Virus record (IMG/VR): IMGVR_UViG_2896607866_000010 | Direction: 5' to 3' (one strand) | Length of the DNA stretch: 29,033 nt | Source of the DNA: a virus | Taxonomy: Duplodnaviria > Heunggongvirae > Uroviricota > Caudoviricetes | Shown: positions 1 through 29,033 of the stretch, piece by piece | How the letters are laid out: each line of letters starts with the position of its first letter | How positions within the stretch are numbered: position 1 is the first letter of the stretch | Notes under the pieces: generated by a model | What the model saw: the letters and a program-made list of their open reading frames with translations, nothing else | What the model was told of the DNA's origin: nothing | Database searches by the model: none | Translations under genes and position numbers: made by a program

Positions 1-9653: not shown

Positions 9654-10559
9654 CTATATTTCCAGACATCTGTTATCACTTAACCCATTACAAGCCCGCT
9701 GCCGCAGATATTCCCGTGGCGAGCGATAACCCAGCGCACTATGCGGATGCCATTCGTTATAATGCTCGAACGCCTCTGCAAGGTTCTTTGCTGCCGTTAA
9801 CCCGTCTGGTTTGGGCATGATACTGATGTAGTCACGCTTTATCGTTTTCACGAAGCTCTCTGCTATTCCGTTACTCTCCGGACTCCGCACCGCCGTGTTC
9901 TTCGGTTCAAGTCCCAACATCCGGGCGAACTGGCGTGTTTCATTAGCCCGGTAGCATGAACCATTATCCGTCAGCCACTCCACTGGAGACGACGGAAGAT
10001 CGTTGCCGAAGCGGCGTTCCACCGCTCCCAGCATGACGTCCTGTACTGTTTCACTGTTGAAGCCGCCGGTAGTCACCGCCCAGTGCAGTGCCTCACGATC
10101 ACAGCAGTCCAGCGCGAACGTGACACGCAGTCTCTCTCCGTTATCACAGCAGAACTCGAACCCGTCAGAGCACCATCGCTGATTGCTTTCTTTCACGGCT
10201 ACTCTGCCTGTATGTGCCCGTTTCGATGGCGGTACAGCAGGTTTTCGCTCAAGCAACAGCGCATTCTGGCGCATGATCCGGTAAACACGTTTGGCATTGA
10301 TCGCAGGCATACCATCAAGTTCTGCCTGTCTGCGAAGCAGCGCCCATACCCGACGATAACCATACGTGGGCAGCTCTCCGATAACATGGTGTATACGGAG
10401 AAGCACATCCGTATCATCAGTGTGACGACTGCGGCGGCCATCCATCCAGTCATCGGTTCGTCTGAGAATGACGTGCAACTGCGCACGCGACACCCGGAGA
10501 CAACGGCTGACTAAGCTTACTCCCCATCCCCGGGCAATAAGGGCGCGTGCGCTATCCAC
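9654..10559 (-). CDS. insD: IS2 transposase OrfB (InsD)
   Basis: 301-aa ORF with IS3-family DDE motifs; A6G slippery site at 10559-10565 on the minus strand. Confidence 0.9.
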
Positions 10560-10882
10560 TTTTTTGCCCGTCCATATTCAACGGCTTCTTTGAGGAGTTC
10601 ATTTTCCATCGTTTTCTTGCCGAGCAGGCGCTGGAGTTCTTTAATCTGCTTCATGGCGGCAGCAAGTTCAGAGGCAGGAACAACCTGTTCTCCGGCGGCC
10701 ACAGCAGTAAGACTTCCTTCCTGGTATTGCTTACGCCAGAGAAATAACTGGCTGGCTGCTACACCATGTTGCCGGGCAACGAGGGAGACCGTCATCCCCG
10801 GTTCAAAGCTCTGCTGAACAATTGCGATCTTTTCCTGTGTGGTACGCCGTCTGCGTTTCTCCGGCCCTAAGACATCAATCAT
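10517..10882 (-). CDS. insC: IS2 transposase OrfA (InsC)
   Basis: 121-aa ORF starting [12 protein letters not shown] at ATG 10882. Confidence 0.85.
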
Positions 10883-10973
10883 CTGTTCTCCAATGACTAG
10901 TCTAAAAACTAGTATTAAGACTATCACTTAAATAAGTGATACTGGTTGTCTGGAGATTCAGGGGGCCAGTCTA

Positions 10974-11641
10974 ATTGCCGCATCATCATCAGACTCCGGA
11001 ACGCCCTCATACACATGTTTAAAACCATCCGGATCACGGCGTCGCGCCGCGTCGATAACCTTAAGCATGGTGTCAGACAGAAACGGATTTTCGTCATAGT
11101 TAATTTTGCGGATGAGAGTGCCTTCGGGCGGATCAACAACGAAGTTGCGCCAGACGAAATCAGTAACAAGTCCGGGGTTGAATATGAACCAGCATTCCGA
11201 ACCCTCTTTACGGATCGTTGGCTCCAGAATTTTCCACTGGTATTCCGTCAGTGCGTGGGCTTCTTCCAGCCACAACACATCGATCCCCTCCAGTGACTTA
11301 ATTTCTTCGATGTTGCGCCATAATCCATAAAAAACAAATTCCGAGCCAGTAACCCGGTTAATGATTTTGTTGTTCAGAATACGGAAACGGTGCCGCAGAC
11401 CAAACCTGTCTATCTGAATTTTGAGCAGGGTATACACCGACTCTTCGATTTTATTCTGGATCTGACGGGCACAACAAAAACGCAGGGTGTATTTATTCGA
11501 CAGAAATATGGCAATGCCAGCGGCATCCCATGATTTTGACGATGACCGACCACCATAAAGCACTTTGTTACGTGCCCGCATAGTCCAGAAACTACGTAAA
11601 GCCGGATTCAGCGTCGGTTTGGATGTCAGAGTAGAAGTCAT
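10974..11641 (-). pseudogene. terL: terminase large subunit, N-terminal (ATPase) fragment interrupted by IS2
   Basis: Walker A-like LYGGRSSSKSWD motif; start ambiguous (ATG at 11641, 11659 or 11668, all overlapping the terS 3' end); frame runs into IS2 at 10973. Confidence 0.7.
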
Positions 11642-12356
11642 TGAGGTCACGCTCTCCATTGCCATCATCAATACCTGCATCACGGCGAAGACGATCAGCC
11701 TCCAGAGACACCTTATCAGTGGCGGCCTTGCGGTAGGCTGTATCAGCAAATATTTTTCCTACCGTCGCAAGCGTGCCAACGATGGACTCAATACGAACTG
11801 TATTGCGCATCATTGCTTTCTCGGCGGCGCTGATATTTTCAATCAGCATCTTCCTTTCCTGGTCCCCATTAGCATCTTCCAGCGACACCAACCACCGACC
11901 AATATTCTCTGCAGCGACAAGGTTGTTAGCACGAAGGCGAAATAATTCGTCCTCGAGCGTCAACGCTTTAGCGTCCTCTATCACCTCATCTTTGAGCAGA
12001 AGGCGACGGGCATAACCACCGTGTTTTAATGCCTGCTGGTTACCGGGTTGGAATGGGTTAGTCGGGGGATCGGTACGCATTCCGCGTATCGGTTTCGTAT
12101 CCGGTGTAGATTCTGTTTTTAGTTGCGTACTTTTTTGTGTAAGGCCAGTAATGGCAGGCTTTCTGCTGGTACGCACTTTCCTTTTTTGCGTACCATTTTT
12201 GCAAACCTGCGTACCGCCACTGCGTGCCCAACCAAGCTTTTTGGCCCTCTTCCTGATAGCCCCTTCTGTAACGCCGTATTTCTCGCCTATATCACGGAGG
12301 CTAAGGACTCCGGCCCGGTATGCCGATTCGATGGCCTCCCAGTCCGGTTTTGCCAT
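11592..12356 (-). CDS. terS: terminase small subunit
   Basis: 254-aa ORF with SD AGGAAG; N-terminal HTH-like segment; directly upstream of and overlapping terL. Confidence 0.65.
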   Translation of the reverse strand: MAKPDWEAIESAYRAGVLSLRDIGEKYGVTEGAIRKRAKKLGWARSGGTQVCKNGTQKRKVRTSRKPAITGLTQKSTQLKTESTPDTKPIRGMRTDPPTNPFQPGNQQALKHGGYARRLLLKDEVIEDAKALTLEDELFRLRANNLVAAENIGRWLVSLEDANGDQERKMLIENISAAEKAMMRNTVRIESIVGTLATVGKIFADTAYRKAATDKVSLEADRLRRDAGIDDGNGERDLNDFYSDIQTDAESGFT

Positions 12357-12489
12357 GATTATGCTTCCTGTGATTTACTGTTATCGCTGCCTGTCACAAT
12401 AGGTTGCTTTAATTCTTTGAAGTGGCACACTGAATTTGGCCACCTGAACAGAGGTGATATGCTCACCTCAGAACAACACAGGTGCTCCA

Positions 12490-13658
<1,169 letters not shown>

Positions 13659-13805
13659 CCACTTCACTTCCTCATCACTCACTCCTGCGACGCTCCGTGG
13701 CAGGGCCCCCCACAGGAGTACCTTGTAAATGTAAGGTGTTTAAGCCTAAATTAAGTCGTATCACGGTTAAATAGCAAAGAAAAATTCACAGAAGGAAAGA
13801 CATTG

Positions 13806-14315
13806 ATGGAGTGGATAAATGCTTTGATGAACTATTTTGTACTTCATCCATATCGCCTATGGGGGCTTCTTTTTATAATAGCGTTCACAAAATCCACTTT
13901 ACTCATTTCGGCGATATTGCCACCAGCATCAATTATGATGGCCACTGTAATTACAGTCAGCAAGACGACTCTTTCACCATGGGAAGCTGGAATCACGGTC
14001 ATGAGTGGCGCATGGTGCGGTACTATCGTTAATTACCATCTTGGTATAATAATTGGGCATATCCCTCAACTTGCATGTATAATATCGAGCCGTTCCAATA
14101 CAATAGAACGGGTTCGCCTTCAGTTGCAAAATAACTCTGTGTCAATACTTTTCACTTCGCGCTTTATCGCCGTGCTGCGTTACATTGCTCCTTTGGTGGC
14201 AGGAATGTTGCAACTTCATCCAGTGAAAGTGTATACAGTGAGTCTGATTTCAGCTGCTAGCTGGTCAGCACTTTATGTTGGTAGTTTTAGCTTCGTGTTG
14301 CCTTTTTTTAGCTAA
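13806..14315 (+). CDS. YqaA/DedA-superfamily-like small inner-membrane protein (tentative)
   Basis: About 169-aa ORF with SD GAAGGAAAG; several hydrophobic segments; segments resemble E. coli YqaA as recalled (ILPPASIMMATVI vs LLPGNSEVVLVAM; AVLRYIAPLVAG vs GKALRYVAVAAA). The gene is visibly AT-rich compared with the flanking phage DNA. Confidence 0.4.
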   Translation: MEWINALMNYFVLHPYRLWGLLFIIAFTKSTLLISAILPPASIMMATVITVSKTTLSPWEAGITVMSGAWCGTIVNYHLGIIIGHIPQLACIISSRSNTIERVRLQLQNNSVSILFTSRFIAVLRYIAPLVAGMLQLHPVKVYTVSLISAASWSALYVGSFSFVLPFFS

Positions 14316-14403
14316 ACTGCCCATAAAAAGCTCTTGCGAATCCAGCTTCCCCCATTCCTCTGACAACAGAATCTGATTTGAAGGATAATGAGTAAAATTA
14401 CCG

Positions 14404-14622
14404 CTACCCCCCAAGGCATTGGATCCTGATGTACTCCTGAAGCATTCTCAATGCTGTCTGGTCGCTGATGGGGCGCTTACCCAGAAGCAGACTTCCCAGC
14501 ACACCAATCGCAGCCCACTGTGATGGACTGACCTGATCCAACCACTGCAAAAACCAGTAGCCGGCACTGCCGGCGGAGGTGCCGTAGGCAATGCCTGTTG
14601 ATATTTTTTCCATCTGATACAT
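14404..14622 (-). CDS. class II holin of the 933W S-type, with a divergent C-terminus (possibly a remnant)
   Basis: N-terminal [10 protein letters not shown]...[25 protein letters not shown] matches the 933W-type holin as recalled; the C-terminal 20 or so residues do not; no endolysin or Rz genes follow. Confidence 0.5.
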
Positions 14623-15303
14623 ATCCCGCCCCCCCGACAGACCTGTGCTATCGGAAAGAAAAAAGGCCATCAGCAAAACTCTGATGGCCTGAATCACCTT
14701 TACCAATATTGTATGAAAAAACACGCACGACTAATTGACAATAATTTTCATTTCCATTAAAAAAGATCGCGTAGCATTCTTAATTCATGAGGAACTTTAC
14801 CCGCCAGCAATCTGAGTAGCGAAAGCTGTTCATCCCCAATGTTTTTGCTGGCGGGTCCTTTTTTCTACGGTCCTCCTCCCCTGAGGGGGGCATTTCATTA
14901 TTTTTCTAATCGTTACTGGTGAGAAGGCGGAAGAAAAAGCCAGTTCTTCGTCCCTAAATAACAGCATGATTCCAGTCCATGCAAAATCTGATTTCCAGCT
15001 CACACATACCGAGTACTGTACAAAAAACAGCCAACCAAGGCAGTTAAGAGTGTGTTCCCGGGGTTTGCTTAGAATATTTTGTAAGTTGTCCGAAGAGATA
15101 TTTACAACACCAGAATGATGCATTATCAGTCCCCTGCCAGAGGTTCACTACGTAACCTGACCGACAATGCACCATTCTGGTGCTGAAAAAAGAGCACTGG
15201 AACTGCAACAAAACAACATCACAGAACAGGAGATGGTAAGGAGTCAGACATTCCCACACAATATTGTGTCAGTGCAAATAACAACCTTCGTCTCAAATCT
15301 CGC

Positions 15304-15378
<75 letters not shown>

Positions 15379-15381
15379 ATA

Positions 15382-15456
<75 letters not shown>

Positions 15457-15458
15457 GC

Positions 15459-15535
15459 TGGCCCACCACCGAGGACTCGAACCTCGCACCGTCAACTTAG
15501 AAGGTTGATGCTCTATCCGGATGAGCTAGTGGTGG
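15459..15535 (-). tRNA. tRNA-Arg (anticodon UCU), phage argN/argU-like
   Basis: Cloverleaf with anticodon loop CUUCUAA, T-loop TTCGAGT, acceptor CCACCAC/GTGGTGG and encoded CCA; unusual C at position 1. Confidence 0.7.
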
Positions 15536-15536
15536 T

Positions 15537-15613
15537 TGGTGGCCCTTGCTGGACTTGAACCAGCGACCTGGCGATTATGAGTCGCTCGCTCTGACCAACT
15601 GAGCTAAAGGGCC
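15537..15613 (-). tRNA. tRNA with CAU anticodon, most similar to tRNA-Ile2 (ileX/ileZ-like); Met not excluded
   Basis: Cloverleaf with acceptor GGCCCTT/AAGGGCC, anticodon loop CUCAUAA, T-loop TTCAAGT and encoded CCA; resembles E. coli ileX as recalled. Confidence 0.75.
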
Positions 15614-15701
15614 GGAGGCAGAATAATAACCATATGTCATCACATCTGCAAACTCATCTGACCACCAGCACGTTTAACGTCCTGTGCCGTTTTTCAGGTA
15701 T

Positions 15702-15723
15702 AAAAAAACCCGCATAAAGCGGG
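15702..15723 (-). terminator. rho-independent terminator downstream of Q (tR'-like)
   Basis: Minus-strand hairpin CCCGC-TTTAT-GCGGG followed by seven T residues, about 80 nt after the Q stop and just before the tRNA array. Confidence 0.6.
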
Positions 15724-15802
15724 CTCTTTCAAATGTCCATGTCTGCTATTCGCCTCGCGGTACAGCTTTGCGAAGCGTACAAGAATTGAAGCAGTTTTTA
15801 CG

Positions 15803-16357
15803 TCAAAAAGCAATAACTTTTTTCTCTATACCAAAAGCCATAACCATTGGTTTGTACAAAATAAATTCTGCCACCTTTAGCCAATGCTCAATGCGTCTTT
15901 CACAGGTTCTTAAACTCCATTTCGGGTGTGCATCATTCAGCAGTTCAGCCATTTTGCGTTTGGTCATCCCCCGCCCCTCATAGCGTTGCCGAAGGACGCT
16001 AATCAATCCTGGATGCTCTGCCAGCACCTCACTTATGACCCGATCAATACATAACGCCTCTGCATCAGTACAATGCGCCAGCCAGCTCTTTTGCTTACCG
16101 TTAATCATATCCCGCAAAAAAGCCTCAAGTTCAGACTTGTTCAGACCTGCTTTTTTCATCCTCCGGAGCGCCTCGTTAATTGCCGTTTTTGTCAGCTTTT
16201 TAGAGGTCAACATCAGGTTAAACATATTCCCCGTCTTACCGCCACCAATATACGACCAGCGCCCCCACATACGTAGTTTTCCCTGAATCCAGACACTTTC
16301 CAGCGTGGTGAGACGAAGGTGTTCTCCGCTTTTTCCTGTATTCGTTGGGTAAATCAT
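15803..16357 (-). CDS. putative late-gene antiterminator Q
   Basis: 184-aa ORF with strong SD AAGGAGG and ATGA overlap with the upstream gene; located immediately before a tR'-like terminator, tRNA genes and the holin, the canonical Q position. Family assignment from recall, not verified. Confidence 0.5.
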   Translation of the reverse strand: MIYPTNTGKSGEHLRLTTLESVWIQGKLRMWGRWSYIGGGKTGNMFNLMLTSKKLTKTAINEALRRMKKAGLNKSELEAFLRDMINGKQKSWLAHCTDAEALCIDRVISEVLAEHPGLISVLRQRYEGRGMTKRKMAELLNDAHPKWSLRTCERRIEHWLKVAEFILYKPMVMAFGIEKKVIAF

Positions 16358-16644
16358 AAATATCCCTCCTTTCTCCAGATTTCTTGTGTGCGAAAAACAC
16401 CTTCTGCATGCATCAGGCGTAATTCTTCTTTGGTGTAATCGCTGGTTTTTACCCGCCCGTCGATTAAATCGTGGCACGAGCTACAGGCAATCGCTGCCTG
16501 CATATCGTGTGGCTTTATCGCTGTTCCGCACGTTCCCGCCAGTCGGTAATGCGCCAGCACAGACGTTTCCGGATCGTGATTGCAGTAGCCAGGAATTCTG
16601 ACGGTGCACATCTGCCCCCGCGCCGCTTTAAGTAAATCCACCAT
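16354..16644 (-). CDS. YbcO-like protein (DUF1364, putative nuclease) of the nin region
   Basis: 96-aa ORF with Cys pairs (CTVRIPGYC and CSSCHDLIDGR) resembling DLP12 YbcO as recalled. Confidence 0.5.
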   Translation of the reverse strand: MVDLLKAARGQMCTVRIPGYCNHDPETSVLAHYRLAGTCGTAIKPHDMQAAIACSSCHDLIDGRVKTSDYTKEELRLMHAEGVFRTQEIWRKEGYL

Positions 16645-17243
16645 TACGCAAACTCCAGCAGCTGCGCGGCCACATTTTCGACTTGTTCCGGAGAGGAAAA
16701 TTTACGGAACAGAATCCAGTTCCACAGCACATTCAGTACAGATTTATAAACCTGCTGAAACTCGGTTTCGTCCATATTCGCAAACGCGATAGATTTCGCC
16801 CGACACCCACGGCTACCGTCCGGATAAAAATGCTCGGTGTAAAATCCGGCCTGAATGGCTACCCACTCGCGGAAAGCCTCAAACGACTTTAGCAAAGCCG
16901 TATCACGGGTTCTGCGTGTCGCAACTGTATTCAGATATTGCTCTGCGGCTTCGCTCAGAGCTGGCGTATGTTCCCGGCCTACTGATTCACACAGGTAATC
17001 AACGAAACCGGACACCAGTTTTCGTTCGCGAGGCGTGATCGCCCCACCGACCGGAGTCCAGTAATCGAAACCCAGTTGCAGGAGTTTGAAAAAACGCTTG
17101 TGGAATGCGTAGTTACGCACACGCTTAAAGTCTGCGTGTATCCACTCACCTATTTTGATTTGATGCAGAAAATCGCAACTCTCCGGCGTCGCCGGGAGAA
17201 GTAATCCGGAAGAGGTTTGTTTGACCAGTTGTATATGTGCCAT
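16644..17243 (-). CDS. nin-region protein, YbcN/DUF1367-like (tentative)
   Basis: 199-aa ORF from ATG 17243 with SD GGAGAAAG; stop overlaps the downstream start (TAATG). Confidence 0.4.
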   Translation of the reverse strand: MAHIQLVKQTSSGLLLPATPESCDFLHQIKIGEWIHADFKRVRNYAFHKRFFKLLQLGFDYWTPVGGAITPRERKLVSGFVDYLCESVGREHTPALSEAAEQYLNTVATRRTRDTALLKSFEAFREWVAIQAGFYTEHFYPDGSRGCRAKSIAFANMDETEFQQVYKSVLNVLWNWILFRKFSSPEQVENVAAQLLEFA

Positions 17244-17281
17244 CGGCTTTCTCCGGTGGCACGGTGTTACACAGCAGGAGT

Positions 17282-17569
17282 TCAATCCTGCTCAAGATTG
17301 TAGATGAGTTTATTCTTCAGCAAAAGCAGAAAACCAGCCTTAAAACCAATCTCTTTCAAAACCCGTAATGATGTGACAAATTCGTCCTCACGCAAAATAA
17401 AACCGTCCGTCAGAAGTCCATTACAAAAATAAAATAACACAGCACCGCTCTTCCTTTGTTGAGATTGCAAACATCTAATGCGGCAATGGCTGACAATCGC
17501 TCCATTCTCAACGCGCACAGCATAGAGGCTATTTTCACTAAAAATTTCACGCAATTCTTCGATTTTCAT
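17282..17569 (-). CDS. hypothetical phage protein
   Basis: 95-aa ORF with SD GGAAGGA; stop adjacent to the next gene; no recognisable family. Confidence 0.35.
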   Translation of the reverse strand: MKIEELREIFSENSLYAVRVENGAIVSHCRIRCLQSQQRKSGAVLFYFCNGLLTDGFILREDEFVTSLRVLKEIGFKAGFLLLLKNKLIYNLEQD

Positions 17570-17698
17570 CTTCAGAATCCTTCCAGATAAATAGCTCTCC
17601 CCTGTTCGGGGTCCATCCCTCTTCTCCCTGCGCGCTACTTAAGTGAGTCGATTCTATCTGCGAAGGTGCGCGAATCAAATTCACCGGAAATAAACAAC

Positions 17699-17741
17699 AA
17701 AAAACCCGCCGAAACGCTGAGAGATCACAGCGATGGGCGGG
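17699..17741 (-). terminator. rho-independent terminator downstream of hok
   Basis: Minus-strand hairpin CCCGCC ... GGCGGG with an inner CGCTG/CAGCG stem, followed by six T residues. Confidence 0.5.
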
Positions 17742-17818
17742 TTAAGTGCGGGTGCGTTGAGGATGCCTGACACATCAGAGGTGGGCGGGGATGGGATCAG
17801 CTCCCCACCCGGTCACTC

Positions 17819-17974
17819 TTACTTCCTGGATTCGTAGTCTACGAAGACAGCGACCTCCGTCTGGCCGGTTCGGATTCGTACCTCACAGAGGTCTTTCCTC
17901 GTTACCAGTGCCGTCACTATGACGGTTAAACAGATGACGATCAGGGCGATTAACATCGCCTTTTGCTGCTTCAT
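17819..17974 (-). CDS. hok: Hok/Gef-family membrane toxin (type I toxin-antitoxin), HokD/RelF-like
   Basis: 51-aa product MKQQKAMLIALIVICLTVIVTALVTRKDLCEVRIRTGQTEVAVF... matching Hok/RelF as recalled; SD AAGGAG 9 nt upstream. Confidence 0.8.
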   Translation of the reverse strand: MKQQKAMLIALIVICLTVIVTALVTRKDLCEVRIRTGQTEVAVFVDYESRK

Positions 17975-18201
17975 AGCCTGCTTCTCCTTGCCTTTCGGCA
18001 TGTAAGAGGCTAACCTACATGTGCAAAGCATGAAATTGGCCTCAGATTAATGTTAAGCGTCTTGCCGGACGCGTAATGTTAACTGGGGCTTTTCTCTATC
18101 TGCCTTTTGGTGTTCATGCCTGAAGCAGATAGCCTCAAGCACCCGCAGTCATTCTACTTACCTCGCCAATATGAAATCAATCAGAAAGGTGCCCCATAAA
18201 A

Positions 18202-18888
18202 TCACTCCTTCTCTTCTTTACCGTAGTGGAGTTGACCAATTTTGATAAGAGGGCGTCCCTGAGATTTGCGGTGTAGATTGGTATCGCGCAGAGAATACAC
18301 ACAGCCACAATATTCCTGCTGATAGAATTTTTCGCGCTTGCTGATTTCAATCATACGGGACGAGCCGCCCTGCTTGCGCCAGTTATAATCCCAGTACACC
18401 ATGCCCGGATAATGCGCGACGGCTCGCCGCCCACAGTCGTTAACCTGCTGCATATTTTTCCAGCGTGAAATGCCCAGTGAACTGCTGATCACACTGAAAC
18501 CATTTTCAGCGGCGTACAGCGCTGTCCGCTCAAAACGCATGTCAAAACACATGGTGCAACGGATCCCTCGTTCGGGCTCCCATTCCATTCCTTTGGCTCG
18601 TTCAAACCAGTTGTCTGTGTCGTAATCAGCATCAATAAACGGCACGCCGTGTTGTTCAGCAAAGCGAATATTCTCATCCTTACGAATTAAATACTCTTTC
18701 TGAGGATGAATGTTCGGGTTGTAGAAAAAGATGGTGTAGTCGATTCCCGAGGCCTGAAGCGCCTCCATCACCTCACCGGAACATGGAGCACAGCAAGAGT
18801 GCAGTAGTAGTTTGTTTGCCCCGTTTGGGAGCTCCAATTTGGGCCGTTTGAAATCAGCAACTGTCATAAATATGTTTATTGGGGTCAT
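18202..18888 (-). CDS. QueH-like protein (DUF208, epoxyqueuosine reductase family), tentative
   Basis: 228-aa ORF with the characteristic Cys motifs: HSCCAPC near the N-terminus, RCTMC in the middle and YCGCVYS near the C-terminus. No obvious SD; alternative ATG at 18867. Confidence 0.55.
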
Positions 18889-19035
18889 AAAAATATCAAA
18901 GAGTGTAGCATTAGAACGGGGCTATCGGAAACAGATGTGTGACTGCTCCCCGCCCTTTCGGGCGGTCTCCTGATGATTTGAGGGTGCAGAAATCCCTCCG
19001 GTTAAGGATTAAATTTTTAACAGTGCTAAATTTAA

Positions 19036-19449
19036 TTATTCAGTTCTGGATTTTGTCGCCCTGCGTATCCGCGCTTTCGCGTTACGCTCAATCTGTATCA
19101 GCTTTTCTATATTTCTCCGCCTTTCCTGTTCCTCCTGGCGCAATAGCCTTACATCATCTGCCAGTCTGGTTTCTCTTTTTGCCACAGAGAGCATCCAGTC
19201 AAACGGCTCCACAACCGCACCGCAGATTTTACAGCGGACCTGACGCTCTTTTTCGTCAACCCGTACAGAGGCGTGATGGCAATATGGTCTTTCCGATGGC
19301 TCATAAAGAAAATTAACCTGATTACGAGGGTCATCCTCTTTTATCGGAAATAAAACGATATTGCTTAACTCATCTTCTGGTTTTATTTCCATGCTCCTCT
19401 CCTTTGATGCGAATGCCAGCGGTAATTGAAGCCTGATAGCTAATTTCAT
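19036..19449 (-). CDS. hypothetical protein with a putative zinc-ribbon (C-x-HH ... C-x2-C) and a basic coiled-coil C-terminus
   Basis: 137-aa ORF with SD AGGAGG; start abuts the upstream stop (TGAATG), suggesting one operon. Confidence 0.4.
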   Translation of the reverse strand: MKLAIRLQLPLAFASKERSMEIKPEDELSNIVLFPIKEDDPRNQVNFLYEPSERPYCHHASVRVDEKERQVRCKICGAVVEPFDWMLSVAKRETRLADDVRLLRQEEQERRRNIEKLIQIERNAKARIRRATKSRTE

Positions 19450-19872
19450 TCACAGTATCGCCTCCTGAAAATTACCCTGATAGAAAGCCAGTACACGCTG
19501 CATAGCTTCGCTCTTCCGGCACTCGCGACAGATTATATTCAGGCGCCTGTCGTAGCGGCGTATTTCTCCGTCAGGTAATGACCAGATAAGGTCCGGATCA
19601 ACAACAACCGGTTTCCTCACCTTTACTCTCGAGAGTTTTTTGCGGGCGCTTTGCCAGTCCTTGCGAGCCTGTTCAGACGGGAATAAGCCGTAGCCAGAAT
19701 TATATACATCACCACTTGCGACCAGTTCTATGCATAAGCGACCGACAGACGCACGACTGATACCTGTTTCATCGGACAACTGCCGAATCGTGACCCGACC
19801 GTCCTGATGCACGAGTTCCACAATTCGCGTCTTCAGTTCTTCCCGCTGTTCGGGAGTAAAAGGTTTCGCCAT
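19450..19872 (-). CDS. hypothetical winged-helix/HTH protein (possibly YdaW/DUF977-like)
   Basis: 140-aa ORF with strong SD CAGGAGG; N-terminal segment VTIRQLSDETGISRASVGRL has an HTH pattern; located directly after the DnaC-like gene. Confidence 0.45.
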   Translation of the reverse strand: MAKPFTPEQREELKTRIVELVHQDGRVTIRQLSDETGISRASVGRLCIELVASGDVYNSGYGLFPSEQARKDWQSARKKLSRVKVRKPVVVDPDLIWSLPDGEIRRYDRRLNIICRECRKSEAMQRVLAFYQGNFQEAIL

Positions 19873-19886
19873 AAATCCTCCTGAAA

Positions 19887-20633
19887 CTACTTAACAACCC
19901 TCGAATGGCTAACATTCGGACGCCAGCTCTCCCAGTTAAAATTCACCCAGCGCCCGCCGTTCATGACCATGCGATCCATCACCCGCTCGCCGAGCAATGT
20001 TTTCATCACCTCATAGTTCAGGTTTGTCAGCATCCCCACGCTGCGCATCGACGCTGTCCGGCGATCAACAATCTGGTGCAGCACCACCTGCTCGTTTTTC
20101 GTCTCGCGCTGAATGCCAATTTCATCAAGAACCAGCAGATCCACTTCGCACAGCTCCCGCAAAAATTTTTCGCCTGACTGCCCGTCGTCATAGCTGGCGT
20201 GCAGGGCGCTCATAACATCAGCCACGGTAACCACAATCACTGTCTGACCGTCTTTCAGCAGGCGATTCCCGATAGCTGCCGCTAAGTGATTCTTCCCGGT
20301 ACCAGGTTTTCCGCTGAACGCAAAATTTGTACACCCGGTCATCAGTTCATCGGCGATGGATTTCGCCTGGCTTAACGCGTATCGCTGGCCGTCGTTCTGC
20401 ACCTGGTAATTCGCAAACGAGCATTTACGGTGCAACGGCTGGATGCCTGAGCGATTCAGAATTTTTTCCACCCGCAACTGGCGATTCAGGCGGTTGATCT
20501 CCTCGCTACGTTTCTGGCCTTCAGCAAGTTGCCACTCGCGCCACTCCGCTACCGTTCTGAATGGGGCGGTTACATGTGGCGGGGTCAGTCGGCGGATGCG
20601 TTCCAAAACGCCGCCTGTCGCAATATTTTTCAT
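19887..20633 (-). CDS. DnaC-like replication protein / helicase loader (Rac YdaV-like AAA+ ATPase)
   Basis: 248-aa ORF with Walker A (GKPGTGKNHLAAA) and Walker B (LLVLDEIG) motifs. Confidence 0.75.
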   Translation of the reverse strand: MKNIATGGVLERIRRLTPPHVTAPFRTVAEWREWQLAEGQKRSEEINRLNRQLRVEKILNRSGIQPLHRKCSFANYQVQNDGQRYALSQAKSIADELMTGCTNFAFSGKPGTGKNHLAAAIGNRLLKDGQTVIVVTVADVMSALHASYDDGQSGEKFLRELCEVDLLVLDEIGIQRETKNEQVVLHQIVDRRTASMRSVGMLTNLNYEVMKTLLGERVMDRMVMNGGRWVNFNWESWRPNVSHSRVVK

Positions 20634-20639
20634 GGTCCG

Positions 20640-20960
20640 TTACCCCCTGAAGCCTGGCGGGATCGCACTGTCCGGCAACGAGACGGTGTTAACCTGTCGG
20701 AGCAACGTCTCAGGCCGAACACCTTTCGGCGCGAACAGGCCCTGGTATTCATTGGCGATGCTGTGTCGAATCACCTGCTCAGGTGTAAAACCCTGCTGAC
20801 GGAATTTTTCCAGTTCCCGTATCGCCCCGTTAGCGCCCTGCTCCGTTCGAATCGGTTTTCGCAATGCCTGTCTGAACCGGACCCACTCATGCCAGAGTGT
20901 TTCCGGCAACCAATCGGGCAGCTCAATAGCCTCCGGCTCGAATTTTTTAGACGCTCGTTT
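20640..20960 (-). pseudogene. YdaU-like replication protein, C-terminal fragment (gene split by IS911 copy 2)
   Basis: Open frame from the IS911 left junction to the TAA at 20640; in frame with the N-terminal fragment when the IS plus 3 bp are removed. Confidence 0.55.
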
Positions 20961-21032
20961 TGAAGTGGCACACTGAATTTGGCCACCTGAACAGAGGTGA
21001 TATGCTCACCTCAGAACAACACAGGTGCTCCA

Positions 21033-22201
<1,169 letters not shown>

Positions 22202-22287
22202 CCACTTCATTTTTGGCGAGGGGGATTTAGGGGGAGATCAGTATTTAGATCTTCCTCTTCCTCTGGTAACGCTTTTTGATCCGTTTG

Positions 22288-22308
22288 TGTAACGCTGGCA
22301 GCGTTACC
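22288..22308. repeat. 21-bp palindrome TGTAACGC-N5-GCGTTAC(C), copy 1
   Basis: Seen directly: gTGTAACGCTGGCAGCGTTACc, inside the ydaU-like N-terminal coding region. Confidence 0.8.
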
Positions 22309-22494
22309 TTTTCGTTTCAGTTCGCGTATTTTTGTTACTCGCTCGTTTGTAACCGCCCGTTTTTTAGAGCTTTTTCCGTTATGACGTTCAAAGTTAGGTA
22401 GAGAAAGCCCACCGTCATTTTCGACCAGCCATCCAACCTGAATTAACGCATCAGCAAAACCAGACATAAAAGTGATGCGATCTATTGCACTTTT

Positions 22495-22515
22495 TGTAAC
22501 GCCGCGAGCGTTACA
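22495..22515. repeat. 21-bp palindrome TGTAACGC-N5-GCGTTACA, copy 2
   Basis: Seen directly: TGTAACGCCGCGAGCGTTACA, inside the ydaU-like coding region. Confidence 0.8.
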
Positions 22516-22686
22516 ATCTGCATTACCGTCTATCATTTGTTGATCCGCCCATGCCCAGAAGCGAATAACCTTCCCTAATGCGGCATCTGGATCAATATTC
22601 AGAATCTCAGCAAGCCTGAATATTTCCGGCTTATCCGGCGTAATAACCTCGAGCTTTATCCAGTTTGAAGCCATTTGTTTTCACCT

Positions 22687-22707
22687 TGTAACGCTCGCAG
22701 CGTTACA
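22687..22707. repeat. 21-bp palindrome TGTAACGC-N5-GCGTTACA, copy 3
   Basis: Seen directly: TGTAACGCTCGCAGCGTTACA, just upstream of the ydaU-like start codon and abutting its SD. Confidence 0.8.
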
Positions 22708-22751
22708 TTTAACTGATACCGAACAAAACAATCCGGCACGATTAATTTCAA

Positions 22752-23174
22752 TCAATGCACTACGACAGAATCGCCGGGCGACCCACCACCGCTGAAATGT
22801 GCTTTCCGGTAAACGGCCTGGACAGCATCATCATGCGCATCAATTGCCGTACTCAACGCTTCCTGCGCCGCCAGTAATGCACGGCGTTCCAGGGTATCGA
22901 AGATACAGAGTCGGTGACGCAGCTCACGCGGAAGAATTGCCAGAACCGCAGGGATCAGTTTCTGAATTTTTTCCCTTTGCGCTTTCGTTTCACCTTTCAA
23001 CCAACGGTGATAGATATTCTGCTGATTGTTCCAGTCCTTGCCTGGTACCAGAGACAATTCGCCGCCCCCCTGCCGCAGATATTCTTCAGTAATTGCGTTA
23101 GCGACCCACGCCTGCCCTTTTTCGGCTGCCAGGGCTAACAGCACTGATTCGATGTGCTCATGCCTGATTTTCAT
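22752..23174 (-). CDS. ydaT: YdaT-like protein (Rac prophage toxin-like)
   Basis: 140-aa ORF MKIRHEHIESVLLALAAEKGQAWVANAITEEYLRQ... resembling E. coli YdaT as recalled; overlaps the ydaS-like 3' end. Confidence 0.6.
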   Translation of the reverse strand: MKIRHEHIESVLLALAAEKGQAWVANAITEEYLRQGGGELSLVPGKDWNNQQNIYHRWLKGETKAQREKIQKLIPAVLAILPRELRHRLCIFDTLERRALLAAQEALSTAIDAHDDAVQAVYRKAHFSGGGSPGDSVVVH

Positions 23175-23385
23175 GAATCACCTTCCCAGGTCGTTTTGCC
23201 TTACGATATTCGTCATAAACTTTGGGGTCGTACTGAAGTTCCCCGCCAGATGCCTCTTGCAGGCGCATCGCGCGACCTTCAGGAACCAGTTCCCCCCATG
23301 CAGCAATGCTTGCCAGCCTAACTCCTGCGGCATTGGCAAGCTTTGTTTTGCTGCCAAAAAACGCTATAGCATCAATTTTCAACAT
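23158..23385 (-). CDS. ydaS: YdaS-like Cro-type HTH protein
   Basis: 75-aa ORF MLKIDAIAFFGSKTKLANAAGVRLASIAAW...; divergent from the repressor gene. Confidence 0.6.
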   Translation of the reverse strand: MLKIDAIAFFGSKTKLANAAGVRLASIAAWGELVPEGRAMRLQEASGGELQYDPKVYDEYRKAKRPGKVIHENQA

Positions 23386-23461
23386 ATCGAGCTCCTTAGA
23401 TTTTCCTAAGGAAACTAGACCGTAGAGAAACCTAAGCCAAGAAAAATTAGAATTCCCTAAT
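23386..23461. promoter_or_regulatory. divergent promoter/operator region between the ydaS-like and racR-like genes
   Basis: 76-bp intergenic region with two inverted copies of a 15-bp motif (CTTAGATTTTCCTAA at 23395-23409; CTTAGGTTTCTCTAC on the minus strand at 23422-23436). Confidence 0.45.
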
Positions 23462-23869
23462 ATGAAAAACGAAACCTTCGGTGCTCGCCTCTTACATAGG
23501 CGTAAAAAATTAAAACTGTCTCAGGCCGCATTAGGTAAGCTGGTCAAAGTGGCTCACGTAACAATTTCTCAATGGGAAAGAGATGAAACACAGCCGGCGG
23601 GGAAAAGATTATTCGCACTGAGCCAAGCGCTTCAGTGCTCACCGACTTGGCTTCTTTTTGGGGATGAAGATAAACAACCAGGCGAACCGATCCCGGATAA
23701 TCAGCCAGCCATTCTGACAGAAGATCAAAAAGAGTTACTTCAACTGTTCGACGCACTGCCTGAGTCAGAGCAAAAGGCCCTGTTGTCAGAGATGCGTGCT
23801 CGAGTTGAAAATTTCAACAAACTTTTTGAAGAACTACTCAAAGCTCGCAAAAGAAGCGCAAACAAATAA
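23462..23869 (+). CDS. racR: prophage repressor, RacR-like (XRE-family HTH)
   Basis: 135-aa ORF; N-terminal HTH (LSQAALGKLVKVAHVTISQWERDETQP); divergent from the ydaS/ydaT-like genes as in the Rac immunity region. Confidence 0.65.
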   Translation: MKNETFGARLLHRRKKLKLSQAALGKLVKVAHVTISQWERDETQPAGKRLFALSQALQCSPTWLLFGDEDKQPGEPIPDNQPAILTEDQKELLQLFDALPESEQKALLSEMRARVENFNKLFEELLKARKRSANK

Positions 23870-23941
23870 TCCCCTTTTTTCTCCACACCCTGTAATAAAA
23901 AGCACAAACTTTCAAACACTTGTGTTTTTTACATCAAAAAA

Positions 23942-23992
23942 CTTAGGTTTTTCTACACAAAAATCTTGACCGCCCTCCTTAGGTTATTCTAA
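23942..23992 (+). promoter_or_regulatory. two direct copies of the 15-bp operator-like motif with a candidate promoter, downstream of racR
   Basis: CTTAGGTTTTTCTAC (23942-23956) and CTTAGGTTATTCTAA (23978-23992); TTGACC at 23966-23971 lies between them. Confidence 0.4.
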
Positions 23993-24071
23993 ATTTCATT
24001 CATCAAGACACCGCACGGTGTTCTCAGCAAACAGTTCCGCTACCCCGGCGTTAAGGGGAAATGGGGTCAAC

Positions 24072-24227
24072 ATGAATACTATCGATCTTGGCAACAACGA
24101 ATCTCTGGTGTACGGCGTGTTCCCCAACCAGGACGGCACATTCACCGCCATGACGTATACCAAAAGCAAAACGTTTAAAACCGAAGCTGGCGCACGTCGT
24201 TGGTTGGGAAGACATTCAGGTGAGTAA
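24072..24227 (+). CDS. small Rac-region protein, YdaF-like (DUF1391), tentative
   Basis: 51-aa product MNTIDLGNNESLVYGVFPNQDGTFTAMTYTKSKTF... with SD AAGGGGAAA. Confidence 0.4.
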   Translation: MNTIDLGNNESLVYGVFPNQDGTFTAMTYTKSKTFKTEAGARRWLGRHSGE

Positions 24228-24228
24228 A

Positions 24229-24432
24229 ATGAACGAGACAGAATTAAAACACGTTATCGCTCTACTCCTAGAAGATGCAAAACGCCTCCAGCAACTGGAG
24301 CCAAATGCAGGCACTGGGGCACGCATCTGGCTGGCTAAAGAAGCGCTGGAATCTGGCGATTATGATAGCGAAGAAGCCTTCTACAAAGCAGAAGGCCGTG
24401 CAGGATATTCACCGGGTCTTGGCGGGGTATAA
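24229..24432 (+). CDS. hypothetical small protein
   Basis: 67-aa ORF MNETELKHVIALLLEDAKRLQQ... with SD AGGTGAG; start overlaps the upstream stop. Confidence 0.3.
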   Translation: MNETELKHVIALLLEDAKRLQQLEPNAGTGARIWLAKEALESGDYDSEEAFYKAEGRAGYSPGLGGV

Positions 24433-24662
24433 ATACCATGCGCATTGACTGAATTCGCAAACAAAAACAGACGCGCGATACCCGGATAGTCGGTCTGCAT
24501 AGTCAGATATCTGGCTGCGAATTTGATAAATATCACCGCCCTTTTCGGAAACATAAGTTCCGTCCGGGAGTTGATTATACGAACCATCTCCATGGGGGAT
24601 CGTTCTCCTGAATCCTAGTGAGAGCATATATTTATGAAGCCCTTCGTAATCCTCTGGCTCAG
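24409..24662 (-). pseudogene. C-terminal fragment of a small gene split by IS2 copy 2
   Basis: The frame continues from the IS2 junction (...PEDYEGLHKYMLSLGFRRTIPHGDG...) to the stop at 24409; in frame with the N-terminal fragment at 25994-26035. Confidence 0.5.
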
Positions 24663-24673
24663 TGGATTTGCCC

Positions 24674-25579
24674 CTATATTTCCAGACATCTGTTATCACT
24701 TAACCCATTACAAGCCCGCTGCCGCAGATATTCCCGTGGCGAGCGATAACCCAGCGCACTATGCGGATGCCATTCGTTATAATACTCGAACGCCTCTGCA
24801 AGGTTCTTTGCTGCCGTTAACCCGTCTGGTTTGGGCATGATACTGATGTAGTCACGCTTTATCGTTTTCACGAAGCTCTCTGCTATTCCGTTACTCTCCG
24901 GACTCCGCACCGCCGTGTTCTTCGGTTCAAGTCCCAACATCCGGGCGAACTGGCGTGTTTCATTAGCCCGGTAGCATGAACCATTATCCGTCAGCCACTC
25001 CACTGGAGACGACGGAAGATCGTTGCCGAAGCGGCGTTCCACCGCTCCCAGCATGACGTCCTGTACTGTTTCACTGTTGAAGCCGCCGGTAGTCACCGCC
25101 CAGTGCAGTGCCTCACGATCACAGCAGTCCAGCGCGAACGTGACACGCAGTCTCTCTCCGTTATCACAGCAGAACTCGAACCCGTCAGAGCACCATCGCT
25201 GATTGCTTTCTTTCACGGCCACTCTGCCTGTATGTGCCCGTTTCGATGGCGGTACAGCAGGTTTTCGCTCAAGCAACAGCGCATTCTGGCGCATGATCCG
25301 GTAAACACGTTTGGCATTGATCGCAGGCATACCATCAAGTTCTGCCTGTCTGCGAAGCAGCGCCCATACCCGACGATAACCATACGTGGGCAGCTCTCCG
25401 ATAACATGGTGTATACGGAGAAGCACATCCGTATCATCAGTGTGACGACTGCGGCGGCCATCCATCCAGTCATCGGTTCGTCTGAGAATGACGTGCAACT
25501 GCGCACGCGACACCCGGAGACAACGGCTGACTAAGCTTACTCCCCATCCCCGGGCAATAAGGGCGCGTGCGCTATCCAC
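24674..25579 (-). CDS. insD: IS2 transposase OrfB (InsD), copy 2
   Basis: 301-aa ORF, one amino-acid difference from copy 1 (H to Y near the C-terminus). Confidence 0.9.
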
Positions 25580-25902
25580 TTTTTTGCCCGTCCATATTCA
25601 ACGGCTTCTTTGAGGAGTTCATTTTCCATCGTTTTCTTGCCGAGCAGGCGCTGGAGTTCTTTAATCTGCTTCATGGCGGCAGCAAGTTCAGAGGCAGGAA
25701 CAACCTGTTCTCCGGCGGCCACAGCAGTAAGACTTCCTTCCTGGTATTGCTTACGCCAGAGAAATAACTGGCTGGCTGCTACACCATGTTGCCGGGCAAC
25801 GAGGGAGACCGTCATCCCCGGTTCAAAGCTCTGCTGAACAATTGCGATCTTTTCCTGTGTGGTACGCCGTCTGCGTTTCTCCGGCCCTAAGACATCAATC
25901 AT
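25537..25902 (-). CDS. insC: IS2 transposase OrfA (InsC), copy 2
   Basis: Identical product to the copy 1 InsC. Confidence 0.85.
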
Positions 25903-25993
25903 CTGTTCTCCAATGACTAGTCTAAAAACTAGTATTAAGACTATCACTTAAATAAGTGATACTGGTTGTCTGGAGATTCAGAGGGCCAGTCTA

Positions 25994-26035
25994 CTCAGCA
26001 TTATATAGTTCTACTCTGGCGAGATACGTTGGCAT
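25994..26035 (-). pseudogene. N-terminal fragment (MPTYLARVELYNAE) of the gene split by IS2 copy 2
   Basis: ATG at 26035 preceded by AAGGAA; exactly in frame with the C-terminal fragment after removing IS2 plus one CTCAG copy. Confidence 0.45.
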
Positions 26036-26449
26036 ATTCATTTCCTTACTGGTTGTGTGAGAACTTCAGTAAAGATACCACCAAAGCCCGGAGGTGGTGA
26101 AATAAAACCGGGCACAACACGAAGGCGCATTTCCGGTATCCATAAAGAGTCGGTCTTGTCTGTGAAATTTAAATGGTGGGAGTGCGCTTCCGGTTGTAAA
26201 TAACGACATTGCTGTGTGAAGTACCAGTTGGCGGCATCGGTTTAATTGCTGGCTGATGTCCGCCCTTTTTAAAGTGAATTTTGTGATGCGGTGAATGCGG
26301 CTATGCGCACGCGGCACAGTTAAAAGTCATGTTAGTCCTTATTGGTTTGGGTGGGAAAGCCAACTGTAATTGTTAACTGGTTAACGTCACCTGGAGGCAC
26401 CAGGCACCGCATCAACAAAGTTCACTTCGGTGATGAAAGGAAAGAGAAA

Positions 26450-27298
26450 ATGTTGAATGTAGCTATTGAAAACCAGAACGGGTGGAATTATAGTGCACCT
26501 GCACCTCATAAAACGGGTGCCGGGATTGCTACCCCGACGATGACTACTGCGCATAACCGCGCTCAGGCGGTTTTTTTATGCGTCAAGCACAGCCACATTC
26601 AGATTATGGTGGGGCGTGCAGGGCAGCCGCAAGGCTGGCCGGTTTCGGTAGTCACCGGTTGTAGCAACCCTGTGCGTCTCACCACCCATGAGATTGCTAC
26701 CTCTGGTGGTGAGTTATTTAAACTGACTATCGAGGCTGCCATCATGGCTACTATCCTTACCCTTTCTCACCCTGACGTAACCATCGAAAATGGTCGCGCT
26801 GTCACTACGTCTGTTGCGGTTGCGGAGTTCTTCCGGAAAATGCACAAAAACGTTATTCAGAAGATCGAAACTCTCGAATGCTCGCCGGAGTTTAACCGGC
26901 TTAATTTTAAGCCCGTCACCTATACCGACGCCAAAGGCGAAAAACGCCCAATGTACCAAATCACCAAAAACGGCTTCGTTTTCCTGGTGATGGGCTTCAC
27001 TGGCAAAAAAGCCGCCGCATTCAAGGAAGCCTACATTGCTGAGTTCGACCGCATGGAGGCCGAACTGCGCCAGAATAACACCCCACCTGCTGACAAGATG
27101 ATTCCGGGTGATGGTCGCACTCTGGTTGTTCACTTCGACAAATTCGGCAATGTCGAATTCACCGAAACCGTTCCTGATGGCGCACTGGTCTGTACCCTGG
27201 AGACTTTCCGGTTTTATCTGGAAAAACAGGGATGGACTCTTGTTAACCGGGGCGCAATTAAAAATATGACTGTGGAACAATTACTTTCTTTAAAATAA
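26450..27298 (+). CDS. Rha-family phage regulatory protein with an N-terminal extension
   Basis: SD AAAGGAAAGAG before ATG 26450; Rha-like region from about 26744 (internal ATG with GAGG SD), e.g. AVTTSVAVAEFFRKMHKNVIQKIETL; whether there is one fused ORF or two genes is unresolved. Confidence 0.5.
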   Translation: MLNVAIENQNGWNYSAPAPHKTGAGIATPTMTTAHNRAQAVFLCVKHSHIQIMVGRAGQPQGWPVSVVTGCSNPVRLTTHEIATSGGELFKLTIEAAIMATILTLSHPDVTIENGRAVTTSVAVAEFFRKMHKNVIQKIETLECSPEFNRLNFKPVTYTDAKGEKRPMYQITKNGFVFLVMGFTGKKAAAFKEAYIAEFDRMEAELRQNNTPPADKMIPGDGRTLVVHFDKFGNVEFTETVPDGALVCTLETFRFYLEKQGWTLVNRGAIKNMTVEQLLSLK

Positions 27299-27314
27299 AA
27301 ATGGAGCTACGGAT

Positions 27315-27596
27315 ATGAACCCTATGCTTGATTATTGTTTTACCTCTGCACCTCAGCAGACCATAACACACACCGGAATCAAAAATTTGTTATGGATAAT
27401 CAAAAAAACCCTCCAGCAGAAAGGTGATCCCGATTTAATTCCCTGTGCTTATGGCCTGTGTGACAGACAAGTAAGCCCTGATAAGGCTTACACTGCTGAA
27501 CTTATTTACATGCACGGAACCATGATGAGGAAAAAGAAACGCAAATATTGTAGTGAAATCTGCGCCGAAAAAGACCAGATGGCACACGAACTTTAA
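27315..27596 (+). CDS. hypothetical small Cys-rich protein
   Basis: 93-aa ORF with GGAG SD, following the Rha gene; five Cys residues. Confidence 0.3.
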   Translation: MNPMLDYCFTSAPQQTITHTGIKNLLWIIKKTLQQKGDPDLIPCAYGLCDRQVSPDKAYTAELIYMHGTMMRKKKRKYCSEICAEKDQMAHEL

Positions 27597-27702
27597 TTAA
27601 CTGACTATTCGAAACTGAATTTATGCCAGCAATGGCAGGGATTCGCTCAACCTTAATTAAGGAGAAAAACATGAACACCAATTATGAGGTAATGACTCCA
27701 AC

Positions 27703-28206
27703 TTACTGATAGTGTTTTATGTTCAGATAATGCCCGATGACCTTGTCATGCAGCTCCACCGATTTTGAGAACGACAGTGACTTCCGTACCAGCCTTGCCA
27801 GATGTTGTCTCAGATTCAGATTATGTCGCTCAATGCGCTGAGTGTAACGCTTGCTGATAACGTGCAGCTTTCCCTTCAGGCGTGATTCATACAGCGGCCA
27901 GCCATCCGTCATCCATACCACGACCTCAAAGGCCGACAGCAGGCTCAGAAGACGCTCCAGTGTGGCCAGAGTGCGTTCACCGAAGACGTGCGCCACAACC
28001 GTCCTCCGTATCCTGTCATACGCGTAAAACAGCCAGCGCTGACGTGATTTAGCACCGACGTAGCCCCAATGTTCGTCCATTTCAGCGCAGACAATCACAT
28101 CACTGCCCGGTTGTATGCGCGAGGTTACCGACTGCGGCCTGAGTTTTTTAAGTGACGTAAAACCGTGTTGAGGCCAACGCCCATAATGCGTGCACTGGCG
28201 CGACAT
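27703..28206 (-). CDS. insB: IS1 InsB (transposase C-terminal part)
   Basis: 167-aa ORF matching IS1 InsB as recalled. Confidence 0.9.
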
Positions 28207-28400
28207 CCGACGCCATTCATGGCCATATCAATGATTTTCTGGTGCGTACCGGGCTGAGAGGCGGTGTAAGTGAACTGTAGTTGCCATGTTTTACGGCAAT
28301 GAGAGCAGAGATAGCGCTGATGTCCGGCAGTGCTTTTGCCGTTACGCACCACGCCTTCAGTAGCGGAGCAGGAAGGACATCTGATGGAAATGGAAGCCAC
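28125..28400 (-). CDS. insA: IS1 InsA
   Basis: 91-aa zinc-finger protein (CPSC...CSHC); GTG start. Confidence 0.85.
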
Positions 28401-28455
28401 GCAAGCACCTTAAAATCACCATCATACACTAAATCAGTAAGTTGGCAGCATTACC

Positions 28456-29033: not shown

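Follow-up and report, generated by a model that had tools for sequence, protein, structure and literature searches.

A broken phage-21-type lysis cassette beside a DedA-family gene in an IS-rich lambdoid prophage

The closest described counterpart of the locus studied here is the lysis cassette of phage 21 and DLP12, which consists of the S21 pinholin with its 71/68 dual start, the SAR endolysin R21 or RrrD and the Rz/Rz1 spanins, followed by bor. In phage 21, bor lies on the opposite strand, 32 nt after Rz. Lambdoid morons such as bor of lambda and phage 21, and lom, are small cassettes of deviant GC content, which lie on the opposite strand between the lysis and the packaging modules. They are present in some related phages, absent from others, and move between unrelated backbones. 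Prophages of Shigella furthermore decay through expansions of IS1, IS2, IS600, IS911 and ISSfl3, one and the same prophage being struck at many different positions in different strains.

The membrane proteins of the DedA family, in particular YqjA and UptA, are the fourth point of comparison. In YqjA roles are described for E39, D51, S52, R130 and R136; the acidic pair is required for the function of YqjA, YghB and DbcA and is thought to couple transport to protons (PMC6849406; bioRxiv 10.64898/2026.09.20.752871). In UptA, R112, R118 and E32 have roles in the binding of C55-P (PMC11474028).

The window, by which we mean the whole analysed stretch of 29,033 nucleotides, is the remnant of a lambdoid prophage on the minus strand; it carries ipaH and is rich in IS elements, with at least six IS copies, one of which, an IS2, splits TerL. 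We read the region described below as the late-gene junction of a defective ipaH-carrying lambdoid prophage of Shigella or enteroinvasive E. coli. It would have been shaped by three independent events, namely the capture of a DedA moron, a deletion in the lysis cassette and an insertion of IS911; the deletion would have left the prophage unable to lyse its host. Taken as a whole, this explanation is in our view very probable.

Relatives with 99-100% identical flanks carry, in this order, a 71-aa holin, RrrD, Rz/Rz1, the DedA gene on the opposite strand and TerS, which is the left neighbour of the DedA cassette where the region is uninterrupted. They share the gene order of phage 21 at about 92% nucleotide identity, and the window itself keeps the dual-start 5' end of the holin gene and a terminator-like hairpin upstream of it. 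Thus the holin, which a sequence-only reading of the window had called 933W-type, is better assigned to a phage-21-type S21/R21/Rz cassette. In phage direction, the ancestral order would have been Q, tRNAs, S21-type pinholin, SAR-endolysin RrrD, Rz/Rz1, the short DedA gene on the opposite strand, TerS and TerL. The Q-like gene of the window lies upstream of the late operon and the tRNA cluster between Q and the holin gene. By analogy with the layout of phage 21, the hairpin may be a late-operon tR'-type terminator that is read through by Q. The coordinates of all features are collected in Table 1.

Table 1. Features of the late-gene junction, in window coordinates.
Feature	Position	Strand	Basis or remarks
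Small terminase subunit gene (TerS), 254 aa	11592..12356	-	PHROG 370 'terminase small subunit', E=7.5e-95
Left CTT target-site duplication of IS911	12415..12417	.	L001 uninterrupted ...AATTCTTCCTCATC...
IS911 (IS3 family), complete, orfA + orfB	12418..13666	+	99.0% to the IS annotated as IS911 in L002; ends TGAAGTGG...CCACTTCA
Right CTT target-site duplication of IS911	13667..13669	.	window sequence
DedA moron cassette, 595 bp	13731..14325	+	stretch common to Shigella phage and Citrobacter prophages
Short DedA/VTT-family inner-membrane protein gene, 169 aa	13806..14315	+	Pfam: PF09335; RefSeq start TTG 13803 gives 170 aa
Chimaeric 72-aa ORF	14404..14622	-	holin 1-48 + KRP from the putative IS scar + Rz residues 136-156, in frame
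Rz i-spanin 3' remnant, last 21 codons + stop (67 nt)	14404..14470	-	alignment to L001; contains last 23 nt of embedded Rz1
Nine foreign bases, plus strand GGGCGCTTA	14471..14479	-	absent from all relatives; read as scar of the ISSfl3 terminal inverted repeat (IS66 family)
S21 pinholin gene 5' part, codons 1-48, M1/M4 dual start	14480..14622	-	alignment to L001; Pfam: PF04971
Terminator-like hairpin + T-run	14664..14690	-	10-pair stem, 6 GC pairs, then TTTTTTCTTTC; just upstream of the holin gene
Phage tRNA cluster: Gly-tcc, Thr-tgt, Arg-tct, CAT anticodon	15304..15613	-	ARAGORN; same cluster annotated in L001
Late antiterminator Q-like gene (DUF1133/Phage_antitermQ)	15803..16477	-	Pfam: PF06576, E=4e-107; Pfam: PF06530, E=1.7e-6

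In the relative L001, RefSeq annotates the DedA gene at 4137-4649 (+), the lysis protein Rz at 4738-5208 (-), rrrD at 5205-5702 (-) and the holin at 5702-5917 (-). Window positions 11188-12417, 13667-14470 and 14480-15760 map to L001 2774-4003, 4001-4804 and 5775-7054 with identities of 99.8%, 99.9% and 98.8%, respectively (the coordinate offset at the DedA cassette is 9666). Compared to L001, 970 bp are absent from the window (L001 4805-5774): the holin gene lacks codons 49-71, R is gone entirely and little is left of Rz/Rz1. The disruption of the lysis cassette is real, and the window holds neither R nor Rz/Rz1, as had been noticed from the sequence alone. The same reading had described a holin with an intact N-terminus and a divergent C-terminus: residues 1-48 are indeed the same as in the 71-aa holin of L001 and the last 24 differ, and this divergent tail is KRP followed by the last 21 residues of Rz, in frame. 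Unlike the cassette of phage 21, that of the window thus consists of no more than holin codons 1-48 and, joined to them, Rz codons 136-156.

The holin part of the fused ORF keeps the SAR-type TMD1 and the dual-start motif of the native class II holin, and its match to P21 holin S (Pfam: PF04971) covers only profile positions 1-44 of 64. The complete TMD2 and the charged cytoplasmic C-terminal tail of the S21 pinholin are missing, since residues 49-71 are replaced by KRP and the Rz tail. Compared with the native holin, TMD2 has a hydrophobic run of about 13 instead of about 23 residues, and the peak 15-residue hydropathy is 1.2 instead of 2.0. Judged from these features, the chimaeric ORF is almost certainly non-functional as a holin. 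The fused ORF, looked up as 72, 69 and 106 aa, was not on record, and a search with an exact 25-mer did not find the same deletion junction in the relative loci, genome_contigs, metagenome_contigs or viral_contigs. The same prophage is broken at many differing positions in different strains, and the 1.2-kb lysis cassette shows at least seven breakpoints (L001 positions 4738, 4805, 4905, 4983, 5592, 5695 and 5724).

The nine foreign bases at the junction point to an IS element that is no longer there. Nucleotides 1-20 of ISSfl3 (GTAAGCGCCCCATCAGCGAC) match window positions 14480 to 14461 in 20 of 20 bases (E=6.6e-5), which is the best IS-to-window match, and the match is flush with the terminus of the IS at nt 1 and lies exactly at the deletion junction. 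Ten of the 20 bases double as Rz sequence, so that the independent evidence amounts to 9-10 bases. The element was identified as ISSfl3 at 99.7%; its right end shares 11 nt (GGGGCGCTTAC), which makes it uncertain which of the two ends left the scar. ISSfl3 is mentioned only in passing in the published literature.

The deletion itself is seen directly in the alignment, and we infer its mechanism as part of the overall explanation favoured above. ISSfl3 would first have entered the holin gene behind codon 48. A deletion would then have occurred between the 10-mer CATCAGCGAC at IS nt 11-20 and the matching 10-mer near the 3' end of Rz. This would remove the IS save for its first 10 nt, together with the remainder of the holin gene, R and most of Rz/Rz1, and would leave holin(1-48)-KRP-Rz(136-156) joined in frame, a chimaera in which half of the second transmembrane helix is missing. 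The sequence therefore suggests that the holin gene once contained ISSfl3 and that a deletion at a 10-bp microhomology removed it. The locus would differ from other IS-driven prophage decay in Shigella in that the IS itself is gone, and that a terminal scar of 9-10 nt and a junction at the microhomology are all that is left of it.

The deletion could also be the product of plain illegitimate recombination, with 970 bp lost and nine untemplated filler bases gained, in which case the resemblance to ISSfl3 would be due to chance. Such a reading would sit well with the small number of bases that are independent of Rz. Moreover, neither a composite 321-nt query in ecoli_genomes nor an exact 38-mer in genome_contigs nor the 57 relative loci yielded an intermediate that carries ISSfl3 within the holin gene, and the same three collections yielded no complete ISSfl3 with an 8-bp duplication at the holin site. 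We nevertheless think it improbable, given that the match begins both at nt 1 of the IS and at the junction, and that ISSfl3 is active in the same prophage region of other strains (L018, L024, L031). By our own estimate, the chance of a 9-mer flush with one of about 20 IS termini is roughly 1e-4. That the junction is an assembly artefact, for instance a collapse in an IS-rich Shigella genome whose true cassette is intact or IS-interrupted, is highly improbable. The junction is unique in every collection searched and the window is crowded with IS copies, but collapses need long repeats, and here there are 10-20 bp of IS sequence between two unique flanks; the reading frame and the microhomology are moreover as in a genuine deletion. 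An origin of the junction from IS911 was considered and rejected: L036 has an IS911 at the same Rz triplet, but the window shares just 'TG' with the IS911 end. The terminus at the junction thus argues that ISSfl3, as an IS element, was probably involved in the loss of the lysis cassette.

IS911 itself is a simple insertion in the spacer between TerS and the DedA gene, separate from the deletion. Both terminal inverted repeats and the 3-bp direct duplication are present and the target is contiguous in L001, which shows that the element transposed cleanly into the spacer, duplicating CTT. It lies 64 bp outside the conserved DedA cassette and points toward the DedA gene, whose start follows 136 bp after the right end of the IS; the membrane gene is bordered by IS911 as had been stated before. 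The deletion junction is 804 bp away from this end, on the other side of the DedA gene. The earlier proposal of an IS-associated deletion therefore stands as far as an IS was probably involved, and fails for IS911, which has intact ends and its CTT duplication and lies about 800 bp away.

The proximity of IS911 and the AT-rich composition of the DedA gene had led to the further proposal that an IS911-mediated deletion removed R and Rz and simultaneously introduced the foreign gene in their stead. This is scarcely credible and is refuted by the relatives, in many of which, with or without IS911, the DedA gene has the identical position and orientation beside an intact holin-RrrD-Rz cassette, with flanks that are 99.7-99.9% identical. 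The clean insertion of IS911 into a target that is contiguous in L001 speaks against it as well, and the junction carries an ISSfl3 terminus and no IS911 terminus. In 10 of 10 TerS-anchored places, and in several DedA-anchored ones, R and Rz are intact next to the DedA gene, which therefore did not replace them. The DedA-anchored loci are biased toward intact copies, and the TerS-anchored sample is less biased but small and dominated by one lineage. By comparison with these relatives, the DedA gene was already in the phage before the lysis deletion and was kept intact. Hence the DNA is foreign in composition, as had been suspected, but it arrived neither with the loss of R and Rz nor instead of them. 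The gene is a conserved part of related lysis modules, and its composition is not an ordinary one.

The DedA ORF has a GC content of 42.1% and a GC3 of 39.8%, compared to a window mean of 50.2%, and ranks among the lowest 3.4% of 513-bp windows. At about 1.9 sd, this is a genuine though modest departure. The cassette extends from 72 bp before the TTG at 13803, or 75 bp before the ATG at 13806, across the ORF to 10 bp beyond it. L001 4065-4659 is 82.5% identical to L003 5927-6520 and 82.4% identical to L037 4927-5520 over 595 nt, both in Citrobacter prophages, and the flanks are unrelated. In the Citrobacter youngae prophage the DedA gene follows a holin_8/holin_3_7 + GH19 cassette and precedes a DUF1441/GpA terminase, so that both the lysis and the terminase module are unrelated to those of the window phage; the Citrobacter gene abuts a relic of an R21-type endolysin gene. 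Chromosomal homologues also exist in Citrobacter, with identities of 57% and 74% among the chromosomal homologues. Among 50,697 phage records no close homologue was found (the best match has 30% identity), and the gene is absent from the phage records that have the about 92% identical lysis cassette.

This mobile cassette of deviant GC content, present in some phages, absent from others and set in unrelated backbones, bears out the earlier suggestion that the membrane protein could be a moron. It shares with bor and lom the small size, the opposite orientation between the lysis and packaging modules and the patchy distribution. It differs from them in encoding a predicted polytopic inner-membrane DedA protein instead of an outer-membrane lipoprotein, and in lacking a clearly recognisable promoter or terminator. 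The comparison shows that the AT-rich cassette was captured by lambdoid phages in an old event; its source was probably a Citrobacter-like chromosome. Directly downstream of Rz and on the opposite strand, the DedA gene occupies the slot that in phage 21 is taken by bor, a typical position for lysogenic conversion. A consensus scan found no convincing sigma-70-like promoter in 13667-13802 and no terminator after 14315; expression of the DedA gene in the lysogen is therefore assumed. A promoter that would use the outward -35 of the IS911 right end was rejected, as the would-be -10 (CTCACT) is poor in our own reading. A 22-nt block upstream of the gene (ATCACGGTTAAATAGCAAAG) is conserved between the Shigella and the Citrobacter copies.

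The gene fits the earlier description of an AT-rich membrane-protein gene on the opposite strand: its product has a GRAVY of 0.87, with 12 charged residues out of 169 and hydrophobic segments throughout. It had been called YqaA/DedA-like. The similarity to DedA and YqjA holds (about 23-24% identity, E values of 2e-9 and 2e-8), and YqaA gave no BLASTP match. The VTT/DedA domain (Pfam: PF09335) is matched over residues 41-161, corresponding to profile positions 3-121 of 123, with E=9.2e-14 and 52.4 bits against a cut-off of 33.9. Like YqjA and UptA, the protein thus has a full-length VTT match, and R119 and R125 in FTSRFIAVLRYIAP, which are invariant in its clade, align with R130 and R136 of YqjA, with R112 and R118 of UptA and with YghB and DedA; S42 corresponds to S52 of YqjA. 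An AF2 model from a 14-sequence alignment is all-helical with a helix-break-helix at P39-P40, but with a mean pLDDT of 58.9 its topology is unreliable, and the likeness to the hydrophobic all-helical character and the re-entrant helix-P-P-helix signature of the family is accordingly a low-confidence prediction. A sequence search of the PDB returned no homologue.

The differences from YqjA and UptA are considerable. Identity is 22-25%, the phage protein has about 50 residues fewer and ends without the C-terminal helix, and it is carried by a prophage. K29 and A41 stand at the columns of E39 and D51 of YqjA. The motifs K-S-T and P-P-A-S around these positions are invariant in the short clade of about 170 aa, which also includes chromosomal genes of Arsenophonus, and the outgroup keeps E. 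The scores for the NCBIfam equivalogs are far below the cut-offs, with 31 bits against 236 for NF008102 (PRK10847) and 19.9 against 250 for NF052604 (UptA). Since the acidic residues are absent and the equivalog scores lie below the cut-offs, a YqjA-like or UptA-like activity is not established. Nothing relevant on prophage-borne or Shigella DedA proteins was found in the published literature.

As its sequence suggests, the protein most likely handles lipids in the inner membrane in the manner of DedA proteins and is expressed in the lysogen. It keeps the two arginines, which in UptA and YqjA bind undecaprenyl-phosphate or an anionic lipid headgroup, and has lost the acidic pair. Such a pattern would suit a flippase or scramblase that is facilitative and uncoupled, or else a protein that binds lipid and pairs with host DedA dimers. 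A more far-reaching and fairly improbable idea is that the K/A clade forms a distinct DedA branch, which acts as an uncoupled scramblase of polyprenyl-phosphate or anionic lipid or as a dominant heterodimer partner of YqjA/YghB. It would have passed from Citrobacter to lambdoid phages and on to all Shigella lineages and EIEC as a selected lysogenic-conversion factor in the recycling of envelope lipid carriers. If this is true, the K/A DedA would change how envelope lipid carriers are recycled, with effects on the supply of O-antigen/ECA or on the tolerance of bile or cationic peptides, while the prophage around it decays.

The gene might instead be a functionless hitchhiker, that is, an inactive relic without E39 and D51 which has not yet been struck by an IS. 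In keeping with this, the acidic residues essential in YqjA are absent and no promoter was found, and we have given less weight to the argument that the DedA gene was spared by IS insertions, because loci found through the intact protein favour intact copies. The invariance of K-S-T and P-P-A-S throughout the clade, including the chromosomal genes of Citrobacter and Arsenophonus, however makes the substitutions a trait of the subfamily and not a sign of decay. The dN/dS is 0.24 when the prophage copies of Shigella and Citrobacter are compared and 0.15 relative to the chromosomal copies, which indicates that the gene is under purifying selection. Furthermore, the DedA gene is intact in all ten TerS-anchored places, in contrast to the repeatedly broken lysis cassette next to it, and copies with the identical protein sequence are recorded in S. 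flexneri, S. sonnei, S. dysenteriae and E. coli (5113 collection blocks). We therefore regard the loss of function as unlikely. A role for the phage itself, in superinfection exclusion or in lysis timing, for example by buffering membrane energisation against pinholin triggering, is distinctly improbable. It would explain why the gene travels beside lysis cassettes, as it directly follows two unrelated ones in the Shigella and Citrobacter prophages and abuts the R21-type relic in Citrobacter. But the opposite orientation sets the gene apart from the late operon, its slot is the generic one of bor and other morons, it is kept where the lysis cassette is dead, and PADLOC gave no defence-system match for it. 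A lipid-handling protein made in the lysogen is the reading that we prefer.

The loss of the lysis cassette is ordinary prophage decay. Its junction illustrates how bases that look like random filler can be recognised as the trace of an IS that has since been lost, here an ISSfl3 terminus with a 10-bp microhomology, and how easily such a trace is misread; reading lost-IS footprints in this way would be useful for reconstructing the genome reduction of Shigella. The DedA gene is the more useful lead, as it encodes an unstudied, phage-spread protein of the DedA family in the bor slot. Its small clade swaps the supposedly essential acidic pair for K and A and keeps the arginines that bind lipid phosphate, and thus offers a natural test of the role of the acidic pair. 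DedA proteins are linked to undecaprenyl-phosphate recycling, polymyxin resistance and envelope homeostasis, and a horizontally acquired DedA variant in a major enteric pathogen is a cheap experimental target.

The lysis region of this prophage reflects three independent events, namely the deletion of a phage-21-type lysis cassette with an ISSfl3 footprint, a clean insertion of IS911 unrelated to it, and a pre-existing DedA moron in the slot of the bor gene. The sequence-only reading had merged them into one, an IS911-linked loss of the endolysin and spanin genes (R and Rz) with a foreign YqaA/DedA-like membrane gene in their place, while the features themselves are real.

The window holds the remnant of a minus-strand lambdoid prophage, of a type found in Shigella and enteroinvasive E. 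coli (EIEC). It contains capsid, portal and Mu-F-like genes, and an ipaH gene lies on the same prophage, so that the element belongs to the chromosomal 'ipaH island' prophages of Shigella and EIEC. Since IS2 splits the large terminase gene (TerL) at the same site in the window and in the prophage locus of E. coli FDAARGOS_943 (L001), the prophage was already packaging-defective in their common ancestor. In the E. coli collection, the records nearest to the window are marked by plasmids of ~260-295 kb rich in ISSfl3 and IS600, and these large plasmids suggest that the records are enteroinvasive strains.

Further upstream in the phage direction are QueH, replication and immunity genes, copies of IS911, IS2 and IS1, and an integrase fragment. 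QueH, an epoxyqueuosine reductase (Pfam: PF02677, E=2e-65), has the nin-like region on one side and the replication genes on the other; L001 carries the same annotation, adjoining hokD, and the gene is another accessory gene of this phage. The CAT-anticodon tRNA is 'Met' by ARAGORN and tRNA-Ile in the RefSeq annotation of relatives, and is probably a lysidine-modified phage tRNA of the Ile2 type. The tRNA cluster and the holin gene are separated by an AT-rich stretch of ~580 bp, which corresponds to the stx position in Stx phages; relatives have no gene annotated in it, and its sole ORF in the window encodes 97 aa.

Features of the window and of the related locus L001, with their pairwise mapping
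Locus	Feature	Position	Strand	Detail
Window	IpaH-type type III effector gene	1-1812	+	LRR_TTSS + NEL E3 ligase, E=2e-75; far end of prophage
Window	TerL fragments	8902-9669 and 10958-11749		IS2 between
Window	IS2 splitting TerL	9654-10927	-	
Window	TerS (small terminase subunit)	11592-12356	-	phage direction; PHROG 370
Window	IS911	12418-13666		right end 136 bp upstream of DedA start
Window	DedA ORF	13806-14315	+	169 aa
Window	Holin ORF	14622-14404	-	72 aa
Window	Scar	14471-14479		9 bases
Window	AT-rich stretch	14725-15303		ORF 14830-15123 (-)
Window	Four tRNAs	15304-15613		upstream of holin in phage direction
Window	CAT-anticodon tRNA	15537-15613	-	
Window	Q-like antiterminator	15803-16477		upstream in phage direction
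Window	QueH	18202-18888	-	
Window	Second IS911	about 20997-22201		
Window	Second IS2	24674-25947		
Window	IS1	about 27703-28206		
L001	TerS		-	254 aa
L001	DedA family protein	4137-4649	+	
L001	Lysis protein/Rz	4738-5208	-	
L001	rrrD	5205-5702	-	
L001	Class II holin	5702-5917	-	then tRNAs, then Q
Mapping	Window 11188-12417	L001 2774-4003		99.8%
Mapping	Window 13667-14470	L001 4001-4804		99.9%
Mapping	Window 14480-15760	L001 5775-7054		98.8%

In a megablast search of complete E. coli genomes, relatives split the query by ~960 extra bases annotated as 'lysozyme RrrD' and 'lysis protein'. The gene order of L001 recurs in an O121 strain (L002), and phage 21 has a lysis cassette of the same type, with ~92% nucleotide identity to that of the relatives. 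Alignment to the intact cassette mapped the breakpoint: 970 bp (L001 4805-5774) are absent from the window and nine extra bases stand at the junction. Lost with it are the holin from codon 49 to codon 71, the whole of rrrD, the opening 404 nt of Rz, and Rz1 apart from 23 nt; as the sequence-only reading had noticed, the window has no endolysin or spanin gene. Lacking R and Rz/Rz1, the prophage is unable to lyse the host cell.

The holin was correctly described as having an intact N-terminus and a divergent C-terminus. Residues 1-48 are those of the native 71-aa class II holin of the relatives, residues 49-72 differ, and the P21 holin S family (Pfam: PF04971) matches at profile positions 1-44 of 64 only. 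The ORF is an in-frame chimaera of holin residues 1-48, K-R-P from the scar and the last 21 residues of Rz, and its second transmembrane segment (TMD2) lacks about half its hydrophobic run. Because TMD2 forms the hole in S21 pinholins, the chimaeric protein is almost certainly inactive as a holin. IS elements have broken this 1.2-kb cassette at seven or more further positions in other strains, so loss of lysis is recurrent in this prophage.

The membrane gene had been thought to replace R and Rz. It is AT-rich as described (GC 42.1% and GC3 39.8% versus a window mean of 50.2%, in the lowest 3.4% of equal-size windows), lies on the opposite strand and encodes a very hydrophobic protein (GRAVY 0.87), but in relatives it adjoins intact R and Rz in all ten TerS-anchored places and in several DedA-anchored ones, and is therefore not a replacement. 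The collection blocks for TerS (5111) and DedA (5113) are almost equal in number. In phage 21 bor directly follows Rz on the opposite strand, and it is this slot that DedA holds here. Nor did IS911 cause the deletion. The uninterrupted target in L001 reads ...AATTCTTCCTCATC..., and in the window the IS911 ends are TGAAGTGG...CCACTTCA with CTT on each side; such a 3-bp duplication, without adjacent loss, marks a simple transposition. IS911, a clean insertion separated from the deletion junction by 804 bp and by the DedA gene, drops out as the cause, and the idea of an IS-associated deletion probably holds for ISSfl3, whose footprint lies at the junction itself.

The nine bases between the breakpoints, GGGCGCTTA, occur in no relative, and on the phage strand the junction reads ...CTGCTTCTGG-GTAAGCGCCC-CATCAGCGAC-CAGACAGC.... 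The 20-mer GTAAGCGCCCCATCAGCGAC is identical to nt 1-20 of an IS66-family element beside the same prophage genes in three relatives (L018, L024 and L031), which is 99.7% identical to RefSeq-annotated ISSfl3. In a short-word BLAST of full ISSfl3 against the whole window, the top match was nt 1-20 at 14480-14461 (100%, E=6.6e-5). Ten of these 20 bases, the final ones (CATCAGCGAC), also belong to Rz itself (L001 4795-4804). The right end of ISSfl3 has 11 nt in common with the scar, so the orientation of the IS is not fully certain. From these matches we infer as the simplest history that ISSfl3 would have inserted in the holin gene after codon 48, and that a deletion between the direct 10-mer copies in the IS end and Rz would then have removed the IS (~2.75 kb) together with the remainder of S, R and the greater part of Rz/Rz1. 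Neither an ISSfl3-in-holin intermediate nor a second copy of the deletion junction was found in any searchable collection. In an IMG/VR contig (L036, UViG_2877285697_000008; 5660-5670 and 9245-9260), IS911 lies in Rz at a TGA triplet (L001 4802-4804) that coincides with the left deletion breakpoint of the window, and the segment next to it is flanked by two IS911 copies and inverted; this overlap is either a coincidence or a local hotspot.

The view of the membrane gene as a foreign moron agrees with its deviant GC and with a unit common to a Citrobacter prophage, but the gene was pre-existing and not acquired with the deletion. The cassette (window 13731-14325, L001 4065-4659) is 82% identical over exactly 595 nt to a Citrobacter youngae prophage (L003) and an IMG/VR contig (L037), with unrelated flanks. 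In the Citrobacter prophage the DedA gene is likewise found right behind the lysis genes and in the opposite orientation, but these genes are holin_8/holin_3_7 and a GH19 endolysin, unlike the phage-21 type; the terminase there is of the lambda-like DUF1441/GpA kind. Abutting the cassette is a 128-bp relic of an R21-type endolysin gene, from its 3' end (L003 5800-5927, 81% to L001 5215-5342), which encodes ...KINQGD.KGAC.QLRRWTYAGGKQWKGL.TRREIEREVCLWG. An i-spanin-like ORF follows this relic, the working lysis genes being of the other (GH19) type. Non-prophage homologues occur in C. meridianamericanus (74%), C. amalonaticus (57%), an enterobacterial metagenome contig (52%) and Arsenophonus (43%), and a Citrobacter-like chromosome is the likely source. 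No close homologue was found among 50,697 phage records. A comparison of the two prophage copies gives a dN/dS of 0.24, and comparison with chromosomal copies one of 0.15; no promoter was detected for the gene. Short-clade chromosomal DedA genes adjoin an mgtE magnesium-transporter gene (loci L008 6001-8050 and L011 4512-6537) in two separate lineages, Arsenophonus and an enterobacterium, with differing orientations. A link between DedA proteins and divalent-cation homeostasis is made in the title of a K. pneumoniae paper (PMC10846249).

The DedA part of the family assignment stood, with a VTT/DedA domain over the Pfam gathering score (E=9e-14), while YqaA gave no BLASTP match to the protein. 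Its equivalog scores are far under the cut-offs, its AF2 model is poor, and its identity to K-12 DedA, YqjA, YohD and YghB is 22-25%. In the alignment with the K-12 paralogues, R119/R125 correspond to YqjA R130/R136 and S42 to S52, and K29 and A41 stand at E39 and D51; YqjA is ~50 residues longer, the window's protein lacking the last helix. All clade members share K-S-T and L-P-P-A-S without variation, and so do more distant ~170-aa relatives, retrieved by an exhaustive search of 1.84 billion representatives with only 15 proteins at E<=1e-10. The next relatives, as outgroup, keep the glutamate. E39, D51, R130 and R136 are reported to be required in YqjA, YghB and DbcA (PMC6849406; bioRxiv 10.64898/2026.09.20.752871), and in UptA the equivalent arginines and glutamate contribute to C55-P binding (PMC11474028). 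The protein thus appears to retain the part of the DedA mechanism that binds the headgroup, but to lack the part proposed to couple protons. Outside the short clade, many of the closest relatives are ~670-aa DedA-PAP2-LssY_C fusions with DedA N-terminal (P0049, P0052, P0054, P0061), and this PAP2-phosphatase/LssY_C architecture hints at lipid-phosphate metabolism. The protein may be a facilitative flippase of lipids or lipid carriers, or a partner of host DedA dimers, expressed in the lysogen like bor.

Decay of the lysis cassette is ordinary for Shigella, and the IS footprint is a neat detail of it. The identical DedA protein is on record for S. flexneri, S. sonnei, S. dysenteriae and E. coli, and the short K/A DedA clade, carried on a prophage reported from three Shigella species and E. 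coli, offers a modest lead that can be tested.

Follow-up and report, generated by a model that had tools for sequence, protein, structure and literature searches.

A QueH-family epoxyqueuosine reductase homologue encoded in lambdoid prophages of Escherichia coli

The queH locus and its reading frame

The window, by which is meant the whole 29,033 nt stretch of viral DNA analysed here (IMG/VR record IMGVR_UViG_2896607866_000010), contains on its minus strand an uninterrupted open reading frame, 18202..18888, the maximal form of which encodes 228 aa. Directly downstream of it lies a hok/sok locus, and further downstream, on the same strand, are four tRNA genes; the end of the phage replication module lies on the upstream side. 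The features to which the text refers are as follows, in order of coordinate.

15304..15613, minus strand: array of four tRNA genes called by ARAGORN, namely Gly-UCC, Thr-UGU, Arg-UCU and one with a CAU anticodon (Met/Ile2)
17819..18180, minus strand: hok/sok type I toxin-antitoxin locus, directly downstream of queH
17819-17974, minus strand: hok CDS (HOK_GEF, 79.9 bits, match span 17819-18031)
17969-18144, minus strand: sok/mok region (Rfam sok, RF01794, 117 bits)
18180-18151, minus strand: promoter-like TTGATT-18-TAGAAT site of the hok/sok locus, found with a consensus scanner
18202..18867, minus strand: queH CDS, encoding 221 aa if read from the probable start; the maximal frame reaches 18888
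18868..18952, minus strand: queH-linked upstream block of around 85 nt, which travels with queH across prophages
18950..18965, no strand assigned: GC-rich inverted repeat CCGCCCTTTCGGGCGG, read from the sequence, between the upstream gene and queH
19036..19449, minus strand: small gene with a weak zinc-ribbon match (Pfam Zn_Ribbon_TF, 21.1 bits, below cutoff)
19450..19872, minus strand: DUF977 gene of winged-helix type, the last of the replication module (Pfam DUF977, 116.5 bits)

Translation of queH probably begins at the second ATG of the frame, at 18867, giving a protein of 221 aa. This start is favoured because it is the one used in RefSeq, because an ATG is kept at the equivalent position in all 86 related loci, and because chromosomal QueH homologues begin at the corresponding residue. 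The first ATG, at 18888, is replaced by ATT or TGA in two of the same 86 loci, and the seven extra N-terminal residues found in the 228 aa form are more variable than the remainder of the protein. Two candidate phage-specific extensions were rejected: these seven residues, as the first ATG is probably unused, and a basic C-terminal tail, as it is common to the chromosomal homologues. Both ATG codons lack a Shine-Dalgarno sequence in front of them, as a preliminary description of this DNA had remarked. The frame itself is intact at every one of the 86 loci.

Within the block that accompanies queH, an extended -10-like motif, TGCTACACT, is found at 18910-18902 on the minus strand; it is invariant across the related loci (86/86), as is the sequence TGCTACAC. 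We infer that TGCTACACT is a putative extended -10-like promoter of queH; the consensus scanner called no sigma-70 consensus promoter upstream of queH on the coding strand, the block containing this motif included. The inverted repeat CCGCCCTTTCGGGCGG is limited to those variants of the upstream region that resemble that of the window. It is not followed by a U-tract on the transcribed strand, and no intrinsic terminator was called flanking queH, this repeat included. An Rfam scan of 14500-20500, thresholded by E value, returned only sok and the four tRNAs; ahead of queH it gave neither a riboswitch nor any other kind of RNA element.

Family assignment and predicted fold

The preliminary description had placed this frame in the QueH (DUF208) family on the strength of three cysteine motifs. 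All three are present in the translation of 18202..18888, at aa 27-40, aa 108-117 and aa 192-200 (EYCGCVYSL), and the assignment stands on several further grounds. On the Pfam QueH profile, PF02677, the protein scores 220.6 bits, where the cutoff is 23.5 (E = 1.9e-65), and its residues 27-201 cover positions 1-174 of the 175 in the profile. A sequence match to the solved QueH of T. maritima has an E value of 5e-22 and an identity of 31-33%. Seven cysteines, arranged as CCxxC (C32, C33 and C36), CxxC (C111 and C114) and CxC (C194 and C196), are all present, each being the majority residue at its position among 86 diverse representatives of the family. In the 2021 work of Li and colleagues, the conserved QueH cysteine set is reported to supply the ligands of a [4Fe-4S] cluster and an adjacent iron site.

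One of these positions differs between the prophage protein, which has Cys36, and the crystallised T. maritima enzyme, which has Asp13; structures of C9S and D13N mutants exist among the PDB entries for the latter. The substitution was considered as a possible defect and rejected, as cysteine is the family norm, occurring at this position in 70 of the 86 representatives, with aspartate in one.

An AlphaFold2 model of the prophage protein has a moderate confidence (pLDDT 76.4, pTM 0.78), with the loop 109-113 that bears the CxxC motif falling below a pLDDT of 50. When this model was compared with the PDB using Foldseek, the best five matches were all T. maritima QueH (7lc5, 7lc7, 9d86, 9dco and 9deu), with E values of 1.5e-11 to 1.4e-10 and TM scores, normalised to the target, of 0.80-0.85; the next fold class was TtuA, of the PP-loop enzymes, at E = 6e-5. 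The profile, the match to solved QueH, the predicted fold and the ligand positions all agree, and the frame is confirmed, at the level of sequence and of modelled structure, as a full-length QueH/DUF208 epoxyqueuosine reductase homologue.

General and phage-oriented resources treat the gene differently. RefSeq names the protein 'epoxyqueuosine reductase QueH', though an NCBIfam search with it matched no family. In phage-oriented resources it is still entered under 'unknown function' or 'hypothetical': PHROGs, for instance, assigns it to phrog_3217, 'unknown function', the profile of which starts only at residue 41 and so leaves out the CCAPC motif.

Prophage context, distribution and ancestry

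The prophage in the window is that of E. coli FDAARGOS_944, the two sharing 99.4-99.9% identity. The FDAARGOS_944 copy is a complete lambdoid element of 51 features, situated beside ybhA and the mod genes. Its order begins with repressor/cro, ydaT, an O-like replication gene, ydaV (DnaC-like), DUF977, a small gene and queH, and continues with hokD, DUF1367, a YbcO-like gene, a DUF1133/Q-like gene, the tRNA array, the lysis genes, and the terminase and structural genes. The window prophage is defective, carrying two copies of a 1331-bp IS and two of a 1251-bp IS3-family element, one of which lies inside the O-like gene; in addition, the lysis cassette has lost approximately 970 bp, and in the recE-xis region a 4.7-kb segment has been replaced. 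This decay is very recent, hence the intactness of queH in the window does not constitute independent evidence of selection.

The position of queH is similar across a range of related elements. Of 80 IMG/VR loci, 75 have DUF977 directly before queH in the same orientation, with a median gap to queH of 199 nt, and 65 have hok directly after it, likewise on the same strand; the small gene at 19036..19449 is a variable neighbour, present in only 12. The same slot is occupied by queH in the isolated phage HannyBb, in a Rac-like prophage, in the Qin-like element of E. coli B and in a prophage of O157:H7, where a Dcm and NgoMIV-type restriction-modification pair takes the place of hok. From these comparisons the slot is a fixed one in lambdoid prophages of the Rac-like, Qin-like and O157:H7 kinds, following DUF977 and usually preceding hok/sok. 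Homology among five prophage backgrounds extends from around 85 nt upstream of the queH start to its stop codon; hence the gene behaves as a discrete cassette. The location within a lambdoid prophage and next to hok given in the preliminary description is therefore correct.

The contents of the adjoining slot, conflict-type cargo consisting of hok/sok here and the restriction-modification pair in O157:H7, are one reason to consider a role in counter-defence or nucleic acid modification, through either a change to tRNA directed against anticodon nucleases or the introduction of 7-deazaguanine into phage DNA. Phages are known to protect their DNA through 7-deazaguanine pathways (PMC6884629), and queG frameshifts occurred in most of the phage-resistant Vibrio isolates of one study, in which causality was not demonstrated. 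Against this stands the absence of QueA, QueG and QueH from the 7-deazaguanine phages analysed by Hutinet et al. (PMC6884629), as well as that of the partners a Dpd-type DNA modification would need, none of the 51 features of the intact FDAARGOS_944 prophage being annotated as a DpdA/TGT-like or preQ0-synthesis gene. Searches of PADLOC-DB with QueH, its 137-aa and 95-aa neighbours and hok produced no match, the sole hits in the region being two sub-threshold ones to DUF977 (E = 0.002-0.007), so the earlier suggestion that the enzyme counters tRNA-targeting defences gained nothing from these defence models. Furthermore, the 80-92% identity of the protein to housekeeping QueH, with no phage-specific changes, argues against such a specialisation, which we regard as highly improbable.

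The four tRNA genes at 15304-15613 lie downstream of queH, as had been described, and on the same strand; the preliminary description had also suggested that the enzyme could modify host or phage tRNA. These tRNAs are not queuosine substrates: none of the four has the GUN anticodon that receives the modification, RefSeq annotating the CAU tRNA as tRNA-Ile. No array at any related viral locus includes a tRNA for Asp, Asn, His or Tyr, and 22 of 60 such loci have no tRNA within 6 kb. A functional link between queH and the array was rejected, given the absence of GUN anticodons and the tRNA-free loci. The array is better explained by the codon usage of the prophage genes, in which the rare codons ATA, AGA/AGG, ACA and GGA, cognate to the array tRNAs, are enriched 2-6 fold.

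Codon usage also bears on whether queH serves the lytic cycle, its early expression placing Q on host tRNAs and thereby improving the translation of NAU and NAC codons in phage mRNAs. The gene is on the early-right strand, between the replication genes and phage gene Q, as such a role would suggest; it is carried by HannyBb, an isolated and presumably viable phage; and Q status has been reported to tune the translation of NAU codons (PMC10570037). However, the idea that phage genes are NAU-rich and need Q is unsupported: late and early prophage genes alike have an NAU fraction of 0.54, as against 0.53-0.65 in host genes. The amount of tRNA turned over within one lytic cycle is, by our own reasoning, limited, and queH is intact in defective prophages such as that of the window and the Qin-like element of E. 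coli B. A lytic function is hence considered unlikely.

Carriage of queH is common. It is present in 189 IMG/VR contigs and in 995 of 5,426 complete E. coli genomes (about 18%), E. coli B included, almost always as a single chromosomal copy with 95-99% identity, and 985 of these 995 copies are near full length. As the preliminary description stated, E. coli normally uses QueG for this step: queG is found, at a coverage of at least 80%, in 5,426 of the 5,426 genomes, such that every carrier of queH has both genes and the prophage gene is redundant. The same description had called a QueH-type gene on a lambdoid prophage unexpected; the location is as reported, although the surprise is diminished by RefSeq already labelling QueH in about 18% of E. 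coli genomes.

When five prophage alleles were compared in pairs, dN/dS was 0.04-0.10 over a dS range of 0.15-0.46. The prophage alleles are therefore under strong purifying selection and are maintained as protein. This is difficult to reconcile with queH being a neutral passenger, acquired by imprecise recombination and hitch-hiking with hok and a successful prophage backbone. Full redundancy with a universal queG, carriage by only about 18% of E. coli genomes and the lack of a Shine-Dalgarno sequence are each what might be expected of such a passenger. Nevertheless, the low dN/dS persists across alleles diverged to a dS of 0.46, the frame is unbroken in all 86 loci as well as near full length in the great majority of E. 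coli copies, and the gene is retained in several prophage backbones with different downstream cargo. Neutral carriage has in our view already been largely refuted by the signal of selection, and is very unlikely.

The prophage protein is 80-92% identical to proteins named QueH in other Enterobacterales, whose genes, at the loci inspected, are ordinary chromosomal ones. The nearest homologues beyond Escherichia are those of Scandinavium (92%), Kluyvera (91%) and Enterobacter (89-90%), whilst those of Erwinia, Providencia, Proteus, Photorhabdus, Pantoea and Serratia are about 80-86% identical. In Erwinia, the gene lies on the chromosome between purL and glrK; in Providencia, also chromosomal, it adjoins tmcA near purC; the Photorhabdus neighbourhood is non-phage, as is the context of one 90%-identical homologue. 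Prophage marker genes are absent from 79 of 80 species-representative queH loci, E. albertii being the only one of the 80 with prophage neighbour genes. The survey of homologues thus found a fixed slot in lambdoid prophages and chromosomal copies in other Enterobacterales. Given the degree of identity to QueH encoded at ordinary non-phage loci, the prophage gene is a captured housekeeping gene of the Enterobacterales type rather than a divergent viral paralogue. Synonymous sites are saturated in comparisons of prophage queH with the chromosomal homologues; either the capture was not very recent, or the donor would lie outside the sampled genomes.

In alignments of 15 sequences, the near-invariant residues are all common to prophage and chromosomal QueH, and there are no clade-specific substitutions. 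This, together with the very high identity to the chromosomal proteins, speaks against neo-functionalisation, in which the QueH fold and metal sites would have been retained while the enzyme came to reduce something else, for instance a free base or nucleoside or an epoxide other than oQ. Nothing specific speaks for such a change of substrate, which seems scarcely credible.

Predicted role and comparison with known systems

E. coli does not synthesise cobalamin de novo and, according to a report said to date from the 1980s, accumulates oQ in the absence of B12. It makes oQ and Q de novo (PMC5372724), and its QueG is cobamide-dependent (PMC11841063), QueH being described as the cobamide-independent alternative (PMC6461909). 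In S. aureus, which has both QueG and QueH with differing cofactor needs, it has been proposed that they are used according to cofactor availability (PMC13443448).

Against this background, we assign a probability of roughly 0.7 to a joint explanation, in which queH encodes a working enzyme that was captured from a chromosome, is carried as phage cargo and confers a benefit when cobalamin is scarce. The prophage protein would be an iron-sulfur, cobalamin-independent epoxyqueuosine reductase converting oQ to Q at position 34 of host tRNA-Asp, -Asn, -His and -Tyr. The gene would have originated as the ordinary chromosomal queH of an Enterobacterales bacterium, from which a lambdoid phage captured it as cargo, a 'moron' gene, along with the roughly 85 nt that precede it. 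The insertion point would have been the junction between the replication module, after DUF977, and the hok/nin/Q region, and subsequent spread would have carried the cassette among prophages of the Rac-like, Qin-like and O157 types in E. coli, in E. albertii and in the IS-riddled host of the window prophage. Upon induction the gene could be transcribed as part of the early-right operon, and in the lysogen perhaps from an extended -10-like promoter of its own. When B12 is present, the enzyme would be redundant with the cobalamin-requiring QueG; the most likely benefit is that the maturation of Q-tRNA would continue when cobalamin is scarce. Against this, how oQ-tRNA and Q-tRNA differ in their physiological effect is poorly defined, and deletion of queG left the growth of the E. 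coli strain tested unchanged (PMC11841063).

A more specific form of this proposal is that queH acts as a lysogenic-conversion gene, uncoupling the last step of Q synthesis from the supply of cobalamin in E. coli, E. albertii and Shigella, none of which makes its own B12 de novo and all of which face competition for it in the gut. We put this forward tentatively, as a possibility rather than an expectation. If true, lysogens would carry Q rather than oQ under B12 limitation or following the loss of B12 uptake, the translation of NAU-rich biofilm or virulence genes could change, and laboratory B strains would differ from K-12 in tRNA modification in B12-free media.

The identity of the gene is already known, in that it is a standard member of a characterised family and already has this name in RefSeq for roughly a thousand complete genomes of E. 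coli. A literature search for prophage-borne QueH in E. coli found no report, within a coverage that did not extend to the QueH discovery paper, which might mention one. The phage context of queH is under-reported, and only mildly interesting; the point that deserves notice is the occurrence of a queuosine-pathway tRNA-modification enzyme as phage cargo. A further oQ reductase, predicted to be B12-independent and absent from K-12, is encoded in E. coli B and O157:H7. Should B12-independence hold, the locus would provide a small, testable case of a prophage tuning the host epitranscriptome according to nutrient supply, as well as a strain difference of note wherever tRNA modification is compared between K-12, with queG only, and B-lineage or O157:H7 strains with queG and queH.

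Of the known systems, the closest is QueH itself (DUF208, PF02677, IPR003828), the cobalamin-independent epoxyqueuosine reductase reportedly described by Zallot and colleagues in 2017, of which 7LC5, 7LC7 and 9DEU are T. maritima structures. The prophage protein shares with this family the full-length domain, the conserved cysteines and the predicted fold; it differs in being encoded by a lambdoid prophage, QueH elsewhere being found at a chromosomal housekeeping locus. The 7-deazaguanine clusters of phages, in which DpdA accompanies FolE, QueD, QueE and QueC (Hutinet et al. 2019), likewise consist of borrowed queuosine-pathway enzymes. Those clusters, however, combine early steps of the pathway with a DNA transglycosylase, whereas the window prophage has QueH alone, with no DpdA.

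In its manner of carriage, queH resembles the morons and nin-region cargo of lambdoid phages, such as hok/sok, restriction-modification pairs and the tRNA genes that come before the lysis cassette. Like these, it forms a separate insert where two modules meet, with its own short conserved upstream block, variable neighbours and unrelated backbones. It is unlike the morons for toxins, defence or virulence in that the cargo is a housekeeping tRNA-modification enzyme.

The reaction predicted for prophage QueH, oQ34 to Q34, is the same as that of E. coli QueG (YjeS) in the same cell, but QueG depends upon cobalamin (PMC11841063, PMC13443448) and a [4Fe-4S] cluster, is non-homologous to QueH and is encoded by a core chromosomal gene beside nnr/tsaE. 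A. baylyi ADP1 is reported, in the 2017 work of Zallot and colleagues, to have both enzymes. S. aureus offers a comparable arrangement, two non-homologous enzymes with different cofactors serving one redundant step (PMC13443448). In both S. aureus and A. baylyi the two genes are chromosomal, whereas in E. coli it is a mobile prophage that brings in the second one, in about 18% of strains.

Decay of the prophage

The window prophage is heavily decayed when compared with its intact counterpart in E. coli FDAARGOS_944, to which it is 99.4-99.9% identical. The differences include duplicated insertion sequences (IS) and two lost or replaced segments:

9643-10973 and 24663-25993: two copies of a 1331-bp IS
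12416-13666 and 20959-22209: an IS911-like element of the IS3 family, 1251 bp long and present twice
14470/14480: deletion of around 970 bp from the lysis cassette, relative to the FDAARGOS_944 prophage
27688-28455: recE-xis region, in which around 4.7 kb of the FDAARGOS_944 prophage is replaced by around 770 bp

One copy of the 1251-bp element interrupts the O-like replication gene. The first 3.9 kb or so of the window (1-3874) has no match at all to the FDAARGOS_944 reference prophage. The IS load of the window suggests that the host is Shigella-like.

Sequences flanking queH and the tRNA array

Three short elements lie close to queH or to the neighbouring hok gene:

18950-18965: CCGCCCTTTCGGGCGG, a GC-rich perfect inverted repeat in the gap between queH and the small gene upstream of it
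18180-18151, minus strand: promoter-like site (TTGATT ... TAGAAT) just upstream of the hok/sok region
17678-17651, minus strand: promoter-like site (TTGATT ... TAGAAT) just downstream of hok

The inverted repeat is not followed by a U-tract on the transcribed strand, and the terminator scan made no call there; among related queH loci, it is confined to those variants of the upstream region that resemble that of the window. The hexamers of the two promoter-like sites are identical, and the total number of sites found by the promoter scan did not exceed that expected by chance.

The hok position itself is occupied differently in the prophage of E. coli O157:H7 Z1768 (locus L010, 7688-9882), where a DNA cytosine methyltransferase and an NgoMIV-family restriction endonuclease are found in place of hok. 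As around 150 nt matching the hok/sok leader of the window (compared over 17950-18201) persist upstream of this gene pair, the cargo looks to have been exchanged in the O157:H7 prophage, with a remnant of the regulatory sequence of hok still in place.

Codon supply explains the tRNA array (15304-15613), with no need to invoke queH, since the codons read by its tRNAs (ATA, AGA/AGG, ACA and GGA) are two- to sixfold commoner in the prophage genes of locus L001 than in host genes, whether flanking or from K-12. The composition of the array differs between related prophages, being Arg-UCG/Arg-UCU/CAU, Gly/Lys/CAU/Thr, Gly/Thr, or absent altogether.

Annotation and distribution of queH

Phage resources lag behind the existing annotation of QueH. 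The PHROG family covering the queH product, phrog_3217, is labelled 'unknown function', and its profile begins only at residue 41, thereby omitting the CCAPC motif, which suggests that truncated gene calls underlie it. Similarly, queH of Escherichia phage HannyBb (PP925841.1, 33011-33697; locus L009, 7001-7687) is labelled 'hypothetical protein'. RefSeq consistently names the product of 18202-18888 QueH, despite a search with this protein matching no NCBIfam model at E <= 0.01.

Matches to queH with 78-86% identity also occur under titles that are taxonomically implausible, as judged from the record titles against the clade of queH: Bacillus subtilis SK7B5 (L087), Pseudomonas lundensis I31 (L041) and a Candidatus Avacidaminococcus MAG (L046). 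These likely represent contamination, mis-binning or recent transfer.

An intact queH is present in a Qin-like prophage of the E. coli B lineage (E. coli B-DidR, NZ_CP115968.1; locus L011, 7022-7687), within the gene order dicB/dicC, DUF977, queH, hokD, rem, Q. The Qin prophage of K-12 carries other cargo at this slot. Because the B lineage carries queH, laboratory B strains may differ from K-12 in their epoxyqueuosine/queuosine status in B12-free media.

Follow-up and report, generated by a model that had tools for sequence, protein, structure and literature searches.

A putative Ren-type gene and a candidate mobile PHROG 1621 cassette between the replication module and the predicted queH gene of a Rac-like prophage

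Gene Content of the Early Region

The window, a stretch of 29,033 nt from a Caudoviricetes virus (IMG/VR record IMGVR_UViG_2896607866_000010), contains two co-directional ORFs on the minus strand at positions 19036-19872, designated ORF-A and ORF-B. The gene order is ydaU-like, ydaV-like, ORF-A, ORF-B, and queH (Table 1), which confirms the location between the replication genes and a QueH-like gene given by a previous sequence-only reading. Both ORFs are real genes, as that reading had held, and lie in the early rightward operon of a Rac-like prophage riddled with IS elements; the Pfam DUF977 match of ORF-A reaches 116.5 bits, and ORF-B matches PHROG 1621 and has a pN/pS of 0.05-0.07. The ydaV-like gene matches PHROG 50, the DnaC-like helicase loaders. 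The ydaU-like gene is interrupted by an IS of 1,251 bp (20959-22209), and its N-terminal (22207-22674) and C-terminal (20640-20909) fragments both match the replication-initiation PHROGs listed in Table 1. In the FDAARGOS_944 prophage, otherwise 99.7% identical, this gene is uninterrupted. The prophage studied here is inactivated by IS elements, and the region is a stretch of its delayed-early rightward operon.

Table 1. Features of the early region in window coordinates
Feature	Position	Strand	Basis and remarks
Predicted QueH, epoxyqueuosine reductase	18202..18867	-	PF02677; PDB 7LC5; RefSeq start, alternative ATG at 18888
GC hairpin CCGCCCGAAAGGGCGG	18950..18965	-	Predicted downstream border of the ORF-B cassette; not followed by a U tract
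ORF-B, 118 aa, PHROG 1621	19036..19392	-	SD conservation; starts of homologues; RefSeq
ORF-A/ORF-B spacer, 57 nt	19393..19449	-	Contains the SD of ORF-B, AAAGGAGAGGAGC
ORF-A, DUF977/Ren-like, 140 aa	19450..19872	-	Pfam DUF977; PHROG 142; position after the loader
ydaV/DnaC-like helicase-loader gene	19887..20633	-	Second gene of the replication module; NCBIfam PRK12377, E 8e-154; PHROG 50; RefSeq ydaV
ydaU-like replication-initiator gene	20640..22674	-	Interrupted by IS; PHROG 2509/6451/678

Homology identifies the gene downstream of ORF-B as a genuine QueH, a predicted epoxyqueuosine reductase. It matches PF02677 with 220.6 bits (cut-off 23.5; E 2e-65) and the QueH of T. maritima (PDB 7LC5) with an E value of 5e-22 over residues 20-196, where the CCAP and YCGCV motifs are aligned. 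E. coli makes queuosine with QueG. No SD was found before either possible start of the prophage gene, ATG 18888 or 18867, in agreement with the earlier description of a QueH-like gene without its own SD. Depending on the start used, 147-168 nt separate ORF-B from queH, and this gap is too long for translational coupling of the two genes. The interval has no intrinsic terminator, the hairpin at 18950-18965 lacking a U run on either strand, and no promoter was found in the spacer before queH. A search of positions 17400-20000 against Rfam revealed no riboswitch in this spacer, the sole match being sok at 17969-18144. ORF-A, ORF-B, and queH are probably carried on one early transcript.

ORF-A, a DUF977 Protein Related to Lambda Ren

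The start codon of ORF-A is preceded by AGGAGG at a distance of 4 nt, and a 14-nt gap separates the gene from the stop codon of the ydaV-like gene. The match to DUF977 (PF06163; cut-off 22.1 bits) covers model positions 1-134 of 134. PHROG 142, labelled 'Ren-like exclusion protein', is the family of lambda Ren; it matches ORF-A over residues 1-139 (E 2.7e-44; profile positions 1-115 of 116) and lambda Ren over nearly its full length (E 1.6e-41). In a direct BLASTP comparison, residues 112-131 of ORF-A are 60% identical to residues 73-92 of lambda Ren (E 3e-7). The N-terminal part of the protein is a winged helix, residues 67-82 are helical, and the conserved Ren motif, NIICRECRKSEAMQRVLAFY, lies towards the C-terminus. 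HTH_24 (26.0 bits, cut-off 21.9) and HTH_IclR (23.1 bits, cut-off 22) both recognize ORF-A. Residues 1-82 were modelled by AF2 with a pLDDT of about 90, and Foldseek matched the model to wHTH folds of GntR, IclR, and MarR with a probability of about 1. By these models the N-terminus has a wHTH fold, and DNA binding is predicted.

ORF-A shares 99% identity with a Shigella sonnei/E. coli cluster, against 75-83% with the common E. coli alleles. Its recognition-helix allele is uncommon, with at least 80% of the gene covered in 87 of 5,426 genomes. Across DUF977 proteins the recognition helix is variable and the C-terminal half with the Ren motif is nearly invariant; no covariation, at least no simple one, was observed between the recognition-helix allele and the type of replication module. 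A DUF977/Ren gene stands directly after the loader gene in lambda, E. coli 042, CFT073, phage 640R1, and every resolved IMG/VR locus. On this homology and position, ORF-A is classified as an ordinary member of Pfam DUF977 and a predicted Ren-type gene of the replication module, and the view that neither protein could be assigned does not hold for it. The suggestion of an exclusion function fits ORF-A, and that gene only, as an ordinary lambdoid function that has long had a name.

According to the supplement of the preprint by Thomason et al. (bioRxiv 10.1101/2021.04.19.439022), O, P, and ren are co-translated. The same supplement states that a ren gene is present in all initiator/helicase-loader modules, that growth of ren mutants on Rex+ lysogens is poor and suppressors map to O and P, and that Ren interacts with RexA and RexB in two-hybrid assays. 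Protection from Rex and such interactions are known for lambda Ren alone. Literature searches on DUF977, prophage QueH, and Ren yielded nothing beyond this discussion of Ren. The predicted Ren-type role of ORF-A is based on homology to lambda Ren. The K-12 protein YdaW was considered as a DUF977 relative of ORF-A and rejected; it is a truncated DUF1627 protein, unrelated to ORF-A, and therefore the reported YdaW block of the retron-Sen2 toxin RcaT is not applicable here.

Start Site and Borders of ORF-B

The sequence-only reading gave lengths of 140 and 137 aa; the former stands, and the latter is replaced by 118 aa. The 137-aa reading takes the earliest ATG in the open frame (19449) as its start, and this codon is ATG in the present lineage only, being GTG or the non-start GTA at other DUF977-ORF-B loci. 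The combination AAAGGAGAGGAGC-ATG at 19392 is retained across at least six distinct upstream contexts, all ORF-B homologues of other genera start at the equivalent Met, and RefSeq likewise annotates 118 aa. With the true start at 19392, ORF-A and ORF-B are therefore 57 nt apart and do not abut.

In other contexts, the last ~28 nt of the 57-nt spacer correspond to the 3' end of ead/Ea22-like genes. Among 80 compared IMG/VR loci, GCTGGCATTCGCATCAAAGGAGAGGAGC is kept in at least six contexts, and all sequence further upstream differs, which places the predicted upstream edge of the ORF-B cassette at about 19420. On the downstream side, homology with CFT073 and phage 640R1 stops just past the hairpin at 18950-18965, and homology with the DUF977-QueH spacer of E. 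coli 042 starts a few bases beyond it. Mosaic breakpoints are thus present on both sides of ORF-B. From these alignments, ORF-B appears to be carried on a cassette some 470 bp long that includes its SD, ends in a GC hairpin, and is predicted to move alone among lambdoid early regions.

The contexts of ORF-B are diverse. In Stx2a phages it lies in the early-left region, after ead/Ea22; in a Klebsiella phage, between NinG and YlcG/Q; and in prophages of Klebsiella, Serratia, Yersinia, and Erwinia, after YbcO, RusA, or NinH and just before Q. It is also found among nin genes in Morganella and Hafnia. In none of the contexts examined in these six genera does ORF-B directly follow a DUF977 gene. 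A broad alignment of distant relatives had no usable conserved stretch for finding loci. A narrower alignment yielded four viral and three genomic loci, all on high-GC metagenomic contigs with messy ORFs; these seven loci are prophage-like (integrase, excisionase, wHTH, terminase) and share no informative conserved neighbour.

Protein Family and Predicted Features of ORF-B

PHROG 1621 matches residues 1-117 of ORF-B with an E value of about 6.4e-56 to 1e-55. The protein encoded has a predicted zinc-ribbon head, a long helix, and a nearly invariant basic tip. It begins with an acidic motif, ELSNIVLFP, followed by a CxH..CxxC ribbon with invariant or nearly invariant candidate ligands C38, H40, C54, and C57, and by a 55-residue helix (residues 63-117) with a moderate heptad signal. 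The helix ends in the basic sequence ERNAKARIRR, and the ERNAKARIR motif is nearly invariant in the family. The pN/pS estimate given above is based on 41 alleles, and ORF-B is under strong purifying selection.

At 50% identity the superfamily comprises about 1,600 clusters. The 44 distant relatives tested all match PHROGs 1621, 8538, and 4865. The predicted zinc ligands are invariant, and ERNAKAR nearly so, in distant relatives that, judging roughly from sequence composition and two MAG titles, appear to range from Proteobacteria to Actinobacteria. The family has neither a Pfam nor an NCBIfam model, and no solved structure or described function was found for it; the ORF-B profile detected no counterpart in lambda or in K-12 Rac. 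Fold searches of PDB and viral structures gave nothing significant, and a profile search of PDB sequences returned coiled-coil noise only. The nearest resemblances are to Zn_Ribbon_TF (PF08271; 21.1-21.5 bits, under the cut-off of 29), which also matches five of the 44 relatives, and, as the best Foldseek match, to the N-terminal ribbon of TFIIB (1PFT; probability 0.66, E 0.4). Nucleic-acid binding by ORF-B is put forward as a low-confidence model, the searches giving a weak likeness to the TFIIB ribbon and generic coiled coils. The protein is assignable by profile to PHROG 1621 and to no characterised family, so for ORF-B the earlier statement of non-assignability was upheld. The PADLOC library, which holds defence and not anti-defence proteins, returned no match for ORF-B or QueH and weak HTH-level matches (E 0.002 or worse) for ORF-A.

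Co-Occurrence of the Three Genes

Co-occurrence was counted in 5,426 complete E. coli genomes. DUF977 was present in 3,617 of them (5,014 places), ORF-B in 1,679 (2,135 places), and prophage QueH in 995; each of the three genes is abundant without the others. The DUF977-ORF-B junction was found in 975 genomes, the DUF977-QueH junction in 947, and the ORF-B-QueH junction in two, which carry the same prophage (99.8-100% identity, and 99.8-99.9% across the full 1.9 kb). No trio in unrelated genomes was found in this sample, and in these counts DUF977 and ORF-B do not behave as an obligate two-gene module, toxin-antitoxin or other, whose members would rarely be apart. Of the 80 closest IMG/VR loci, 12 have the intact trio. 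In all copies ORF-B is 97-100% identical and the gene order is the same, which points to one lineage and not to independent co-occurrence.

The DUF977-ORF-B junction is common, being present in over half of the genomes with ORF-B, and some functional link between these two genes may exist.

Origin and Possible Functions of the Arrangement

The best explanation, with a probability of about 0.7, is that three independent modules were joined by recombination, as in ordinary lambdoid mosaicism. The present order probably arose by recombination between two common arrangements, DUF977-ORF-B and DUF977-QueH. Judging from lambda Ren, the Ren-like ORF-A would act with the phage replication proteins and sustain phage replication in cells with a Rex-type abortive-infection system. 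The ORF-B cassette is found after DUF977, after ead/Ea22, or as the last nin gene before Q, and QueH is a separate metabolic moron, normally directly after DUF977. The function of ORF-B can be sketched with low confidence: it might dimerise through its helix, the ERNAKARIRR tip and the ribbon might bind either nucleic acid or some conserved DNA/RNA machine of the host, and its role might lie in phage DNA metabolism or early-gene control, as for its neighbours in the nin region.

ORF-A, ORF-B, and QueH probably do not form a functional system. A single dedicated operon for regulation, exclusion, or anti-defence, the possibility raised by the sequence-only reading, is very improbable, even though the genes lie near one another in the same orientation without a canonical terminator or promoter between them, QueH lacks an SD, and the trio is intact in the 12 IMG/VR loci and two E. 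coli genomes mentioned above. Co-transcription from the early promoter is plausible given the common orientation. The trio is not a conserved unit, however: its near-identical copies point to a single lineage, QueH directly follows DUF977 in 947 genomes and ORF-B in two, other genes follow ORF-B in nearly all of its 1,679 genomes, mosaic breakpoints flank ORF-B, the distance before QueH rules out translational coupling, and PADLOC is blank for two of the genes and gives weak HTH-level matches for the third. ORF-A, one of the two proteins, matches a lambdoid early protein that already has a name, and the trio does not recur independently, which goes about halfway towards the refutation that the sequence-only reading had set out for itself. 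A functional pair of ORF-A and ORF-B with QueH incidental, in which ORF-B would serve the Ren-like protein as cofactor or effector, or both would make up a regulator/effector or toxin-antitoxin-like couple, is also unlikely. It is favoured by the presence of the junction in 975 E. coli genomes and phage vB_EcoS-640R1, after replication modules of both the ydaV and CFT073 types, and by one distant actinobacterial-type viral contig with a small winged-helix ORF before the ORF-B relative. Yet, by genome counts, the DUF977 junction is missing in about 40% of those with ORF-B (1,679 versus 975), most of the 5,014 DUF977 copies lack the ORF-B junction, and ORF-B follows ead/Ea22 genes in Stx2a phages and lies among nin genes, not directly after DUF977, in six other genera. 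The ead/Ea22-like 3' end retained in the spacer suggests a single capture followed by spread. The notion of a two-gene cassette as a conserved unit was consequently abandoned, each gene being abundant without the other and breakpoints lying on both sides of ORF-B.

Two further proposals concern ORF-B itself. It might be a counter-defence or superinfection-exclusion moron directed against host immunity or rival phages; its mobility among accessory hot-spots of lambdoid early regions, its position beside a Ren-like gene whose lambda homologue counters Rex, and its small size, early production, and acidic N-terminus are consistent with such a role. This remains doubtful, as the deep conservation of the ligands and ERNAKAR fits a universal target better than a fast-evolving immune protein, and a pN/pS of 0.05 gives no sign of an arms race; the blank PADLOC result also points away from it, although that library covers defence and not anti-defence proteins. 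Action on transcription or antitermination together with Q, with the TFIIB-like ribbon docking RNA polymerase and the arginine-rich tip binding RNA, is improbable. ORF-B does lie immediately before Q or YlcG plus Q in four other genera, and both the Zn_Ribbon_TF match (21 bits, shared by 5/44 relatives) and the top Foldseek match point in the same direction, but these scores are sub-threshold (Pfam cut-off 29 bits; Foldseek E 0.4), E. coli and Shigella carry ORF-B far from the Q-like gene, and the adjacency may reflect merely the end of the nin region. Lastly, ORF-B could belong to an undescribed and very widespread class of phage early proteins in which a zinc ribbon sits on a coiled-coil stalk and the ERNAKAR tip grips a universal nucleic-acid machine or structure, and in the common DUF977-ORF-B arrangement it might aid the Ren-like protein in shielding replication from abortive-infection systems; this is offered as an unlikely, speculative idea.

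Mosaicism, the preferred reading, leaves a tidier annotation: the HTH protein is a predicted Ren-type gene, ORF-B has 118 aa, and the trio is a lineage-specific recombinant of two common arrangements. Ren/DUF977 accompanies most lambdoid replication modules, and the combination of a hypervariable recognition helix with an invariant body may offer a convenient experimental handle. The ORF-B family, large and well conserved and having neither a Pfam model nor a structure, is a reasonable target for a small characterisation study.

Comparison with Known Systems

ORF-B shares its genomic niche and expression class with the lambda nin genes (NinB/Orf, NinG/Rap, NinH, RusA, and YbcO among them). In other genera, nin genes flank it with 4-nt overlaps and ORF-B precedes Q. 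Those nin genes whose function is known encode nucleases or recombination mediators; ORF-B, by contrast, shows no catalytic signature. Its predicted two-knuckle ribbon is similar in size to the TFIIB-type zinc ribbon (PF08271), a sub-threshold resemblance; the first knuckle is CxH in ORF-B and CxxC in the TFIIB type, and a long helix comes after the ribbon in place of the cyclin folds of TFIIB. Compared with the T. maritima QueH (7LC5), the predicted QueH is prophage-borne, is extended at the N-terminus by about 20 residues, and lacks an SD.

The closest comparison is that of ORF-A with lambda Ren. Both give near-full-length matches to PHROG 142, have an N-terminal winged-helix region, and carry the motif N-x4-ECRxSxAMxRVLAxY near the C-terminus; in the pR operon of lambda (O-P-ren), ren immediately follows the loader gene, as ORF-A follows the ydaV-like gene. 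The two proteins differ in size (140 aa in ORF-A versus 96 aa in Ren), with about 45 additional residues between the wHTH and the Ren motif in ORF-A, and lambda Ren, unlike ORF-A, falls below the Pfam DUF977 threshold. P and ren overlap in lambda, whereas ORF-A is preceded by an SD of its own and lies 14 nt from the loader gene; the translational overlap is probably a feature of lambda and not of the whole family. The replication partners also differ, being ydaU/ydaV (DnaC-like) for ORF-A and O/P for lambda Ren.

Prophage Background and Gene Models

The window is a Rac-like lambdoid prophage with 99.4–99.9% identity to a prophage of E. coli FDAARGOS_944. Its genes follow the order repressor, cro-like, ydaT, ydaU-like initiator, ydaV-like loader, ORF-A, ORF-B, and QueH (epoxyqueuosine reductase), and then hok-sok, DUF1367, DUF1364, DUF1133 (Q-like), tRNAs, and lysis genes. 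Four IS insertions were found relative to the FDAARGOS_944 prophage: two identical IS3-family copies, the OrfA of which resembles IS911, and two copies that match IS2 in length. The copy at 20959–22209 interrupts the ydaU-like replication-initiator gene, and the prophage is therefore almost certainly defective. A further sign of decay is the absence, at about 14470–14480, of ~970 bp of the FDAARGOS_944 prophage, spanning the 3′ part of the lysis-protein gene and the rrrD lysozyme and reaching into the holin gene. The best protein matches were from Shigella sonnei and S. flexneri, which together with the IS load suggests a Shigella origin. The hok/sok locus lies directly downstream of QueH and is the usual right-hand neighbour of the variable region in many prophages.

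Features of the prophage referred to in the text
Feature	Position	Strand	Details
IS copies	9643–10973 and 24663–25993		1,331 bp; relative to FDAARGOS_944
IS3-family copies, identical	12416–13666 and 20959–22209		1,251 bp; relative to FDAARGOS_944
tRNA cluster	15304–15613	minus	Gly-TCC, Thr-TGT, Arg-TCT, CAT-anticodon tRNA
hok/sok-type type I toxin-antitoxin locus	17819–18144	minus	Rfam sok, E 2e-27; hokD annotated in relatives
ORF-B	19036–19392	minus	118 aa; ATG at 19392
ORF-A	19450–19872	minus	140 aa; start 4 nt past AGGAGG
DnaC/ydaV-type helicase-loader gene	19887–20633	minus	stop codon 14 nt before the ORF-A start

The interval 19036–19872 contains two ORFs in the same direction on the minus strand, and both are real genes, as the sequence-only reading had proposed; its length of 137 aa for the second gene had to be revised. 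The open frame of this gene runs from an ATG at 19449, and this start was ruled out by comparative evidence. The equivalent codon is GTG or GTA in other loci of the same gene order, AAAGGAGAGGAGC-ATG at 19392 is kept in loci with at least six upstream sequences unrelated to one another, all homologues (Klebsiella, Serratia, Yersinia, Erwinia, and others) start at the equivalent Met, and the RefSeq annotation is 118 aa; ORF-B is therefore placed at 19036–19392, leaving a spacer of 57 nt after ORF-A.

Independent Assortment of ORF-A, ORF-B, and QueH

Counts over 5,426 complete E. coli genomes showed that the three genes assort independently and do not form a unit. DUF977, the family of ORF-A, was present in 3,617 genomes (5,014 places), ORF-B in 1,679 (2,135 places), and the prophage QueH in 995, against 975 genomes with a DUF977-ORF-B junction, 947 with a DUF977-QueH junction, and only two with an ORF-B-QueH junction. 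The latter two, FDAARGOS_943 and FDAARGOS_944, each carry the window's prophage. Among the 80 closest IMG/VR loci, chosen for near-identity to the window's ORF-B, the trio was seen in 12, and the ORF-B copies in these loci were 97–100% identical to it. The simplest history of the arrangement is recombination between the two common arrangements, DUF977-ORF-B and DUF977-QueH. Neither the two-gene cassette nor the three-gene operon suggested from the sequence was upheld; both are products of mosaic recombination within one prophage lineage. A functional pair of ORF-A and ORF-B is given less weight.

Mosaic borders flanking ORF-B on both sides were placed by DNA alignments. Upstream, the homology common to all contexts starts ~28 nt before the ORF-B ATG, at GCTGGCATTCGCATC, a stretch that in many phages forms the 3′ terminus of an ead/Ea22-like gene overlapping the ORF-B start; the C-terminus of the overlapping protein reads ..AGIRIKGEE in many E. 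coli prophages, the comparison loci L020, L065, and L033, and other IMG/VR loci. Downstream, the homology stops just past the hairpin CCGCCCGAAAGGGCGG (18950–18965), and a few bases further on the typical DUF977-QueH spacer sequence starts. In Stx2a phages, ORF-B follows ead/Ea22 in the early-left region; a Klebsiella phage carries it between NinG and YlcG/Q, and in Morganella and Hafnia phages its neighbours are resolvase or NinB-like genes. In prophages of Klebsiella, Serratia, Yersinia, and Erwinia, it is the final nin gene ahead of Q and overlaps YbcO, RusA, or NinH by 4 nt. ORF-B behaves as a delayed-early gene that moves on its own. Ead/Ea22-ORF-B fusions were observed among database proteins (P0002, P0004, and P0121), and in a few loci two copies of ORF-B lie within a few hundred bases of each other.

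The gene after ORF-B is a genuine QueH (PF02677, E 2e-65; Thermotoga maritima QueH 7LC5, E 5e-22), located 147–168 nt beyond it. The lack of its own SD was confirmed at either candidate ATG, the two being conserved, in frame, and 21 nt apart. From the loader gene to QueH, no sigma-70-like promoter or intrinsic terminator was predicted on the minus strand, the hairpin at 18950–18965 having no U tract, and Rfam gave no match before QueH. It is therefore plausible that the genes are transcribed together, passively, from the early promoter; a shared function does not follow from this. The AT-rich QueH leader is kept between the window (18889–19035) and E. coli 042 (locus L002, 8779–8962). Queuosine is carried by GUN-anticodon tRNAs (Asp, Asn, His, and Tyr); none of the four prophage tRNAs, including the CAT-anticodon one (Met according to ARAGORN, Ile according to RefSeq), is of this type, so QueH is not obviously linked to them.

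The ORF-B Family

ORF-B belongs to PHROG 1621 (E 6e-56), a family of unknown function, and the description of the second gene as uncharacterised stands. No above-threshold match was obtained in Pfam, NCBIfam, PADLOC, or PDB sequences, and the profile search detected no relative in lambda or K-12 Rac. Close relatives were restricted to Enterobacterales prophages. Against 1.8 billion cluster representatives, the profile matched 1,621 proteins at E ≤ 1e-3 and 257 at E ≤ 1e-10, mostly of 100–190 aa and of very diverse sequence composition. The family core comprises a CxH...CxxC ribbon (C38, H40, C54, and C57), a DPFD turn, and a long helix whose end reads L-x2-ERNAKARIR; an acidic motif at the N-terminus, (N/E)-V-V-x-F-P, is likewise common. 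The AF2 model combines a small ribbon with a helix of 55 residues (pLDDT > 90), and fold searches revealed only a sub-threshold likeness to the TFIIB ribbon. The net charge is −5 in the N-terminal third and +5 in the last 18 residues. Among 41 E. coli/Shigella alleles, pN/pS was 0.05–0.07 with the minimum in the ribbon, showing purifying selection.

With low confidence, ORF-B is proposed to dimerise via its helix, with its invariant basic tip, perhaps together with the ribbon, binding to nucleic acid or to a conserved host machine; such a protein could take part in phage DNA metabolism or in the control of early genes, in line with its nin-region neighbours. A role linked to Q or RNA polymerase, which the position before Q and the TFIIB likeness might recall, and a counter-defence role are given lower weight than such a function in DNA metabolism or early-gene control. 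The large unstudied family accounts for part of the residual interest, which is low to modest overall.

ORF-A as a Ren-Type Protein

ORF-A had been assigned to no characterised family, which is contradicted by its full-length match to Pfam DUF977 (116.5 bits; cut-off 22.1) and its membership in PHROG 142, "Ren-like exclusion protein" (E 3e-44). Lambda Ren matched the PHROG 142 profile almost from end to end (E 2e-41) and has the C-terminal motif NxxxxECRxSxAMxRVLAxY in common with ORF-A (BLASTP E 3e-7). Since lambda Ren falls below the Pfam DUF977 threshold, the link stands at the PHROG/superfamily level. An ordinary lambdoid match was found for ORF-A and the trio is confined to a single lineage, but ORF-B has no such counterpart. 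In the AF2 model of ORF-A, residues 1–82 form a confident winged helix and the C-terminal half is poorly defined; Foldseek retrieved generic GntR/IclR/MarR folds. DUF977 alleles fall into at least five classes in the predicted recognition-helix region (residues 28–50; window 19723–19791) and are nearly invariant in residues 52–135, and no simple match between allele class and replication-module type was found. The window's allele was present over at least 80% of the gene in 87 of the 5,426 genomes, and the 3,617 genomes matching some part of it most likely do so in the conserved 3′ part.

K-12 YdaW (locus L095, 4753–5313) was rejected as a DUF977 protein, being a truncated member of DUF1627 with a double winged helix. 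A full-length DUF1627 gene lies between ydaV and DUF977 in many prophages. A preprint reports that YdaW blocks the retron-Sen2 toxin, which is possibly of interest for the DUF1627 family.

According to the supplement of Thomason et al. (bioRxiv 10.1101/2021.04.19.439022), lambda O, P, and ren are co-translated. It also states that a ren gene is present in all initiator/helicase-loader modules (citing Weigel & Seitz 2006), that Rex+ lysogens support only poor growth of ren mutants, suppressors of which lie in O and P (citing Toothman & Herskowitz 1980), that Ren interacts with RexA and RexB in two-hybrid assays, and that its mechanism is unknown. This unexplained mechanism of the Ren/DUF977 family is the other part of the residual interest. 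By analogy with lambda, ORF-A would act with the phage replication proteins and may shield replication against Rex-type abortive infection. The best reading makes ORF-A the third, Ren-type gene of the replication module, directly after its loader gene, the same place that ren occupies after the loader gene P in lambda.

Follow-up and report, generated by a model that had tools for sequence, protein, structure and literature searches.

Why should a short palindrome be present three times, about 200 bp apart, in and just upstream of a single replication gene of a Rac-like prophage, and which protein reads it? We addressed this question in a stretch of viral DNA of 29,033 nucleotides (IMG/VR record IMGVR_UViG_2896607866_000010, Caudoviricetes), the whole of which is called the window here. 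The answer to which comparative sequence data point is that the palindromes (dyads) are probably the cognate recognition sites of the prophage's own initiator, with the cluster in the linker-coding region of the gene serving as a lambda-like origin core and the other two dyads as auxiliary or autoregulatory sites; the choice between origin and operator roles is one that we infer.

An initial annotation, made from the letters of the window, had placed the palindromes at 22288-22308, 22495-22515 and 22687-22707, and had described the motif as absent elsewhere. A scan of the whole 29-kb window with the pattern TGTAACGC-N5-GCGTTACA, allowing up to three mismatches, returned exactly these three dyads, of the form (T)GTAACGC-N5-GCGTTAC(A), and no fourth one; the shuffled window gave a mean of 0.11 matches and a maximum of one, and three or more were reached in 0 of 100 shuffles. 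The start-to-start distances are 207 and 192 bp, in agreement with the spacing of about 200 bp given at the outset. Each dyad consists of two inverted GTAACGC heptamers with their centres 12 bp apart. The arms had been called perfect over 8 bp, which is true of copies 2 and 3 but not of copy 1 (TGTAACGCTGGCAGCGTTACC), in which the 7-bp arms are perfect and the outermost, eighth pair is broken. The window contains 12 copies of the heptamer GTAACGC where 2.9 are expected; seven fall within 22266-22706, and the remaining five are at chance level. Added half-sites are found 11-12 or 22-23 bp from the dyads. The one annotated at about 22266 is an exact GTAACGC at 22266-22272, and relatives have a half-site at the same position; the one annotated at about 22346 has to be withdrawn, the sequence at 22348-22356 (TGTAACCGC) having an inserted base and no counterpart in relatives.

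The initiator gene is on the minus strand, so that copy 3 precedes it and copies 2 and 1 are within its codons. The features of the locus, with gene positions counted from the start codon, are the following:

23462-23869, plus strand: RacR-like repressor
23158-23385, minus strand: Cro/YdaS-like protein
22752-23174, minus strand: YdaT
22687-22707: dyad A (copy 3), TGTAACGCTCGCAGCGTTACA, with arms of 9 bp and a centre of 3 bp, between ydaT and the initiator gene, its end overlapping the Shine-Dalgarno sequence
22254-22752, minus strand: putative specificity cassette, 499 bp, gene positions -78 to +421, comprising the intergenic dyad, the N-domain coding region and the linker cluster
22210-22674, minus strand: 5' part of the initiator gene up to codon 155, where an insertion sequence (IS) truncates it
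22375-22674, minus strand: coding region of the N-terminal domain (N-domain), amino acids 1-100, predicted winged helix
22520-22526: degenerate half-site of cluster B with one mismatch (gene strand GTAATGC), 12 bp upstream of dyad B
22495-22515: dyad B (copy 2), gene positions +160 to +180, codons 54-60, encoding C-N-A-R-G-V-T
22288-22308: dyad C (copy 1), gene positions +367 to +387, codons 123-129, encoding G-N-A-A-S-V-T
22266-22272: exact half-site of cluster C, gene positions +403 to +409, 23 bp from the right arm of dyad C
22210-22277, minus strand: low-GC, purine-rich tract directly 3' of cluster C, coding for LPEEEEDLNTD..., its far end cut by the IS
About 20961-22209, plus strand: IS3-family insertion sequence with open reading frames at 20997-21335 and 21362-22201, splitting the initiator gene after codon 155
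20640-20960, minus strand: 3' part of the initiator gene, encoding the C-terminal domain (C-domain) with a DnaT-like tail, ...PDSAIPPGFRG
19887-20633, minus strand: ydaV, DnaC/IstB-like ATPase, presumed helicase loader and partner of the C-domain

The open reading frame listed for the 5' part is 22207-22674, its stop codon being supplied by the end of the IS. The Shine-Dalgarno sequence, AAGGTG at 22682-22687 on the minus strand, is located 7 nt ahead of the ATG at 22674-22672, and copy 3 does abut it, as had been noted. Because the initiator gene is split by the IS, the replication system in this window is dead, a relic. Intact alleles of 260-262 amino acids are found in other E. coli genomes (e.g., loci L001 and L002), with all three dyads kept, and the Rac-like prophage of the window retains intact initiator sites despite its IS-broken initiator gene.

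What kind of protein does this gene encode? An intact homologue matches PHROG 2509 (phrog_2509) over its full length (E 1.9e-87, residues 1-260 against profile positions 1-277); the name of this profile, "replication initiation protein", is an annotation and not an experimentally based function. The C-domain also matches "O-like" PHROGs. The gene had been called ydaU-like, a name that fits the C-domain but not the N-domain: the C-terminal 120 residues are 83% identical to K-12 YdaU and are the only part that hhalign aligns with it (120 columns, probability 100%), whereas assignment of the N-domain to the YdaU family (DUF1376, PF07120) was rejected, the window-type protein having no match where K-12 YdaU scores 2.7e-26. 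The lambda O family (Phage_rep_O, PF04492) was likewise tried for the N-domain and rejected, as the Pfam match is absent; the intact window-type protein has no match in Pfam even at E ≤10, and no NCBIfam family was found for the N-domain. A search with the N-domain yielded 5641 clusters at 50% identity among 1.84 billion representatives, 2993 of them at E ≤1e-10, and the members are mostly annotated as "hypothetical protein". AlphaFold2 predicts a winged helix at residues 11-95, a disordered segment at 96-160 and a three-helix C-domain at 165-240; the model of the N-domain (pTM 0.73) has helices at 16-25, 29-48, 61-68 and 73-80 and a hairpin at 84-91. The initiator would be, on these models and matches, a two-domain protein in which a predicted winged helix is joined by a disordered linker to a YdaU-like C-domain. 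Dyad B encodes a low-confidence loop between helices 2 and 3 of the modelled N-domain, and dyad C encodes part of the predicted disordered linker; both are regions of the protein tolerant of a dictated sequence.

The Rac prophage of E. coli K-12, which has an active origin, oriJ (cited in PMC3945230 and PMC11014345), is a natural point of comparison; the papers on oriJ deal with this K-12 type. It has the same gene order (racR, ydaS, ydaT, initiator, ydaV), and blastn finds 92% DNA identity up to the ydaT stop codon and again from +422. The cassette from -78 to +421 is the only segment without K-12 Rac homology. Unlike the window, K-12 Rac has a DUF1376 N-domain and no GTAACGC dyads, and its cassette contains five 12-nt direct repeats, GC(A/T)GATGTT(C/G)AA and variants, at +144, +229, +388, +421 and +433. 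The sites and the N-domain are inherited together, being swapped as one cassette with respect to K-12 Rac.

To see how the sites are laid out in relatives, 27 homologous loci from genomes and 10 from phages were compared. A dyad is present at +148 to +161 in nearly all relatives, and a dyad or half-site cluster, with up to five half-sites, at +337 to +413. An upstream dyad at -32 to -44 is found in most relatives from the Enterobacterales and is missing in many lineages in which the gene abuts or overlaps its neighbour. The layout is one of two or three clusters, 182-264 bp apart. Half-sites are arranged, for example, as +149>, +161>, +173< and +368>, +380>, +392<, +415<, in steps of 11-12 or 22-23 bp, which correspond to about one or two helical turns; helical phasing between the dyads themselves was not found after duplicate distances had been removed. 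At the place of the degenerate copy at 22520-22526, relatives have an exact half-site (+149). Some of these observations count against the reading given at the outset: no motif-like dyad was found in locus L023 (64% identity), locus L255 is without a clear one, and the dispersed, unphased layout of two or three clusters is unlike the tandem iteron arrays of characterised origins.

Are the dyads confined to this gene? The initial annotation had proposed a motif scan of the whole genome and of related prophages; the sequences scanned here give no sign of a generic repeat. Viral contigs were scanned, independently of any protein, for two exact dyads 165-195 bp apart, which gave at least 120 loci; among the matches listed, the N-domain is encoded at 120 of 120 such loci (30-100% identity), with dyads at about -40, +150 and +350. 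No genuine extra dyad was found in the 1.16 Mb of viral contigs flanking the gene, again among the matches listed, the single apparent one being an upstream copy displaced by a 1.27-kb insertion. In the complete genomes of vB_EcoS-673R7 (37.8 kb) and TL-2011b (44.8 kb), no other dyad with up to two mismatches was found, and no other repeated motif or candidate origin was noticed. A REP/BIME-like repeat was rejected on these grounds, there being no copies elsewhere in the window, in the two phage genomes or in the 1.16 Mb of viral contigs.

The dyad recurs, at unchanged gene positions, in the Enterobacterales, in phages of Xanthomonas, Pseudomonas and Ralstonia, and in the genome of an isolate of the planctomycete Novipirellula, so that its range covers the Gamma- and Betaproteobacteria and the Planctomycetota, at least two phyla. 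It is also present on short contigs of metagenome bins assigned, with weaker taxon assignments, to the Ignavibacteriae and Saccharibacteria. A protein-alignment search of viral contigs returned near-identical E. coli prophages only, and the two matches in a plasmid collection are one circular phage genome and one uninformative composite. The annotation of a 41-kb circular Pusillimonas phage replicon shows no replication module other than this initiator with a DnaC-like gene, and this replicon too has the dyads in position.

How might such sites work? In the mechanism that we propose, dimers of the N-domain would bind each dyad, and the prophage origin would have its core in the linker-coding cluster (22266-22308). 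The low-GC purine tract adjoining cluster C would be opened, and the C-domain would deliver the DnaC-like YdaV together with DnaB. Dyads A and B would have auxiliary parts, through cooperative binding or looping over about 200 bp, through autoregulation of read-through transcription, or through both. With regard to the tract, GC content in a comparison of 23 loci dips deepest, by 13 points relative to the locus mean, at 30-90 bp 3' of the linker dyad; the coding strand there is up to 81% purine, the strongest purine bias of the locus. In the acidic tract (LPEEEEE), a synonymous bias towards AT was not found, GAA/GAG usage being that of the rest of the gene (p=0.69). Since the low GC content is explained by poly-Glu coding with unbiased GAA/GAG usage, the purine tract on the 3' side of cluster C makes a weak candidate unwinding region.

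The closest parallel is phage lambda. The lambda origin has four 18-bp inverted-repeat iterons, each occupied by an O dimer, beside a 39-bp AT-rich region that is opened by the O-some; the N-terminal domain of O binds DNA and its C-terminal domain binds the loader, deletions of ori map to +407 to +468 of gene O, and in lambdoid O genes the N-terminal half and the iterons set origin specificity while the C-terminal half sets loader specificity (PMC6022878). The present locus is similar in the following respects: (i) the sites lie inside the initiator's own gene and are inverted repeats of about 18-21 bp, suiting a dimer; (ii) the main cluster is in the linker-coding part, at the same gene coordinate (+368 to +409 here); (iii) a tract of lower GC content follows the main cluster; (iv) an N-terminal DNA-binding domain (predicted here) is combined with a C-terminal loader-binding domain (presumed here); and (v) the N-domain and the sites behave as one exchangeable cassette. 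It is different from lambda in that the N-domain, which has no Pfam match, is not Phage_rep_O; that the clusters take the place of a tandem array of four, one of them lying within the coding region of the DNA-binding domain and one upstream of the gene; that the partner is a DnaC/IstB-like ATPase and not lambda P; and that the AT-richness of the adjoining tract shows no synonymous-site selection. Dyads A and B are without a lambda counterpart.

Two further systems share some of these traits. The Rep proteins of iteron plasmids (RepA, pi, TrfA; staphylococcal RepA_N, PDB 4pta) are winged-helix initiators, as is predicted here, and have repeated sites with mixed inverted and direct half-sites spaced by roughly one helical turn; by the same analogy, an inverted repeat ahead of the rep gene could plausibly be an operator. 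On the other hand, there is no sequence homology with these proteins, the sites are embedded in coding sequence, and there is no tandem array of 17-22-bp iterons. The C-terminal tail (...VSxPDxxIPPGFRG) resembles the C-terminus of DnaT (primosomal protein I), and the Pfam DnaT domain PF17948 is found in N-domain relatives from TL-2011b and epsilon15. In contrast, the match of the window-type protein is weak (E 0.04-0.12; 16 bits in NCBIfam against a cut-off of 201), and DnaT is not a sequence-specific origin binder.

If the dyads are read by the initiator, they could still be something other than an origin. They might be purely autoregulatory operators or roadblocks that limit initiator synthesis via read-through transcription, with the true origin elsewhere, a reading that we consider unlikely. 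It draws on the overlap of dyad A with the Shine-Dalgarno sequence, on the dispersed rather than arrayed sites, and on the AT-rich tract, where selection was not seen. Inverted repeats also serve as operators for Rep dimers in iteron plasmids. A promoter scan found no sigma-70-like promoter near dyad A, and an operator role at this site would therefore need to act on read-through transcription. What speaks against operators alone is that it is the two clusters inside the gene that are universal, while many lineages lack the upstream one; that the two whole phage genomes revealed no alternative repeat or candidate origin; that cluster C occupies the place of ori-lambda in gene O; and that the cassette structure fits the swapping of ori specificity.

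The proposal that the initiator itself is the reader of the dyads rests on which genes accompany them. The locus encodes several DNA-binding proteins, and a tblastn survey found that RacR-like, YdaS, YdaT, DnaC-like, DUF977 and zinc-ribbon proteins are each absent from most motif-bearing loci; the N-domain is the only surveyed protein common to all of them. YdaT, which had been named as a possible binder, was rejected by its absence from most loci and by published footprints, the sites of which, (A/T)TGATT-N6-AATCAA (PMC9986795, PMC11879457), are not those of the dyads, GTAACGC-N5-GCGTTAC. Moreover, K-12 Rac has a ydaT gene that is 92% identical at the DNA level, yet it has no GTAACGC dyads. 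Given that the N-domain is universal at motif loci, that the YdaT site is different and that ydaT is present in K-12 without dyads, the most likely binder is the initiator's own predicted winged-helix N-domain. The broader suggestion of the initial annotation, that a dimeric DNA-binding protein uses these sites, as origin iterons or as autoregulatory operators, gains support from the comparative data.

A second line of evidence is that the dyad sequence changes in concert when the N-domain lineage changes, the more distant lineages having a different dyad repeated at the two equivalent positions. The dyad is GTCCGC-N7-GCGGAC in epsilon15, SPN1S and phiPSA1 (+65 and +344 or +365), GTAGACG-N6-CGTCTAC in the Ralstonia phage Raharianne (+153, +166 and +369) and CTAACG-N7-CGTTAG in two planctomycete bins; GTCACA-N7-TGTGAC is found in a Vibrio phage (+358) and a Paraglaciecola bin (+160), with one copy per genome. 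Variants with the peptides GDALSVT and GHALIVT have the dyads GTGACGC..GCGTCAC and GTCACG..CGTGAC. We had derived both from the amino-acid motifs in advance of retrieving the DNA, and the contigs bore them out. Different dyads occur within the Ralstonia phages (YL1 versus Raharianne) and within the enterobacteria (Salmonella epsilon15 versus E. coli TL-2011b). One host genus with differing dyads, and distant hosts sharing one dyad, point to a site-reading protein that the phage itself encodes and that goes with the N-domain.

It is very unlikely, then, that the dyads belong to a different binder, be it YdaT, YdaS/Cro, RacR, the DUF977 winged-helix protein or a host factor. Such a binder would be at hand among the DNA-binding proteins encoded beside the gene, and a weak YdaT-box-like sequence is located about 30 bp from dyad A. 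This has to be set against the footprinted YdaT site, which differs from the dyads, the absence of YdaT, YdaS, RacR, DnaC-like and DUF977 proteins from most motif-bearing loci, the dyad-free K-12 Rac, the differing dyads within Ralstonia and enterobacterial phages, and the sharing of one dyad across at least two phyla.

We examined the codons of 45 in-frame in-gene sites from 25 loci. The Asn codon is AAC in 45/45 sites (55% elsewhere in the same genes) and the Val codon is GTT in 45/45 (31% elsewhere); the codon before Asn is NGT in all 45, though it encodes Cys, Gly, Ser or Arg, and the fourth codon is NGC in 42. At two further sites (L015 and L031), the dyad is in another reading frame and reads K-V-T-x-x-A-L, and L252 has one and the same 19-mer at +149 and +361, read in two frames of a single gene. 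Among 50 distinct 21-mers, 333 of 350 arm pairs are equal to the consensus, nGTAACGC(T)nnn(A)GCGTTAC(A); the 17 departures consist of 14 mismatches and 3 G.T pairs, and none is a compensatory change. With no compensatory changes and with arms equal to the consensus, it is the base sequence that is conserved, not merely the pairing. These comparisons show the dyads to be under purifying selection as DNA and not as protein.

That the copies act as RNA or cruciform hairpins, namely as mRNA stem-loops tuning translation or stability or as an antisense terminator, is extremely unlikely. Each copy does fold to -10 to -12 kcal/mol (z-scores -3.2 to -5.1), copy 3 adjoins the Shine-Dalgarno sequence, and copy 1 scores as terminator-like on the antisense strand, which we judge to be incidental, the T-run being present at copy 1 only and on that strand. 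Against this stand the invariant arm sequence, in which 0/17 departures are compensatory and 3/17 are G.T, and the lone and directly repeated half-sites found beside the dyads at intervals of about one helical turn; all copies within a genome change together, and there is no relevant Rfam match. Chance, or a coding by-product of a repeated peptide N-A-x-x-V-T, is almost certainly not the explanation, for although both in-gene copies encode xNAxxVT and this peptide motif is conserved, the synonymous positions are fixed, nucleotides are kept in flanking codons whose amino acids differ, some dyads are read in another frame or, like copy 3, are not coding at all, and the peptide sits in a low-confidence loop and a disordered linker.

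We return to the initiator as the probable reader of its own sites, and to what is new in it. That an origin can lie within the gene of its initiator, with specificity carried by an exchangeable cassette, is already known; it is textbook knowledge for the lambdoid phages. A literature search found no description of the N-domain family, the GTAACGC dyad or the dispersed cluster layout, and no binding, footprint or origin-activity data for family members; the initiator family and its recognition sequence appear to be undescribed. The difference in architecture from lambda may or may not be mechanistically meaningful. We tentatively raise the possibility, on which we remain doubtful, of a distinct origin architecture. 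The 14-nt code of the family would be written at two fixed places of the gene, one of them inside the coding region of the DNA-binding domain, with a third at the ribosome-binding site in enterobacterial prophages. Dimers at sites separated by about 200 bp would loop the gene or wrap it, thereby coupling initiator synthesis, cis action and origin firing, and the code would have been kept from the Enterobacterales to the Planctomycetota and reprogrammed by concerted changes of the sites.

If the main reading, of the dyads as sites of the prophage's own initiator, is true, it would provide the recognition sequence and likely origin for a large initiator family that has no Pfam model, and a rule by which the origins of many temperate phages could be located from sequence alone. 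It would also offer a natural series of initiator-site specificity variants, with differences at single half-site positions, for the study of how winged helices read DNA. Finally, it would be a clean case of dual coding, in which the loop and linker sequences of a protein are dictated by the protein's own binding sites.

At locus L252, which carries a variant dyad, the initiator gene contains the identical 19-mer GTGACGCTCTCAGCGTCAC at +149 and again at +361, and the two copies are encoded in different reading frames, with the translations G-D-A-L-S-V-T and V-T-L-S-A-S. In relatives of the Klebsiella, Enterobacter and Pantoea types, the loop of the N-domain is longer by an insertion of 11 residues (columns 53-63 of A1, the alignment of initiator homologues). 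At locus L017, this region (+148 to +200) contains the loop dyad at +148 (S-N-A-D-S-V-T) and, after it, one more half-site at +193 (S-N-A).

In the ydaU gene of K-12 Rac, which is of the DUF1376 type, a 12-nt direct repeat occurs five times, in the forms GC(A/T)GATGTT(C/G)AA and ACAG(A/G)TGTT(C/G)AA:

L120 (E. coli K-12 BW2952), 2043-2343: K-12 Rac repeats, ydaU +144 to +444

Three of these copies are grouped at +388 to +444 and the other two are scattered at +144 and +229, a layout that parallels that of the dyads in the window-type initiator. The K-12 repeats are candidates for the iterons of oriJ, a known origin.

Two sequences in the window resemble targets of YdaT, the CII-like regulator encoded next to the initiator. 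The “YdaT-box” of K-12 has been mapped by footprinting as ATGATTCATGAAAATCAA (PMC11879457), and a near-copy of it, GTGATTCATGAAAATCAG (23164-23181, minus strand), covers the ydaT start codon. The second, ACGATTAATTTCAATCAA (22738-22755), is a weak match (10/12 positions) to the YdaT operator TTGATT-N6-AATCAA. It sits at the stop codon of ydaT, and dyad A is some 30 bp away.

At the other end of the initiator, the C-terminal ~19 residues (…VNTVSLPDSAIPPGFRG) are very similar to the C-terminal end of DnaT, a primosomal protein of the host, with matches to PDB 2ru8, 6aep and 9zbt (E 0.04-0.12):

L001 (intact E. coli allele), 3686-3740, and window, about 20640-20700, minus strand: DnaT-like tail

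This resemblance hints that the phage initiator mimics a DnaT contact. Instead of such a tail, the TL-2011b and epsilon15 relatives have the Pfam DnaT domain in full. Several distant relatives have a gene for a C-5 cytosine methylase directly upstream, and this gene overlaps the start of the initiator gene:

L035 (epsilon15) and L036 (Vibrio phage 1.211.A): relatives with the upstream methylase gene

The window is rich in IS elements:

20961-22209: IS3-family element, ORFs 20997-21335 and 21362-22201, inserted after initiator codon 155
24674-25947: second insertion sequence, which we take to be IS2-like, two ORFs (301 and 136 aa) on the minus strand, prophage early-left region

The IS3-family element, with an apparent 3-bp target duplication (TTT), entered the initiator gene ~60 bp past the last half-site, where the purine-rich tract ends. 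The prophage initiator is therefore dead, and yet every initiator site is still intact in the window. Many E. coli initiator alleles (P0011-P0058; A1 columns 170-305) are 374-380 aa long, with unchanged N- and C-domains and a ~115-residue insertion that comes after the acidic tract and so a short way downstream of cluster C (dyad C and its half-site). The initiator linker is a hotspot for insertions.

Follow-up and report, generated by a model that had tools for sequence, protein, structure and literature searches.

Five 16-bp dyads placed on the two sides of a repressor gene very probably constitute, judging from sequence comparison, the operators shared by that repressor and a Cro-like protein at PR-, PRM- and PL-like promoters, in a lambdoid switch of the DicA/DicC type known from Qin. 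The dyads lie in a 29,033-nucleotide stretch of viral DNA (‘the window’ hereafter means this whole stretch), three of them between the divergent repressor and cro-like genes (OR1, OR2 and OR3) and two downstream of the repressor gene (OL2 and OL1). An earlier note on this DNA had described a 15-bp motif in four copies around the repressor gene; the repeat is real, but its unit is a 16-bp dyad and there are five sites, OR3 having been overlooked. Bit scores of the sites refer to the matrix described below.

22752-23174, minus strand: ydaT-family gene (CII analogue), 140 aa, second in the PR-like operon
23158-23385, minus strand: cro-like gene, 75 aa, DicC subfamily / P22 Cro family
23164-23181, minus strand: inverted repeat resembling a YdaT box, GTGATT-CATGAA-AATCAG, its spacer containing the ydaT ATG; a by-eye match
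23395-23410: OR1 (equivalent of Qin Oc), CTTAGATTTTCCTAAG, perfect dyad, 21.4 bits, tied for the top score in the window
23412-23417, minus strand: predicted PR -10, TAGTTT, placed by register with Qin dicCp
23421-23436: OR2, CGTAGAGAAACCTAAG, one half-site weak, inside the predicted PR spacer, 18.0 bits
23435-23440, minus strand: predicted PR -35, TTGGCT (TTGACT in nearly all relatives)
23446-23461: OR3, ATTAGAATTCCCTAAT, adjoining the repressor ATG, 15.2 bits, rank 5 in the window
23462-23869, plus strand: repressor gene, 135 aa, DicA subfamily, with an N-terminal helix-turn-helix and a short helical C-terminal part
23896-23931, plus strand: terminator hairpin following the repressor gene; A/U-rich stem of 12 bp, flanked by an A-tract (upstream) and a U-tract (downstream)
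23942-23957: OL2, CTTAGGTTTTTCTACA, upstream of the PL-like -35, 18.8 bits
23966-23995, plus strand: PL-like promoter (equivalent of Qin dicBp), TTGACC-N18-TAAATT, 9/12 matches in the promoter scan
23978-23993: OL1, CTTAGGTTATTCTAAA, overlapping the PL-like spacer and -10, 21.4 bits, near-invariant
24072-24227, plus strand: DUF1391 gene (ydfA/ydaF family), first in the PL-like operon, 51 aa, Pfam 97.4 bits (cut-off 27.3)
24229-24432, plus strand: small ORF, second in the PL-like operon, 67 aa, without a family match

The repeated dyad and its promoters

The motif of the earlier note, CTTAGGTTTYTCTAC, does occur in the four places claimed for it: without mismatches at 23422-23436 (minus strand) and 23942-23956 (plus strand), and with two and three mismatches, respectively, at 23978-23992 and 23395-23409 (both plus strand). 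The distances given for it were also correct, since the divergent intergenic region (23386-23461) measures 76 bp and the start points of the two copies downstream, which enclose a TTGACC hexamer, are 36 bp apart. With up to three mismatches allowed, the motif is found 6 times in the window against 1.15 expected, a count reached in 0 of 100 shuffles. When the copies are compared on both strands, the repeat unit is a 16-bp pseudo-palindrome, CTTAG-N6-CTAAG with the core TTAG-N6-CTAA; thus, whether a copy looks ‘inverted’ or ‘direct’ merely reflects which of its half-sites is degenerate. Measured from centre to centre, neighbouring dyads in the divergent region are 26 and 25 bp apart; for the downstream pair the distance is 36 bp. 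OR3 was exposed by a repeat finder and a search with the core, and it is kept in all relatives.

Perfect TTAG-N6-CTAA matches number three in the 29-kb window (0.25-0.44 expected), all of them inside one 600-bp stretch. Five TAG-N6-CTA dyads fall within 610 bp, a density that none of 1000 dinucleotide shuffles matched, the biggest shuffled cluster holding three. With one mismatch allowed, TTAG-N6-CTAA is found 12 times window-wide against 7.4, which is not significant by itself; the significance resides only in the clustering and in the perfect TTAG-N6-CTAA matches. A symmetrised matrix, for which only the Pantoea, Enterobacter and Klebsiella-phage sites served as the training set, returned exactly OR1-3 and OL1-2 as its top five in the window (21.4, 21.4, 18.8, 18.0 and 15.2 bits). 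Sites beyond these five were also looked for, near the Rha/Ash ORF among other places; the next match, with 11.0 bits, lies at 459-474 without supporting context. A third OL site was sought by scanning 23870-24071, where nothing outside OL1 and OL2 scored above 0.5 bits.

On the minus strand, the predicted PR consists of TTGGCT (23440-23435), a 17-bp spacer and TAGTTT (23417-23412), in register with Qin dicCp (TTGACT-N17-TATTTT). These hexamers are poor, and a promoter scan did not pick them up. The C at 23437 in the -35 is found in only one other IMG/VR locus, nearly all relatives having T, and may be a down-mutation in a decaying prophage. OR1 begins one base past the PR -10 and extends over the predicted PR start until it touches the cro-like gene's AGGAG. 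Upstream of the PR -35, OR3 includes the hexamer TAGAAT (23448-23453), 8 bp before the repressor ATG, upstream of which there is no Shine-Dalgarno sequence. On the other side of the repressor gene, the PL-like -35, TTGACC at 23966-23971, stands between the two downstream dyads, and the promoter keeps the register of TTGACC-N17-TAATCT in Qin.

The hairpin that ends the repressor gene folds with -9.6 kcal/mol (z = -2.87), and distant relatives have a hairpin of other sequence in the same place. The conserved leader past the PL-like promoter was searched for put- or nut-like RNA: its folding is ordinary (z = -0.39), compensatory change was seen at only one base pair, the window holds no second copy, and BLAST against phages gave neither an HK022-type match nor an annotation. 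An Rfam search of 23380-24240, by gathering threshold and E-value, gave no credible RNA family.

Identities of the regulators and their neighbours

The repressor had been called ‘racR-like’ in the earlier note, and this label is wrong. The protein belongs to the DicA subfamily, with 237.3 bits for the NCBIfam DicA model (NF007257; cut-off 101) over residues 1-135 of 135 and 64% identity to Qin DicA. In GenBank, the copies from O157-group PPompW prophages, which are 97.8% identical, already carry the annotation dicA. A BLASTP comparison with K-12-type RacR gave a 5-residue match only (E = 3). Residues 2-69 match the N-terminal domain of P22 C2 (1adr/2r1j; phmmer E 1e-21). The Pfam matches are to helix-turn-helix families only: there is no S24 peptidase domain, the protein ending at residue 135, and the score for Phage_CI_repr (21.4 bits) stays under its cut-off of 22, so the repressor is not a member of the lambda CI family.

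For the divergent partner, named ydaS before, the best description is a DicC/P22-Cro homologue. It scores 158.3 bits with NCBIfam DicC (NF007282; cut-off 130), is 79% identical to Qin DicC, reaches 49.7 bits with Pfam P22_Cro against a cut-off of 30.2 and matches P22 Cro (1rzs) with E 2.4e-7. With YdaS it gives no BLASTP alignment, and its Pfam YdaS_toxin score of 20.4 bits lies under the cut-off of 30. An identity of the two regulators as RacR and YdaS is refuted, at the level of sequence, by these comparisons. The other half of the ydaS/ydaT naming stands, the second gene of the operon encoding a protein that is 96% identical to Rac YdaT and scores 43.3 bits with Pfam YdaT_toxin (cut-off 21). 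The description of the pair as ‘toxin-like’ is dated, a case having been made for proteins of the YdaS/YdaT type as analogues of Cro and CII (PMC8630535, PMC9986795). The inverted repeat around the ydaT start codon resembles the published YdaT boxes, ATGATT-N6-AATCAA and TTGATT-N6-AATCAA (PMC11879457, PMC9986795). By these family assignments the region is a mosaic in which a DicA/DicC immunity module is joined to a Rac-type ydaT, since the regulators are of the former type and ydaT is Rac-like.

Past its second small ORF, the PL-like operon is interrupted by IS2 from approximately 24663, as seen from a BLAST map against relative L001 and from the transposase ORFs; a replication gene is interrupted by an IS3-family element. 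Rfam DicF has no match in the window, and the dicF/dicB cargo is missing from the PL-like operon; dicB is present in the close relatives L004 and L005. We regard dicF and dicB as cargo outside the switch proper. At 26450-27298, 2.6 kb downstream, the window has an ORF with Ash/Rha domains, in front of which are isrK and C4 RNA genes.

Conservation, operator dialects and other readings

The earlier note had offered loss of the motif from equivalent positions in related prophages as a ground for abandoning its interpretation; the positions are in fact kept, across genera. All five sites are present in an O157:H7 prophage with 94% DNA identity. Loci from Pantoea stewartii, Erwinia, Enterobacter hormaechei and a Klebsiella phage, with repressors 71-74% identical, carry five dyads in the same register, and in cross-genus alignments the dyads appear as conserved islands amid diverging flanks. 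The OR2 16-mer, for example, is identical in the Pantoea and Erwinia loci and one base off in the Enterobacter and Klebsiella-phage copies. For footprinting, 80 IMG/VR loci and other type-1 loci were collected, which reduced to 24 distinct sequences on the upstream side and 48 on the downstream side. In the sites, the entropy per column averages 0.139 bits (0.057 in the TTAG/CTAA cores) versus 0.713 bits in the other non-coding columns (Mann-Whitney p = 9e-21), a result of phylogenetic footprinting and not of independent replication, because the loci are mutually homologous and conservation in each relative is thus not independent evidence. The OR1 core columns do not vary at all among the 24 distinct relatives, and OL2 is an invariant island both in the cross-genus alignment and among the 48. 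The 6 bp between the PL-like -35 and OL1 (23972-23977), in turn, are hypervariable, with 1.2-1.7 bits per column.

Within the DicA family, dyad positions are constant and the dyad sequence shifts along with the recognition helix. The helix HV(T/S)(I/V)SQWE accompanies TTAG-N6-CTAA in the Qin, PhiR42_1, E. albertii, Citrobacter and Yersinia loci; the mEp460 repressor (helix SGSSISLWE) accompanies ATTGAG-N4-CTCAAT, with half-site TTGAG, and the phiES15 repressor (helix SSVSVFKWE) accompanies CTAAC-N4-GTTAG. This covariation cannot tell the repressor from Cro as the reader of the sites, because the Cro partners vary in parallel with the repressor helix. Among TTAG-N6-CTAA sites, two dialects can be distinguished: CTTAG-N6-CTAAG in this window, O157 PPompW, Pantoea, Enterobacter and a Klebsiella phage, and GTTAG-N6-CTAAC in E. 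albertii, E. ruysiae and Citrobacter loci, with GTTAG also in Qin. Qin apart, both dialects accompany the same recognition helix, AHVTISQWERDETQP, and the TTAG-N6-CTAA core is common to all. One helix with two dialects could tentatively be explained by residues outside helix 3 reading the outermost base pair, or by cross-reaction of the alleles, a proposal that we consider rather doubtful. If the outermost base pair is read outside helix 3, immunity specificity would be set there. E. coli often carries two or more co-resident cryptic prophages, and if the alleles cross-react, one DicA-type repressor would silence several of them.

Alternative readings of the dyads can be weighed against these data. 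The gene neighbourhood might suggest a Rac-type immunity region with RacR operators, as ydaT is nearly that of Rac, the DUF1391 gene is ydaF-like and the gene order is as in Rac. We consider this extremely improbable: the repressor has no detectable similarity to RacR, the cro-like protein does not align with YdaS, and NCBIfam places both regulators in the DicA/DicC subfamilies above the respective cut-offs. The RacR operator, (T/A)TAGGC-n3-GCCTA(T/A) (PMC9638921), is visible in the Rac locus and differs from the dyads in both half-site and spacing; the TTAGGC...GCCTAA operators that we find in the Rac region match the footprinted RacR operators of the same study. Very improbable, too, is that the repeats have been kept as promoter elements or as A/T-rich structural DNA and are not regulator sites. 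OR3 does contain the -10-like TAGAAT and OL1 the -10-like TAAATT, and in this A/T-rich region dyads of the TTTT type are frequent as well; part of the conservation of OR3 and OL1 could thus come from promoter function instead of repressor binding, as both overlap -10-like hexamers. However, OR1, OR2 and OL2 are off the promoter hexamers and equally invariant, a single dyad geometry is seen in 5/5 sites, and mEp460 and phiES15 keep the positions while the dyad sequence follows the repressor helix.

A larger role for the Cro-like protein is harder to set aside, but we still judge it unlikely. The dyads would then be mainly Cro-like (DicC) sites, or would serve both regulators with the repressor on a subset such as OR1 and OL1, the remaining sites serving Cro-mediated shut-off of repressor synthesis. 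Operators in lambdoid switches are common to repressor and Cro, which counts against such a division, as does the covariation of the half-sites with the repressor recognition helix, subject to the parallel variation of the Cro partners. The observations in its favour come from Qin, where DicC gives its strongest ChIP-seq peaks to the left and right of dicA, with the palindrome TT(A/C/T)G...C(G/A/T)AA, summarized as TTNG...CNAA (PMC11430063), and where an in vivo assay found DicA at Oc only and none at Om or Oa (PMC3441716). Against it, DicA represses dicCp and dicBp alike (PMC10448788). Qin DicA having bound Oc alone in vivo, the five sites here may likewise include weak ones, or ones mainly for the Cro-like protein. 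The preferred reading nevertheless remains that of five operators used by both regulators.

The proposed switch and known systems

With five shared operators, the switch would work as follows. The 135-aa repressor, probably a dimer, would contact the 16-bp dyads through its P22-C2-like helix-turn-helix domain, perhaps cooperatively. Because OR1 covers the PR start region and OR2 the PR spacer, repressor bound there would silence the cro-like gene and ydaT, which are expressed from this promoter. OR3 covers the -10-like TAGAAT, and the position of that hexamer, 8 bp from an ATG without a Shine-Dalgarno sequence, suggests a leaderless transcript of the repressor gene like that from lambda PRM, which would be turned off at high occupancy by repressor or Cro. 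Downstream, OL2 and OL1 bracket the PL-like -35 and cover the -10, so that the repressor would silence the leftward operon beginning with the ydfA-like gene. The DicC-like Cro is expected to act on the same sites in the opposite sense, giving a bistable switch. As the repressor has no peptidase domain, its relief would proceed through an antirepressor and not through RecA-driven self-cleavage. The broader proposals of the earlier note fit this scheme. Operator clusters on either side of the repressor gene, likened to lambda OR and OL, are backed by the cross-genus conservation, the promoter overlap and the Qin papers, and the same kinds of evidence favour its suggestion that the repressor controls both the cro-like operon and the small plus-strand genes.

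The analysis corrects the annotation of the locus, which is a DicA/DicC-type module joined to a Rac-type ydaT and not the racR-ydaS of Rac. It also provides an operator map (three OR and two OL sites) for a DicA allele common in E. coli O157/O111, Shigella-like strains and other Enterobacteriaceae; we found no published description of CTTAG-type operators of this allele. The OL side of the map is useful comparative support for a DicA site at dicB, because one survey rated that site as low-evidence and of unknown location (PMC7567609). The ChIP compendium PMC12059191 makes no mention of DicA or DicC.

Qin is the closest of the known systems. There, DicA acts at Oc (TTGTTAGTCATAACTAACAA), to which it binds, as a repressor of dicC and an activator of dicA, and an A-to-C change in Oc abolished the binding (PMC3441716); dicBp, for which three operator sites are given, is repressed by DicA and relieved by the antirepressor Rem, and the switch is bistable (PMC10448788). 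The arrangement of dicA, dicC and dicBp has been called lambdoid-immunity-like since 1988 (Bejar et al., as cited in PMC10448788). The window shares with Qin the DicA and DicC subfamilies, the gene order including the ydaT-family and DUF1391 genes, a short repressor without a cleavage domain, the placement of the dyads with respect to genes and TTGACC promoter, and the TTAG-N6-CTAA core; the three intergenic dyads are in register, Oc, Om and Oa of Qin being OR1, OR2 and OR3 here. It differs in the outermost base of the strong half-sites (C here, as CTTAG; G in Qin, as GTTAG), in the residues of helices 2 and 3 (AHVTISQWERDETQP here versus SHVSVSQWERDDSEP in Qin), in OR2, which is good here whereas Om is poor in Qin, in the missing dicF/dicB cargo and in the two OL sites found here.

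The repressor is further related to that of P22 immC, its N-terminal domain being homologous to that of C2, and the Cro-like protein matches P22 Cro; unlike C2, the repressor lacks a LexA-like S24 C-terminal domain. The P22 operator, TTAAG-N4-CTTAA, has 14 bp between its outer T's, the same span as in TTAG-N6-CTAA. One half-site position changes from A in P22 to G here, and in the recognition helix Asn32 is replaced by His; we infer that the two changes are linked. With Rac, the window has in common the divergent layout of repressor and cro analogue, three intergenic operators with more before the ydaF-side promoter (PMC9638921), and a near-identical ydaT placed after the cro analogue, whereas its repressor and cro analogue are unrelated to RacR and YdaS and its operator sequence is another one. 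Short repressors of the Gifsy type, which are under the control of antirepressors (PMC10448788), resemble the one described here in being without a cleavage site, and they share with the window an Ash/Rha-domain ORF behind isrK and C4 RNA genes, located downstream. As in lambda, a tripartite OR separates the divergent repressor and cro genes, a second operator cluster is present at the leftward promoter, and the repressor-proximal site overlaps the maintenance promoter, from which a leaderless repressor transcript is likely here as well. The sites, however, are 16 bp instead of 17 bp long, OL has two sites instead of three and lies just ~0.5 kb from OR, and the repressor has no RecA-sensitive domain. 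The locus is thus an ordinary new example of the Qin-type layout, a textbook lambdoid switch that opens no new question.

Promoter region and leader

Across roughly 80 related loci, the predicted -35 hexamer of PR, the promoter of the cro-like/ydaT operon (23435-23440), is almost always TTGACT; in the window it reads TTGGCT, changed at 23437 (plus strand), and a single IMG/VR locus shares the same change. This substitution could be a down-mutation of PR in a prophage undergoing decay. At the PL-like promoter, the 6 bp separating the -35 from the predicted operator OL1 (23972-23977) are hypervariable, with 1.2-1.7 bits per column among relatives otherwise 96-100% identical, and the adjoining OL1 is invariant.

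The promoter is followed by a further conserved element:

24001-24066, plus strand: conserved leader of about 65 nt, immediately 3' of the PL-like promoter

It is made up of CATCAA, a first hairpin with the sequence CACCG-CA-CGGTG, then CTCAG and an A-rich stretch, followed by GTTCCGC and a second hairpin, CCCC-GGCGTTAA-GGGG. By sequence comparison, the leader is common to the heteroimmune prophages Qin, mEp460 and O157; in Rac, only its second half is conserved. Among the loci compared, it is found in L002 (Qin), L004, L009 and L018 (mEp460), with a diverged form in L006, L008, L011, L012 and L017. At one position a CG stem pair is replaced by GC (three of seven sequences); the leader folds with an unremarkable energy (z = -0.39), and Rfam gives no match to it. 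A nut- or put-like function is possible but unsupported.

Candidate antirepressor, RNA genes and insertions

The window also contains the following features:

26450-27298, plus strand: annotated ORF carrying Ash and Rha domains and containing isrK and C4 RNA genes
17969-18144, minus strand: sok antitoxin RNA of the hokD locus (117 bits)
15307-15613, minus strand: four tandem tRNA genes
~24663-25993: IS2 copy, interrupting the leftward operon
~20962-22206: IS3-family (IS600-like) element, interrupting the gene upstream of ydaT
27688-28455: IS1 copy, near an integrase fragment

The Rfam matches to isrK (61.5 bits) and C4 antisense RNA (75.7 bits), at 26501-26577 and 26602-26689, lie in the 5' part of the Ash/Rha ORF, a layout similar to that of antirepressor control modules. 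The ORF could encode the inducer acting on the cleavage-resistant DicA-type repressor. The sok RNA and the tRNA cluster (annotated as tRNA-Gly, Thr, Arg and Ile in the near-identical strain FDAARGOS_943) both fall within the prophage late region. The same strain lacks the IS2 and IS3-family insertions at the corresponding places.

Operators and boxes in related systems

The DicA-family repressors of mEp460 and phiES15 differ in recognition helix and in dyad sequence (mEp460: ATTGAG-N4-CTCAAT at 1436-1451 and 1972-1987 of L018; phiES15: ACTAAC-N4-GTTAGT at 1591-1606 of L100), and the dyads occupy the same positions. They provide raw material for a DicA-family table of recognition helix against operator specificity.

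An inverted repeat lies at the start of ydaT:

23164-23181, minus strand: GTGATT-CATGAA-AATCAG, with the ydaT start codon inside the spacer

This repeat is similar to the YdaT-box described in the literature, ATGATT/TTGATT-N6-AATCAA (PMC11879457, PMC9986795). The half-sites of the predicted operator OR1 (23395-23410), CTTAG and CTAAG, are the C-box pentamers of C.Csp231I, a restriction-modification controller whose cross-talk with the Rac repressor region is known; in its C-box, CTAAG-n5-CTTAG, the pentamer order is opposite and the spacing different (PMC9638921).
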